Below, piece by piece: positions 1-64,000 of a DNA stretch of 64,000 nt; positions within the stretch are counted from its first letter, which is position 1, and every line of letters begins with the position of its first letter. A model generated the notes under the pieces. The model was not told the DNA's origin. It searched no databases and was given only the letters and a program-made list of their open reading frames with translations. Source of the stretch: Pristiophorus japonicus. Its lineage: Eukaryota. Location: assembly GCF_044704955.1 (NCBI RefSeq), contig NC_091991.1, positions 178,684,001 to 178,748,000 on the forward strand, given 5' to 3'. Made by a program: the position numbers and the translations under genes.

Positions 1-613
1 ACAGTTCAAAAAGCACTTCATTGACTGTGAGGTTCTTTGGGACGTCATGAGGTCGTGAAAGGTGCAAATCTTTTCTTCAACATTCAGGATGGGGGAGCTG
101 CGTTTTAAAAACAAAATGAGGAAAAGGACAGTCATTCTGAGAGTGTTTCCTCAATACTGAGACCTAGCCTCTCTGGTAAGAGGAGATAACTAATGTGATT
201 GGAAAGCAATATTACAGTAATCAACCGTCGCCCACTAACTGAAGGCCACAATGCTAACCAACCCCTTGAGTCGGAATGCAGGCCCACGGAGTGAAGGGAC
301 AGGACCTGCACACACTGAGCTCCCGATTTCTAGTGCCCTGCTGTTGGCAGCTGCCAAGTAGAGGCAAAAACCTTCAGTGTCAATAAATAGTTCTATTTTG
401 ACAGAATGTTTTCAGTGTGTGCTCTTCCTGACTTCCTTGTCTGCTCAGTCAACACCCCACAGCTGGGCAGGCCACGTACAGCGTCCTAGAGGCACAGGGA
501 GCAGCGACTCTGCTGAGGGGTGAAGGGATGGGGTTCCTGAGCTCTGGCCATATCACGGGTACTGCTGCTCCAGTCCCTCTGAAACTTGAACTGAAATCCT
601 TCCATCTCGACAG

Positions 614-689
614 GTCGCGTAACCTGCAGTGTCAGAGAATCTTCCAGGTCAACGCTCCTATCAACTGTGTCTGCCTACATCCCAATCAG
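614..689 (+). CDS. MLST8: MLST8 (mTOR-associated WD40 protein LST8) internal coding exon, 76 nt ([26 protein letters not shown])
   Basis: cag|G acceptor at 613/614 and CAG|gtaagg donor at 689/690; peptide is recognisable LST8. Upstream exons are not in the window. Confidence 0.95.
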
Positions 690-1099
690 GTAAGGTGCAA
701 CTTTACGCAGCACCAAAGCTGCAGACAGGCTTTGTGTCCCTACCCCCGCGCTGAGAAGCTGCGTGTCGTGGTCTCCAGTGGAGCTGTGAAAAGTTGAAGC
801 TGGAAATCCATCTCTCGCCCTCCCCACAGTAAACACTGCCGGCCACCGTGTGGCGCTGCTGCACTTTGCAAAGTCTCTCCATAGTTTGTCGGTGCTGATT
901 GAGCCTGTGATCTGACCCAGCCCAACCTGAACTACGAAATCACAGTGTAACGAGTTACACCTTTGGCTGTTCCTGTGAAAGTGCAACTGCTGGATAGGAT
1001 TGAACGGTAGGGTTCAGGTGCTGCACCCGCAATCCAAAGTTTGAGCGATGGAAAACTGACTTCAATAAATCTGACCATTAGAGGGGCAACAGCAGAGAA

Positions 1100-1320
1100 G
1101 ATGACCATGAAAAACCCAACTAGCTCACCAACCGTCCAGCAGGGCAGAGAACCTGCTCTCTTCCTCCGATCTGACCTCCATTTGACTCTAGACCCACACT
1201 GCGTAGTTGACTCTTAATGCCCACTGAAGTGGTCAAGCAAACCACTCCATTTTAAAACAAAGCTGTACCATGACTATTTCTGGGCAGCTAGGGATGGGCA
1301 ATAAACGCAGTCTCATCAAG
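1100..1320 (+). mobile_element. Degraded SINE fragment (same family as 58935-59950 and 61860-62175)
   Basis: Shared motifs gactctagacccaca...gttgactcttaa.gccc.ctgaa and the 3' tail gggatgggcaataaa. Confidence 0.55.
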
Positions 1321-1359
1321 CGAGCAGCTGAAACCAAAGACCGCGGATGAAGGAGGTAC

Positions 1360-1550
1360 CGATCCGCCAGTACGCTCACGGCCTTCCGCGAGAGGTGGGC
1401 GCCGGAGGGATTGGAGTGCATCATCACCCCCGGCAAACAAATTTTAATTTGATTTAAGTTTATGGCCAAAAGTTAATTTGTTTATTTGTCGGTTTTTGTG
1501 CCCCTTTAATAAGGCGGCATTTGATTTACAGATCAACTAAAATAGTTGAG
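1360..1550 (+). mobile_element. Tx1/L1-clade LINE 3' end (ORF2 C-terminus STLTAFRERWAPEGLECII)
   Basis: Closely similar second copy at 30476-30714; the F-R-E-R-W terminal motif resembles Tx1-type ORF2 ends. Confidence 0.55.
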
Positions 1551-1707
1551 GGAGGTAACGATACTAAAATCAGACCATGCCGGGATCGGGACAGTTATGG
1601 GTGGCAGGGCCAATCATGGTTTGAGTCCTGATGTTCTGCTGATGTACACCTCAATAACTAGCCATGTCCCCACATCGTGGGGCATGGGAAAAATAGAATT
1701 TTTAATG

Positions 1708-2112
1708 ATAGAATCATACAGTACAGAAGGGGGCTACTCGGCCCATCAAGCCCTTTGCTGGAGCTATCCTCTTAGTCCCACTCTTTCCTCATAGTCCTGC
1801 TAATTATTCCTTTTCAAGTATATGTCCAATTTCCTTTTGAAAGTTTATTTGACTCTGCTTTCGCCACCCTTTCCAGATCATCCATAACTCGCTGTGTAAA
1901 AGAAAAATTCTCCTTGTCTGCCCCCTGTTCCTTTTGCCAAAGATCTAATATCTGTATCCTCTGGTTACTGGCCCTCCTGCCAGTGGAAACAGTTTCTCCT
2001 TAACTAATCTCTCAAACACCTCTATTAAATCTCCCCTTGTCCTCCTCTGCCCCAAGGAGAACAATCCCAGCTTCTCTGGACTCTTCTCATAACTGAAATC
2101 TCTCATCCCTGG
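1708..2112 (-). mobile_element. CR1 LINE 3' fragment
   Basis: ORF 1945-2136 'LGLFSL...RGDLIEVF' is the CR1 RT C-terminus; CR1 tail near 1708. Confidence 0.8.
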
Positions 2113-2304
2113 GAGTGTCTGCTGTCTGATTTTCATTGTAGAAATTTATCAGGCATGCCACTCAACAGCATTAATGGCTACAGCTATAGGAGCCTTCATT
2201 CACTTGCCTGCCCATCCTCATTATGGAGTTTAATACTCAGTTTTGGACTCTCCTAACCATGTGGATTGTGTTCAAGGGATTTTTCTCTTTTTTTTGTTTT
2301 GCAG

Positions 2305-2457
2305 GCAGAGCTGATTGTTGGTGATCAGAGTGGAGCCATTCACATCTGGGACCTGAAAACTGACCACAACGAGCAGCTGATCCCCGAGCCAGATGTTTCC
2401 GTCAACGCGGTTCACATCGATCCAGACGCAAGCTACATGGCAGCGGTCAATAGTTCG
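2305..2457 (+). CDS. MLST8: MLST8 coding exon, 153 nt ([51 protein letters not shown])
   Basis: Polypyrimidine tract plus gcag| acceptor, |gtaagt donor, phase 0/0, WD repeat. Confidence 0.96.
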
Positions 2458-2525
2458 GTAAGTGACCTGGAACCATGACCGCAGCACAGGTCCTGTGCTC
2501 CAAACCAGACTGATTACAACAGTGT

Positions 2526-2774
2526 GGGTGGGATCTGCTGGGCCTGTGGTGGGATCTGCTGGACATGTGGTGGGATCTGCTGGGCCTGTGGTGGGATCTG
2601 CTGGGCCTGTGGTGGGATCTGCTGGGCATGTGGTGGGATCTGCTGGGCATGTGGTGGGATCTGCTGGGCATGTGGTGGGATCTGCTGGGCATGTGGTGGG
2701 ATCTGCTGGGCATGTGGTGGGGTCTGCTGGGCCTGTGGTGGGATCTGCTGGGCCTGTGGTGGGGGTGGGATCTG
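2526..2774. repeat. 21-bp minisatellite (gtggtgggatctgctgggc[a/c]t) x ~11.5 in an MLST8 intron
   Basis: Directly visible tandem units; explains the PADPTT/VVGSAG spurious ORFs. Confidence 0.95.
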
Positions 2775-2845
2775 AAGAGCCAGTGGCCCGACTGATGTTA
2801 CTGCCTGACTGCCACCTTCCTTGTTCCTTTGCTCTTTCTCTCCAG

Positions 2846-2970
2846 GGCAATTGCTATGTGTGGAACCTGACGGGAGGGATTGGCGACGATGTCACTCAGC
2901 TCATTCCCAAGACCAAAATCCCAGCTCACAAACGCTACGCTCTCCGCTGCAAGTTCAGCCCTGATTCCAC
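2846..2970 (+). CDS. MLST8: MLST8 coding exon, 125 nt ([42 protein letters not shown])
   Basis: ctccag| acceptor, AC|gtaggt donor; frame continuous with flanking exons. Confidence 0.96.
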
Positions 2971-4333
2971 GTAGGTCCTTTCCTTTATAAGACCACCTGA
3001 CCGCCATCAAACTCTCGCTGGTCAGTATCTCGAGTAGAGGAGGGATGGTGGGGGAAGATGCAGCATCCTGTGCCCGCTGCAAAGGGCCACACTTTTGTGT
3101 GACCCAAAACGTGACCATATTTACAAAGTAATCTGCGTGGGGGCGTAACCTGGGTGAACAATGACCCTGCTTACTGTGAAAGTTATCATTGGAACCAATA
3201 AATCCAAACCTTTGGACAAGTCACACCCTGACAGACTGTGTTCGCAGTCAGCATAGTTAGAGACAAAATGAGACAAAACCAGTCGCACATTTCACCAGAT
3301 TCTAGTAAAAGACTTGATTTCTCAGCAGCACTTTAAAACTGTTACAAAGTAATAACATTGTGAAAGCTTTGTAGCTTGCTTAAATCCATTTTATGTTTCC
3401 TCCTTTTAATGTTTTGGGTCAGATTAGATTTAGTGAAATTAACCCACTCTGAGCACTGGACTTACAGGTGTGGGCCTCGCCGTCAGTAAGCCTTGCTTCA
3501 CCAGTTCAAGCACATGATGGTGGTGCTGCTGCTTTTCCCTGTCTCTCGAGCTTTATGTCGGGCCGCCAGTGGCTTGTCGCATTGGCACTCAGCCTCCTTG
3601 TGCTTCTGCCGCTCATTGTCCTCCTCGGAGCAGGGGCTTTTCCCGCTTTCCCGGCCGCCATTCCTCCCTCAAGTCAACACAGCCAAAAATAGATTAGCTG
3701 GTCATTCATCGCATTGCTGTTGGAGGCATCTGCTGTGCGCAGACGGCTGCCAAGTCTCCCTACGTAACAGTTGCTACATTTCAGTCATTCGTTATATATG
3801 AAGCACTTTGATACGTTTCTGGAGATGTGCTCAGGTGCCTTATAAACACGCATCTTCTATTTAAACCGTGAAGTGTCAGTGCAACGCCTAACAGAGAAGA
3901 GAGCACTGCTAATTTGGCAATAAAAGTAAAGGTGCATAACAATTAATCTTAACAAAATGCCTATTACCTGATTCAACCATAAACGTTTTGTGTGTGTGCG
4001 TGCGTGCGCGCAGTGTGTGTAAAACAGTTACTGGGAGTTGTTAATTGCTTGTTAGCGGCTAAGCCAGAAGCATTGCAGGAAATCCTGTTGCTTAATATTT
4101 CACCAAGACTTACACAGGAATCTGTTGTAATAAAAGCTGGTGATAGACGGCTGGCGGAGTGGGGTACTGAGGTGAGCCAGCTGCTGCCTGTCCCTGACAC
4201 ACAGTTGGCGTCTTTCCATCAGTTTGCAGTGCTTGTGCTGTTTGGAGTTTTTTTTGCCCTCTATCCATCCTTTGCAGTGTCTATTTTCCTGGTGTGAGTT
4301 ATTGTCCCTGTACTGCTCCTGCTCCTGAATTAA

Positions 4334-4334
<1 letters not shown>

Positions 4335-4371
<37 letters not shown>
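4335..4371. repeat. (GT)n microsatellite
   Basis: Visible dinucleotide run. Confidence 0.95.
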
Positions 4372-4374
<3 letters not shown>

Positions 4375-4830
4375 GCACCCTCCCCCAATGCTGTGCACAT
4401 CTTTTGTTCAGTTTTCCGACTGAACAGTGGCTGAACACGGGACCAGCTGGAAGAAGGAGGTCACTGAAAGGAGACCCCTATCGGAGCCGATCCGCCGGCA
4501 CTGGGAATTACCCCATCTAGTGGGTTTACCGCGAGCATCAAAGCCACCTGAATATGTCAGACAAGCTGTCACTAAGAAGGCTGAGGCTAACCAGGCCTCA
4601 CGTATATTGGAGAACAATCCTCCTTTAACTGCCCCGTGTATTGTCTGTTATGGGTTTAAATCACCCCATAAATGTGCGTTATATAATAATCCTGTTTGAA
4701 ATCATCCTGTTAATGTGTATACTAGAACAATCTCACTTTAATTTGTCCTGTTAATGTGTATTGTCTTGCAGTCCCACTATGTGTATTGTATTGCAGTCCC
4801 ACTTTAAGCCCTGTTACTCTTTCCTGACAG

Positions 4831-4994
4831 ACTTCTTGCTACATGCTCAGCTGACCAGACATGTAAAATATGGAGGACTTCTAACTTCTCCCTCATGACG
4901 GAGCTTAGCATAAAGAGCAACAACCCAGGAGAGACGTCACGGGGCTGGATGTGGGACTGTGCATTTTCTGGGGATTCACAATACATTGTCACAG
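4831..4994 (+). CDS. MLST8: MLST8 coding exon, 164 nt ([54 protein letters not shown])
   Basis: tgacag| acceptor, G|gtaaga donor; LST8 WD motif. Confidence 0.96.
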
Positions 4995-5325
4995 GTAAGA
5001 AGTGTGCCGTCCATATAAGGAACTGGTCCCATTTTAGCACAGTTTATACTGGTGCGCAGAAGTGCTCTGGTATTAACACCAGGTTTGGCACAGATTGGTG
5101 ATGAGTCGCTCCAGGTTACAACTGGATTCCTGGAAGACTTTGTGATTTGGATCTCTGAAAAACCTCCTGGACTCCTTGTTTTACATCATGACAACAAAGT
5201 GAGGTCTCATGGAAATGTCACGTGCGGGAACAGTTTGGAGGTGTATTGGGTTTGGTAAAAGACTCCATTCATGGCTTGAAGACTTTAGGTACTCTGCTTT
5301 ACAAGCCCAGCAATTAGCCACTTTT

Positions 5326-5700
5326 GTCAGCTGTGGCTTAGTGGCTAGCACTCTCGCCTCTTGAGTCAGAAGGTTGGAAGTTCAAGCCGCACTCCAGGAC
5401 TTGTGCACGTAACCTAGACTGATGCACCCAGTGAGGGAGTGCTGCACTATTTCGGATGCCCTGTCAGGTGGACGTAAAAGATTCCTTGGCACGACTTTGA
5501 AGTCTAGCAGGGGAGTTGTCCCGGTGTCCTGGGCAAATATTTATCTCTCAACCAACATCACTAAAACAGGTCATTATCTCATTGCTGTTTGTGGGAGCTT
5601 GCTACGTGCAAATTCTCTGCCGCGTTTCCCACATTACACTTTAAAATACTTCATTGGCTGTAAAATGTGTTGGGATGTTTTGAGGTCGTGAAATGCAAAC
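5326..5700 (+). mobile_element. tRNA-derived DeuSINE (SacSINE1-like)
   Basis: A-box-like gtggcttagtgg, B-box gttcaagcc, Deu-domain-like caggtggacgtaaaagat..ggcac...ggggagtt..cccggtgtcctgg; homologous copies at 10840-11295 and 61127-61575. Confidence 0.7.
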
Positions 5701-5885
5701 TCTTTTAAAAGCACGTGAGCCAGATTAAAGTGGCTTAGCTGGCTGTAACTTTATTCATCAAGTGAGGCTGCTTGTGTGGGGGGACATTTATAAAGCATGT
5801 TGAGATGATTTTGATCTAGAAGTTTAAATTTTGGCGGAATGGGAATTCTTTGCGTACTGAAGGGGAATGTTCTTTCCGCTCACAG

Positions 5886-6004
5886 CCTCTTCAGATAACC
5901 TTGCCCGTCTGTGGTGCGTGGAGACGGGTGAAATTAAACGGGAGTACAGCGGCCATCAGAAAGCAGTCGTGTGCCTGGCCTTCAATGACAGTGTGCTGGG
6001 CTGA
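5886..6004 (+). CDS. MLST8: MLST8 last coding exon ([39 protein letters not shown])
   Basis: cacag| acceptor, TGA at 6002-6004; matches the LST8 C-terminus. Confidence 0.96.
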
Positions 6005-6792
6005 AGATCTCCAAAAGAGCCTGGCCCCCTCCCCTCTTTCACTCTCCCATCCTTCTCTTTGCCCCTATTCCCTTTCTCGTTCCAAGCACTTGTTGAAATG
6101 GATCCCTGTCGGAGTAGTTTTTTGGGGGTCTCTGAAAGGACAAGTTCGATCGGAGTTGCTGAGGACTGGAATATTTCTGCGTGCGCTGTCGGCAGGCTTG
6201 ACATCATCACACGATTGGTGAGACAGTAACTAATGCCGCAGTCAGTAAGCCTCAATTCTGACACCGGTGAAGCACAGTGCTGGGTGAGTGAAATTTTCAT
6301 ACTGTGTCCACCTAAACTGAAAAAAAAATCTGGCAGCACAATTCTAGATGTCATCCTTCCAGACTTGGACAGTCGGAGCGTATTGTGAGCTTTCTAACAC
6401 TGTAGTGAAGTATCGGTGAGTACAGATCTATCACTGGTGGTGATGATGGGAGTATTTTTAGGGTATGGGTTAAGGATACCTTGTGCAATGTTAAAGTGTA
6501 TTGTCTCCAGTGTTACATTTCCTGCTGTGAACTTGTACTGATCCAGTGAAGAAGCTTGGCAACAGAATTAGGTCTCCAATGGGAGATGGTTTGTTCTCAC
6601 TTCTACATGTGGTGGAGGCCATGATGGAAACTGTTTGGTCTGCAGCAAGTGGGCATTTATGTCTGGAGCCAGCGAGCTAGATGCCTGACAACTTCTGCAT
6701 TGAAAGGATATGGAACAATGATTTTACAATGCTGTCAGTGAGTGCCTGAGTCATTAATCTGACACTGTGTAAAATCATCAAAACTACACACA

Positions 6793-6798
6793 AATAAA
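6793..6798 (+). terminator. Probable MLST8 polyadenylation signal AATAAA
   Basis: AATAAA ~790 nt after the stop, followed by T/GT-rich sequence and then a CR1 insertion. Confidence 0.6.
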
Positions 6799-6845
6799 AA
6801 TTATTTCTACACTTGTCTGGGTACTGCTTTCAATTTATTTTGTGT

Positions 6846-9560
6846 GAGAGGAGGAGTGTAGAAATGAGAGGATAGAGCCAATGAATGGCTCCAGCGTGGC
6901 TGGAAGATGGTGCAGGAGGGAGGGTTTCAGATTCCTGGGGCATTGGGACTGAGGGAGGTGGGACCTGTACAGGCTGGACGGGTTGCGCCTCAACAGGGCT
7001 GGAACCAATATACCCATGGGGAGGTTTTCTAGTGCTGCTGGGGAAGGTTTAAACAGGATGGTCTAAAATGGGTTTACAGTGTATGTATGTGAATGCACAA
7101 AACGTAGTAAACAAGGTAAGTGAGCTGCAGGCACAAATAGCCACATGGGAATATGATGATGTGACAATAACTGAGACCTGGCTCAAAGGACAGGATTGGG
7201 TATTAAATATTCCTGATTATAAGGTATTCAGGAAATATAGCGAAGGAAAGATAGGAGGTGGTGTGGCAGTATTAGTTAAGGAGAATGTTACAGTGCTGGA
7301 GAGAGAGGATGTCCTGGAGGGGTCAAGGACAGAATCTATATGGCTAGAGTTAAGAAATAATAGTGTCATTACACTACTAGGTGTATTCTATAGACCATCA
7401 AATAGTGAGAAATATATGGAGGATCAAATTTGCAGAGAAATTACAGAGAGGTGCAAGAACTATAGGGTAGTAATAATTGGAGACTTCAATGATTCTAATA
7501 TAGATTGGGACCGTAATCGTGTAAAGGGCAGAGAGGGGGAAGAATTTCTGAAGTGTGTTCAGGAGAGCTTTCTGGACGAGGGAGGTGGCATTGCTGGATC
7601 CGATTCTGGGGACTGAGGTGGTTCAAGGTACAAGGGGGAAAGGAAGGGCAACTAAAACCAGAGCTTCCTGGGTGGTGAAACAGATAGAGAATATGATGAA
7701 GCAGAAAAAGAGCGCGTATGGCAGATGTCAGATTGCATATACATCTGAGAATCAGGATATATATATGAGAGAGAGCGAAGTGAAAAAGAAAATAAGAGGG
7801 GCAAAGAGAGGATATGATAATAGAATGGCAGCTAACATAAAAGGTAATATAAATAGTAAAAGGGTAATAAGAGGAGAGGTGGGACCGATTAGGGACCAAG
7901 AAGGAGACTTACACATGGAGGCAGAGGATATGGCTGAGGTACTAAATGAATACTTTGCATCTGTCTTCACCAAGAAAGAGGATGCTGCCATAGACACAGT
8001 GAAGGAGGATAAAAATTGATAAAGAAGAGGTATTAGAAAGGCTGGCTGTAAATCACTAGGAGCGGGTGGGATGCTGAGAGAATTGAGGGTGGAACTCGCA
8101 GAGGTACTGGCCGTAATATTCCAATCCTGCCAGATATCAGGGTGGTGCCAGAGGCCGAGAGAATTGCACATGTTATGCCCTTGTTCAAAACAGGGTGTAA
8201 AGTTAAACCCAGCAACTACAGACCAGTCGGTTTAACCTCGATAGTGGGGAAGCTTTTAGAAACAATAATCACGGACAAAATTAACAGTCACTTGGATAGG
8301 GGTGGATTAATTAAGGAAAGCCAGCACGGATTTGTTAAAGACAACTTGATTGAGTTTTTTGATGAGGTAACAGAGAGGGTTGATGAGGGTAATGCGGTTG
8401 ACATGGTGTACATGGATTTCCAAAAGGCATTCGACAAAGTGCCACATAACAGGCTTGCCAGCAAAATTGAAGCCCACAGAATGAAAGGGACAATGGCAGC
8501 ATGGATACGAAATTGGCTCAGTGACAGGAAACAGAGAGTAGGGGTGAACGGTTGCTTTTCGGACTGGAGGAAGGTGGTCCCCAGCGGTCGGTTCTAGGAC
8601 CACTGCTTTTCTTAATATGTATTAATGGCCTGGACATGGGTGTACAGGGCACAATTTCGAAATTTGTAGATGACACAAAACTTGGAAGTATAGTGAACAG
8701 TCAGGAGGAGAGTGATTGACTTCAGGAAGACAGACAGGCTGGTGAAATGGCCGGATACGTGGCAGATGAAATTCAACACAGAAAAATGTGGTGATGCATT
8801 TTGGTAGAATGAGGAGAGGACATATAAACTAAATGGTACAATTCTAAAGAGGGTGCACGAACAGAGAGACCTGGGGGTATGTGTGCACAAATTGTTGAAG
8901 GTTGCAGGGCAGGTTGAGCAAGCAGTTTGAAAAGGCTTGCAGGATCCTGGGCTTCATAAATGGAGGTGTAGAATACAAGTGTGGAAGTGATGAACCTATA
9001 CAAAACACTGGTTCGGCCCCAACTGGAGTATTGTGTCCAATTCTGGGCACCGCACTTTAGGAAGGATGTGAGGGCCTTGGAGAAGGAGCAGAAAAGATTT
9101 ACGAGAATGATTCCAGGAATGAGGGACTTCAGTTACGTTGATAGACTGGAGAAGTTGGGGTTGTTCTCCTTGCAGCAGAGAAGACTGAGAGGAGATTTGA
9201 TCGAGGTGTTCAAAATCATAAGGGGTCTGGACAGAGCAGCTGGAGAGAGAAACTGTTCCCGTTGGCGGAAGGGTCGAGAACCAGAGGAGACAGATTTAAG
9301 GTGATTGGCAAAAGAACTAAAGGCGCTGTAAGGAAAAACTTTTATACGCAGCAAGTGGTTAAGATCCGGAATGCACGGCCGGAAAAGGTAGTGGAGGCAG
9401 ACTCAATTTTATCTTTCAAAAGGGAGTTGGATAAGTACCTGAAGGGGAAAAAAATTGCAGCGTTACGGGGAAAGGGCGGGGGGAGTAGGACTAGCTGAGA
9501 GTCGGTACGGGCTCGTCGGGCCGAATGGCCTTCCGTGATGTAACCATTCTATGATTCTAG
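6846..9560 (+). mobile_element. Degenerate 5'-truncated CR1 LINE (end of ORF1, AP endonuclease 7068-7616, RT 8142-9498)
   Basis: APE motifs ITETWL, YRP, GDFN; RT motifs NYRPV.LTS, DFQKAFDKVPH, LEYCVQFW; attctatg tail at ~9547. Confidence 0.92.
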
Positions 9561-10839
9561 GAGCAGGGTTATTGCGATCTAACAGTGAGCTGCCTTCCTC
9601 TGAGTGACTGAGTCAGAACCAATTCCTTTTTGCCTCCAGCTGCTTCCTGTCCTTGACTCTGAGTAGCTGTTGTACTTTTAGAACCACCAGTTAGTGGTCT
9701 TGCACCCGCTATTTGGATCGGTGACCTGCCCTGCCACAGATCACATGGACCCTGTCCGCAGTCTGACGTGTTTCTTGCACCCCCCCCCCCCCCCCCCCCC
9801 CACCTGCCTTCCTCCCAGTTCAGACCTCTTTCGATTGAATATTCAAATTGAGTTCCGGTAAAGGAGCACCATCAAAGTACTTTTAAACAAATCTTTATTG
9901 AAGTGTTAAACCCCGTGAATAACACTGGTCTGGTATCACACCAGGATGATCGTGCAAAACGGGCGGAATTCATGTCAATCGGTGTTATTGCATCAGATAC
10001 AGATTTCACCTGGAGCGGGAGAAGGGTTCTGGGGTGGGTCAGCCAACCTGCAGATGGCCCTGTCTGATTGCGGGCATCTCCCAATGCTTCTGTGAGTCCG
10101 AGTTTAGATCTCTGGTCCCTCAGAGAAATCTGAACCTAATCGGTTCAATGCCCCACTTTCACGTTTCTATCTCGCAATTGGTCTACTGGTGGTACCCAAC
10201 ACTAAGTTAGCCTCTTCTGGGGCCTCTTCTCAGTTCCCTCCAGCCTGCTCTCCTCCCACCTCTTAGAAGGGCACCCTATTCTTCACAGTGCCCTGCCCTG
10301 GGGCAGCAGAGGAATCTGCTCCTTTCTGTTTCAATTTAACATCTTTATTTTCCTGCCTTACTGTGTAGCGCCCTTGCCCAGAGAGTGCATGGGCCGCCTG
10401 TTCCAGCTGCTACTAGTCCCTCTGTAACTGGTCCCCACGATCTGCTTGCGCTCTGTGTGGAGGTGCCCACCTGCAGGAGATATAGTGAGGTTACCAGCTC
10501 AGCCTCAGGAATTGCACACACAAAGCAACATCTGATCTACTGGCGAAGTTGGAACCCCATGCACTATGCTGCTGTGGTCTGTAAAGCACTTTGGGCGTCC
10601 TGAGGTCGTGAAAGGCGCTATATAAATACAAGTTTTTTTGCATTGAGTGGCCTCTCTGTCCCTTGTATTATGTTTGCATTGAGTAGCCTCTCTCTCTCTC
10701 TCTCTATCTCTTGCACTGTTTTGGTGGCCCGTCTTATCCATTGACTATTTTCGCTTTCTATCCCTTGCATACAATTGTGCGCTTTCTCCCTCGCTTGTGC
10801 TTGGCATTGAGTGACCTCCCTCTGTCTCTATGGCTTGGG

Positions 10840-11295
10840 TGTTGGGCACGGCTCAGTGTGCAGCACTCTCGCCTTTGAATCAGAAGATTGTGGGTTTAAG
10901 CCCCACGCCAGAGCCTTGAGCATGTATTCTAGATTAACACTCCAGTGGAGTACTGAGGGAGTGCTTCACTGTTGGAGGGTCTATTTTTCAGATGAGATGT
11001 TAACCGAGATCCCATCTGCCTTCTCGAGTGGACGTATAAGATTCCACGGCACCAGTCAAAGAGTAGAGGAGTTCTCCCTGGTGCCTTGGCCAATATTGAT
11101 CCCTCAATCAACATCACTGAGAGAGATTATTTGGTCATTATCTCATTGCTGTGGGAGCTTGTTGTATGCAAATTTGCTGCCATGTTTCCCTACATTACAA
11201 CAGTGACTACACTTCAAAAAGTACTTCTTTGGCTGTAAAGCCCTTTAAGGTGCCCCGAGATTGTCAAAGGCACTATAGAAATGCAAGTTCATTCC
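10840..11295 (+). mobile_element. tRNA-derived DeuSINE (SacSINE1-like)
   Basis: ggctcagtg head, cagatgagatgttaaccgag core, same 3' tail as the 5326-5700 copy. Confidence 0.7.
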
Positions 11296-11827
11296 TCTGT
11301 TTCACTCTTTTTGTGTACATCTCTCACACTCTGCATTGAATGACCCTTTTCTCTCTCCTCTGCCTTGTACTCAGTTTGCACCGATTGGCCTCTGTCTCTC
11401 TCTCTCGCACTCTGCATTCAGTGATCTTTCTCTCATTCTTATCTGACTGTATGTTTGCAATGATTGGCCTCTCTCTCTTCCCTCCCATTCCCCTGCTCTG
11501 TGGAGTGGGTGTGGTTTTGAAGCTGGGATGCGTGATGTAATTCAATGTTTGTCTGGACATTTCAGACTCCGGCAGCAGAAACTTATCCATGTTGATTTGA
11601 TCAGTTTTATTGTTTCTCTGAGAAGCACAAAGACAGATACATGGACAGTACATCTCAGTAACTCAAACCAGGAAACTGCACAAAGCAGTGGCATAGAAAC
11701 GAACTTTCCAACTCGAGAGTAAAATATTCAATTTTGGTCATTTTAAGCACGAATACTTCACACATTTTAATTCTTAAAAAGGGAAAAACAAAGTTGCAAT
11801 TGTTTTTCCAACAGATCATCACTTCCC

Positions 11828-11972
11828 NNNNNNNNNNNNNNNNNNNNNNNNNNNNNNNNNNNNNNNNNNNNNNNNNNNNNNNNNNNNNNNNNNNNNNNNN
11901 NNNNNNNNNNNNNNNNNNNNNNNNNNNNNNNNNNNNNNNNNNNNNNNNNNNNNNNNNNNNNNNNNNNNNNNN
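11828..11972. other. Assembly gap (N run) next to a polypyrimidine tract
   Basis: N characters. Confidence 1.
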
Positions 11973-12351
11973 NCCCCTCCCCCCCTTCCTCCCCTCCCTC
12001 CCCCCTCCCCCCCTTCCTCCCCTCCCTCCCCCCCCTCCCTTCCTTCCTCCCTCCCCTTCCTTCCTTCCTCCCTCCCTCTCCCTGTCCCCCTCATCCATTA
12101 CAAGTTGTCAAGTATCGTCAGTGCAGTTCCAGCTACGACCAGATTTTTGTTTTTTGGGAGGGGCTACAAGTCCTTACACTGAGGCTAACTAACCAATTAT
12201 TGAACATTAAGTACTGGGAAAGAAGGGAATCAGAATTTCAGAACTACGGGAAAGGCTGTGAAGGGCTGTACATTAAATTATGTTTTTTTTTTAAAACAAA
12301 CATTCTGTCACTGTAAAGACTAACGTGAGGGAAAGGTGCAGCAACGGGTGT

Positions 12352-12552
<201 letters not shown>

Positions 12553-12901
12553 TCAGAGCTGCAGCCACCCTAAGCTGAGTCATGGGCCAGAGTGTGGTGT
12601 GGTCACAGCGATACAGTGAAGGTTAGGAGTGCAGCAAGCTCCCTCCCCTCACTGCCAGTTACGGGAAGCACTGCGTCACTCGGTGAGCTGCAGAGTCTTG
12701 CGGTAACCATTCTGCATCATATCCCTGCCTGCCTGGAACCGTTGGCAACAGTCAAATGGGGTTTATTGTCGAGCAGCCAGAAAGAAAATTATCCGTCTGA
12801 CCTTCTGCGTTCTGTCAGGTATAAATGAGAAAGGACGTTATTCCTAACCTAAGAAAATACGATTGTGCAATCGTTGAAATGAAAAAAAAAGCAGTACTTA
12901 C

Positions 12902-13055
12902 TGTCACTTTTCTGAAGCCAGTAAACGGGGGTGTGATTGCAGAGGCTGTCAATGTGCTCCCCCAGAGTCAGAGGGTCCACTTTGTTTCTACTCAGGATCC
13001 CAAGATACTCTCTGGAGAACTGGGTTTCATTTCTCAGCAGCAGCAACTGGTTGAG
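12902..13055 (-). CDS. BRICD5: BRICD5 exon 5, 154 nt (LNQLLLLRNETQFSREYLGILSRNKVDPLTLGEHIDSLCNHTPVYWLQKSD)
   Basis: ttttag| acceptor, A|gtaagt donor; BRICHOS end motif I..LC...P.YW; phase 1 joins exon 6. Confidence 0.92.
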
Positions 13056-13477
13056 CTAAAATAAGAAATGTTTTCTCTGTTGAACTTTTCTGGTTTTCCA
13101 CGCGATAGATTTTCTACTTGTACTCTGTACATCCTGAACTCCTGTCCCATTTAATTGCTGTTTCCCCCATCGCCCGTATCTTCACAACCCTCCACTGGCT
13201 CCCTGTCCCCCATGTGTTGATTTCAAAATCCCTCCACAGCCTCTTCTCTCCATCTCTTCAACCCTCCCTCCAGCTCTACCTCCCAACTGATGCCCTCTGC
13301 CCTATGGACTCTGAATTTCTTTGTAAGAATCCACCTCTTGCCCCGACTCCTCCACAGCTGGGCGAGCTTTTGTCCACCACATTCCTGTGATATGGAATTC
13401 TTCTCCTATACCCCTCCACCTTGCTACACCTTCCGTCACAGGATTGGTTTGGATGAAGAAGACCTTTGGGCCCCATT

Positions 13478-13830
13478 TAAGAACATAAGAAATAGGGGCA
13501 GGGGTAGGCCATTTGGCCCCTCGGGCCTGCTCCACCATTTAATAAGATCATGGCTGATCTGATCATGGACTTCCTGCCTGCTCCCCATAACCCCTTATCA
13601 CTCAAAAATCTGTCCATCTCTGCCTTAAATATATTCAATAACCCAGCCTCCACAGCTCTCTGGGGCTGAGAATTCCATAGATTTACAACCCTCTGAGAAG
13701 AAATTTCTCCTCTTCTCAGTTTTAAATGGGTGGCCTCTTATTCCAAGACTATGTCCCCTAGCTTTAGTTTCCCCTTAGAGTGGAAATATCCTCTCTGCAT
13801 CCAACTTGTCGAGCCCCTACGTTATCTTGT
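13478..13830 (-). mobile_element. CR1 LINE 3' end, preceded by an L2-like remnant at ~13160-13420
   Basis: taagaacataagaaatagg tail (reverse complement) and CR1 3' UTR hairpin region. Confidence 0.75.
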
Positions 13831-14571
13831 ATTTGATCTCATCCTTCCAGAATACCAACTCTGTCATCTACCCATTTCAGCTGTTTATGATTGTAGTGTA
13901 CTAGCCATCATTCCAGATAACACGTTACAGTTCTCTGTAGAAAAACCTCCTCTAAAATAACTTCAATTGTGCCTTTGGTCTCCTCTCCTAGCTCTTGTTG
14001 CACAATGTATCTGTTCTACCTGGGTGTGCTTCACTACACAAAAAGTCAGATCAGAGACAAGAAAAGGACAATTCCTCTCCATTGAAGCTTATTCTTCCAG
14101 TACATCAACTTTCTAATCACAGCCCATCGCTCCAGCAGACTAAATCTCCCACTGAAACTCAACCCTCTATTGCATTAACTCTCCCATTGAAGCCTGTCCT
14201 ACCAGCACATCACCTCTCTCATTGAAGAACATCCCTCCTGCACATCAACTCTCTCACTCGGGTTCACTCCTATGGTCTAATATCTCTCCCATTGAGGCCA
14301 TCCTTGTAATATATCAACTCTCCCATTGACGTTCATCCCTCAGTTACATTAACTTTTTCACCATGGCATCCAATTGTGCTTTGAATAATCTCAAATATTT
14401 TGATTCTTATCATCTTGCTTGGTAGATTATTCCAAATATTTCTTACCATTTGATTGGGAAAAAAACAGTTGCGTTTGGGGGCTATAAGTGCGCTGCACAA
14501 AAGTGACCCTAGTTCAGCACTAATTGTGCAATGGCACTCAGAGGTCACACCTTGACTGCTGTGTAAAATGG

Positions 14572-17500
14572 ACATAGAAACATAGAAAACATAGAAACTA
14601 GGTGCAGGAGCAGGCCATTCAGCCCTTCTAGCCTGCACCGCCATTCAATGAGTTCATGGCTGAACATGAAACTTCAGTACCCCTTCCTGCTTTCTCGCCA
14701 TACCCCTTGATCCCCCGAGTAGTAAGGACTTCATCTAACTCCTTTTTGAATATATTTAGTGAATTGGCCTCAACAACTTTCTGTGGTAGAGAATTCCACA
14801 GGTTCACCACTCTCTGGGTGAAGAAGTTTCTCCTCATCTCGGTCCTAAATGGCTTACCCCTTATCCTTAGACTGTGACCCCTGGTTCTGGACTTCCCCAA
14901 CATTGGGAACATTCTTCCTGCATCTAACCTGTCTAAACCCGTCAGAATTTTAAACGTTTCTATGAGGTCCCCTCTCATTCTTCTGAACTCCAGTGAATAC
15001 AAGTCCAGTTGATCCAGTCTTTCTTGATAGGTCAGTCCCACCATCCCGGGAATCAGTCTGGTGAATCTTCGCTGCACTCCCTCAATAGCAAGAATGTCCT
15101 TCCTCAAGTTAGGAGACCAAAACTGTACACAATACTCCAGGTGTGGCCTCACCAAGGCCCTGTACAACTGTAGCAACACCTCCCTGCCCCTGTACTCAAA
15201 TCCCCTCGCTATGAAGGCCAACATGCCATTTGCTTTCTTAACCGCCTGCTGTACCTGCATGCCAACCTTCAATGACTGATGTACCATGACACCCAGGACT
15301 CGTTGCACCTTCCCTTTTCCTAATCTGTCACCATTCAGATAATAGTCTGTCTCTCTGTTTTTACCACCAAAGTGGATAACCTCACATTTATCCACATTAT
15401 ACTTCATCTTTTTTTTTTTGAAATTCGTAGCCAATCGTTCCAATTCTTTGTCAAATCACAAACGCCAGAGGTCACCTTGGGCCCATTCAAGGATCACTCT
15501 GCGCCAATGCTCTTAGCCAAAAGGCCTAGAGCCACTGCACCGTTCCTGGAAGTACTGCAATACCAGGTTCGTGCCATGGAGGTGGATGGGTCAAGCCACC
15601 CCACCCACCTCCTGTTTCCAAAAAAGCAAGCATATACCTTCCTGATCCAGGGAGAACCACCCGGAGGTCATGGTGGCTACTCCCCTGTCAGGTCAGTTAC
15701 GCATGATCTTAGCCAAAATGCACATTATACTTCATCTGCCATGCATTTGCCCACTCACCTAACCTATCCAAGTCACTCTGCAGCCTCATATCATCCTCCT
15801 CGCAGCTCACACTGCCACCCAACTTCGTGTCATCCGCAAATTTGGAGATACTTCATTTAATCCCCTCATCTAAATCATTAATGTACAATGTAAACAGCTG
15901 GAGCCCCAGCACAGAACCTTGCGGTACCCCACCAGTCACTGCCTGCCATTCTGAAAAGTACCCATTTACTCCTACTCTTTGCTTCCTGTCTGACAACCAG
16001 TTCTCACTCCACGTCAGCACACTACCCCCAATCCCATGTGCTTTAACTTTGCACATTAATCTCTTGTGTGGGACCTTGTCGAAAGTCTTCTGAAAGTCCA
16101 AATATACCACATCAACTGGTTCTCCTTTGTCCACTTTACTGGAAACATCCTCAAAAAATTCCAGAAGATTTGTCAAGCATGATTTCCCTTTCACAAATCC
16201 ATGCTGACTTGGACCTATCATGTCACCATTTTCCAAATGCGCTGTTATGACATCCTTTAATAATTGATTCCATCATTTTACCCACTACTGAGGTCAGGCT
16301 GACCGGTCTATAATTCCCTGTTTTCCCTCTCCCTCCTTTTTTAAAAAGTGGGGTTACATTGGCTACCCTCCACTCGATAGGAACTGATCCAAAGTCAATG
16401 GAATGTTGGAAAATGACTGTCAATGCATCCGCTATTTCCAAGGCCACCTCCTTAAGTACTCTGGGATGCAGTCCATCAGGCCCTGGGGATTTATCGGCCT
16501 TCAATCCCATCAATTTCCCCAACACAATTTCCCGACTAATAAAGATTTCCCTCAGTTCCTCCTCCTTACTAGACCCTCTGACCCCTTTTATATCCGGAAG
16601 ATTGTTTGTGTCCTCCTTAGTGAATACTGAACCAAAGTACTTGTTCAATTGGTCTGCCATTTCTTTGTTCCCCGTTATGACTTCCCCTGATTCTGACTGC
16701 AGGGGACCTACGTTTGTCTTTACTAACCTTTTTCTCTTTACATACCTATAGAAACTTTTGCAATCCGCCTTAATGTTCCCTGCAAGCTTCTTCTCGTACT
16801 CCATTTTCCCTGCCCTAATCAAACCCTTTGTCCTCCTCTGCTGAGTTCTAAATTTCTCCCAGTCCCCAGGTTCGCTGCTATTTCTGGCCAATTTGTATGC
16901 CACTTCCTTGGCTTTAATACTATCCCTGATTTCCCTAGATAGCCACGGTTGAGCCACCTTCCCTTTTTTATTTTTACGCCAGACAGGAATGTACAATTGT
17001 TGTAATTCATCCATGCGGTCTCTAAATGTCTGCCATTGCCCATCCACAGTCAACCCCTTAAGTATCATTCGCCAATCTATCCTAGCCAATTCACGCCTCA
17101 TACCTTCAAAGTTACCCTTCTTTAAGTTCTGGACCATGGTCTCTGAATTAACTGTATCATTCTCCATCCTAATGCAGAATTCCACCATATTATGGTCACT
17201 CTTCCCCAAGGGGCCTCGCACAATGAGATTGCTAATTAGTCCTCTCATTACACAACACCCAGTCTAAGATGGCCTCCCCCCTAGTTGGTTCCTCGACATA
17301 TTGGTCCAGAAAACCATCCCTTATGCACTCCAGGAAATCCTCCTCCACCGTATTGCTTCCAGTTTGGCTAGCCCAATCTATGTGCATATTAAAGTCACCC
17401 ATTATAACTGTTGCACCTTTATTACATGCATCCCTAATTTCCTGTTTGATGCCCTCCCCAACATCACTACTACTGTTTGGAGGTCTGTATACAACTCCCA

Positions 17501-18630
17501 CTAACGTTTGGTGCCCTTTGGTGTTCTGCAGCTCTACCCATATAGATTCCACATCATCCAAGCTAATGTCTTTCCTAACTATTGCATTAATCTCCTCTTT
17601 AACCAGCAATGCTACCCCACCTCCTTTTCTTTTTATTCTATCCTTCCTGAATGTTGAATACCCCTGGATGTTGAGTTCCCAGCCCTGATCATCCTGGAGC
17701 CACGTCTCTGTAATCCCAATCACATCATATTTGTTAACATCTATTTGCACAGTTAATTCATCCACCTTATTGCGGATACTCCTTGCATTAAGCCTTCAGG
17801 CTTGTTTTTTTAACACCCTTTGTTGTTTTAGAATTTTGCTGTACAGTGGCCCTTTTTGTTCTTTGCCTTGGGTTTCTCTGCCCTCCACTTTTCCTCATCT
17901 CCTTTCTGTCTTTTGCTTTTGCCTCCTTTTTGTCTCCCTCTGTCTCCCTGCATTGGTTCCCGTCTCCCTGCATTGGTTCCCATCCCCCTGCCATATTAGT
18001 TTAACTCCTCCCCAACAGCACTAGCAAACACTCCCCCTAGGACATTGGTTCTGGTCCTGCCCAGGTGCAGACCGTCCGGTTTGTACTGGTCCCACCTCCC
18101 CCAGAACCGGTTCCAATGCTCCAGGAATTTGAATCCCTCCCTGCTGCACCACTGCTCAAGCCACGTATTCATCTGCGCTATCCTGCGATTCCTACTCTGA
18201 CTAGCACGTGGCACTGGTAGCAATCCCGAGATTACTACTTTTGAGGTCCTACTTTTTAATTTAGCTCCTAGCTCCTTAAATTCGTTTCGTAGGACCTCAT
18301 CCCTTTTTTTTTACCTATGTCTTTGGTACCAATGTGCACCACGACAACTGGCTGTTCTCCCTCCCATTTCAGAATGTCCTGCACCCGCTCCGAGACATCC
18401 TTGACCCTTGCACCAGGGAGGCAACATACCATCCTGGAGTCTCAGTTGTGGCCGCAGAAACGCCTATCTATTCCCCTCACCATTGAATCCCCTATCACTG
18501 TCGCGCTCTCACTCTTTTTCCTGCCCTCCTGTGCAGCAGAGCCAGCCACAGTGCCATGAACTTGGCTGCTGCTGCCCTCCCCTGATGAGTCATCCCCCCC
18601 CCCAACAGTACTCAAAGCAGTGTATCTGTA
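14572..18630 (-). mobile_element. CR1 LINE, 5'-truncated within ORF1 (SGNH esterase VIGDSMVRG), with APE and RT
   Basis: ORFs 17232-17765 (APE), 16223-17248, 15853-16236 and 14628-15443 (RT); (catagaaa)n tail at 14572; interrupted at 15409-15720. Confidence 0.95.
15409..15720 (-). mobile_element. U2/U1 snRNA-derived mosaic retroposon (SINEU-like) with poly(A) tail and 16-17-bp TSD
   Basis: TSD cacattatacttcatc(t) at 15393-15408 and 15721-15736; T11 at 15409-15419; minus strand contains TTTTGGCTAAGATCA (U2 5'), ACTGACCTGACAGGGGAG..ACCATGA..GGTGGTTCTCCC (U1 5'/SL I), ACCTGGTATTGCAGTACTTCCAGGAACGGTGCA (U2 SL IV) and GGCCTTTTGGCTAAGA (U2 SL I). Confidence 0.85.
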
Positions 18631-18949
18631 CCGGTACAGTAAGCAATAACCTTGATCTTTATGAATGTATAAATAACACTGCACAAAATAAGCTGAATCA
18701 ATTTAACATTATCCCTCGGAATGGTGAATTGTGAATGCTGTCTTGTGTAACTTCATTGTCAGCCTGGCTGATCTGAGTTGTCACTAATCTCACTTTCCAT
18801 TTCCTGTGTAATCTGATTACTATATCGGTAGAAACAACAAATTAAATATATTTGTCTCTGTATTTCCTCCTGCATCACTGCTGTGCCAGGACTGTGGATT
18901 GATGTCTCTGTCTCAAACTGAATTTCAGCTGCAATAACTGGGTCCACTT

Positions 18950-19590
18950 TTGTTATCGGTATACACAGATGATTTGGACTTGAGTATAGGGAACATAATC
19001 TTGCAGTTTGCGGACAACAAAGGGTTCAGCAAACACCAAGGAGACTGCAAAAGATTTCAGGAAGATGTAGACTCGGTTAATGGGCAGACAGGTGGCAGAT
19101 GCAATTTAATGTGGTATCGTGTGAGGTGATAACATTTTTGAGAGGAAAACAAAACCATGGGATGAAAGTGTACACTCAAGGGAAGGGCACTTAAGAATGT
19201 GAATGAACAGAGATACCAAGGGTTCAAATACATAATTCCTTGAATGTGCAAAGTTAGGTAGATAAACCATAAAAACGGTCAACTGCATTTTGGGTTTTAT
19301 AAATGATAGCATAGAGTAATGAAGTATACAAAATACTGATTAGGCCATAGTTAGAGTACTGTGTGCAGTTTTGGCCATCCTATTATCGAAAGGATATTAA
19401 TGCCTTGCAGAATGTAAAGAAATAACTTGCATTTATATACCATGTACATTGTGCAGCAAAGATTCACCAGCATGATGACAAGGATAGAAAACTATAGTTA
19501 TAAGTGACTTGAGATATTAGGATTGATTTCACTGCAACACAAAAGGCTAAGAGGAGATCTAATAGAGGTGTTTGAAATTCTGAAAGGATT
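18950..19590 (+). mobile_element. Old, degraded CR1 RT fragment
   Basis: Remnant motifs LEYCVQFW (gagtactgtgtgcagttttgg) and RLRGDLIEVF. Confidence 0.7.
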
Positions 19591-19869
19591 TGCCTTGGCA
19601 GCAGTGCCAGGTGAAACTTCTCTAACAACACACACCATCCTCTGCCAGGGACTCAGCAATAGATTGAAACGGGAAGGGGCAAGATCATTAGAGAAAGTAA
19701 CTACTAACGCAGAGACAAAGCAAAATAAAATAAGCTGTTTTCTGTCAGCCGAAGATATGCAGGGGAAAAAACAACATGATCACAAACACTGCATGTTTGG
19801 CTGTTTTTTTTCAACTATTAAACTCATTTTATAAATGAATAACAAGTAAACCCGATAGCTAAATGTAAT

Positions 19870-20200
19870 CGATGGCTCAGTACTGAGCCATACAGAACAG
19901 AGAGTCAGAAGTTTGGTTGCTGCTGAGTTAGCTGAACTCAGCTGAGGGAATGGATGTGGCCATAGCGACCTTGGCTTAGGCATGGCGAAATTCAGCTTGG
20001 GTTCCACATTCTGATCACTGTACAGTGGCCTCTGCTGTAAAGTGTGGATGCCAAGTGATGCTTTGATCACACGCGCTGTGACTCCTCACCACAGTTGACC
20101 AGCTCAGCCTCTGGGCTCACACACGAAGAATAGCTGCTCGGGTGAGGTTGCTAGAGCCTGCGGAATCTTATCCCAGCAACAGTCAGCTCCCTCCGGGAGA
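19870..20200 (+). mobile_element. Ancient SINE remnant, AmnSINE2-like
   Basis: actgagccatacaga...gctgagttagctgaactcagc motif resembling AmnSINE2-type elements as recalled; family not verified. Confidence 0.4.
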
Positions 20201-20666
20201 GGAAGGGAGAGCCTTTTGGAGTCCTAACAGATCCACGTGAGTGCCCCAAACCTCACTGAAACCTAGTTCTCCTCAACGATGGGGAGCCTGTGTAAAGACA
20301 GCTCCTTGATTGGAATCAACTTGGAGACGTGAACTGAGATGATGTTTCAGCACAGCATTCCACATCAATGCTACACCTTTTTACAGTGAGAATGGAACAG
20401 AGCAAGCTTTGTGTTAGATCCATGGCCACACATCAAGAGATGCATTTTCATTCTGGACAACAGCACATTGCCAAAAACATACAGGCAGAGCTCGATGCTC
20501 GCTGGGTGCAACAGCCTGAGCTAATGTCCATGTAAAAGATCACTGCCAGTAACATTTTGTAACTTTTAATGAATTTAATGTCTAGGCCTATGAGAATATT
20601 AATGTATTTCTCAATTAGTCATTGTCCTCCTCTTTCATATCAGAACTGCCTTTGAATACTTGTAAA

Positions 20667-21355
20667 TAAGAACATAAGAAATAGGAGCAGGAGTAGGCCA
20701 TACGGCCCTTCGAGCCTGCTCCGCCATTTAATACGATCATGGCTGATCCGATCATGAACTCAAGTCCACCTCCTTGCCTGCTTCCCAAAACCTTTTATTC
20801 CCTTATCGGTTAAGAAACTCTCTCTCTCTCTCTCTCTCTCTCTTAAATTTATTCAATGTCCCAGCTTCCACAGCTCTCTGAGGCAGCAAATTCCACAGAT
20901 TTACAACCCTCAGAGCAGAAATTTCTCATCTCAGATTTAAACGGGCGGCCCCTTATTCTAAGATTATGCCCCCTAGTTCTAGTCTCCCCCATCAGTGGGA
21001 ACATTCTCTCTGCATCCACCTTGTCAAACGTTTTGATAAGATCACACCTCAATCTTCTAAATTCCAATGAGTAGAGGCCCAACCTACTCAACCTTTCCTC
21101 ATAAGTCAGCCCCCTCATCCCCGGAATCAAGTGAACTTTCACTGAACTGCTTCCAAAGCAAGTATATCCTTTCGTAAATATGGAAACCAAAACTGCACAC
21201 AGTATTCCAGGTGTGGCCTCACCAATACCCTGTATAACTGTAGCAAGACTTCCCTGCTTTTATACCCCATCCCCCTTGCAATAAAGGCCAAGATTCCATT
21301 GGCCTTCCTGATCACTTGCTGTACCTGCATACTATCCTTTTGTGTTTCATGCACT
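20667..21355 (-). mobile_element. CR1 LINE 3' fragment
   Basis: ORFs 20849-21190 and 21139-21354 are CR1 RT C-terminus; taagaacataagaa tail. Confidence 0.88.
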
Positions 21356-21374
21356 GCACCTGCCTCTCCAGGTG

Positions 21375-21668
21375 ATTTTTTGTTTTATTCGTTCCTGGGA
21401 TGTGGGCATCACTGGCAAGGCCAGCAATTATTGCCCATCCCTGAATGCCCTTGAGAAGGTGGTGGTGAGCCACCTTCTTGAACCGCTGCAGTCCGTGTGT
21501 TGAAGGTGCTCCCACAGTGCTGTTAGGGAGGGAGTTCCAGAATTTTGACCCAGTGACTGAAGGATCGGCGATACATTTCCAAGTCAGGGTGGTGTGCGAC
21601 TTGGAGGGGAACTTGTAGGTGATGGTGCTCCCATGCGCCTGCTGCCCTTGTCTTTCTAGGTGGTAGAG
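21375..21668 (-). mobile_element. 3' end of a second LINE family (WNSLP...HGLQRFKKVAHHHLL)
   Basis: RT C-terminal peptide within ORF 21312-21920; A-rich tail; same tail as the SINE end at 58935-59030. Confidence 0.75.
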
Positions 21669-24600
21669 CATCAGGGGAGGGCAGCAGCAGCCAAGTCCAT
21701 GGCACCGTGGGTGGCTCTGCTGCACAAGAGGGCAGGAAAAAGTGGGAGAGCTATAGTGATAGGGGATTCTATTGTAAGGGGAATAGATAGACATTTCTGT
21801 GGCTGCAACCGAGACTCCAGGATGGTATGTTGCCTCCCTGGTGCAAGGGTCAAGGATGTCTCGGAGCGGTTGCAGGACATTTTGGAGCGGGAGGGTGAAC
21901 AGCCAGTTGTCGTGGTGCATATAGGTACCAACGATATAGGTAAAAAAAACGGGATGAGGTCCGACAAGGTGAATTTAGGGAGCTTGGAGTTAAATTAAAA
22001 AGTAGGACCTCAAAGTTAGTAATCTCGGGATTACTACCAGTGCCACGTGCTAGCCAGAGTAGGAATCGCAGGATAGCTCAGATGAATACGTGGCTTGAGG
22101 AGTGGTGCAGAAGGGAGGGATTCAAATTCCTGGGACATTGGAACCAGTTCTGGGGGAGGTGGGACTAGTACAAACCAGACGGTCTGCACCTGGGCAGGAC
22201 CGGAACCAATGTCCTAGGGGGAGTGTTTGGTGGTGCTGTTGAGGGGGGTTAATCTAATATGGCAGGGGGATTGGAACCTATGCAGGGAGACCGAGGGAAG
22301 TCGATTCGGGGCAGAAGCAAAAGATAGAAAGGAGAAAAGTAAAAGTGGAGGGCAGAAAAACCCAAGGCAAAAAGCAAAAAAGGCCTCATTACATCAAAAT
22401 CCTAAAAGGGCAAAGTGTGTTAAAAAGACAAGCCTGAAGGCTCTGTGCCTCAATGCGAGGAGTATTCGTAATAATGTGGACGAATTAACTGCACAGGCAG
22501 CAATTAATGGATATGATATAATTGGCATCACGGAGACATGGCTCCAGGGTGACCAAGGCTGGGAACTCAACATCCAGGGGTATTCAACATTCAGGAAGGA
22601 TAGACAGAAAGGAAAAGGAGGTGGGGTAGCGTTGCTGGTTAAAGAGGAAATTAATGCAATAATAAGGAAGGACATTAGCTTGGATGATGTGGAATTGGTA
22701 TGGGTGGAGCTACGGAATACCACCAAGGGCAGAAAACGCTAGTGGAAGTTGTGTATAGACCACCAAACAATAATAGTGAGGTTGGGGACAGCATCAAACA
22801 AGAAATTAGGGATGCATGCAATAAAGGAACAGCAGTTATCATGGGCGACTTTAATCTACATATAGATTGGGCTAACCAAACTGGTAGCAATACGGTGGAG
22901 TAGGATTTCCTGGAGTGTATTAGGGATGGTTTTCGAGACCAATATGACGAGGAACCAACTAGAGGGCTGGCCATCCTAGACTGGGTGATGAATAATGAGA
23001 AAGGACTAATTAGCAATCTTGTTGTGCGAGGCCCCTTGGGAAAGAGTGACCATAATATGGTAGAATTCTTTATTAAGATGGAGAGTGACACAGTTAATTC
23101 AGAGACTAGGGTCCTGAACTTAAGGAAAGGTAACTTTGATGGCATGAGATGTGAATTGGTTAGAATAGACTGGCAAATGCTACTTAAAGAGTTGACGGTG
23201 GATAGGCAATGGCAAACATTTAAAGATCACATGGATGAACTTCAACAATTGTACATCCCTGTCTGGTGTAAAAATAAAATGGGGAAGGTGGCTCAACCGT
23301 GGCTAACAAGGGAAATTAAGGATAATGTTAACTCCAAGGAAGAGGCATATAAATTGGCCAAAAAAAGCAGCAAACCTGAGGACTGGGAGAAATTTAGAAT
23401 TCAGCAGAGGAGGACAAAGGGTTTAATTAGGAGGGGGGAAATAGAGTATGAGAGGAAGCTTGCCGGCAACATAAAAACTGACTGCAAAAGCTTCTATAGA
23501 TATGTGAAGAGAAAATGATTAGTGAAGACATACGTAGGTTCCTTGCAGTCAGAGTCAGGTGAATTTATAATGGGAAACAAAGAAATGGAAGACCAGTTGA
23601 ACAAATACTTTGATTCTGTCTTCATGAAGGAAGACACAAATAACCTTCCGGAATTACTAGGGGACCGAGGGTCTAGTGAGAAGGAAGAACTGAAGGAAAT
23701 CCTTATTAGGCAGGAAATTGTGTTAGGGAAATTGATGGGATTCAAGGTCGATAAATCCCCGGGCCCTGATAGTCTGCATCCCAGAGTACTTAAGGAAGTG
23801 GCCCTTGAAATAGTGGATGCATTGGTGATCATTTTCAAACTGTCTATCGACTCTGGATCAGTTCCTATGGACTGGAGGGTAGCTAATGTAACACCACTTT
23901 TTAAAAAGGGAGGGAGAGAGAAAACAGGTAATTATAGACCAGCTAGCCATCAGTAGACATCAGTAGTGGGGAAAATGTTGCAATCAATTATTAAGAATGA
24001 AATAGCAGCGCATTTGGAAAGCAGTGACAGAATCGGTGCAAGTCAGCATGGATTTATGAAAGGGAAATCATGCTTGACAAATCTTTTGGAATTTTTTGAG
24101 GATGTAACTAGTAGAGTGGACAAGGGAGAACCAGTGGATGTGGTGTATTTGGACTTTCAAAAGGCTTTTGACAAGGTCCCACACAAGAGATTGGTGTGCA
24201 AAATGGTATTAGGGGTAATGTACTGACATGGATAGAGAAACATTAGAAAATAGGTGCAGGAATAGGCCGTTCGGTCCTTCGAGCCTGCACCGCAATTCAA
24301 TAAGATCATGGCTGATCATTCCCTCAGTACCCCTTTCCTGCTTTCTCTCCATACCCCTTGATCCCTTTAGCCGTAAGGGCCATATCAAACTCCATCTTGA
24401 ATATATCCAATGAACTAGCATCAGCAACTCTCTGCGGTAGGGAATTCCACAGGTTAACTACTCTGAGTGAAGAAGTTTCTCCTCATCTCAGTCCTAAATG
24501 GCTTACCCCTTATCCTTAGACTGTGTCCCCTGGTTCTGGACTTCCCCAACATCGGGAACATTCTTCCTGCATCTAACCTGTCCAGTCCTGTCAGAATTTT

Positions 24601-27600
24601 ATATGTTTCTATGAGATCCCCTCTCATCCTTCTAAACTCCAGTGAATACAGGCCCAGTCGATCCAGTCTCTCCTCATGTGTCAGTCCTGCCATCCCAGGA
24701 ATCAGTCTGGTGAATCTTCGCTGCACTCCCTCAATAGCAAGAACGTCCTTCCTCAGATTAGGAGATCAAAACTGAACACAATATTCCAGGTGAGGCCTCA
24801 CCAAGGCTCTGTACAACTGCAGTAAGACTTCCCTGCACCTCTACTCAAATCCCCTAGCTATGAAGGCCAACATACCATTTGCTGCCTTCACCGCCTGCTG
24901 TACCTACATGCCAACTTTCAATGACTGATGTACCATGACACCCAGATCTCGTTGCACCTCCCCTTTTCCTAATCTGCCGCCATTCAGATAATATTTTGTG
25001 TTTTTGCCACCAAAGTGGATAACCTCACATTTATCCACACTATACTGCATCTGCCACTCGTTTGCCCACTCACCTAACCTGTCCAAGTCACCCTGCAGCT
25101 GTCCTCCTCACAGCTCACACCGCCACGCAGCTTTAGTGTCATCTTCAAACTTGGAGATATTACACTCTATTCCCTCATCCAAATCATTAATGTATATTGT
25201 AAAGAGCTGGGGTCCCAGCACTGAGCCCTGCGGCACTCCACAAGTCACTGCCTGCCATTCTGAAAAGGGCCCGTTTATCCCGACTCTCTGCTTCCTGTCT
25301 GCCAACCAGTTCTCTATCCATGTCAGTACATTACCCCCAATAACATGTGCTTTAATTTTGCACACCAATCTCTTGTATGGGACCCTGTCAAAAGCCTTTT
25401 GAAAGTTCAAATACACCACATCCACTGGTTCTCCCTTGTCCACTCTACTAGTTACATCCTCAAAAAATTCTAAAAGATTTGTCAAGCAGGATTTCACTTT
25501 CATAAATCCATGCTGACTTGGACCGATCCTGTCACTGCTTTCCAAATGTGCTGCTATTTCATCTTTAATAATTGATTCCCACATTTTCCCCACTACTGAT
25601 GTCAGGCTAACCAGTCTATAATTACCCGCTTTCTCTCTCCCTCCATTCTTAAAAATTGGTGTTACATTAGTTACCCTCCAGTCCATAGGAACCGATCCAG
25701 AGTCGATAGACTGTTGGAAAATGATCACCAATGCATCTACTATTTCTAGGGCCAATTTCTTAAGTGCTCTGGGATGCAGACTATCAGGCCCCGGGGATTT
25801 ATCGGCCTTCAATCCCATCAATTTCCCTAACACAATTTCCCTCCTAATAAGGATTTCCTTCAGTTCCTCCTTCTCACTAGATCCTCGGTCCCTTAGTATT
25901 TCCGGAAGGTTATTTGTGTCTTCCTTCGTGAAGACAGAACCAAAGTATTTGTTTAACTGGTCTGCCATTTCTTTGCTCCCCATTATAAATTCACCTGAAT
26001 CTGACTGCAAGGGACCTACGTTTGTCTTCACTAATCTTTTTCTCTTCACATATCTATAGAAGCTTTTGCAGTCAGTTTTTATGTTGCCGGCAAGCTTCCT
26101 CTCATACTCTATTTTCCCCCTCCTAATTAAACCCCTTGTCCTCCTCTGCTGTGTTATAAAATTCTCCCAGTCCTCAGGTTTGCTGCTTTTTCTGGCCAAT
26201 TTATATGCCTCTTCCTTGGATTTAACACTATCCTTAATTTCCCTTCTTAGCCACGGTTGAGCCACCTTCGCCATTTTGTTTTTTTACTGCAGACAGGGAT
26301 GTACAATTGTTGAAGTTCATCCATGTGATCTTTAAATGTTTGCCATTGCCTATCCACCGTCAACCCTTTAAGTATCACTCGCCAGTCTATTCTAGCCAAT
26401 TCACGTCTCATACCATCGAAGTTACCTCTCCTTAAGTTCAGGACCCTAGTCTCTGAATTAACTGTGTCAGTCTCCATCTTAATAAAGAATTCTACCATAT
26501 TATGGTCACTCTTCCCCAAGGGGCCTCACACAACAAGATTGCTAATTAGTCCTTTCTCATTATTCATCACCCAGTCTAGGATGGCCAGCCATCTGGTTGG
26601 CTCCTTGACATATTGGTCTAGAAAACCATCCCTAATAGACTCCAGGAAATTCTCCTCCACTGCATTGCTGCCAGTTTGGTTAGCCCAATCAATATTTAGA
26701 TTAAAGTCACCCATGATAACTGCTGTACCTTTATTGCACGCATCCCTAATTTTTTGTTTGATGCTGTCCCCAACCTCACTACTACTGTTTGGTGGTCTGT
26801 ACAGAACTCCCACTAGCGTTTTATGCCCTTTGGTATTCCGTAGCTCCCTTACAGATTCCACATCATCCAAGCTAATGTCCTTCCTTACTATTGCATTAAT
26901 TTCCTCTTTAACCAGCAACACCACCCCACCTCTTTTTCCTTTCTGTCTATCCTTCCTAAATGTTGAATACCCCTGGATGTTGAGTTCCCAGCCTCGGTCA
27001 CCCTGGAGCCATGTCTCCGTGATGCCAATTACATCATACCCGTTAACTGCTATCTGCGCAGTTAATTCGTCCACCTTATTGCGAATACTCCTCGCATTGA
27101 GGAACAGAGCCTTCAGGCTTGTCTTTTTAACACCTTTTGCCCCTTTAGAATTTTGCTGTAATGTGTCACTTTTTGCTTGTTGCCTTGGGGTTCTCTGCCC
27201 TCCACATTTACTTTTCTTCTTTCTATCTTTTGCTTCTGCCCCCATTCTACTTTCCTCTGTCTCCCTGCATAGGTTCCCATTCCCCAGCAATATTAGTTTA
27301 ACCCCTCCCCAACAGCACTAGCAAACACTCCCTCGGACATTGGTTCCGGTCCTGCCCAGGTGCAAACCGGAACCAGTCCGGTTTGTACTGGTCCCACCTC
27401 CCCCAGAACCGGTTCCAATGTTCCAGGAATTTGAATCCCTCCCTCCTGCACCACTCTTCAAGCCACGTATTCATCTGAGCTATCCTGCGATTCCTACTCT
27501 GACTAGCACGTGGCACTGGTAGCAATCCTGAGATTACTACTTTTGAGGTCCTACTTTTTAATTTAGCTCCTAGCTCCCTAAATTCATCTTGTAGGACCTC

Positions 27601-29126
27601 ATCCCATTTTTTACCTATATTGTTGGTACCTATATGCACCACGACAACTGGCTGTTTACCCTCCCCCTTCAAAATGTTCTGCACCTGCTCCGAGACATCC
27701 TTGACCCTTGTACCAGGGAGGCAACATACCATCCTGGAGTCTCGGTTGCGGCCACAGAAACGTCTATCTATTCCCCTTACAATAGAATCCCCTATCACTA
27801 TAGTGCTCCCACTCTTTTTCCTGCCCTCCTGTGCAGCAGAGCCACCCATGGTGCCATGAACTTGGCTGCTGCTGCTCTCATCTGATGAGTCATCCCCCTC
27901 AACAGTATCCAAAGCGATGTATCTGTTCTGCAGGGGGATGATTGCAGGGGACCCCTGCACTACCTTCCTTCCACTGCTCTTCCTGTTGGTCACCCATCCC
28001 CTATCTGGCTGTGTAACCTTTACCTGCGGTAAGACCAAGTCACTAAACATGCTATTCGCTGGTTGGCAGACAGGAAGTAGAGAGTCGGGATAAACGGGTC
28101 CTTTTCAGAATGGCAGGCAGTGACTAGTTGGGTACCGCAGGGCTCAGTATTGGGACCCCAGCTATTTACAATATACATTAATGATTTAGATGAAGGAATT
28201 GAGTGTAATATCTCCATGTTTGCAGATGACACTAAGCTGGATGGCGGTGTGAGCTTTGAGGAGGACGCTAAGAGGCTGCAGGGTGATTTGGACAGGTTAG
28301 GCGAGTGGACAAATGCATGGCAGATGCAGTATAATGTGGATAAATGTGAGGTTCTCCACTTTGGGGCAAAAACATGAAGACAGAATATTATCTGAATGGA
28401 GTCAGATTAGGAAAAGGGGAGGTTCAATGAGACCTGGGTGTCATGGTACATTAGTCATTGAAAGTTGGCATGCAGGTACAGCAGGTGGTGAAGAAGGCAA
28501 ATGGTATGTTGGCCTTCATAGCTGGTGATTTGAGTATAAGAGCAGGGAGGTCTTACTGCAGTTGTACAAGGCCTTGGTGAGGCTCACCTGGAATATTGTG
28601 TTCAATTTTGGTCTCCTAATCTGAGGAAGGACGTTCTTGCTATTGAGGGAGTGCAGACTGATTCCCGTGATGGCAGGACTGACATATGAGGAGAGACTGG
28701 ATCGACTGGGCCTGTATTCACTGGAGTTCAGAAGGATGAGAGGGGATCTCGTAGAAACATAAATTTCTGACGGGACTGGACAGGTTAGATGCAGGAAGAA
28801 TGTTCCAGATGTTGGGGAAGTTCAGAACCAGAGGACACAGTCTTAGGATAAGGGGTAAGTCATTTAGGACTGAGATGAGGAGAAACTTCTTCACTCAGAG
28901 AGTTGTTAACCTGTGGAATTCCCTGCCGCAGAGAGTTGTTGATGCCAGTTCATTGGATATATTCAAGAGGGAGTTAGATATGGCCCTTACGGCTAAAGGG
29001 ATCAAGGGGTATGGAGAGAAAGCAGGAAAGGGGTACTGAGGGAATGATCAGCCATGATCTTATTGAATGGTGGTGCAGGCTCGAAGGGCCGAATGGCCTA
29101 CTCCTGCACCTATTTTCTATGTTTCT
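21669..29126 (+). mobile_element. CR1 LINE (outer copy): ORF1 esterase, APE, RT; split at 24239/28059 by an antisense CR1
   Basis: Reading TWIEN|WLADRK resumes across the insert; tail ttttctatgtttct at ~29113-29126. Confidence 0.92.
24237..28058 (-). mobile_element. CR1 LINE (inner copy, antisense to its host): ORF1 esterase 27298-28050, APE 26526-27290, RT 24454-26274
   Basis: Long ORFs with CR1 motifs; tail at the left junction. Confidence 0.93.
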
Positions 29127-30475
29127 CGAGGTCGTGGGTTTGGGAGGTGCTGTCGAGTGGTCTTGCTAATAGCCTGTGTAACTCCTGGTGTGCAAATGGA
29201 AATTCCATGAGCCCAATGCCTCCTCGGCCAATGTTTTCACTTCAATCTAAAGTTGGATCTCCGAGACGTTATCGGCTTGCGTTGGGCTACTTACATTTCC
29301 TGACAATAAGCGCTGAACGAAATACAGTGAATGGCACTGGAGTTAAAGCAAGCCGGAAGGGTACAGTACAGGGATTCCTGCTCCAAAACACACTCAAACT
29401 AAAAATCAGAAATCACTAATAATTACAGAGCTAGAATTTTCAAAATGCTTTGTGCTTGTTACCTTGTTAACTATTCTGCTTGTCCAGTTTGCTTCACTTG
29501 TGCTCTAGAGAACTGTAGCTCTTTACCCTTTTTGAACAGCATTGTAACATTTGCCGCCCTCTCCAGCCTTTTGTTACAATTCCTGTTTCCAAAGAATTTT
29601 TGGAAAATTATAGTCAGTATTTCTGCTAGCTTTATTAGTTGGAAGCTTTTCTACCAGAAGCAAAAGCAATTGCATATTGGGATTGAGAGTTGAGTGGACG
29701 CTTACTGCCTTTTATACCGTACCTCCAGCCTAGAAGTGAATCTGCAGTATCGCCTATGAAAAGGGACACTTTTCAATGGTTGTAGTTATTTTTTCCTATG
29801 ATAAATCTTAAAGTATAATCTCTAGTTTCCATATATATTTTCTTATGAATTGATCAATGGGAAAGCTATGTTTAGTGATGGAATTTTGGAAATTTTTTCC
29901 CAGTAAATGAGAATGATAAAACCTCGACCTACCAACAGTGCAAATTAAAAAGTGCAAACAACATCTGAAAACTATGTACAACAAGTCAAATACCGTTATT
30001 TCAGTCCAGTTTCTAAGCCATATATCCACACTCAATGCATCGTTAGCTTTTCTCACTATTCTGAAACGTTGACCTTTTGAGACTCGTGACTTATCAACTT
30101 TAAGTCAATTAAGCCCTTTGCCAGTGATGGAGAGAGAGAAGTCCAGGAAGGGAAGAGAAGAGCCAGAAATGGACCATGTAAAAGTGAGGAATCAGAAACA
30201 TTGTAAATGAGATTCTCAAGATCAGGGAGAGAGCGGGAAGCAACACCAACAAAGTCCGAGGAAGAGGTCAGGAAGGGAGTCTGAGTCGGAGTGGAACAAA
30301 GAATGTTCCACAGATCCTACAACAAGACAAGCATAGGCGGGACCCATGAATATCACCTTTTATCTGGAGGAAATGACTGAAGTCACTTACGAAAGCTGAT
30401 TTCACTCATTGCGCCTGGCATTGGTATAACCTGCTACACCTGGACGCCACCATCACTTGATGCATCTCACCACTG

Positions 30476-30714
30476 CCTGGAGATGGAGCACGCGGTTTCC
30501 ACCGGTACGCTCGCGGCCTTCCGCGAGAGGTGGGCACCGGAGGGACTGGAGTGCATCATCGCCCCCCGGCAACCAAATTTTAATTTGATCCAAGTTTACT
30601 GTTAAAAGATTGATTTGTTTAATTTGTCGGTTTTAGTGCCCCCCCCCCCCCCACCCCCACTGTAAATCTGGGGGCATTTGATTATTGTTTGCAACAAAAT
30701 AGTTGCAAACAATA
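30476..30714 (+). mobile_element. Tx1/L1-clade LINE 3' end (LEMEHAVSTGTLAAFRERWAPEGLECII)
   Basis: Homologous to 1360-1550. Confidence 0.55.
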
Positions 30715-30942
30715 GACCACTGAGATCACTCCCTGCACCTGAGGGACCAATGTCATCAGTTGGCCAAACCTAGACAACTGTATCTGCTCCCTTCCTCTGG
30801 ATAGCGATATCACAACGGCACCTGGGCACCAATATCACTGACACATCTGGGCACTGGCAGCTAGGCCACCTGGTTTATGTTGCTCTATGAAGCTGTATTG
30901 TGATTTGTGCTCTGCTGCTGAGAGGGGCTAACATTGCCTTAC

Positions 30943-31050
30943 CTTCTGCTCTTGGGCAGTGATGACGGTGTGAACATTCTCCAGGTCAGCAGCTGTCATT
31001 AGTTGAACTAGACAGATGTTATTCCCCCCGGGCTTGTAACAAACTATACC
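30943..31050 (-). CDS. BRICD5: BRICD5 exon 4, 108 nt (GIVCYKPGGNNICLVQLMTAADLENVHTVITAQEQK)
   Basis: ctctgcag| acceptor, AAG|gtaagg donor, phase 0/0; BRICHOS G..CY.P....C motif. Confidence 0.92.
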
Positions 31051-31908
31051 CTGCAGAGGGGAAAAAATGTTCAGCATGTGTACATTTGAAAATACAACAC
31101 CCAACAATTTGCCTGGGTTTATAGCCAGAAAGTCATGTATTTATTCAATCTCAATCTACGTGTGTAAATGGGGTTTCTGCCACATCTCTGAGGCGGGTTT
31201 AGCCAAGCGGCAACGGGAAAGTTCGAGGAAATCCAGGGCCTGGGGTTCTAGCAATATTCTGTTGCTGGAGAGTCTGACTGTACCTTGCAGATGATTTGGC
31301 CTTTTACAAGTGTGCTGCAAAAGTGTATTAGTGTCTGATGTCTGAGGTGCGCTGGACAAATGTTTTCTGTAATAGATCTCACGTGGTGAGTCGGAAGTTA
31401 TGAGGTTGTGAGTGTGAAGTTATGGGGTAAATTTTAACACCCAAAAACTGGTAGGTGGGGGGCTCGTGAGATGTCAAAATTTTTTAAAAACTCGAACCCC
31501 ACCCCAACTCGCCTCCAACTCGCCCACTTCCGGGACAGGAGGCAGATAGCTCGTCCACTCCCACAAACCCGGTTGGCAATTTAAATATTTTAATGAGGCT
31601 GGCAGCCTCTGATTTAACCTGCTTTTCAGGTTTAACCGTGGCCAGCCGGGTTTTCCAGGCCTTGGGAAACCTGGCAGCTGAAGGGAGGTGAGGACAGGGA
31701 GAAGATAAGTGCCCTTACGGCACTGCTTATGGGCCAGGAGGAGCAGGAGTGCTTCCCCCAGCCCTCCCAATTAAAGACCCGCGGGGGCACGGATTGGACA
31801 CACCGGAATCAGAATCCCCAACCCCCACCCCCCACGCTCTCACGAGCAGCAGAAAGCTCCCTACCTGCTCCGGGTCCTTCTCGCCCAACTGGAAGCCAAG
31901 CTTGACAA

Positions 31909-32493
31909 TCATAAGAACATAAGGAGTAGGAGTAGGCCACATGGCCCCTCGAGCCTGCTCCGCCATTTAATACGATCATGGCTGATCCGATTCCCTGCCC
32001 GCTCGCCATAACCCCTAAATCCCTTACCTGTTAAGAAACTGTCTATCTCTGTCTTAAATGTATTCAATGTCTCAGCTTCCACAACTCTCTGAGGCAGCAA
32101 ATTCCGCAGATTTACAACCCTCAGAGAAGAAATTTCTCCTCATCTCAGCTTTAAATGCGCGGCCCCTTATTCTAAGATTATGCCCCCTAGCTCTAGTCTC
32201 CCCTATCAGTGGAAACATCCTCTCTGCATCCACCTTGTCAAGCCTCCTCATAATCTTATACGTTTCGATAAGATCACCTCTCATTCTTCTGAATTCCAAT
32301 GAGTAGAGGCCCAACTTACTCAACCTGTCCTCATAAGTCAACCCCCTCATCTCCGGAATCAACCTAGTGAACCTTCTCTGAACTGCCTCCAAAGCAAGTA
32401 CATACTTTCGTAAATATGGAAACCAACACTGAACGCAGTATTCCAGGTGTGGCCTCACCAATACCCTGTATAACTGTAGCAAGACTTCCCTGC
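31909..32493 (-). mobile_element. CR1 LINE 3' fragment
   Basis: ORF 32072-32482 is the RT C-terminus; cataagaacataag tail. Confidence 0.9.
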
Positions 32494-32895
32494 TGACTTC
32501 CGGCCGGGGAACCTGTCATGGAGTTTAAACCTGCATCCTGGCCCCTGTCAATAGTGGGACCTATGAGTCTAAAGTTATGCTGTGCTGAAAGGTATGGGTT
32601 GCTGGGGCACTGAGGTGGTTGGTGAAAAGATTTCAGAAAATAATCTATAGCAAACCCCAGAACCGGAATGAGTCACATCACAGAATAGGTTTGGATGAAA
32701 AGCGTTCCTTGGTTTGCGTACTATGCCTGACCTACAACCAGTCTAGAGCATAACCTCGACTGACATCTGATTTATAAAATACGATCAGTTCAGTCTAGAT
32801 CCTGAAGATGCAGCCAGACTCTCTCGAGGACATTTGATTCCACAGTCAATCTGTGTAAAAGACTCTCTCGGATCCTGTAAGTTATACCGCAGAAA

Positions 32896-33256
32896 CTAGG
32901 GTGACCTAATAGAAGTCTTTAAAATTATGAAGGGGTTCGTTGGGGTAGACATAGAGAAGATGTTCCCACTTATGGCGGGGACCGAAACTAGGGGCCATAA
33001 TTCTAAGATAGTCACTAATAAATCCAATGGTGAATTCAGAAGAAATTTCTTTACCCAGAGACTGGTTAGAATGTGGAACTCGCTACCACAGAGAGTAGTT
33101 GAGGTGAATAGTATAGCTGCATTTAAGGGGAAGCTAGATAAATACACGAGGGAGAAGGGAATCGAAGGATATGCTGATGGGGTGGGATGAGGCTGGTGTG
33201 AAGATTGGACGGGTTGGCCCGAATGGCCTGTTTCTGTGCTGTAAATTCTATGTAAG
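32896..33256 (+). mobile_element. CR1 LINE 3' fragment
   Basis: ORF 32927-33190 'TRGHNSK...RRNFFTQR...WNSLP'. Confidence 0.85.
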
Positions 33257-33378
33257 TGACACTGGAGCCTCCTCCAACATCAGTCTGAGGATTGGTCTGA
33301 GAGAGATCAGAGCTTCAACTAGTAACTTAATATATAAAATATTCTTCATCAATAGAGCTACCCCAGCCCCTCACTCAC

Positions 33379-33516
33379 ATTCTTGCTGTCAAACAGCACC
33401 ACTGATGTGTGGTTCCTGTCCATTATGTGATAAGTTACCAGGTCCTCCTCCTGGTTCACAACCGCTGACTGATTGACGGTGGCACCGTGCACATCGTGAA
33501 ATGTTATCTGAACAAC
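33379..33516 (-). CDS. BRICD5: BRICD5 exon 3, 138 nt (VVQITFHDVHGATVNQSAVVNQEEDLVTYHIMDRNHTSVVLFDSKN)
   Basis: ctccccag| acceptor, AAT|gtgagt donor, phase 0/0; NQ(S/T) and VLFD motifs of BRICD5. Confidence 0.92.
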
Positions 33517-34650
33517 CTGGGGAGAGGCAGAAACTCGAGTTTTAAAACCTGAGAAAACATCAAATCAGTGGCTGTGACCTCACTCTCGGTTTCACTGAAT
33601 TACAACAGACATAGCGACAGCACAAATCCTGATTAAAGAGAGACACACACACACAGGCAGATTCGGACATAACACATGCAGATAGACAAAAACATACAGT
33701 GTAATTAAGTGTATGCACTGTACATGAATACATGCATTTCTCTTCCCTCGGAGAAGATGTTACAGCATGAGTAGGACTGAGTGAATACTGAACACAATGG
33801 GCTTACCTAGGAAAGCAAGCTGTAAAGTGCTTTAGGCCATAAAGGCGCTATATAAATGCAAGTTTGTTCTTTCTTTACTGGAGTAGTACTCCAGAGGCCT
33901 GGACCAGTCCAAAGAATGAGTGTTCAAATTTGAGAATTTGAATTCAGTTTTAAAAATCTTGAAATAAATAGCTGGTATCAGTACATTAACAATGCGTCTT
34001 TGTTGCAAAGTACAGAGCTGACTCTGGGAATAAATGAAGCAACATGAGTCACTTAGAGACAGCACAGTATATGCCCATGGAGTTGAAACAAACATAGAAT
34101 CTGTAAACATCACACTCAAAATGTAGGTCCTCTTAGAATGGACCTCCTTCTGTATGATTCTGTGGATCAAAAATCTAACAGCAGTGCTAAGTGTTTTAAA
34201 ACAAACAGAAATGAAGCATTAACTGAAATGTTTTCAGCTGGAGACGGGTGACTCGGCTGTGTACAGTGTTAAGTCAGAGCCAGACACTTGGAGGTAGAGA
34301 TAAAACCAGAACCACAGCAGATGGGTTAGAATCTGAGAAATGAGCCAGCTTCATGTAATTGGTTAAAGGTTCTGGGCTGGTCCCTTCGCTCAGATCCTGG
34401 CTGTTTGCAACATTCCCAGTTTCTTCCTTCCACCCACCTGCCCAATTCACTCAGTGTCGGGACTGGATCCTGCCGGAGAGATCCCGGACTGTAATCAGTG
34501 TCTCAAATCCACCTCCAGACTGGCCGACTCCTGTTCTGTCTCTGGCTCCTCTGCACTTTCCAAACCCTTCCCCCCCCCCCCCCTCGGACCTGCCAGGTTG
34601 CCCCGGGGCCAGGAGGGCAGGCAGGGAGCGGGGCAGAGGCTTTAACTTAC

Positions 34651-34788
34651 CTGCCGGCTGCTTCCTCTCAGACTCAGGATGCCCACGGCCGAGACCCCGA
34701 TAACTGCTGCCACGGCCAGCAAGAGTAAAGCTCCCCACAAGATGCGCAACCTGGTCCTGGCTTCGGCTCCCAAGCGATCGGCCTGTAC
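34651..34788 (-). CDS. BRICD5: BRICD5 exon 2, 138 nt, type II transmembrane anchor (VQADRLGAEARTRLRILWGALLLLAVAAVIGVSAVGILSLRGSSRQ)
   Basis: ctacag| acceptor (alternative CAG 6 nt downstream), CAG|gtaagt donor; basic residues followed by a hydrophobic span. Confidence 0.88.
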
Positions 34789-35302
34789 CTGTAGTGGGGA
34801 CAGTGCAGGGGGAAAAGAGTTCAAATGTTGAGTCTGCAGAATAGCCGCAACGTTCATTCAGGTGCAGTTAAACGAGATGGAAGTCTTCACTGAATTGCAG
34901 GAGTGGAGAGGAAGTGAGGGATTATCTAAAGTCTGTGGGAAGGTCTGCTCAGAAAGGTAGTCTTCCTTTTGGTGCAAGGCAAACTCAAGAGTCACAATCA
35001 GAGTCAAACACTAAGGGTGATTGTGGAACATCAGCTTCTGAGAAATCTGCTATTGTCCTGTGTGACCGAGCATCCAAGCCCGACCCTGCTTGACATCAAA
35101 GTCCAGGGATTCCGAAATAATAAAACTGGCAGCTATCAAAGAGACTAGTCACTGGAACCATGCGGTTTCAGTCCAGCTCAACCAACCCATGGTGTTGCTG
35201 GTCATATACCGCACACTGAACATGAAACACATCTGCCTTCCCCACCCCACCGGATTAAGGTTAACTGCATTTGTTAGAATGTCATTGACACTTAATACTT
35301 AC

Positions 35303-35353
35303 AAATGGGAAAATACCCTTCAGGGTAGTCGCGATCCTCCTGCTTCTCTCCAT
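35303..35353 (-). CDS. BRICD5: BRICD5 exon 1 coding part, 51 nt (MERSRRIATTLKGIFPF)
   Basis: Good Kozak context (agtATGG), TTT|gtaagt donor, phase 0 joins exon 2; total CDS 227 aa. Confidence 0.72.
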
Positions 35354-35812
35354 ACTCCTAGGGTACTGCCTGCGATTCCCCTCTGCTGTCTGGCTCCCGC
35401 TGCTGCTGTGGGCATCGACACTGTTCGTTGACGGAGCTGAAACATGTGTGCCTGAACGAACTTCCTTTCCTGTCCTGAGCCTCGGCTTGTTCGAGCCAAG
35501 GGCTGCAACCTGATGCTCGGTCTGATTGAACAACAATAAGGAGTGGACTGAAGAGTGCCAGTATCACAGGACAGGAGCCAGACAGTCTCTCAGAACTGCT
35601 AGAGCATGTTCAGGAATGTGAGGGGAGTTAAAGTCTGTACAAGTGCACAATGACATACTGATAGCCATTAGAATATGTGCAGGTGTATCAGAGGGGCGTT
35701 AAAATCTAAGGAGAGTTACAATATGTATCGGAGGGGCCTTTGAATCTGTTCTGGTCTATCTGAGGAGAGTTAGAATATGTTCAGGTATATCTGAGGGGAG
35801 CTTCAATATGTT

Positions 35813-38800
35813 TAGAACATAAGAATTAGGAGCAGGAGTGGGCCATACGGCCCCTCGAGCCTGCTCCGCCATTCAATAAGATCATGGCTGAACTTCTACA
35901 TCAACTCCACTTTCCCACCCTATCCTCATATCTCTTGATTTCCTTAATATCCAAAAATTTATCGAACTCTGTCTTAAATATACTCACCAACTGAGCCTCC
36001 ACAGTTCTCTGGGGTAGAAAATTCCAAAGATTCACCACCCTCCTGAGTGAAGAAATGTCTCCTCATCTCAGACCTAAGTGGTCACTTACCTATCCTGAGA
36101 CTATGCCCCCGAGTTCTAGACTCCCCAGCCAGAGGAAACATCCTGTCAGCATCTACCCTGTTAAGCCCTCTAAGAATGTTGGACATTTCAATGAGATCAC
36201 TGCTCATTCTTCTAAATTCCAGAGAGTATTGTCCCATTCTACTCAATGTCTCCTCATATGACAGAACTCTCCTCCCAGGAATCAATTCAGTGAACCTTTA
36301 ATGCACCCCTTTAAGGCAAGTATATCTTTCCTTAGGTAAGGAGACTAAACTGTGCACATTGCTCCAGATCTGGTCTCACCAAAGCCTTATATAATTGCAG
36401 TAAGACCTCTTTACTTTTACTTGCAATAAAGGCCCTTGCTCTCCTAATTGCTTGTTGTACCTGCATATTAACTTTCTGTGATTTGTGTACAAAGGACACC
36501 CAAATCGCTCTGAATATCAACATTTTCTAGTCTCACCTTTTAAAAATATTCTGCTTTTCCATTCTTCCTACGAAAATGGATAATTGCACACTTCCCCATA
36601 TTCTTGCCCACTCACTTAACCTGCCCATATCCCTTTGCAGCCTCTTTGTGTACTCCTCACTGCTTACTTTTCCCTCCAGGCTTTGTATCATAAGCATGTA
36701 TACTTTACACTTGGTCCCCTCATGTAAGTTATTGATATAGATTGTAAATAGCTGGGGCCCAAGCACTGATCCTTGCGGCACTCCACCAGTTACACCCTGC
36801 CATCGCGAAAATTACCCGTTTATTCCTACTCTCGTTTTTCTGTCTGTTAATCCTCAATCCAAGCTAATATATTACCCCTAATCCTATGAGCCCTAATCAT
36901 GTGTAACAACCTCTTGTGTGGCACCTTATCGAAAACCTTCTGAAGTCCAAATATACTGCATCCACTGGTTACCCCTTATCTACCCTGATAGTTACTATTA
37001 AGCAACCTCCTTCCTCCTCTGGTTCACAACAACACATTTCGAGTAAGCACGAGACTTCATAGAGGAGTGTACGGAACAGACTTTATTGATACACAGTAAA
37101 GGTGATCGTTAACTGCATGCACGGTTTCTGTATCTTTCAAGCAGTTTCTGACAAACTGTTGAAAACCAAGCTCCTTTATTCACCATATTGTAACTACATC
37201 AAAGGAAAATATCAAAATGACGTATCTATTTATGTAAATAGTTTGAAATTGTTTACCTCAGAATTGTCCCTTACACGAGACTTCCTTTACCTACTGTTAT
37301 CTTTAGCAAAGGGACTCATTACCCCTGTTTTATTACCCTAAAATTAAACCACTCATAGGTGATATTATTACTAACACTCATTCCCTTACACAAGCACTTT
37401 ATATTTCAGAAAACAAGCAATGCCTTCTCCTCACGACACTTCAAAATCATCCTGTTTATATCTGAAAGCCTGTTGCTCTAAGATACAAAGTAGTTTGACT
37501 GTTAACCCAAACTCCCCAAGATGTGCAACATACATTTCTCCCGGATGTCACCCTCAAAAATCTCTTAATAAATTTGTCAAACGCAATTTCCCTTCCATAA
37601 AACCGTGATGACTCTGCCTAATCATATTGTGATTTTCCAAGTGTCCTGTTACCACATCCTTAATAATACGATCTAGCAATTCCCGACTACTGATGTCAGG
37701 CTAACTGGCCTATAGTTCCCTGTTTTCTCTCCCTCCTTTCTTGAACAGCAGGGTTGCATTTGCTACCTTCCAATCCATGGGGACCATTCTAGAATCTGGA
37801 ATTTTGGAAGATCATCCACTATCTCTCTAGGCACTTCTTTTAAAACCCAAGGATTTAGGCCATCAGGTCCGGGGGATTTGGCGGCTTTTTGTCCCATTAA
37901 TTTCACCAGTAGTTTTTCTTTACTAATATTAATTACTTTGAATTCCTCACTCTAGATCCTTGGATCCCCACAATTTCTGGTATGTTTTTTGTGTCTTCTG
38001 CTGTGAAGACAGGTACAAAATATTTGTTTAGCATCTCTGCCATTTCCTTGCCTAAGGAGAGAGATTCCTCATAATTTCTGCTGTCTCTGCCTCTAAGGGA
38101 CCCACGTTTACTTTCGCTAATTTCTTCCTTGTAAAAGCTCTTACAATCTTTTTATATTTCTTGCCAGTTTACTTTCTCATTCTATTTTCTCCCTCTTTAT
38201 CAATTTCATGGTCATCCTTTGCTGATTTTTAAAACTCAATCCTCAGGATTACTACTCTTTTTGGCAACATTGTAAGCCGCTTTTAGAAACATAGAAAATA
38301 GGCGCAGGAGTAGGAGCCTGCACCGCCATTCAATGAGTTCATGGCTGAACATGCAACTTCAGTACCCCATTCCTGCTTTCTCGCCATACCCCTTGACTTC
38401 CCCTAGTAGTAAGGACTACATCTAACTCCTTTTTGAATATATTTAGTGAATTGGCCTCAACAACTTTCTGTGGTAGAGAATTCCACAGGTTCACCACTCT
38501 CTGGGTGAAGAAGTTTCTCCTCATCTCGGTCCTAAATGGCTTACCCCTTATCCTTAGACTGTGAGCCCTGGTTCTGGACTTCCCCAACATTGGGAACATT
38601 CTCCCTGCATCTAACCTGTCTAAACCCATCAGAACCTTAAACGTTTCTCTGAGATCCCCTCTCATTCTTCTGAACTCCAGTGAATACAAGCCCAGTTGAT
38701 CCAGTCTTTCTTGATATGTCAGTCCCGCCATCCCGGGAATCAGTCTGGTGAACCTTCACTGCACTCCCTCAATAGCAAGAATGTCCTTCCTCAAGTTAGG

Positions 38801-39460
38801 AGACCAAAACTGTACACAATACTCCAGGTGTGGCCTCACCAAAGCCCTGTACAGCTGTAGTAACACCTCCCTGCCCCTGTACTCAAATCCCCTCGTTATG
38901 AAGGCCAACATGCCATTTGCTTTCTTAACCGCCTGCTGTACCTGCATGCTAACCTTCAATGACTGATGTACCATGACACCCAGGTCTCATTGCACCTCCC
39001 CTTTTCCTAATCTGTCACCATTCAGATAATAGTCTGTCTCTCTGTTTTTACCACCAAAGTGGATAACCTCACATTTATCCACATTATACTTCATCTGCCA
39101 TGCATTGCCAACTCACCTAACCTATCCAACTCACTCTGCAGCCTCATAGCATCCTCCTCCAGCTCACACTGCCACCCAACTTAATGTCATCTGCAAATTT
39201 GGAGATACTACATTTAATCCCCTCGTCTAAATCATTAATGTACAATGTAAACAGCTGGGGCCCCAGCACAGAACCTTGCGGTACCCCACTAGTCACTGCC
39301 TGCCATTCTGAAAAGTACCCATTTACTCCTACTCTTTGCTTCCTGTCTGACAACCAGTTCTCAATCCACGTCAGCACACTACCCACAATCCCATTTAAAA
39401 CTATCCTTAACTTCTCTAGTTAGCCATGGTTGTACCACTTTTCCTCAAGGGAATGTATAT
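35813..39460 (-). mobile_element. Older CR1 LINE carrying nested insertions (~36997-37550 unknown element; 38284-39393 younger CR1)
   Basis: RT ORF remnants 36082-36781; host sequence resumes after each insert. Confidence 0.8.
38284..39393 (-). mobile_element. Younger CR1 3' fragment (same subfamily as 14572-18630); shows the empty site of the snRNA-mosaic insertion
   Basis: Near-identical to 14580-16030 but with a single cacattatacttcatctgcc at ~39080. Confidence 0.9.
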
Positions 39461-40649
39461 TTATTGAGGTATATCTGAGGAAACTTAAAATGTATTCAGG
39501 TGTATCTGAGGGGAGCAGCAATATGTTCAGGTGTGTTGTAGAGCTGTGGGGGGAAACTTGGGAAAAATAGGAACAAAATAGGGAAACACCAGAGCAGCGG
39601 GAACTAGACAAATGGCAGCGATGAATGCAGCAAAAGGACGAGGAGGGGAATGATAATCAAGTAACAGAAAACAAAAAAGAGGAAGCAAGTTGGGAGCAGA
39701 AGAGCTCTGAACCGAGTTACAGTCTGTGTCAAAGATCAGCTGAATGTCACAATAATTCTCATCATTAATTTCTTCATATTCAATTTCACTTATCTTTTAG
39801 AACTCTCACTTCCTCTCTAACTTGCTCTTTTCATCTTGTGATACTGGAAGATTGTGTTTTAACAACTTTTGTTCATTTCCTCTCTTGGGCTCTTTTATAC
39901 CTCCTCAAATATCTTTTAATATGTTTTAGTAAATTCCTAAACTCCTCCCAGAGATCTCCCCTCTTCCCACATGCTTCGTGCAGTTTATTTTCTTACTCAC
40001 ATTTCAGTTACTTTATTTATTTATCCACCTTGCGGATTGCTTGTTTAGTTTATATTGAATTTTCTTGGGCTACACTCTTATTCTTTTCAGGGAAATATTG
40101 GGAGCCCTGACGGATCCAAATGGTGATATTGATATTCAAAGACATGATATTAGTGACTGGGGGGGGGGGGGGGGAGGGGGGAGTGGCAGATATTCTAGAA
40201 TCATACAGCACAGGAGGAGACCAATCGGCCCATTATGGCTGTGCCGACTTTTTGAAAGAACGATCCAATTAGTTCCACTCCCTCGCTCTCTCCCCATAGC
40301 CTTGCAAATCTTTCCTTCTCGGGTATACATTCCATTCCTTTCTAAATGACTTCTTTGTGTCAATGTTCACAGAGGATGTTCACATGGGCTCAATTTCCAA
40401 AACACAGGTGCAATTTCCAGGAAAGGATGAGGAAATAATAAGGATGTTAAACGATACAAATAAGACTGAGGTACTGAAAGAGAAAACAAGCCCAACTCAT
40501 ATGGACTGCATGCTGGGGTTATTCCTACATTATGACAGTGACTAAACTTCAAAAGTACGTCACTGGCTGTGAAGCACTTTGGGAAGTCCAGAGGTTATGA
40601 AAGACCCTATACAAATTCAAGTTCTTTCTTTCTATAACTTCATATCCTG

Positions 40650-41120
40650 CCATTCAAACTAGCACCATGACTTCATGCCTTTGTCCTCCTGACTCAACTA
40701 TTCCAATAGTCTCCATCCTCCGCCTTTTGTAAAATTCATCTCATTCAAAAACACTGCTGTTCGTATCCTCTTCCTCATCCTCATGTTTAAATCCCTTCAT
40801 GGCCTTACCTCTCCCTATCTCTGTAACCTCCTTCAGCTACAACCCCCTGAACTCTGCTCCTCTGACCCTGGTCTCTTGCGTATCCCCTTGCCTTTTGCCC
40901 CACCATTGGTGGTCATGCCTTCAGCCATTTAGGCCCCATGCTCTGGAATTCCCTCCATAAATCATCCACCCCTCTTCCTTCAAGGCCGTCCTTAAAACCT
41001 ACCTAATGGTCACCATTTGTAGTATCTCCTTCTTTGTCTCAGCATCCATCTTTGTCTGATTATGCCTCTGTGAAGTGTATTGGGATGGTTTTTTTCCTGA
41101 TAAAGGCGCTACATAAATTC
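40650..41120 (+). mobile_element. L2-like LINE 3' remnant
   Basis: Motifs cctatctctgtaacctcc, gccttcagc, ctctggaattccctcc and ccttaaaacctacct, typical of L2 3' ends. Confidence 0.6.
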
Positions 41121-41959
41121 ATGTTGATGATGTTATTGGTGTGCCCGCTGTAATAAGTGTTGGACCAGAAAGTGGAAAGTAATTCAGGTTCCCACTTCCT
41201 GATGTAAAGTGTGTGCAGGAGACATCAGGGGAGGACATGCTTGGGCATGGTTGTGATACCTCTAGAGGGGAATAGGCAGCCAACAGCTCACTGTCCAGAT
41301 CCACATATTAGAATAGCTACCGGAGGGCAGCCAGCACTTGTGGAACTGTACCGCAGTATGGCATCGGCACCATTTGGGCTGGGGGGAGGAGAGAAAATTG
41401 AATAAACACAAAAAGAAAATTGACTCCACAATCTCCAGAGCAACGAGAATGAGGCATGGTGGCAGCGAGAGAACATGGGTCACAAGGGATGAAGAAGATA
41501 ATAATATCAAGCATAGGAAGTGAAAAAGAGGAAACAAGTGAGGAACAGAACACTCTGGACTTTCAAGACTGAATTTGGTGTCAGTCTGTCATGAGACCAA
41601 GTCAATGTCACAGATAATGAACAAATTACCACAAGAAGCATAAAAACGATGAGAAATAAAAACACAGCTGGATCTGGCCAGTGTTTCAATGCAGTGAGAA
41701 GTGAATACACTGGTAGTCAGACTGAGTGAGGCATTGGCTTTATCTTGAAGCACCAAATATGGGAATCAGTGAGTGGGGAATATCTGGCGTGACAGTTTGA
41801 GGGATGAGTTTTGATGGGTCAAACATATTCATTCACCTGTGACTTTTATGTAGTGACAATTCAACAACTCTTTATTTGGACAGATTAAAGCCAAAGGGGG
41901 CATTTACTGGTATGTGAGAGAGGGTATTAGTTTGTGTTTGAAGGACATTGGTTTACTTG

Positions 41960-42455
41960 TCTCTAACCTGCACTGTACCTGCCCTGGGAGTGTTTGATGG
42001 GACAGTGTAGAGGGAGCTTTACTCTGTATCTAACCCCTTGTACCTGCCCTGGGAGTGTTTGATGAGACAATGTAGAGGGAGCTTTACGCTGTATCTAACC
42101 CCATGCTGTACCTTCCCTGGGAGTTTGATGGCAGCGTAGAGGAAGCTTTATACTGTATCTAACCCTCTGTACCTGCCCTGGGACTGTTTGATGGGACAGT
42201 GCAGAGGGAGCTTTACTCTATCTAACCCGTGCTGTACCTGATTGGGACTGTTTGATGGGACAGTGCAGAGGGAGCTTTACTCTATCTAACCCGTGCTGTA
42301 CCTGATTGGGAGTGTTTGATGGGACAGTGCAGAGGGAGCTTTACTCTATCTAACCCGTGCTGTACCTGATTGGGAGTGTTTGATGGGACAGTGCAGAGGG
42401 AGCTTTACTCGATCTAACCCGTGCTGTACCTGATTGGGAGTGTTTGATGGGACAG
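41960..42455. repeat. ~59-bp tandem repeat (tgtacctgccctgggagtgtttgatgggacagtgtagagggagctttactctgtatctaaccc..) x ~8
   Basis: Directly visible units with two sub-variants. Confidence 0.92.
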
Positions 42456-43607
42456 CAATGGTTAGTTTTCTGTGTGCCCCCTGTAGAGCAGACACATTTA
42501 CATGTTATTATAGGGGTCTCACTGCTATTTGCTCCATTGCCAGGTTATCCAACTCATAAATAGCTGGGAAGGAAGAGGGAGAGACTAGAGTAGCTGGAAC
42601 TGTTCTCCTTACAGAAGAAAAGGTTTGGAGAATTTTAATAGAGACGTTCAAAATAATGTGTGAAAGACTTGCATTTAGATTGCTTCTTTCACGACCACCT
42701 GATGTCCCAAAGCGTTTTACAGCCAATGAAGTACTTTTTGAAGTGTAGTCACTGTTGTAATGTAGCAAACACAGCAGACAATTTGTGCACAGCAAGCTCC
42801 CACAAACAGCAATGTGGTATTGACCAGATAATCTGTTTTACTGATGTTGATTGAGGAATAATAAGGAAAATCTCTCCACTGGCATGAGGATCGGCAAGTA
42901 GAGGACACAGATTTAGTAAAAGAACCCTTCGGGGGTGATAAATTATCTTTTTTTTTTTACTCGGAGAGTTACTTTAACCTGGAATATAGTGGCTGTACGG
43001 GCACTGGAAAGCAAATTCAATGGTGATTTTCAATAGAGAATTGGATATATACTTGAGAAGGAAAAAAATTGCAGAGCTATGGGGAAAGAGCAGTGGTGAG
43101 GGAATAATTAGCTCTTTCAAAGAGCCGACACAAGCACAATGCACCAAATGGCCTCCTTCTGTGGTGTAAGATTTTGTGAGGTCTAAAATTATGAAGGTTT
43201 GATAGGATGGATGTGGAGAAACGGTTTCCACTGGTGGGTGTCATCCTTATTTTCAAATCCCTCCATGCCCTCGCCACTCCCTATCTCTGCAATCTCCTCC
43301 AGCCCCACAACCCTCCGATAACTGCGCTCCTCCAATTCTGGCCTCTTGAGCATCCCTCGGTTTTAATCGCTGCACCATTGCCGGCCGTGCCTTCAGCTAG
43401 CTAGGCCTTGAGCTCTGGAAATCCCTCCCTCAACTAGATTAGGGCAAGAGAGATGATGCTAATTACAGAGCGCTTAAAAATGTTTTTCTGCTGAGCTAGG
43501 ATGATTGGGGGCTCTCGACTGCCTAGCTACCGAGCCTTAACCTTATTTTTTAAATTTGCGTTGTCAGGAGTCACTCCCTATCTCCGACATGTGGCTCGTG
43601 TTTGATA

Positions 43608-43877
43608 ATAGAAACATAGAAAATAGGTGCAGGAGTAGACCCTTCAAGCCTGCACCGCCATTCAATGAGTTCATGGCTGAACATGCAACTTCAGTACCCC
43701 ATTCCTGCTTTCTTGCCATACCCCTTGATCCCCCTAGTAGCAAGGACTACATCTAACTCCTTTTTAAATATATTTAGTGAATTGGCCTCAACAACTTTCT
43801 GTGGTAGAGAATTCCACAGGTTCACCACTCTCTGGGTGAAGAAGTTTCTCCTCATCTCAGTCCTAAATGGCTTAACC
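43608..43877 (-). mobile_element. CR1 LINE 3' end
   Basis: tagaaacatagaaaatagg tail and 3' UTR matching other copies. Confidence 0.85.
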
Positions 43878-44519
43878 CTTGCTCATGAAGCTGCCCGAAA
43901 GGGTGGTAAAGGCAGAAACCCTCACCTTTAAAAAGTACTTAAATATGCAGTTGAAGTGCCATAACCTACAGGGTTACAGCCCAAGAGCTGGAAAATGGGA
44001 TTAGGCTGGATAGTTCTTTGTCAGCCGGCAGACACGAGACCTCCTTCTGTGCTGTAAATTTCTATGATTCGATAAGCTCCGTGGGATGTTTTACTACATT
44101 AAAGGTGCTATATAAATACAAGCTGTTATGTGGCCAGGCTCCTATGGTTCACTGTTTCTGGTACAATTATCCACAGGGTGAGGAGCTGCCTTAGAAATGC
44201 AGCCAAGAACAGGAACCAACATTCAGCTTGGAACAAAGCCCATTTCTGATCACTTCTGCTCAGGTCACTGGGTACAGATCTGAAGCAGAGCTAAAGCTCC
44301 TGTTACTATTTCAGGGTTGACAGTATTTAGAACTGGTGATGGGCAGTTACTAAACTTGGACGACAGTAAATATACACGTTGAAGGTGTAGTACAGGCACA
44401 GGGACTAAATGGCCTCATTTGATGCTGTCATTTCGACAATCCAGTATGTTTCAACAATAAACTACACTCTGCTTCTGGAAGTGTCCAGATGCCACAGCAC
44501 AACTGAAGAGAAATAACTT

Positions 44520-44525
44520 TTTATT
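44520..44525 (-). terminator. Probable PGP polyadenylation signal AATAAA
   Basis: tttatt on the + strand ~370 nt after the PGP stop. Confidence 0.55.
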
Positions 44526-44895
44526 TTGATTCAATGCTGGATACAGAAAGACCAGCATAACTGTACCCTAGCAGACAGTGTTATTAACAGACACTGTCTC
44601 CCTGCTGTTGCAGTCACATATTGCTGCCTGCACAGGTGTGCACTGCACTGCCATGCCATGGGCAAGTGCATCAGGTCTGTCCATTGAAGCGCACCTTTGT
44701 TACAGCCTCATTCACAACAAGAAATAGCAGTCGTTATACAGACAACCCTTTCAAATAAAACTTTTACACAAAAACATTTAACACTTGTCATTGCACTTAG
44801 AGGTACTCAGAATATTAGTGTGCGTACAGTACGAAGGATAATTCAGGATAAATTAAAAATCCATTCATAAAAATCAGCAGGATGTCCTGCTTTTG

Positions 44896-45218
44896 TCAAT
44901 CCAGTGCTGGGAGCAAGTCCGCCACGCTGTTCACGTAATAGCTGGGGACCAGCTTGTGGCGTTCCGCAGAGTCACTTTCCTGATGGGCCCGCGCCTCTTC
45001 CAGGGTGGAAACGCCAGTCAGGGTCAGGATGGTGCGGATGCCGCAGTTTGACCCCATGAGGATGTCAGTGTCCAGCCGGTCTCCCACCATAATTGTCCTG
45101 CTCAGGTCAACGCCGTGCTCTTTGACCAAGCATTCGAACATAAAGGTGCCGGGCTTGCCAATGACGTGAGCGGTGCGATTCGTCGCTGCCTCGACCGCCT
45201 TCACCAAGCAGCCCGTGC
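44896..45218 (-). CDS. PGP: PGP (phosphoglycolate/glycerol-3-phosphate phosphatase, HAD class IIA) exon 2
   Basis: ccccacag| acceptor; GTGCLV...IGKP...[10 protein letters not shown]...LTGVS HAD motifs III/IV; TGA at 44898-44896. Confidence 0.95.
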
Positions 45219-46749
45219 CTGTGGGGGGAGAGAGAGAGAACAATTAGGTGGCTGAATGAAAAGGGGATTCAAATTGTCATGTAAACACAATCTACCTCAC
45301 CCACCCTCAGAATTGACTTGAAGATGACTGTCACACCCGCCAAATACTCACCTCATCCACATTTCCCAAATATCTGTTCTATTGTCGAGTGTGTAAACAA
45401 TGAGCCATTTGCACTACAGGCTTATTAATGGGGTCTCTCTGCTCATTTTGCTTATTCCCCCCATGGCTATTTTCTGACCCAGATACGGCGGTTTAAAATC
45501 ACCAAACACGAGACACACACACACACTGCACCAGCTTCTCACAGCTATCAGAATTAATTCACATCTCACTTACTGCTACAGCACAACTAGGCGGGGAGAG
45601 AAAAGTAGTACTCAAAAAAATTCAAATTCCTTCTCGCGGGGGACTGGGAATAGGGAATTCGAGGAGCGCTGGAAATAAGCAGATGGGATTTGCAGCACAA
45701 AACGCGGTTCATGGTTCATGACAACTGCAGTATGGATAGAGGGCATAAACGACAAAAGTAGGCAGAGACTGGATGTAAGGCAGTTATGATTTTCCCCAGA
45801 GAGTAGTGAGCCCCTGGAATACATTGCCAGCTGGTGTGGTGGGTGCTGACTCTCTGTAGGTCTTCAAGAGGGAGCTGAACCGGTTTTTAACTGGGGGCAG
45901 AGATGGCATGACATCGAAGGCAAGTGGCTTTATAGACAACATTTGGTCCAGGGGTCTTGGGCTGGCTACCGATTGCGTGAGGGGAGGGGGTTGGAGAGGA
46001 ATTTCCCGGGTAATTTTCCCTCATTGGTCCTGGGTTTTTTGCCTCCTAGGAGATTACGTGGCTGTGGGGTGAGAAGTGTCCAGTCAGGATGCTCCAGCTA
46101 TCATGAGTATGAGGCAGGCTTGAGGGACCAGCTGGTCTTTTAGAAGGATATCCATCCCCAGTCCAAAGCTCTAGTGGTACAATAAACATGGTGACCAAGC
46201 AGTGACTGACAGTGACACAGTAATCAAACAGGGGCCACACTGACATTACAACTGAGCACGAATGAATCAAACACCGTAACCGAGCACAGGCACGAGCTGA
46301 AGCTTGAACAGTTTCTGATGGTACCAATGGTATCCTTTGGGAGTAAGGGACTGAGTGCATTGCCATGTTTTATTTCCTAGTACAAGACACACAGATGCTC
46401 TTGCTGGCATCAGGCTTTATCCTGCTTAACAGTAGGCAAGGGATTAAATCATTACGTCTTTCACCAGATAGCTGACTGGAGCATACAGCAATTCCCCTGT
46501 TCACTCTATGTCATTGCTAGATCAGATTCAGGATTAAACCCCAAAAAATGATACAATCCAAGCCAATGGAATCCAATCCCCAAAATATTAGTAAATGTCC
46601 TATGTGCACACAGAATGTGATTTATTCACTCCCTGTTGAACAGCACGCTTGTGCATTACTTCACCAATCACCACTCAGCACATCCGCCATCCTGGTCTCA
46701 GTCAATGCTCTTCCACCCCCAAGCAGTCAGTCTCCAGAAGAACAGCACA

Positions 46750-47900
46750 TAATAGGAGCAGGAGTAGGCCATTCAGCCCTTCGAGCCTACTCCGCTATTC
46801 AATATCATGGCTGATATTCTCCCTCAACAATATCCCTTAGTATCTAAAAATCTATCAATCCATGTCTTGAATACACTCAATGAGTGAGCATCCACAGGAC
46901 TCTGGGGTAGAGAATTCCAATTGTTCACAAACCTTAGAGTAAAAAAAATTCTCATTTCAGGCCTTATTCTGATGTGATCCCTAGTTCTAGACTCCCCAGC
47001 CAGAGTCTACCCTGTTAAGAGGCTTAAGAATTTTATACATTTCAATGAATTACATCTCATTCTGCTAAACTCAATGGAGTATAGGCCTAGTCTACTCATA
47101 GTCTCTCCTCACAGGACAATCCCCTCATCCCAGGAATCAGTCTAGTGAACCTTTGTTGCACTCCCTCTAAGACAAGCATATTCTTCCTTCGATAAGGAGA
47201 CCAAAACTACCAAAGCCCTGTATAACTGCAGCGACTTCTTTATTCCAATCCTTTTGTAATAAAGACCAACATACCATTTGCTTTCCTAATTGCTTGCTGA
47301 ACCTGCATGTTAACTTTGTGATTCATGTACAAGGACACCCAGCTCTCTCTGAACACCAACATTTCCCAATCTCTCACCATTTAAAAAATACTCTGCTTTT
47401 CTATTTTTTCTACCAAAAGTGGATAACTTCACATTTCAATCCATCTGCCATGTTCTTGCCCACTCACATAACCTATCTATATCCTTTTGCAGACTTTTGT
47501 GCCCTCCTAACAATTTACTTTCCCACCTAGCTTTGTATCATCAGCAAACTTGGATACATTACACTCAGACCCCTCGTCAAAGTAATTGATATAGATTGTA
47601 AATAGCTGAGGCCCAAGCACTGATCCTTGCGGTACCCCACTAGTTACAGCCCACCAATCTAAAAATGACCTGTTTATTCCAACTGTTTTCTGTCTGCTAA
47701 CCAATCCTCAATCCATGGTAATATATTACCCCCAATTCAATGAGGCCTAATTTAGTGTAATAACCTCTTGTGGCATCTTATCAAATGCTTTTTGAAAATC
47801 CAAATGGACGACATCCACTGGTTCCTGCTAGTTACTTCAATCAATTCACGCTGGCACTGCCCAACCATATTATGGTTTTCTAAGTGCCCTGTCACCACGT
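46750..47900 (-). mobile_element. Degraded CR1 RT fragment in the PGP intron
   Basis: [13 protein letters not shown]...FADDTKLGG (47507-47704). Confidence 0.85.
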
Positions 47901-48159
47901 CCCCAACATCTTCCCTATCACGGCTACTTTCCCTACCATTGCCCTGGTTCCTCAGTTTTCCATTGTTTCTCCCTCTCCCCCTTTCCACATTGAGTGTCTC
48001 CCACCCTGGCTCTCCTTCAACGCCCCCTACCCCATGTCTCTCCCTCTTCTTGCCCCCCCCATCCTCTCTCTCTCTCTCTCTCTCTCCCTCCCTCCTCCCC
48101 CTTTCCTCTCTCTCTCCCTCCCCCCCTTTCTCCTCTCTTCCCTCCCCCCATTTCTTCCC

Positions 48160-48730
48160 NNNNNNNNNNNNNNNNNNNNNNNNNNNNNNNNNNNNNNNNN
48201 NNNNNNNNNNNNNNNNNNNNNNNNNNNNNNNNNNNNNNNNNNNNNNNNNNNNNNNNNNNNNNNNNNNNNNNNNNNNNNNNNNNNNNNNNNNNNNNNNNNN
48301 NNNNNNNNNNNNNNNNNNNNNNNNNNNNNNNNNNNNNNNNNNNNNNNNNNNNNNNNNNNNNNNNNNNNNNNNNNNNNNNNNNNNNNNNNNNNNNNNNNNN
48401 NNNNNNNNNNNNNNNNNNCTCTCTCTCTCTCCCCCCCTCTTCTCTCTCTCTCTCCCCCTCTTCTCTCTCTCTCTCCCCCTCTTCTCTCTCTCTCTCTTCC
48501 CCCCTCTTCTCTCTCTCCTCCCCCCTCTTCNNNNNNNNNNNNNNNNNNNNNNNNNNNNNNNNNNNNNNNNNNNNNNNNNNNNNNNNNNNNNNNNNNNNNN
48601 NNNNNNNNNNNNNNNNNNNNNNNNNNNNNNNNNNNNNNNNNNNNNNNNNNNNNNNNNNNNNNNNNNNNNNNNNNNNNNNNNNNNNNNNNNNNNNNNNNNN
48701 NNNNNNNNNNNNNNNNNNNNNNNNNNNNNN
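48160..48730. other. Two assembly gaps (48160-48418, 48531-48730) within CT-rich sequence; they hide the end of PGP exon 1
   Basis: N runs; the PGP frame runs into the gap without a donor site. Confidence 0.95.
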
Positions 48731-49094
48731 TGCCCTGGGCCTGCAGCTCGCCGCGGAGGGCCGCGCTGCCGATCAGGTAGACAGAGCCGCAGAGCCGGGC
48801 CTCCTGCCGCAGGTAGAGCGCGGCGCAGGGCGCGGTGCCGAACACCTGCTCCGGCCCCGCCGCGAAGCCCAGGCCCCGCAGCTTGTCGCCGTACATCCGC
48901 CGGCTCTTGGTGCTGTTGTTGGTCAGGAAGAAGACCCGCTTGCCGCGCTCCTGCAGCCGGTTCACCAGCTGCGCGGCCCCGGGGATCGGGCTGTCGCCCT
49001 TCCACAGCACCCCGTCACAGTCAAAGACCAGGGCGTCGAGCGACGCCAGCAGCTCCGAGCCCAGAGCCCCGGACAGCGGCAGGCAGGTGGCCAT
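48731..49094 (-). CDS. PGP: PGP exon 1 (visible part): MATCLPLSG...VFDCDGVLW...FLTNNS...
   Basis: ccgccATGG Kozak at 49094; HAD motif I DCDGVL and motif II TNNS; CpG-rich. Confidence 0.95.
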
Positions 49095-49099
49095 GGCGG

Positions 49100-49380
49100 G
49101 CGGAGGAGGCAGCGGCCCAGCGCGGCCCGGCGAGTACAGCCAGCCGGCCGGCCCCGCCCCGTGAGGGCACGCCACGCCACGCCACGCCCCGCCCCGTGAG
49201 GGCACGCCACGCCCCCTCCGACACAGCCTCGCCAATGGCCACGCCCACGCCTTGCATTCCCCGCCCCCTGAGGTCAAGGCCCGCCCACACCCGGCATTGA
49301 CCCGCCCTCTGAGGACCAAACCGCCCCGCCCCGCCCCCTTCGTCATAATCTCGCCCAAATCTGCATTCCCCGCCCCTTCT
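49100..49380 (-). promoter_or_regulatory. PGP CpG-island promoter with multiple GC boxes and a CCAAT
   Basis: Repeated ccccgcccc (Sp1) sites, gccaat at ~49231, duplicated gccccgccccgtgagggcacgccacgcc block. Confidence 0.75.
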
Positions 49381-49603
49381 GACTAACCCATCAGTGCTTG
49401 CCTGACAACCCCCTCACAACCCCTCCCCCCCAAAATCCCTCAACCCCCTCAAACTCCCAGTTTCTCCACATCCTCCCTATCAAACTCCTAATTTTAGGCC
49501 TCTATCAGGTCACAGACTCTTAGCACCGAAGGAAGCCATTCGGCCCATCGTGTCTGTGTGGGCTCTTTGAAACAGCTATCCAACTAATCCCACTCCCCTC
49601 TCC

Positions 49604-50438
49604 TGTAAGGGGTGGTTTGCAGGGGGGGGGTCAGCTTTCCCTTCTGACCTTATCGGAGCGGTTCCGAATCGCTCCCACACCCTTGGTTCCAGACACTGGA
49701 ATTATGAAGGGACTGTGACAGACTTGGACAGACAATCGGTTTCAAGGTCGGAAGCAGGTATGGCTTTATTGCGTTTAAAAAGAAGTAAAAGGCACACCTT
49801 TAATAACACACACAGACCAATACACACTGAGGGTTACAACACATTGAATAAAGTGTCAAATTACAGCCTGTGGGGAAAAGAATACGGATATATCCCCCAA
49901 AAAAAGGCGCCGTTATCTCCCATCAAATCTCTTGGGCTCTGTTTAAACTGTTCTGTCCATTGATTTTCAAATGTCTCCTTTGTCAGCAGTAACTCGATTA
50001 GGGTGTGCATTGTTTTAGGATTGTCCAGTTTCCTGACCATGATTTCCATTGTGCTTGATTGGGTAATTCGATTATCTCTTAGGGGGGTGAATAGCCTGGG
50101 GTCCTTAATACATGAATTTGCTTCAGAGGTTGGCTCCACCTCCTGTATTTGGTAACTCTTTTTCGCAGCCAAAATGTTGTAGAATCTTAAAATTGATATG
50201 CTCTTTCCCATAGATGTTTAGGGGATCTCAAGCTTCTGTAATTTAGGTCCATTTTGAATTCCCTTTCCTCTGAGTCCAAACACTGGGGGGGGGGGGGGTC
50301 TCCATGAATGCATCCCCTTTTATCCCCCGCAGGCTTCGTCTGCCCCTTTAAACTCATTTTAAAAGCCCAGAAAGGGATTCTTCTCCTCTGCAGGGGAAAT
50401 GTACCTGGAATCTTTGCGAGATATTGGTAAATTCTACA
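49604..50438 (-). repeat. 3' LTR (835 bp) of the retrovirus-like element
   Basis: TG...CA ends, PPT ggggggggaa at 50439-50448 (minus strand), AATAAA at 49770-49765, 136-bp match to 58589-58724. Confidence 0.88.
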
Positions 50439-50987
50439 TTCCCCCCCCGTGATACCATATCACTTATGGTATCATCTTCGAGCCTGACTCCCAAGAGATA
50501 CCTTCCCCGTAAATTAGCTAAACTAATACCCAAAATGCATTACACTTATGCAACATCACCATAGATGCACACTTTTCCCTTTACAGGTACAAACTTTTTA
50601 CATTTACACCCTCCCAGCTTGGAGGGGGGTTCAATCACTACAATTGCATTTCAGCGCAGTTACATTTCATTTCAGTTACATTATATTCACCAGCATATAG
50701 GCAACGTACAACCACATTACAGAAGGAAAAAACCTAGATTAAAATTAAACAACACATCAATTGGTCTCCTGAGGTTTGTCCATCACCCGGTAATGTCTGG
50801 ATCCTGCCCTTGAGAACTGCTCTCAGGCTGGCTGACACACAAGACAAACTCAAAACAATCACCTAAACATTACTGCAACATTAACCTTAATTCTAAACTA
50901 AACCTTAAAATGTAAAATGGTGCAGTCAGCTGCCTTAAACTAAAATTAGAGCTATATACAACCGCCACCTGTCTACGGGTGGCCTGG

Positions 50988-53900
50988 TTAGTCCCTGTCA
51001 GGCCCATGCCTTGTGCGGCCTGATAGCCGCCTGGATGCTAGGGTTTCCTCGCAGCCGGTGAGCTGGAGACCCTTGTGTCTGGGACAGCTCGTTGCTACTG
51101 CTCCTGTGAGACCCTCACCGCTGGAGGCGGCTGGCTGGTGGTCCCTACTCTGAGCAGCCTCTGTACTTCTGACCTTCGGCCTTTCCTGTCGGGCTGCCCT
51201 TCTCCTAGGGTAGAATCGCTGAGGCTCAGATGCCGGTGACCACGGTATCTTTGGCCGTGGTGTACGGAGGGTCCTTCTCAGGGCTTGAGTTACTGGGGGT
51301 GCGTCCGAATCCCAAACGATGGGTGGGATAGCCCCTCCAGTACTGCAATTCACCGTCCCTATAGGCACGGTTTCTGAGCCTGCCACATTCCCTGTGGGCC
51401 CTCCACCGTCGGGGGCGGCCAACGGAGGGTCCCTGTCCTGAGGACCGTTCACCCCTCCCGGCTGCCCTCTGTGCTTGGCTGACCCTGGGTTGTACAGCTT
51501 GCACTGGTTGATGTGGAACCACTAAGTATGGCGGGGCAGCTTTATGGCATAGACCATCGGGCTTGCCTTGTCCACAATGCCGTATGGCCCCATATATAAT
51601 GCTTCAAAAACCCCGACCCGAGCATAGTTCCTCACCATGACCTGGTCCCCTATCTCCCATTCGTGGTGTTTGCTGGGTTCTAGCAGCAATCGGTTCCCCT
51701 CATGCTGTCTGCCCATGTTACTAGCAGCCTGCCAGTGAATCTGTTTGAGGTGTTCAAACAGGTTCCTGACAAACCGATCCCGGTTCACCTCTCTGAGCTG
51801 ACCTTCTGTGAGCACCGGGGCTAAGACATGGGTGGGGGTCCGCATGATCCGGCCAGTCATGAGCTCGTATGGGGAATACCCCGTGCTCTTTAACTGGCTG
51901 GCTCGGATCCCCATTAGGACCAACGGTAAGCCCTCCACCCACTTTTGGGGTGAGTCTCCCGTTTCCTTCCGCAGCCTTTCTTTAATGGTGCGGTTTAAAC
52001 GCTCCACAATACCCGATGACTGTGGGTTGTGGGCAACATGCCATTTCCCCTCAATGCCGAGCACCTTAAGGGTTGCCTGCATTACCGTGCCCGGTGAAAT
52101 GGCTCCCTTGGTCCGACTCCACATACTGTGGGAGTCCCCACCGGGAGAACACTTCCCTCACTAGAATCTTAGCTGTCCCTAGTGCGGTGGCTGTTCGGCA
52201 GGGGAAGGCTTCAACCCATTTTGAGAACACGTCCACCAGGACTAGGCAGTATTTGTAGCCTCCCTGGGCGGTGGGAAGGGGCCCGATGTAATCAATTTGG
52301 ATTGACTGCCATGGTCCCTCTACCCTCCTGACGTGTCCTAGGGACACCTTCTTTTTCTCGGGGTTCAGGGTTGTTCGCAGCACACACCAGGCAGTTCGCA
52401 CAGAACTCGCGGACGTCCTCCCTGAGTCCCGGCCACCATCCTGCCTTTTCCACCCGTTGCCAGGTGGTCTCAGGCCCGGGGTGTCTCGCTCCTGGACCCT
52501 CATGGGCCAGTTTTAGGAATTCCCTCTGGTGCTGCTGTGGCACGACCCATTGTCCCTCTTTAAACAGCATGCCTTCCTTAACGGTAATGGCTGCTGTGCC
52601 GTACGGACCTTCTACTCTCTCTCCTCTAGCTAGCGCATTCAGGACAGCTTTCAGGACTGGGTCCTGTACCTGAGCTGTTTTTAAGTCCGGGGCCAAAGCT
52701 ATCCCTGTACTCTCTGCTGCCCTGTTCTTATTCTTGACCGCTGCTATGCGGCCGGTGTCATAGGGGTCCCAGAACTTTCCCGTGCGGGCACCTTCTTTGG
52801 CCAGTTTGTCAGCCTGTTGGTTTCCCTCTGCACGGGGTTCGGTTCTTGAATGGGCCTTCACCTTATGTATGTAGACCTTTCCCTCTTCCCCCACCGCTGT
52901 CATGATTTTCTCAGCAGGGGCTTGATTGCCAGGGGTCTCCCGTCAGCGGACGTGTATCCGCGATGGGACCAGAAAGCCAGGTACTCCATACATGAATTGC
53001 AGGTGAACATACTGTCCGAGCAAATCGTGTACGGGGTAGGGAATTCCTCGGGGTGGGTCACCACGTACATTACGGCGGACAGTTCAGCATGCTGGGCGCT
53101 CATGGTGCTGGGGAGCTTGATTGCCAGGGCAATACCTGCCCTTGGGTCATAGACTCCGCACCCAGTGAGTCGTTCGCCAGCAGATACCGTGCTGGACCCG
53201 TCCACATAGATGTCCCGGCCTGTAGGGTGTAACCCCGCCCGAAGGCCAATGTTTACCTCCCATACCCCTTCTATTGAGCACCTGTGGGCTTTCCCTGGGT
53301 AGATTAGGTTGGCTGCGAGTCTTGGCTCGCGGGGGCCTTCTACTCTGAGGTCCATCTGGGAGAGGAGCAGGGTCCAGCGAGCAATGCAGGCACTGCTCAC
53401 CGTCCCGTCCTTAATCCTCCCATCTAGGAATATCTGAGTCGGTGTGTGGTGGGTTAGGAGTGTTAGAGGAGACCCTCCCGTGAAGATCAAGGATCTTTTC
53501 ACTGCCCAATGTGTGGCTAGGAGGTGTCTCTCACAGTTGGAGTACCCCTTCTCCACATCTGTGAGGATCCTGGAGGAGTAAACCACCGGTCTCAGCTGGC
53601 CGTGCCGCTCTTGAAGCAGCACTGAGCTCAAACTGTCCCCGCTGGCTGCCACCTCCAGGAAAAACTCCTTTCCTACATCTGTCGTTCCCAAGGCTGGCGC
53701 AGTCTGCAAGTCCTTCTTGAGCTGATTAAATGCTGCCTCGCAATCCTCATCCCAGTCCCACTCTACATCCTTGTGTAGGAGCCTGAGCAGAGGGGCTGCG
53801 GTGGCTGCATAATCCTCAATGAAGTCTCTGCCGTTTTAAAGGAATGGACCAGAACCCATTTGAAATGTCCAGCACCGTGAAAGTGGTCGCGGATGCTGGA

Positions 53901-54390
53901 ATACTCCCTATGAGATCCGCTACGGCTGCTACAGTGGGTGCACAGGCAGGGATATTCTTATTTAGTACTCGATAGTCCACGGTGGCCCTCCATGAGTTGT
54001 CCAGTTTCTTAACCGGCCACAATGGAGAGTTCACATGGGTTGCTATTGGTCTTAACACCCCTTGTTCTACCAGTGATCCCAGCGCCGTTGTCAGGTCTGC
54101 CTCTGTCTCCCTGGGGAAGTTATATTGCTTTTGTGGTCAGGTCATGGGGTCCCCTTCTATACTAACTTCCTCCCCCGATACCCTACCACAGTCATGTTTG
54201 TGGGTGGCGAATGCTGCAAGGTGTGCCCGTACATATGCCTGGTACTCCACTGGGGTGTTACTGACCAGTAATTCCAAGTCATAACCCTCCTTTGGCTTCA
54301 CGGTAGACAATGTTCCCTTGGCCCCTTTTTCTAGGATCACCGCCGCCTCACCTTCCCTGTCAGTCACTATGGCTCCCCATAGACAGTGGT
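50988..54390 (-). pseudogene. Disrupted pol: RT N-half (SPLWPVKK..WR.TVDYR..N; VLDISNGFWSIPL), YXDD region deleted, tether RH, retroviral-type RH (YVDGS, SAQHAEL, SDS, KVKAH, GNQQAD), integrase (HHCC, DYIGP..SDQG..VER, GPY)
   Basis: ORF-track fragments 53816-54058, 52900-53709, 52292-52903, 52066-52503, 51522-52124 and 50988-51452. Confidence 0.9.
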
Positions 54391-54396
54391 TCCTGA

Positions 54397-57300
54397 TGTC
54401 ATGTATTCAACCAGCATTGTAACCCATGTATAATCTGACCTAAGTTGTACACTGTGAGAACAATGACCACTAGGTGGTGAACTTGTGGGAGACACTCCTA
54501 ACCTGGACCTTCGGGTAGAAAAGGGGAAGCTCCGCCCATCTTCATCATTTGAGTGCTAAGGAATAAAGGACAGGTCACAGACTGATCTCTCAAGCATGGG
54601 CCTCGTGTGCATTTATACTGTATAGTAAGGACGTATCAATGACGACGAGAAACTGGGATTTAAACCACGCGAGCATGACCACGAGCAGAACAGACGAGAG
54701 GTACTGTGTTAAGGAATGGTTGGGACAGAGATTCAACATTGTTAAAGCAGCACACAGTTCTCCAGGCAGACAAGGGCAATCGGGCATGCCCCAACATGTA
54801 GTCGAACCCAGAGGGGGAGTTCGACAGAGACAATGGCAAGCTGAACAGCGATTCACACCATTGCAAGGGACAATGCGGCCAGTAATGGGGCCATCAACAT
54901 CTGTTAATGGCGCACTCAAGGACAATAACAGGGGCAATCAGGGACAATCGACTGGCAAGGGACCTTTTGTTTCCAACAGCAGCTCATGTTGGAGGCGTGG
55001 AGGCACACACTCAGCCGGAGTTTGCAGAGATGAGCAAAATATCTGCAGAAATTACAGAAATGAACCCTGGGGGAAATCGCTGGAAGCTGAAGTTCAGCGA
55101 GTTCATGTGGAGCACATATACAGTTCATACACCAGGACGCCACCGATAATGATGAAAGTGCTCCTCAATGGCATCCCAGTATCAATGGAGCCACACGGGG
55201 GCCAGCCAGTCCCTGATGAGTATCAAACAGTTCGAAAGGTTGTGGGCGTCCAAGGCCAGGAGGCCAAAATTATCGCCGATTGACGCACAGCTACGGACAT
55301 ACACAAAGGAGATCATTCCGGTGCTAGGCAGCGCCACGGTAGTCGTGACCCACAAAGATTCGGAGAACAGGTTGCCACTCTGGGTTGTCCCGGGGAACGG
55401 CCCCGCACTACTGGGGAGGAGTTGGCTTGCTGTCATGAACTGGAAATGGGGCGATGTCAATGCAATTTCCTCTGTGGAGCGAGTATCATGCTCACAGATC
55501 CTGAACAAATTTGACTCATTATTTCAACCCGGCATTGGCACTTTCATGGGGGCCAAGGTAGTGATTCACATAAACCCGGACGCCAGGCCAGTACACCACA
55601 AGACAGAGCGGTGCTGTACGTGATGCGGGAAAAGATAGAAGGCGAATTGGACCGCCTACTGAGCGAAGGCATCATCTCGCCAGTCAAATTCAGTGACTGG
55701 GCGAGCCCGATTGTGCCGGTGCTCAAGGCGGATGGGTCGGTCAGGATATGTGGTGATTTCAAGGCCACCATCAATCGGGTGTCACTCCAAGACCAGTACC
55801 CGCTACCGAGAGCGGAGGACCTCTTTGCGACGCTATCCGGTGGCAAACTTTTTTCAAAATTGGACCTGACCTCAGCTTACATGACCCAGGAGCTGGCGAG
55901 TGAGTCGAAGAAGTTGACCACCATCACGACACACAAGGGGTTGTTTGAGTACAACAGATGTCCGTTTGGGATTCGCTCGGCCACCGTGATCTTCCAACGA
56001 AATATGGAAAGCCTCCTCAAGTCGATTCCAGGGACAGTGGTTTTTCAGGACGACATCCTCATCACGGGTTACGATACTGAAGAACACCTCCACAACCTGG
56101 AGGAGGTGCTACGCAGACTGGACCGGGTAGGTCTGCGACTGAAAAAGGCGAAGTGCATCTTCCTAGCTCCAGAGGTAGAATTCCTGGGGATGAGGGTAGC
56201 AGCAGACGGGATCAGCCCTACTGCGTCCAAGACGGAAGCGATCCAGAGAGCACCCAGACCCCGTAACACGACGGAGCTGCGTTCGTTCCTGGGGCTCCTG
56301 AACTATTTTGGTAACTTTCTTCCCAAATTGAGCACGCTGCTAGAGCCGCTACATGTGCTCCTACGCAAAGGTCGCGAATGGGTCTGAGGGGACAGCCAGG
56401 AAAGGGCTTTTACTAGAGCACGCAATTTGTTATGTTCCAACAATCTGTTAACGCTATATGACCCATGTAAGAAACTTGTGTTAACGTGCGATGCGTCGTC
56501 CTATGGTGTCGGGTGTGTGTTGCAGCATGTCAATGTCAAGGGTCAGTTACAACCGGTAGCTTATGCCTTCAGGAGTCTGTCCCAGGTAGAAAGGGGCTAC
56601 GGGATGGTAGAAAAGGAAGCGCTAGCATGTGTATATGCTGTAAAGAAAATGCACCAGTACCTGTTTGGCAGGAAATTTGAGCTGGAGACAGATCAAAACC
56701 CCTAACGTCCCTTTTGGCCGACAGCAAGGCCATAAATGCAAACGCATCGGCCCGCATACAGAGGTGGGCACTCACGTTAGCCACCTATGAATATACAATT
56801 CGGCACAGACCGGGCACCGAAAACTGCGCCGATGCACTCAGCAGGCTCCCACTAGCCACCACTGAAGGGGTAACCAAGCATGCTGCTGAGATGGTCAAGG
56901 CTGTTGAAGCTTTCAGAAGCGAAGGCTCACCCGTGACAGCCCGTCAGATTAAAGTCTGGACAAATAGAGACCCGCTATTGTCTCTAGTCAAGAAATGTGT
57001 CCTGAATGGGGACTGGGCAGCCACGTACAGGGCATGCCCTGAGGAATTTAAACCATTTCACAGGCGCAGGGATGAACTCTCGATTCAGGCCAATTGACTA
57101 CTAGTCATGCCCCAGATGGGCAGAGAGGTGTTCATCAGAGAACTCCACAATGAGCACCCGGGCATTGTCATGATGAAGGCAATTGCTAGGTCACACGTTT
57201 GGTGGCCAGGGATAGACGCAGATCTGGAACTTTGTGTTCGCAGGTGCAACACGTGTGCCCAGCTGGGCAACGCACCCAGGGAAGCCCCCCTTAGCCCCTG

Positions 57301-58519
57301 GTCCTGGCCCGCCAAGCCTTGGTCACGCATCCATATGGACTACGCAGGTCCTTTCATGGGAAAAATGTTTTTGGTTGTAGTAGACGCCTACTCCAAATGG
57401 ATCGAGTGTGACATTTTAAATTCAAGCACATCCTCTGCCACGGTAGAAAGTCTACGGGCAATGTTCGCCACCCACGGTCTACCGGACTTCTTGGTCAGCG
57501 ACAATGGCCCGTGCTTCACAAGCACTGAATTCCAGGACTTCATGGCAGGCAATGGAATTAACCATGTCAGAACGGCACCGTTCAAGCCGGCCTCAAACGG
57601 CCAGGCAGAACGAGCAGTGCAGATAATCAAACAGGGGATGCTCAGAATCTAAGGGGGATCCCTACAAAGCCGCTTGTCACGCTTCCTGTTGGCCAATAGA
57701 TCCCGACCACACTCGCTCACAGGGGTCCCACTCGCAGAGCTGCTAATGAAAAGGATGCTCAAAACCCAGTTATCCCTCATACATCCCACCATGAAAGAAA
57801 TTGTCGAGAGCAGGCGCCATTCACAATATGACTATCATGACAGGAATGCGAGGGGGCGATGTATTGATGTAAATGACCCTGTTTTTGTCCTCAACTACAC
57901 TGCAGGGCCCAAATGGCTCGCAGGCACTGTGATTGCCAAAGAGGGAAATAGGATTCTGGTAGTTAAACTTACCAATGGACAAATCTGCCGCAAACATGTG
58001 GATCAAACAAAAAGGAGGTTCAGCAACCCCGTAGAAGAAGCAGAGGAAGAACACGACATAGAGTTCACTTCACCACAGGTGACCGAACACCGGAATCAAA
58101 GGGAGGAGAGCCCAGTCACTGTGGGCAGTCTGGACAGGCCTGAGGCACTGCAAACAGCAGACACTCAGGCCAGCGCCCAACAACCGGAGCCCCAACTCAG
58201 GCGTTCTACAAGAGAACGTAAACCACCAGAGAGACTCAACCTGTGATCCCAATAAGACTATGGGGGGGAGGTGATGTCATGTATTCAACCAGCATTGTAA
58301 CCCATGTATAATCTGACCTAAGTTGTACACTGTGAGAACAATGACCACAAGGTGGTGGACTTGTGGGAGACATTCCTAACCTGGACCTTCGGGTCGAAAA
58401 GGGGAAGTTCCGCCCACCTTCATCACTTGAGTGCTAAGGAATAAAGGACAGGTCACAGACTGACCTTCTCTCAAGCATGGGCCTCGTGTGCATTTATACT
58501 GTATAGTAAGGACGTATCA
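54397..58519 (+). mobile_element. Mag-clade-like Gypsy LTR retrotransposon nested in the retrovirus-like element, 5-bp TSD CCTGA
   Basis: LTRs 54397-54638 and 58275-58519; PBS-like tgacgacgag; PPT gggggggaggtga; degenerate CCHC, PR, RT (FQDD), RH (CDASSYG), IN (HPG...CNTC; SDNG; ER); stops and frameshifts. Confidence 0.93.
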
Positions 58520-58934
58520 CCTGAGATCCACTAGGATCTGGTGGCCAATGATAAAATCAGCCCCCAGGTTCGTTTTCCATCCCACTCACATGAATGCACC
58601 CCCTTTTATCCCCCACAGGCTTCGTCTGCCCCTTCAAACTCATTTTAAAAGCCCAGAAAGGGATTCTTCTCCTCTGCAGGGGAAAGGTACCTGGAATCTC
58701 TGCGAGATATTGGTAAATTCTACACTCCTTTCCCCATATACCTGCTCATTTTTGCTTTGCAAGTAGTTATTCAATTTCCTTTTGAAACATCTCTTTAATT
58801 CTACCATGGCACATACCAAGCCCAACTCTGTACACAAACTATGTAAATGCTAGTTATTATCCACTATTTAGAGGTATTACCTGTTTAAAATGGATTAACA
58901 CAGGATCGTGACAGAGAAACAACAACAGCTTGTA

Positions 58935-59950
58935 TTTTTTTTATTCGTTCCTGGGATGTTGGTGTCCCTGGCAAGGCCGGCATTTATTGTCCATCCTAAT
59001 TGCCCTTGAGAAGGTGGTGGTGAGCCACGATTTCAGAGAGCAAGATAAGAGTCAACCACTTTGCTGTGGGTCTGGAGTCACATAAAGGCCAGACTGGATA
59101 AGGACGGCAGATTTCCTTCCCTAAAGGACATTAGTGAACCAGATGGGTTTTTTAACGATGGGGTTTCATGGTCACCAGTAGCTTTTTATTCCAGATTTTA
59201 TTTCATTAACTGAATTGAAATTCCCCAGCTGTCGTGGTGGGATTTGAACACATTTCTCCAGATCATAGAAACATAGAAAATAGGTGCAGGAGTAGGCCAT
59301 TCGGCCCTTCGAACCTGCACCACCATTCAATGTGATCATGGCTGATCATGCAACTTCAGTACCCCATTCCTGCTTTCTCTCCATACACCCTGATCCCTTT
59401 CGATGTAAGGGCCATAACCATAAGGGCCACATCTAACTCCCTATTGAATATATCGAACGAACTGGATTCAACAACTTTCTGTGGTAGAGAATTCCACAAG
59501 TCAACAACTCTCTGAGTGAAGAAGTTTCTCCTCATCTCAGTCCTAAATGGCTTACCCCTTATCCTTAGACTGTGACCCCTGGTTCTGGCCTTCCCCAACA
59601 TCGGGAACATTCTTCCTGCATCTAACCTGTTCAATCCCGTCAGAATTTTATATGTTTCTATGAGATCCCCTCTCATTTTTCTAAATTCCAGTGAAGATAA
59701 GCCTAGTCGATCCAGTCTTTCTTCATCTGTCAGTCTTGCCATCCCGGGAATCAGTCTGGTGAACCTTCGCTGCACTCCCTCAATAGCAAGAATGTCCTTC
59801 CTCAGATTAGGAGACCAAAACTGAACACAATACTCAAGGTGTGGCCTCACCAAGGCCCTGTACAACTGTAGTAAGACCTCCCTGCCCCTGTACTTGAATC
59901 ATTAGTCCAGGCCTCTGGATTAGTCGTCCAGTAACATTATCACTATGCTA
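58935..59950 (-). mobile_element. SINE (tRNA-like head plus LINE-derived tail), interrupted by a CR1 at 59264-59898
   Basis: Reverse complement of the 61860-62150 head/body; tail matches the LINE end at 21375-21480. Confidence 0.7.
59264..59898 (-). mobile_element. CR1 LINE 3' fragment
   Basis: ORF 59356-59865 is the RT C-terminus; catagaaacatagaaa tail; atcat at both junctions. Confidence 0.9.
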
Positions 59951-60374
59951 CTGTACTTTAATGTAGTTAAACGTCTCAAGGCGCTTCACAGGAGTACAAC
60001 AAACAATTTGACAATATACTATTAGCACAAACAGTGAGTTCTAAGTTCAAAAAGGTATAATGGCATAGGACAAAAAGAGCCAAGAATGAAGAATGTTATT
60101 TTGCTATAATAGATCACTAGATCACGCAACACAGTATTCTCTGGTACACATCAGAAAGTAGTTAGGCATATATAAAAAAAAATCAACTCTCAATTTCTGA
60201 AAAATGTTCGAACTAAAGTGTGGAAAATAACATGTTCCTGAGCATACTTTATATAAATATTGTATAGCCACTTTTACAATTGGCACTACCCCATTGATAA
60301 TTAAGATTTTGAGGTGTAAAGCGAGCCAGTCCCTCTGATTTTATCCCAGGGTGAAAGGTCCCACTGGAACCACG

Positions 60375-60515
60375 GTGGACTACACCTCCCAGCCTGCCCC
60401 GCGCCGCGCAGCCGCACTGACACGCGCAGGCGCACGGGCCGCCGCTGGCTCCACCTTTGGCGGCAGGTCGTAAAGCCGCCATTTTGTGCTCCTTGCGACA
60501 AGTGGGAGGAAGTCC
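60375..60515 (+). promoter_or_regulatory. CpG-island housekeeping promoter: ZNF143/SBS (actacacctcccagcctgc ~60379), NRF1-like (gcgcaggcgca 60424-60434), YY1 (gccgccattttg 60475-60486), ETS (ggaagt ~60508)
   Basis: Consensus motifs read directly, in a CpG-rich segment just upstream of the ATG at 60518. Confidence 0.8.
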
Positions 60516-60517
60516 CG

Positions 60518-60581
60518 ATGAATTCCGAGAATACGGCAGAGAGGCGGCGGGCAGCGGGCCCGGACGGCGGCGGGGAGGAAG
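60518..60581 (+). CDS. E4F1: First coding exon (MNSENTAERRRAAGPDGGGEE, phase 1) of a gene divergent from PGP; E4F1 by synteny
   Basis: ATG downstream of the promoter motifs, AAG|gtaacg donor; E4F1 lies head-to-head with PGP in human. The peptide itself is not diagnostic. Confidence 0.55.
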
Positions 60582-61126
60582 GTAACGCGAGGCCTCGGCT
60601 GCGGCCTGGGGCTCCGGGCCTTAGGCCCCAGCGCTATCAGAGTGGGGTGGGGGGGGGGAGGAAACACCCGGGCCGGAGGCGCTCAGGCCTGAGAGTCAAG
60701 GCCAGGGTCAGTCAGGCTGGGCCGGGGGGCCGATTCAGGCTGGACCCGGACCCAGGGCGTCTCGACACCGGCTGCTGCCTAAACCCCGGGCCGTGGGTAA
60801 ATAATGCTGCCCTCCCCCACCCCCCACTGTCCCACCTCCACCCCACTGGCCCCCCTCCGCCATGTTTCTGAAGTGAGCTCGGGGATAGTGACCGCAGCCA
60901 CTCAGTCAGGCCTGGATTATGGTCCGGGCCTCACCTGCATCTTCTGTTTTAATTCATGGCGTATGGTGATCACTGGGAGGGTAACACAGGGCGATCTGTC
61001 ACAGAGCAGATCTGTGCTAGCAGCAGCTTCAGCATGAAATACAAATTGACCATTGGAAGGAAAGGAGGGAATGACCACAATATATTTTAAAAATCTGCCC
61101 TGCCTACAAAAAAAACCCCACTTGTG

Positions 61127-61575
61127 TGTCAGCCAGTGGCTCAGTGGGCAGCACCCTCACCTCTGGATCAGAAGGAGGTTGTGGGTTCAAGTCGCAAATC
61201 TAGGCTGACGCTCCAGTGGCCGCACTGAGGGAGCGCTGCACTGTCGGAAGGGGCCGTCTTTCGGATGAGATGTTAAACCGAGACATGTCTGCTCTCTCGG
61301 CCGAGGGGGGGGATGTAAAGGACTGTATGGCACAATTTCGAAGAAGAACAGGGGAGTTGTTCCCGGTGTCCTGGGGCCAATATTTATCCCTCGGTCAACA
61401 TCACTAAAACAGATAACCTGGTCAATATCACATTGCTGTTTGTGGGAGCTTGCTGTGTACAAATTGACTGCAGCATTTCCGACATTACAAGAGTAGCTGC
61501 ACTTCAAAAATAATTAATTGGCTGTTACATGTTTTGGGACATCTGGTGAAAGGTGCTATATAAATGTAAGTCTTC
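61127..61575 (+). mobile_element. tRNA-derived DeuSINE (SacSINE1-like)
   Basis: A box gtggctcagtgg, B box gggttcaagtc, Deu core gtctttcggatgagatgttaaaccgag. Confidence 0.75.
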
Positions 61576-61859
61576 CCATTGTCACACTTAACTTTTTCAT
61601 GCCTTTTTATAAATTTGCATTTATAGTGAAAACTATGTAAACTTGTCACTCTGTAGTTACACCCAACCGCCAGTGATGGTGCTATAGCACCTCAATTTTG
61701 CATCCCTTAGCAACTCAGCCCAGACAGAGGAACTCCTATGTTCCAATCAGCTGTACTCCACTTTCCAGATATCCCAAGGTTTGGTATTTAATTACAAATA
61801 TCAAATAGACCAAAGGTAATATATCAAAATAGGGACAAAATGTATAACTTGAAAATGGT

Positions 61860-64000
61860 GGTTAAGTTATCTGATGAGTAATCCAGAGGACTGGACTAAT
61901 AATCTGGAGACGTGAGTTCAGATCCCACGACGGCAGCTGGGGAATTTCAATTCCATTAATTAAATAAATCTGGAATAAAATGCTAGTGTCAGTAATGGTG
62001 ACCATGAAACTACCGGATTGTTGTAAAACCCCATCTGGTTCACTCATGTCCTTTAGGGAAGGAAATCTGTTGTCCTCACCTGATCTAGCCTCTCTGACTC
62101 CAGACCCACAGCAATGTGGTTGACTCTTAACTGCCCTCTGAAATGGCCTAGCAAGGCACAGTTGTACCAAACCGCTACATAAGAAATAGGAGCAGGAGTA
62201 GGCCATTTGGCCCCTCGAGCCGAATAAGATCATGGCTGATCTGAAACAGTAATAATAAAACTAGATGGACCACCTGGCATAGACCTCGGCACCGGCTTCG
62301 GATACGACGACGGCACACCCAGCCCAGCCGACCCTGCAAAATGCTCCTCACTAACATCTGGGGACTTGTGCCAAAATTGGGAGAGCTGTCCCACAGACTA
62401 GTCAAGCAACAGCCTGTCATAGTCATATTCTCAGAATCATATCTTTCAGCCAATATTCCAAACTCCTCCATCACCATCGTTGGGTGTGTCCTGTCCCACC
62501 GGCAGGGCAGACCCACTCGAGGTAGTGGGACAGTGGTATACAGTCGGGAGGGAGTGGCCCTGGGAGTCCTCAACATTGACTCTGGATCCCATGAAGTCTC
62601 ATGGCTTCAGATCAAGCATGGGCAAGGAAACCTGCTGCTTTCCTACCACCTACCACCCTCCCTCAGCTGATGAATGAGCACTTCTCCATATTGAACACCA
62701 CTTAGAAGAAGCAATGAGGGTAGCAAGGGCACAGAATGTACTCTGGTTGGGGGACTTCAATGTCCATCCCCAAGAGTGGCTCGGTATCACCACTACTGAC
62801 TGAACTGGCCAAGTCCTGAAGACCATAGCTGCCAGACTGGGCCTGCAGCAGGTGGCGAGGGAACCAACACGAGGTAAAAACCTAATTGACCTTGTCCTCA
62901 CCAATCTACCTGTTGCAGATGCATCTGTCTATGACAGCATCGGTAGCGGTGATCACCGCACAGTCCTTGTGGGGACGAAGTTCCCGCCTTCACACTGAAG
63001 ACTCTCATTATGTTGTGTGGCTCTACCAGCGCGTAAATGAGATAGATTCAGAACAAATCTAGCAGCTCAAAACTGGGCATCCATGAGGCGCTGTGGGCCA
63101 TCAACAGCAGCAGAATTGTATTCCACCACAATCTGTAACCTCATGGCCTGGCATATCCTTCGCTCTACCATTACCATCAGGTGAATGAAGGTGCAGAAGA
63201 GCATGCAAGGAGCAGCACCGGGCATATCTAAAAATGAGAGGAAGCTACACCACAGGACTACATGCATGCTAAACAGCGGAAGCAGCATGCTATAAACAGA
63301 GCTAAGCGAGTCCACAATAAATGGATCAGATCAAAGCTCTGCAGTCCTGCCACATCCAGTCATGAATGGCGGTGGGCAGTTAAACAACTAACGGGAGGAG
63401 GAGGCTCCATAAATATTCCCATCCTCAATGATGGGCCGAGGCTGAAGCGTTTGCACCAAAAGTTCCGTATGGATGCTTCATATTCGCCTCCTCCATCACA
63501 GAAACCAATCTTTAGCCAATCCGATTCACTCCATGTGATATCAAGAAATGATTGATCATAGAAACATAGAAAATAGGTGCAGGAGTAGGCCATTCGGCCC
63601 TTCTAGCCTGCACCGCCATTCAATGAGTTCATGGCTGAACATTCAACTTCAGTACCCCATTCCTGCTTTCTCGCCAATAGAAACATAGAAAATATCGTTC
63701 TGGATACAGCAAAGGCTATGGGCCCCGACAACATCCTGGTTGTCATGCTGAAGACTTGTGCTCCAGAACTAACGGTGTCTCTCGCCAAGCTGTTCCAGTA
63801 CAGCTACAGCACTGGCATCTGTCCGACATTGTGGAAAACTGCCGGACAGGTATATCTTGACCACAAAAAGCAGGACAAATCCAATCCAGCCAATTACCGT
63901 CCCATCCGTCTACTCTCAATCATCAGCAAAGCGACGGAAGGTGTTGTTGACAGTGCTATCAAGTGGCACTTACTCACCAATAACGAGGCCACCGATGCTC
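61860..64000 (+). mobile_element. Degenerate LINE with a tRNA/SINE-like 5' head, APE (from 62341) and start of RT; small CR1 tails inserted at 62177-62243 and 63557-63693; runs off the window
   Basis: NIWGL...IFSES, LGDFN, EPTRG.N.IDLVLTN, SDH-like motif; KAMGPDNI, NPANYRPI.LLS. Confidence 0.8.

Follow-up and report, generated by a model that had tools for sequence, protein, structure and literature searches.

A young snRNA-headed SINE family of Pristiophorus japonicus and its probable Keno-like partner LINE in the U2 genes

The Insert and Its Host Element

The window analyzed here is a stretch of 64,000 nucleotides from Pristiophorus japonicus (contig NC_091991.1, positions 178,684,001 to 178,748,000). 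On its minus strand it contains a LINE with broken reading frames (14581..18629), recognized from Pfam matches and from alignment with its sister copies. Of four segments scanned against Pfam, one contains an endonuclease domain (Exo_endo_phos, in 17232-17795) and another a reverse transcriptase (RT) domain (RVT_1, in 15853-16272); the other two gave no match. The element is presumably related to CR1. As an earlier note on this DNA had recognized, the LINE is interrupted by an insertion, and the break lies in the C-terminal part of the RT region.

The insert, also read on the minus strand, is flanked by a 17-bp target-site duplication, with the 5′ copy at 15721..15737 and an identical 3′ copy at 15393..15409. 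It ends in an 11-nt poly(A) at 15409..15419, the final A of which is common to the poly(A) and the duplication. Both the perfect duplication of 16-17 bp and the A11 end described in the earlier note are thus upheld. Two junction bases at 15719..15720 are either untemplated or consist of U2 nt 13 and one mismatched base. When the insert and one copy of the duplication were taken out, the resulting 522-nt joined site aligned without gaps to four sister LINE copies in the window: 38838-39357 (96% identity), 28059-28578 (86%), 24800-25309 (85%) and 47209-47703 (70%). The first of these is the empty site that had been noticed near 39080, to which three further copies can now be added.

Elsewhere in the window, nested and inverted copies of the host LINE family occupy 21669-27887 and 28059-29127, including a 2.6-kb inverted pair with 91% identity, and self-comparison revealed tandem repeats at 41952-42455 and 2527-2763.

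Mosaic Structure of the SINE

A consensus made from the 30 best copies in the genome is 313 nt long, followed by poly(A), and was mapped against the U1 and U2 genes of the same genome. The alignments bear out the U2-U1-U2-U2 order that had been proposed from the insert by itself, with a tail behind it. The head is U2 nt 1-35 (33/35 identical) in full-length copies, of which the window copy retains nt 15-35 (15698..15718, minus strand, as are all the pieces that follow). Its match to the consensus begins at nt 15 (294/299), so that the copy is about 13 nt short and the suspicion of a 5′ truncation was correct. The head is followed by U1 nt 3-52 (15646..15697; 41/52 identical, E = 1e-8 with a 355-letter subject), which comprises the 5′ end and stem-loop I of U1 with the hairpin retained and the loop altered. 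A short repeat of U1 28-39 and a spacer lie at 15625..15647; the 11/12 identity of this repeat (E = 0.55) is not significant alone, and sister subfamilies lengthen it to U1 28-47 at 95% identity. Then comes U2 nt 100-186 (15535..15624; 70/90 identical), with the T-run of the Sm region, stem-loop III as a 13-bp hairpin and stem-loop IV, assigned by Rfam, alignment and folding. The Sm-site-like segment pointed out earlier is there in part: the T-run is present, but the A that precedes it in U2 is absent. A second piece of U2 stem-loop I, nt 7-29 (15508..15530; 21/23 identical), extends to nt 38 in an older family, referred to here as family C. The remaining 88 nt (15420..15507) form a 3′ tail that is akin to the shorter tail of family C and unrelated to the 3′ UTR of the U2-resident LINE described below.

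Rfam, proposed as a check on both snRNAs, recovered U2 at 39.1 bits, below the gathering score of 46, and returned no U1 match at E ≤ 1; in the whole window, nothing reached a gathering score. The hairpins of U1 stem-loop I and U2 stem-loop III still fold despite sequence changes, and the rebuilt stem-loop III is calculated to be more stable than that of U2 itself (-27.9 versus -14.8 kcal/mol). This retention of predicted hairpins may reflect selection.

One third of the way into the SINE is a run of six Ts, and a run of T should stop Pol III. A classical Pol III SINE with a tRNA, 5S or 7SL head was rejected on the basis of this T6 and of Rfam, which at E ≤ 1 gives U2 only. Three inverted CCAAT-like words are present in the tail. 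A U6 piece in the tail was also considered and is unproven: a 12-nt exact match to U6 was reached in 0 of 1,000 shuffles of the window tail, as one among 12 comparisons, and in 35 of 1,000 for the tail of subfamily B (see below), but both halves of the word occur in family C tails. Since recombination of those halves yields the same word, a U6 origin was rejected.

A Young and Abundant Family

A search of the 5.9-Gb genome with the window copy gave 1,618 candidates. The best 40 scored among these lie on many contigs and are 97-100% identical to the window copy; being the top copies, they are uninformative about the mean age of the family. Pattern counts, all of them minimum values and with no matches to the reversed control patterns, gave at least 2,243 exact 27-mer head junctions of subfamily A, the type found in the window, at least 388 heads of subfamily B by exact motif, and at least 4,877 exact 27-mer matches to family tails. 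Family C, the older relative, has at least 587 copies and consists of nearly the whole of U2 minus about 11 nt, then U2 7-38 and a tail that is short. Subfamilies A and B, whose heads diverge from U2 after nt 28-35, probably descend from it. The assortment of heads, a 34-nt middle duplication and at least four tail variants points to free recombination among copies. The candidates and exact head junctions confirm that the insert belongs to a replicating element rather than being a one-off snRNA pseudogene; instead of a single copy, the genome holds thousands with common junctions.

The earlier note had also raised the question of whether the insert might be the 3′ UTR of a LINE, and the answer was negative. 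Full-length copies start at U2 nt 1, within target duplications, and a start at U2 nt 1-5 was found in 16 of the first 30 copies with an A head. No longer copies running into ORF2 were found: the 5′ ends stop at U2 nt 1, and the match to the LINE described below is confined to the U2 head. At the 3′ end, the SINE and that LINE have only poly(A) in common. Among the 30 best copies, common 5′ flanks are made up solely of tandem neighbors or host repeats. An exact finder detected duplications of 7-20 bp (median 15) at 27 of 58 SINE loci, and in 20 of the loci with duplications a pyrimidine precedes the cut. Head-to-tail trains with other family members occur at 10 of the first 30 A-head loci.

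Truncated copies (L003, L022, L133, L156, L165 and others) very often begin near consensus nt 120, at the foot of stem-loop III, which is either the result of RT stalling or the mark of a separate short subfamily. On contig C15 (89.31-89.34 Mb, L203-L209), seven SINE copies were amplified passively within a satellite.

That this is a real, young, replicating family of snRNA-headed SINEs is practically certain. The opposite reading, in which the copies are snRNA chimeras that arose one by one, or else a SINE transcribed by Pol III from within, is extremely improbable, given the same junctions in thousands of copies and the internal six-T run, respectively.

The Target Site at U2 nt 38

One of the 30 best SINE copies is inserted at nt 38 of a sequence that resembles U2. 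When poly(A) followed by U2 from nt 38 was looked for, 155 matches were obtained, with none at nt 28-37 among the first 100 listed. A wider search (nt 38-50) gave 121 matches; among the first 100 listed, 72 of 75 distinct sites were at nt 38/39, by a tally made by hand and with a reversed-pattern control of 0. Many of the 75 junctions are array or segmental repeats and therefore represent fewer insertion events. Downstream of the junction comes the target sequence that PMC6136364 gives for Keno.

Outside the U2 array on contig C19 and the stretches analyzed on contig C9, 33 junctions were read, with an A or B SINE upstream in 27, family C in 1 and a LINE in 5. The dispersed SINE targets at nt 38 are copies of family C, which is their main dispersed target; these family C loci lie downstream of the junction in L059-L081 and L265-L282. 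An A-headed copy (L093) and a C copy (L092) were found at nt 38 of real U2 genes of a second type; the gene that holds the A-headed copy has lost its upstream flank.

By chance, far fewer than one insertion at nt 38 would be expected (about 5,000 insertions, about 900 targets and 1.2e10 sites). Only about 1% of SINE copies are found at U2 sites, with about 99% elsewhere, so that the specificity is strong but leaky. Another hot spot is a single base of a Gypsy pol gene, where 4 of 80 distinct 3′ flanks lie. Recurrent insertions at the same base (L002/L011/L023/L151, L007/L177, L016/L026 and L137/L184) were observed in the Gypsy pol region and in LINE RT or 3′ regions.

A Probable Partner LINE in the U2 Arrays

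Full-length LINEs that end at U2 nt 38 are present in the C19 U2 array and on contig C1003, where the LINE is flanked by a 16-bp duplication of U2 38-53. The reading frames are open, with an ORF1 of 581 codons (ZCCHC3-type RBDs and zf-CCHC) and an ORF2 of 1,147 codons (APE, RT and zf-RVT), and several intact copies reside in the U2 array. The LINE has a head of its own that resembles U2 1-44, and LINE insertions are found in such heads, again at nt 38. In having an APE, an RT and two ORFs, and in inserting 37 nt into U2 genes, it agrees with Keno. Short stretches of ORF2 are 71-81% identical to Heterodontus proteins, compared with 43-48% for amphibian proteins, and the LINE is 39% identical to BAD04856 of Takifugu, presumably a Keno protein.

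The 3′ UTR of this LINE gave 1,847 candidates, widely dispersed in the genome. Among the best 30 of these 3′ ends, 13 run on into U2 38-191 and 3 into a further LINE head, again at its nt 38; 7 dispersed ends abut a SINE copy head-to-tail, and 1 lies within a B head at about nt 38. SINE and LINE thus share the nt-38 site in U2 and adjoin each other elsewhere, in line with the Tx1-type mobilization suggested in the earlier note. Judged from these sequence relationships, the SINE is very probably mobilized by this Tx1/Keno LINE.

Where the C19 array ends in the assembly (69.62-69.72 Mb; L096, L097, L105, L107, L108), LINE and SINE insertions are crowded together, with 16 junctions between poly(A) and U2 within 100 kb, beside a long GA-rich stretch; array contigs, by contrast, consist mostly of intact units. 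In L096, the LINE 5′ UTR has an octamer-like word and CCAAT-like words just past the U2 head, possibly an internal promoter element.

SINE Copies Fused to the U2 Start Site

In three successive units of the C19 array, the U2 upstream flank is followed by a subfamily B SINE from its nt 1, poly(A), U2 38-191 and the 3′ flank. Genome-wide, the end of the U2 flank is joined to a SINE head in 18 places. Seventeen of these are array units on four contigs, all of subfamily B, in which the SINE takes the place of the 5′ end of U2, precisely from +1; the 18th is a dispersed copy with a chance match of 5 nt. The tails of the 17 units are 20-110 nt long, and U2 38-191 is retained at 100%. There are two sequence variants, and recombination within the arrays may have multiplied the products of as few as two or three insertions. 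Upstream of a U2 head the same flank, referred to as type 1, occurs 261 times, and upstream of a LINE head 12 times. By these pattern counts, which stand in for a base-by-base census, about 6% of the assembled type-1 units are occupied by a SINE (17/290) and 4% have a LINE fused at +1 (12/290).

An array-specific variant of B occurs 18 times, 16 of them in arrays and 2 dispersed. The two dispersed copies are identical to an array unit over 339/339 and 341/341 positions, and one has a clear 11-bp duplication. This identity gives no direction of transfer, and array and dispersed copies could both derive from another common source.

Searches behind both U2 flanks brought up no copy of type A, whether fused (0 of 19 matches) or after a duplication (0 of 28), although A heads outnumber B heads in the genome. 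In 28 copies of type A, additional U2 sequence at the 5′ end stops at nt 43-56, a range bounded by the search pattern itself, mostly inside the duplication. Such extensions fit read-through from U2 genes and template switching equally.

The second type of U2 gene, 96% identical to the main type and with different flanks, is located on C9 (111.0-111.3 and 113.4-113.8 Mb; L089-L094) in segmental repeats of 18-21 kb, where LINE, C, A and B insertions all occur at nt 38. One B-like copy on C9 is likewise fused in a gene of this type, behind a flank with a PSE-like element placed as in U1. A search for daughters with its private base gave one match and no daughters. Near -61, a stretch resembling the PSE consensus is present both in the flanks of U1 and in those of type-2 U2 genes. 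In the type-1 array flank, no PSE- or octamer-like match was found by eye or with a motif of this kind, and a promoter is assumed there because 261 near-identical units carry the flank.

With regard to the other snRNA genes of this genome, a tandem U6 array with a 2.55-kb unit is found on contig C8 (186.57-186.83 Mb, L232-L234), and U1 genes form inverted pairs on several contigs.

A Proposed Cycle of Mobilization

The fused units have the anatomy expected of source genes that would borrow the U2 promoter, as far as can be read from sequence. The model favored here, with reasonable though not strong confidence, is that of a SINEU mobilized by Keno whose source copies borrow this promoter. The cycle would begin with insertion at U2 nt 37/38, as seen for both LINE and SINE. 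Because the SINE itself starts with U2 nt 1-28/35, its insertion can become joined head to head with the 5′ end of the gene, and the product would be the arrangement found in the arrays: SINE nt 1 at U2 +1, then poly(A), U2 38-191 and the gene 3′ flank. The snRNA-type Pol II promoter would then yield an RNA beginning with the first nucleotide of the SINE, on which the LINE ORF2 would prime at the templated poly(A) and copy the SINE elsewhere with relaxed specificity. The roughly 1% of copies that hit nt 38 again would include the few that turn into new sources, and sources would turn over with the tandem array. From such turnover, it would follow that B is the subfamily currently housed and that A sources have since been lost, are unassembled or are absent from this individual. 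The mosaic would be a record of earlier rounds of the cycle and of template switches to U1 and U2 RNA. The second U2 piece of those C copies that have diverged least stops precisely at nt 38, and some B-like heads cover U2 1-38; both read as fossils of the same cycle. Against the model stand the missing A-type source, the type-1 flank in which no PSE is recognizable, the mere two dispersed copies with the newest array variant, the lack of daughters of the type-2 fused copy, and the location of about 99% of copies away from U2 sites. Whether SINE and LINE form a self-sustaining community in the U2 genes, with the SINE swapping in for the gene 5′ end and taking the snRNA promoter at +1, is evenly balanced.

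Another model, which is rather unlikely, would make the array copies passive victims of U2 targeting. The true sources would be dispersed copies that are transcribed by read-through from Pol II promoters of the host, and the +1 start would be renewed each time the reverse transcriptase switches template to U2 snRNA, as in the model of Kojima (2015), according to the available text (PMC4494074). The arrays lack any A source, the 28 A copies have U2 extensions that end at many different positions, the head, middle and tail modules have been freely recombined among copies, and the type-1 flank has no clear PSE, all as this model would have it. However, the diverged A and B heads mostly start at nt 1 without an extra piece of U2, the 30 best copies have no common upstream extension, and there are dispersed copies identical to array units.

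Improbable, too, is the proposal that most dispersed copies, including that in the window, were moved by a Tx1/L1 family other than the U2-resident LINE. Beyond poly(A), the SINE and LINE 3′ sequences are unlike, and the SINE hot spots (Gypsy pol, 4/80 flanks, and other repeats) are absent among 30 LINE 3′ flanks, but the U2-resident LINE is itself widely dispersed and repeatedly shares sites with the SINE. A tandem promoter, by which the tail of an upstream copy would drive the copy behind it, by analogy with what is reportedly the case for Drosophila HeT-A, is a very improbable explanation. The head-to-tail trains at 10 of the first 30 A-head loci are expected anyway when a restored target is re-cut, and the three inverted CCAAT-like words in the tail, which would fit such a promoter, are five-letter words that arise through the end duplications found in tails.

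Comparison with Known Systems

SINEU-1, -2 and -3 are snRNA-headed SINEs of crocodilians described by Kojima (2015; PMC4494074). According to the available text of that paper, SINEU-2 consists of U1 followed by 3′ U2, while SINEU-3 combines the 5′ 32 bp of U2 with its middle 83 bp. Since U1 and U2 have no internal promoter, SINEU transcription was left as an open question, with flanking promoters suggested and R2 cited. The same text reports no SINEU outside crocodilians, and the accessible parts of PMC4758252 and PMC5381603 cite SINEU for crocodilians only. The family described here likewise has a U1/U2 head and poly(A), is non-coding and shorter than 500 bp, and forms a family with common junctions and a Tx1 partner inferred from shared targets. 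As far as the excerpts go, recurrent 5′ additions, tandem insertions around the duplication, internal oligo-T and a Tx1 partner that itself has an snRNA head are also in common with the crocodilian elements. The latter target Mariner-N4 and, except for SINEU-2, are inactive. In P. japonicus, by contrast, no preference for Mariner-N4 was seen: the preferred site is U2 nt 38, the hot spots read lie in Gypsy and LINE coding sequence, and there are copies fused at +1 and an intact LINE in the same array.

Keno is a U2-targeting Tx1 LINE (PMC6136364, PMC4640811), and like it, the partner is an APE-RT LINE that inserts 37 nt into U2, before the same 3′ target sequence. Unlike Keno as presented in the available excerpts, it has a U2 head of its own and is widely dispersed. 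A SINE partner of Keno is not mentioned in the accessible portions of these two papers. Utopia shares the U2 site with Keno, and the U2 5′ fragment is lost at some Utopia insertions, but Utopia is autonomous and has a restriction-like endonuclease (PMC4640811, as excerpted).

The nearest working analogy is provided by the R2 SIDEs of Drosophila. The R2 and R2/R1 SIDEs are non-autonomous, as the SINE would be here, and reside at one set position within tandemly repeated RNA genes, on whose transcription they depend. According to the available text of PMC3414825, SIDEs are internal LINE deletions whose 5′ end is freed from the 28S cotranscript by a ribozyme. Unlike the SIDEs, the SINE is built from the target RNA itself, and it would need no 5′ processing because its nt 1 is the start site of the host gene.

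Implications

The literature covered, in which subscription journals and Repbase Reports are thinly represented, mentions neither a SINEU from sharks or their cartilaginous relatives nor a SINE that resides in U2 genes; the family may nevertheless have an entry in Repbase or Dfam. The present family extends SINEU to a second vertebrate lineage, where it probably had an independent origin. The system is very young, with an intact partner LINE, and the occupancy of type-1 U2 units by SINE and LINE bears on the turnover of U2 arrays. Because this LINE goes to one defined position in a Pol II gene of many copies and takes a cargo of 340 nt there, the pair is a natural model for site-directed, RNA-templated insertion. 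The loci named here offer a candidate answer to how promoterless SINEUs get transcribed. If a self-sustaining SINE-LINE community does live in the U2 genes, it would explain how all SINEUs arose and why their heads are renewed again and again, and the SINE RNAs would be capped and handled like snRNA, with the U1 and U2 hairpins kept for the binding of snRNP proteins. It would then represent a third way of being a SINE, in which an external snRNA-type Pol II promoter is regained by targeting.

Follow-up and report, generated by a model that had tools for sequence, protein, structure and literature searches.

A young U2/U1 mosaic retroposon family whose RNA fold appears to be under selection and whose fixed stem-loop IV may bind U2B''/U2A'

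Retroposons built from spliceosomal RNAs have been described in crocodilians, whose SINEU-1, -2 and -3 families are short poly(A) elements composed of U1 and U2 pieces (Kojima 2015, PMC4494074). That report describes repeated addition of snRNA pieces at the 5′ end, an internal U-tract, subfamilies defined by their U1 heads and tandem insertions, and a Tx1-type LINE is suspected there as the mover. The families are reported only from crocodilians and are targeted to a Mariner element; their mode of transcription is left open, and the accessible part of the text contains no analysis of RNA structure or protein recruitment and does not take up the question of why snRNA pieces are retained (PMC4494074). 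Our literature search, outside which lay Repbase, Dfam and subscription journals, found no analysis of an snRNA-headed SINE using snRNP proteins. Exploitation of a host RNP has been described for Alu, which keeps the SRP9/14-binding domain of its parent RNP. This short structured domain matters, and both the binding and its purpose, namely, ribosome association and ORF2p capture, have been shown (PMC11760393). Keno and Utopia are LINEs that target U2 genes (PMC4640811).

A mosaic of U2 and U1 pieces

The window analyzed here is a stretch of 64,000 nucleotides. It holds, on the minus strand like every feature given below, a 311-bp retroposon copy (15410..15720) that ends in poly(A), is truncated by ~14 nt at its 5′ end and carries a single SL III equivalent; in most full-length relatives this hairpin is duplicated. 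Identical 17-base sequences on either side (5′ copy, 15721..15737; 3′ copy, 15393..15409) form a target-site duplication (TSD). The insertion lies in a decayed LINE reverse-transcriptase (RT) region (14800..16400, extending further) with RT-like frames, stops and frameshifts on both sides, which we take by resemblance to be CR1-like. The U1/U2-derived head, the length below 500 bp, the poly(A) and the 17-bp TSD are all features of SINEU elements.

From 5′ to 3′, the element consists of a U2 head, U1 nt 3-50, U1 nt 28-39, a U2 segment running from the Sm site through SL III to SL IV, a second U2 SL I, a tail hairpin and poly(A). Alignment to host U2 assigned the head (15698..15718) to U2 nt 15 to ~35, i.e., the 3′ part of U2 SL I and a cut, altered branch-site hexamer. 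The U1 nt 3-50 piece (15648..15697) agrees with host U1 at 39 of 51 columns. A second, duplicated U1 piece (nt 28-39; 15636..15647), identical to the host at 11 of 12 positions, supplies the 3′ arm of an outer helix, and the extended U1-derived hairpin (15641..15692) buries the 3′ part of the 5′-splice-site-pairing sequence. Downstream follow the U-tract of the U2 Sm site (15620..15625), with C in place of A before it, the SL III equivalent (15578..15612), from which the bulges have been removed, and SL IV (15537..15574; loop, 15550-15562). The second U2 SL I (15509..15532) matches host U2 nt 4-29 at 22 of 26 positions and has two new pairs, and the nested tail hairpin (15461..15505), which has a variable inner loop, was duplicated from the short hairpin of a sister family.

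A DNA search of the 5.9-Gb genome returned 1,615 candidates, and all 40 that were scored were 97-100% identical over nearly their full length. Exact patterns for SL IV and for the tail had 6,052 and 5,240 matches, respectively, with 0 and 52 for the controls. The retroposon is thus one copy of a young, non-autonomous U2/U1 mosaic family of ~6,000 members. Together with recurring module haplotypes, these exact matches show that the family spread from master copies and not as independent chimeric retrocopies. With a strict script, TSDs of 7-22 bp were found in 65 of 120 family copies. Pieces of U1 and U2 were added repeatedly at the 5′ end, with extra U2 heads in copies L005 and L341 and a longer U2 head in a form with 227 copies. 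Since 40 random 10-kb stretches contained one partial copy, too few for analysis, we sampled copies by two exact patterns. Rfam gave no match in the window at gathering threshold. In a search of sequencing runs, one run of a second organism carried 0.20 of the element's words; the runs listed included no RNA run, making the search uninformative on expression.

By anatomy, the family is a variant of the SINEU kind, likened by description, and probably has a separate origin. That it traces to its own genome's U1 and U2 via host-like ancestral forms points to this separate origin. Unlike the crocodilian families, copies in this shark genome sit behind U2 promoters, and their tail is different in kind. 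Tandem copies are frequent (L161/L162, L012, L021, L029, L174-L176), each split by the same TSD, as if one site had been hit repeatedly. One copy, L283 (G000:C1:50395700-50397300), has four A-to-G changes within ~25 nt of SL IV, as pre-insertion RNA editing would give.

Hairpins and the changes in source elements

A preliminary description of this locus had proposed that the SL III, SL IV, tail and U1 SL I hairpins are preserved, and all of them were found in place and folded. The whole element folded with a z score of -4.3, and none of 100 shuffles folded as well. Folding confirmed the SL III equivalent as a 13-bp stem with one G.U pair and a 9-nt loop, unlike host U2 in sequence; its energy was -26.4 kcal/mol, compared with -15.1 kcal/mol for the bulged, weaker host SL III. 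The extended U1-derived hairpin reached -28.4 kcal/mol, versus -18.3 kcal/mol for host U1 nt 8-56. The upper stem of SL IV with its 13-nt loop gave an Rfam U2 alignment of 39.1 bits (E 2e-6), under the gathering score of 46.

For comparison, host U2 and U1 genes were fetched (30 loci each). The element's U1 SL I pairs as proposed and has been extended, but its lower half is inherited from host U1, as the same lower pairing is common to all 30 host U1 genes. The reservation that the species' own genes might already read like the element therefore held only for part of SL I; the SL III, tail and SL IV-loop sequences were absent from host genes. A form lacking 7 nt of the U1 5′ arm had re-formed a 9-bp helix. 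Tandem G.A pairs are possible in the tail's 4x4 internal loop, whose 5′ strand is nearly fixed (123 of 124 copies), making this internal loop a candidate recognition site for a protein or an RT.

Because an individual copy decays neutrally once inserted, selection can be seen only in the changes that source elements have undergone. For two patterns we took all places listed on contig 1, which gave 124 family copies and 6 from the sister family (130 in total). Changes found in 3 or more copies were scored as shared and the remainder as rare, with CpG transitions set aside. Stems were defined on the commonest forms. SL IV was unparsed in 3 copies and SL III in 19 units, the unparsed SL III forms being, on inspection, for the most part shortened or old versions in which pairing is kept.

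Among the 124 family copies, stems had 8 shared and 65 rare changes at 160 sites, whereas the loops of U1 SL I, SL III and the tail had 27 and 35 at 26 sites, and other unpaired parts had 32 and 41 at 101 sites. Shared changes thus avoided stems relative to both the three free loops (p 2e-5) and the other unpaired parts (p 1e-5), values that count lineage events from few, recombining source elements and so not fully independent ones. Rare changes were far more evenly spread over stems and loops than shared ones (p ~1e-5). A parser-free repeat with RNAfold masks gave p values of 9e-5, 0.002 and 0.056 for the stem deficit with three reference copies; for the two significant ones, shifted masks were as extreme in 0 of 339 and 5 of 340 cases.

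The nature of the changes differed as well. Seven of the eight shared stem changes kept the pair and one broke it, whereas 34 of the 65 rare ones broke it and 31 kept it. The concern that substitutions might break stems as often as loops therefore needs qualification: about half of the rare stem changes in single copies disrupt a pair, and only source-lineage changes avoid doing so. The contrast between kept and broken pairs fades at the 3-copy threshold (p 0.057) and vanishes in the tail-pattern subset (p 1). Shared transitions in Watson-Crick pairs all led to G.U on the sense strand (11:0 at >=2 copies, 6:0 at >=3), compared with 16:11 among rare transitions, which points to the RNA as the strand concerned. 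Two A-U pairs of the tail changed to G-C by way of G.U, and 28 of 29 copies of an old lineage keep both of these changing pairs as A-U, G.U or G-C. Covariation across copies had been suggested as a check, and on 31 tail haplotypes the classical form of this test was not significant (41 of 500 shuffles reached the score), because the changes pass through G.U.

Pairs have also been lost in lineages: the second SL III has a fixed U.C mismatch, the old SL III lost its apical G-C pair, and, compared with the host, the lower stem of SL IV is missing one pair. For the stem deficit, neither 30 sister copies (p 0.13) nor 25 additional old-lineage copies (p 0.74-0.79) reached significance. These two samples could be taken to favor an explanation without selection, in which hairpin loops in transcribed source elements are hypermutable and template switching from one arm to the other repairs or perfects the stems. 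Rare changes are indeed denser in free loops than in stems (6.2 and 3.3 per 1,000 at the 2-copy threshold, with 3.3 in other unpaired parts), so that free loops may carry some added mutation bias; moreover, several loop changes are multi-base, and the stems are more perfect than any host function needs. However, unpaired parts other than loops also change more than stems, and, on the sense strand only, G.U pairs survive and new ones have formed, whereas copying from one arm to the other would eliminate them. In addition, the largest loop, that of SL IV, has no shared change, yet acquires rare ones at the same rate as other loops (5.9-7.4 per 1,000). We therefore regard the absence of selection as very unlikely. 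The contrast between shared and rare changes upholds the earlier proposal of selection on RNA structure: the fold has very probably been under selection in the source elements. The natural subfamily series acts as a mutagenesis screen, showing which parts have to stay paired and pointing to a single 13-nt loop.

The SL IV loop and a role for U2 proteins

The 13-nt loop is that of SL IV, for which retention of the U2B''/U2A'-binding sequence had been noted. The data agreed, with no shared and 9 rare changes in 118 parsed copies, and the same result was obtained with 98 copies picked by the tail pattern alone, blind to SL IV. The modal loop is present in 93% of copies, compared with 29-50% for other loops. 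The lack of shared change had a p of 0.0003-0.011, or 0.002-0.02 when each loop haplotype was counted once; overall, we place the p for fixation at ~0.01-0.02. A search with the loop unconstrained returned an identical loop in 96 of the first 100 of 5,737 matches, the other 4 being singletons, and 27 of 29 old-lineage copies carry the family's loop. The two 4-nt loops of U2 SL I likewise have no shared change, but they are short, and the head is renewable from U2.

Loop positions 1-8, the U.U closing pair and the upper stem are as in vertebrate SL IV, whose conservation has been described as protein-driven (PMC4114683). At loop positions 9 and 10, the family has the vertebrate consensus (PMC4114683) and that of the Rfam line, and host U2 differs from it there. 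In the sister family (30 copies), the loop has changed only at positions 7, 9 and 10; the ancestor of U2B'' was insensitive to positions 7 and 9 (PMC4114683). The difference at positions 9 and 10 also means that the loop cannot be refreshed from present U2 genes. Refreshment of SL IV from host U2 was rejected directly, as none of 28 matches within one mismatch paired host context with the family loop.

Given selection on the fold, these sequence patterns make it likely that the SL IV loop is bound by U2B''/U2A'. U2B''/U2A' is abundant and binds the isolated hairpin. Alternatively, the fold may have been selected because it serves the LINE machinery or simply resists nucleases, and the LINE's ORF1 or ORF2 protein or another factor may read the SL IV loop, with no spliceosomal protein involved. 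This would account for selection on stems in parts without snRNP role, such as the tail and the perfected and duplicated SL III. Furthermore, a LINE resident in the U2 arrays (see below) has RNA-binding domains in its ORF1 protein that could read SL IV, and its anatomy suggests that transcripts of the LINE arising from a U2 gene could themselves terminate in the 3′ domain of U2. We nevertheless consider this alternative rather unlikely, since the abundance of U2B''/U2A' and its binding to the isolated hairpin speak against it, as does the agreement with the vertebrate consensus at the two positions where host genes differ, and the fixed positions are those conserved for U2B'' recognition in vertebrates (PMC4114683).

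What binding of SL IV might achieve is suggested by U2 genes lacking stem IV, which yielded very low RNA levels and rarely met Cajal bodies, loss of U2B'' being suggested as one cause (PMC2196410). We propose that source elements are selected for their fold and that the SL IV loop likely binds U2B''/U2A', stabilizing the RNA for pickup by a LINE RT, a scenario to which we give a somewhat better than even chance on the present sequences. A source copy behind a U2 promoter would make a capped RNA, which would fold into stable hairpins. Its SL IV would be bound by U2B''/U2A', and the benefit would be stability for long enough to meet the RT. The surviving RNA would then be reverse transcribed from its poly(A) by an L1/Tx1-type machine, in keeping with the TSDs of 7-22 bp. 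As for the U2-resident LINE as mover, it shares a junction with the SINE, but they have no common tail, and the targets of dispersed copies are not U2-like. If the proposal is true, spliceosomal proteins join SRP9/14 as host factors exploited by a SINE, which like Alu would keep the protein-binding domain of its parent RNP. Unlike in Alu, binding is here deduced from sequence patterns, the partner would be nuclear, and, of the two, only Alu has a known link to the ribosome. The fixed loop provides a sharp, testable lead on the success of snRNA-derived SINEs.

Other snRNP proteins had been suggested as partners too. U1-70K binds the conserved 10-nt loop of U1 SL I. In the element this loop is the most decayed part, differing from host U1 at 6 of 10 positions and forming 10 recurring haplotypes in 64 copies, so that recruitment of U1-70K, as judged from the sequence, is unlikely. 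At the Sm site, 69 of 69 copies retain the U-tract, but the A is present in 21 and missing from 48, including the window copy, and ~125 nt follow SL IV in that copy, whose SL IV stem-loop is thus not 3′-terminal. Gemin5 reads this A together with a 3′-terminal stem-loop (PMC5143419). The window copy thus lacks the snRNP code of an Sm-class RNA, and recruitment of Sm proteins cannot be upheld as a general feature of the family.

These observations bear on full mimicry of an snRNP, in which RNA from a U2 promoter would be exported, loaded with an Sm ring and U2B''/U2A', re-imported and delivered to Cajal bodies by the U2 arrays. Such a route fits the lack of shared change in both U2 SL I and SL IV, the universal U-tract, and the fact that the 21 copies with the Sm-site A belong to the two forms that include U2-array copies; moreover, association of U2 genes with Cajal bodies needs stem IV and snRNP traffic (PMC2196410). 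The 48 copies without the A read by Gemin5 and the internal position of the stem-loop (PMC5143419) argue against it, as do the targets of dispersed copies, which are unlike the U2 site, and we regard full mimicry as quite improbable. A related possibility, which we also doubt, though less strongly, is that the retroposon is a decoy U2 snRNP. Born from a U2 promoter, it would keep SL I and SL IV, bind U2B''/U2A' together with, in certain subfamilies, an Sm ring, and use the export-import route to meet the LINE RT and return to the nucleus. SL I and SL IV would then be kept as the two parts of U2 linked to the stability of the RNA and to association with Cajal bodies (for stem IV, see PMC2196410). 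If true, this would be the spliceosomal counterpart of Alu's use of SRP9/14 and would account for the repeated origin of U2-derived SINEs among vertebrates.

Splice-site-pairing sequences and the U2 arrays

The preliminary description had contrasted the conserved hairpins with alteration of the sequences that pair with splice sites. The alterations themselves are real: the U1 9-mer (15689-15697) matches the host at 8 of 9 positions, i.e., it has changed at 11% of its bases, compared with 12 of 51 columns for the surrounding U1 piece, and the branch-site hexamer is cut in this copy. The changed base is fixed, with 97 G, 2 A and 1 host-type base in the first 100 of 1,769 matches, and the substitution is a single ancestral event. 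The hexamer is whole in 6 of 66 family heads, in 227 copies genome-wide and in 21 of 23 heads of the sister family. U1 position 6 is a purine in each of its two lineage states, both in 15689-15697 and in related copies, so that the segment reads like a branch-site consensus; this likeness is probably due to chance, and the nearest AG is too near for a normal 3′ splice site.

It had been suggested that these changes serve to avoid interference with splicing, in that selection removed the splice-site-pairing parts so that the RNA does not poison splicing. An intact U1 9-mer occurs in none of the 66 family heads, and no family copy has one among the first 100 genome matches, the sole intact match having the host loop. 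The U1 piece, moreover, lies hidden within a stem, and in a positional test the 3′ arm of SL IIa was missing from each of the 24 sister copies extending that far. In crocodiles and their relatives, SINEU-3 also has an internal U2 deletion (PMC4494074), and mutant U2 can be dominant-negative (PMC2196410). However, the U1 change amounts to one base of nine in one event, in a piece that is internal and so placed unlike in U1. The full hexamer has been regained in the 227-copy subfamily and is held by most sister heads, and the cut in U2 coincides with a LINE insertion site. Selected disarming is therefore unlikely, and the claim that these sequences were altered to spare splicing was not supported. 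Most simply, the lost branch-site and altered U1 sequences are by-products of mosaic building.

The insertion site became apparent in the U2 arrays, which harbor a full-length LINE of 5.7 kb. Its ORF1 (581 aa) has two ZCCHC3-type RNA-binding domains and a zinc knuckle, and its ORF2 (1,147 aa) has an APE-type endonuclease and an RT. U2 nt 37/38 is where both this LINE and one form of the SINE end; they start at U2 +1 behind the promoter. The hexamer, being U2 nt 33-38, lies where these elements join U2, which accounts for its loss. We picked 20 stretches for such inserts; of the 120 U2 heads in them, 13 continue into the SINE and 7 continue into the LINE. The SINE copies in the arrays are near-identical and may derive from one insertion. 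With its APE and RT domains, its residence in its own genome's U2 genes and a 3′ junction like that of the SINE copies there, the LINE resembles Keno and Utopia (PMC4640811), a Keno-like label that rests on domain content and target. The SINE's tail resembled the LINE no more than shuffled sequences did (58 and 8 of 100 scored equally well), and a U2-like target for dispersed copies was rejected, as 120 copies match it at 1-7 of 10 bases (mode, 2-3).

The sister family has 630 exact tail matches, and its forms L362, L369 and L389 consist of a near-whole U2, another U2 head that breaks off immediately behind the branch-site hexamer and a short hairpin tail. An old lineage with 130 matches, of which 29 of 30 loci were real, links the sister family to the young forms.

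In the resident LINE (L312 [G000:C1003:16500-24400], L319 and L322-L324), the U2-derived head differs from the host at nt 34 and 39, which flank the insertion site; these changes could shield the LINE against the endonuclease it encodes. Of the two, the nt 39 change also occurs in the 227-copy SINE form. Finally, a second type of U2 gene, with an altered SL IV stem and a spacing of 14-40 kb (L059, L060 and L328, contig 9), stands beside the type found in 770-bp tandem arrays.
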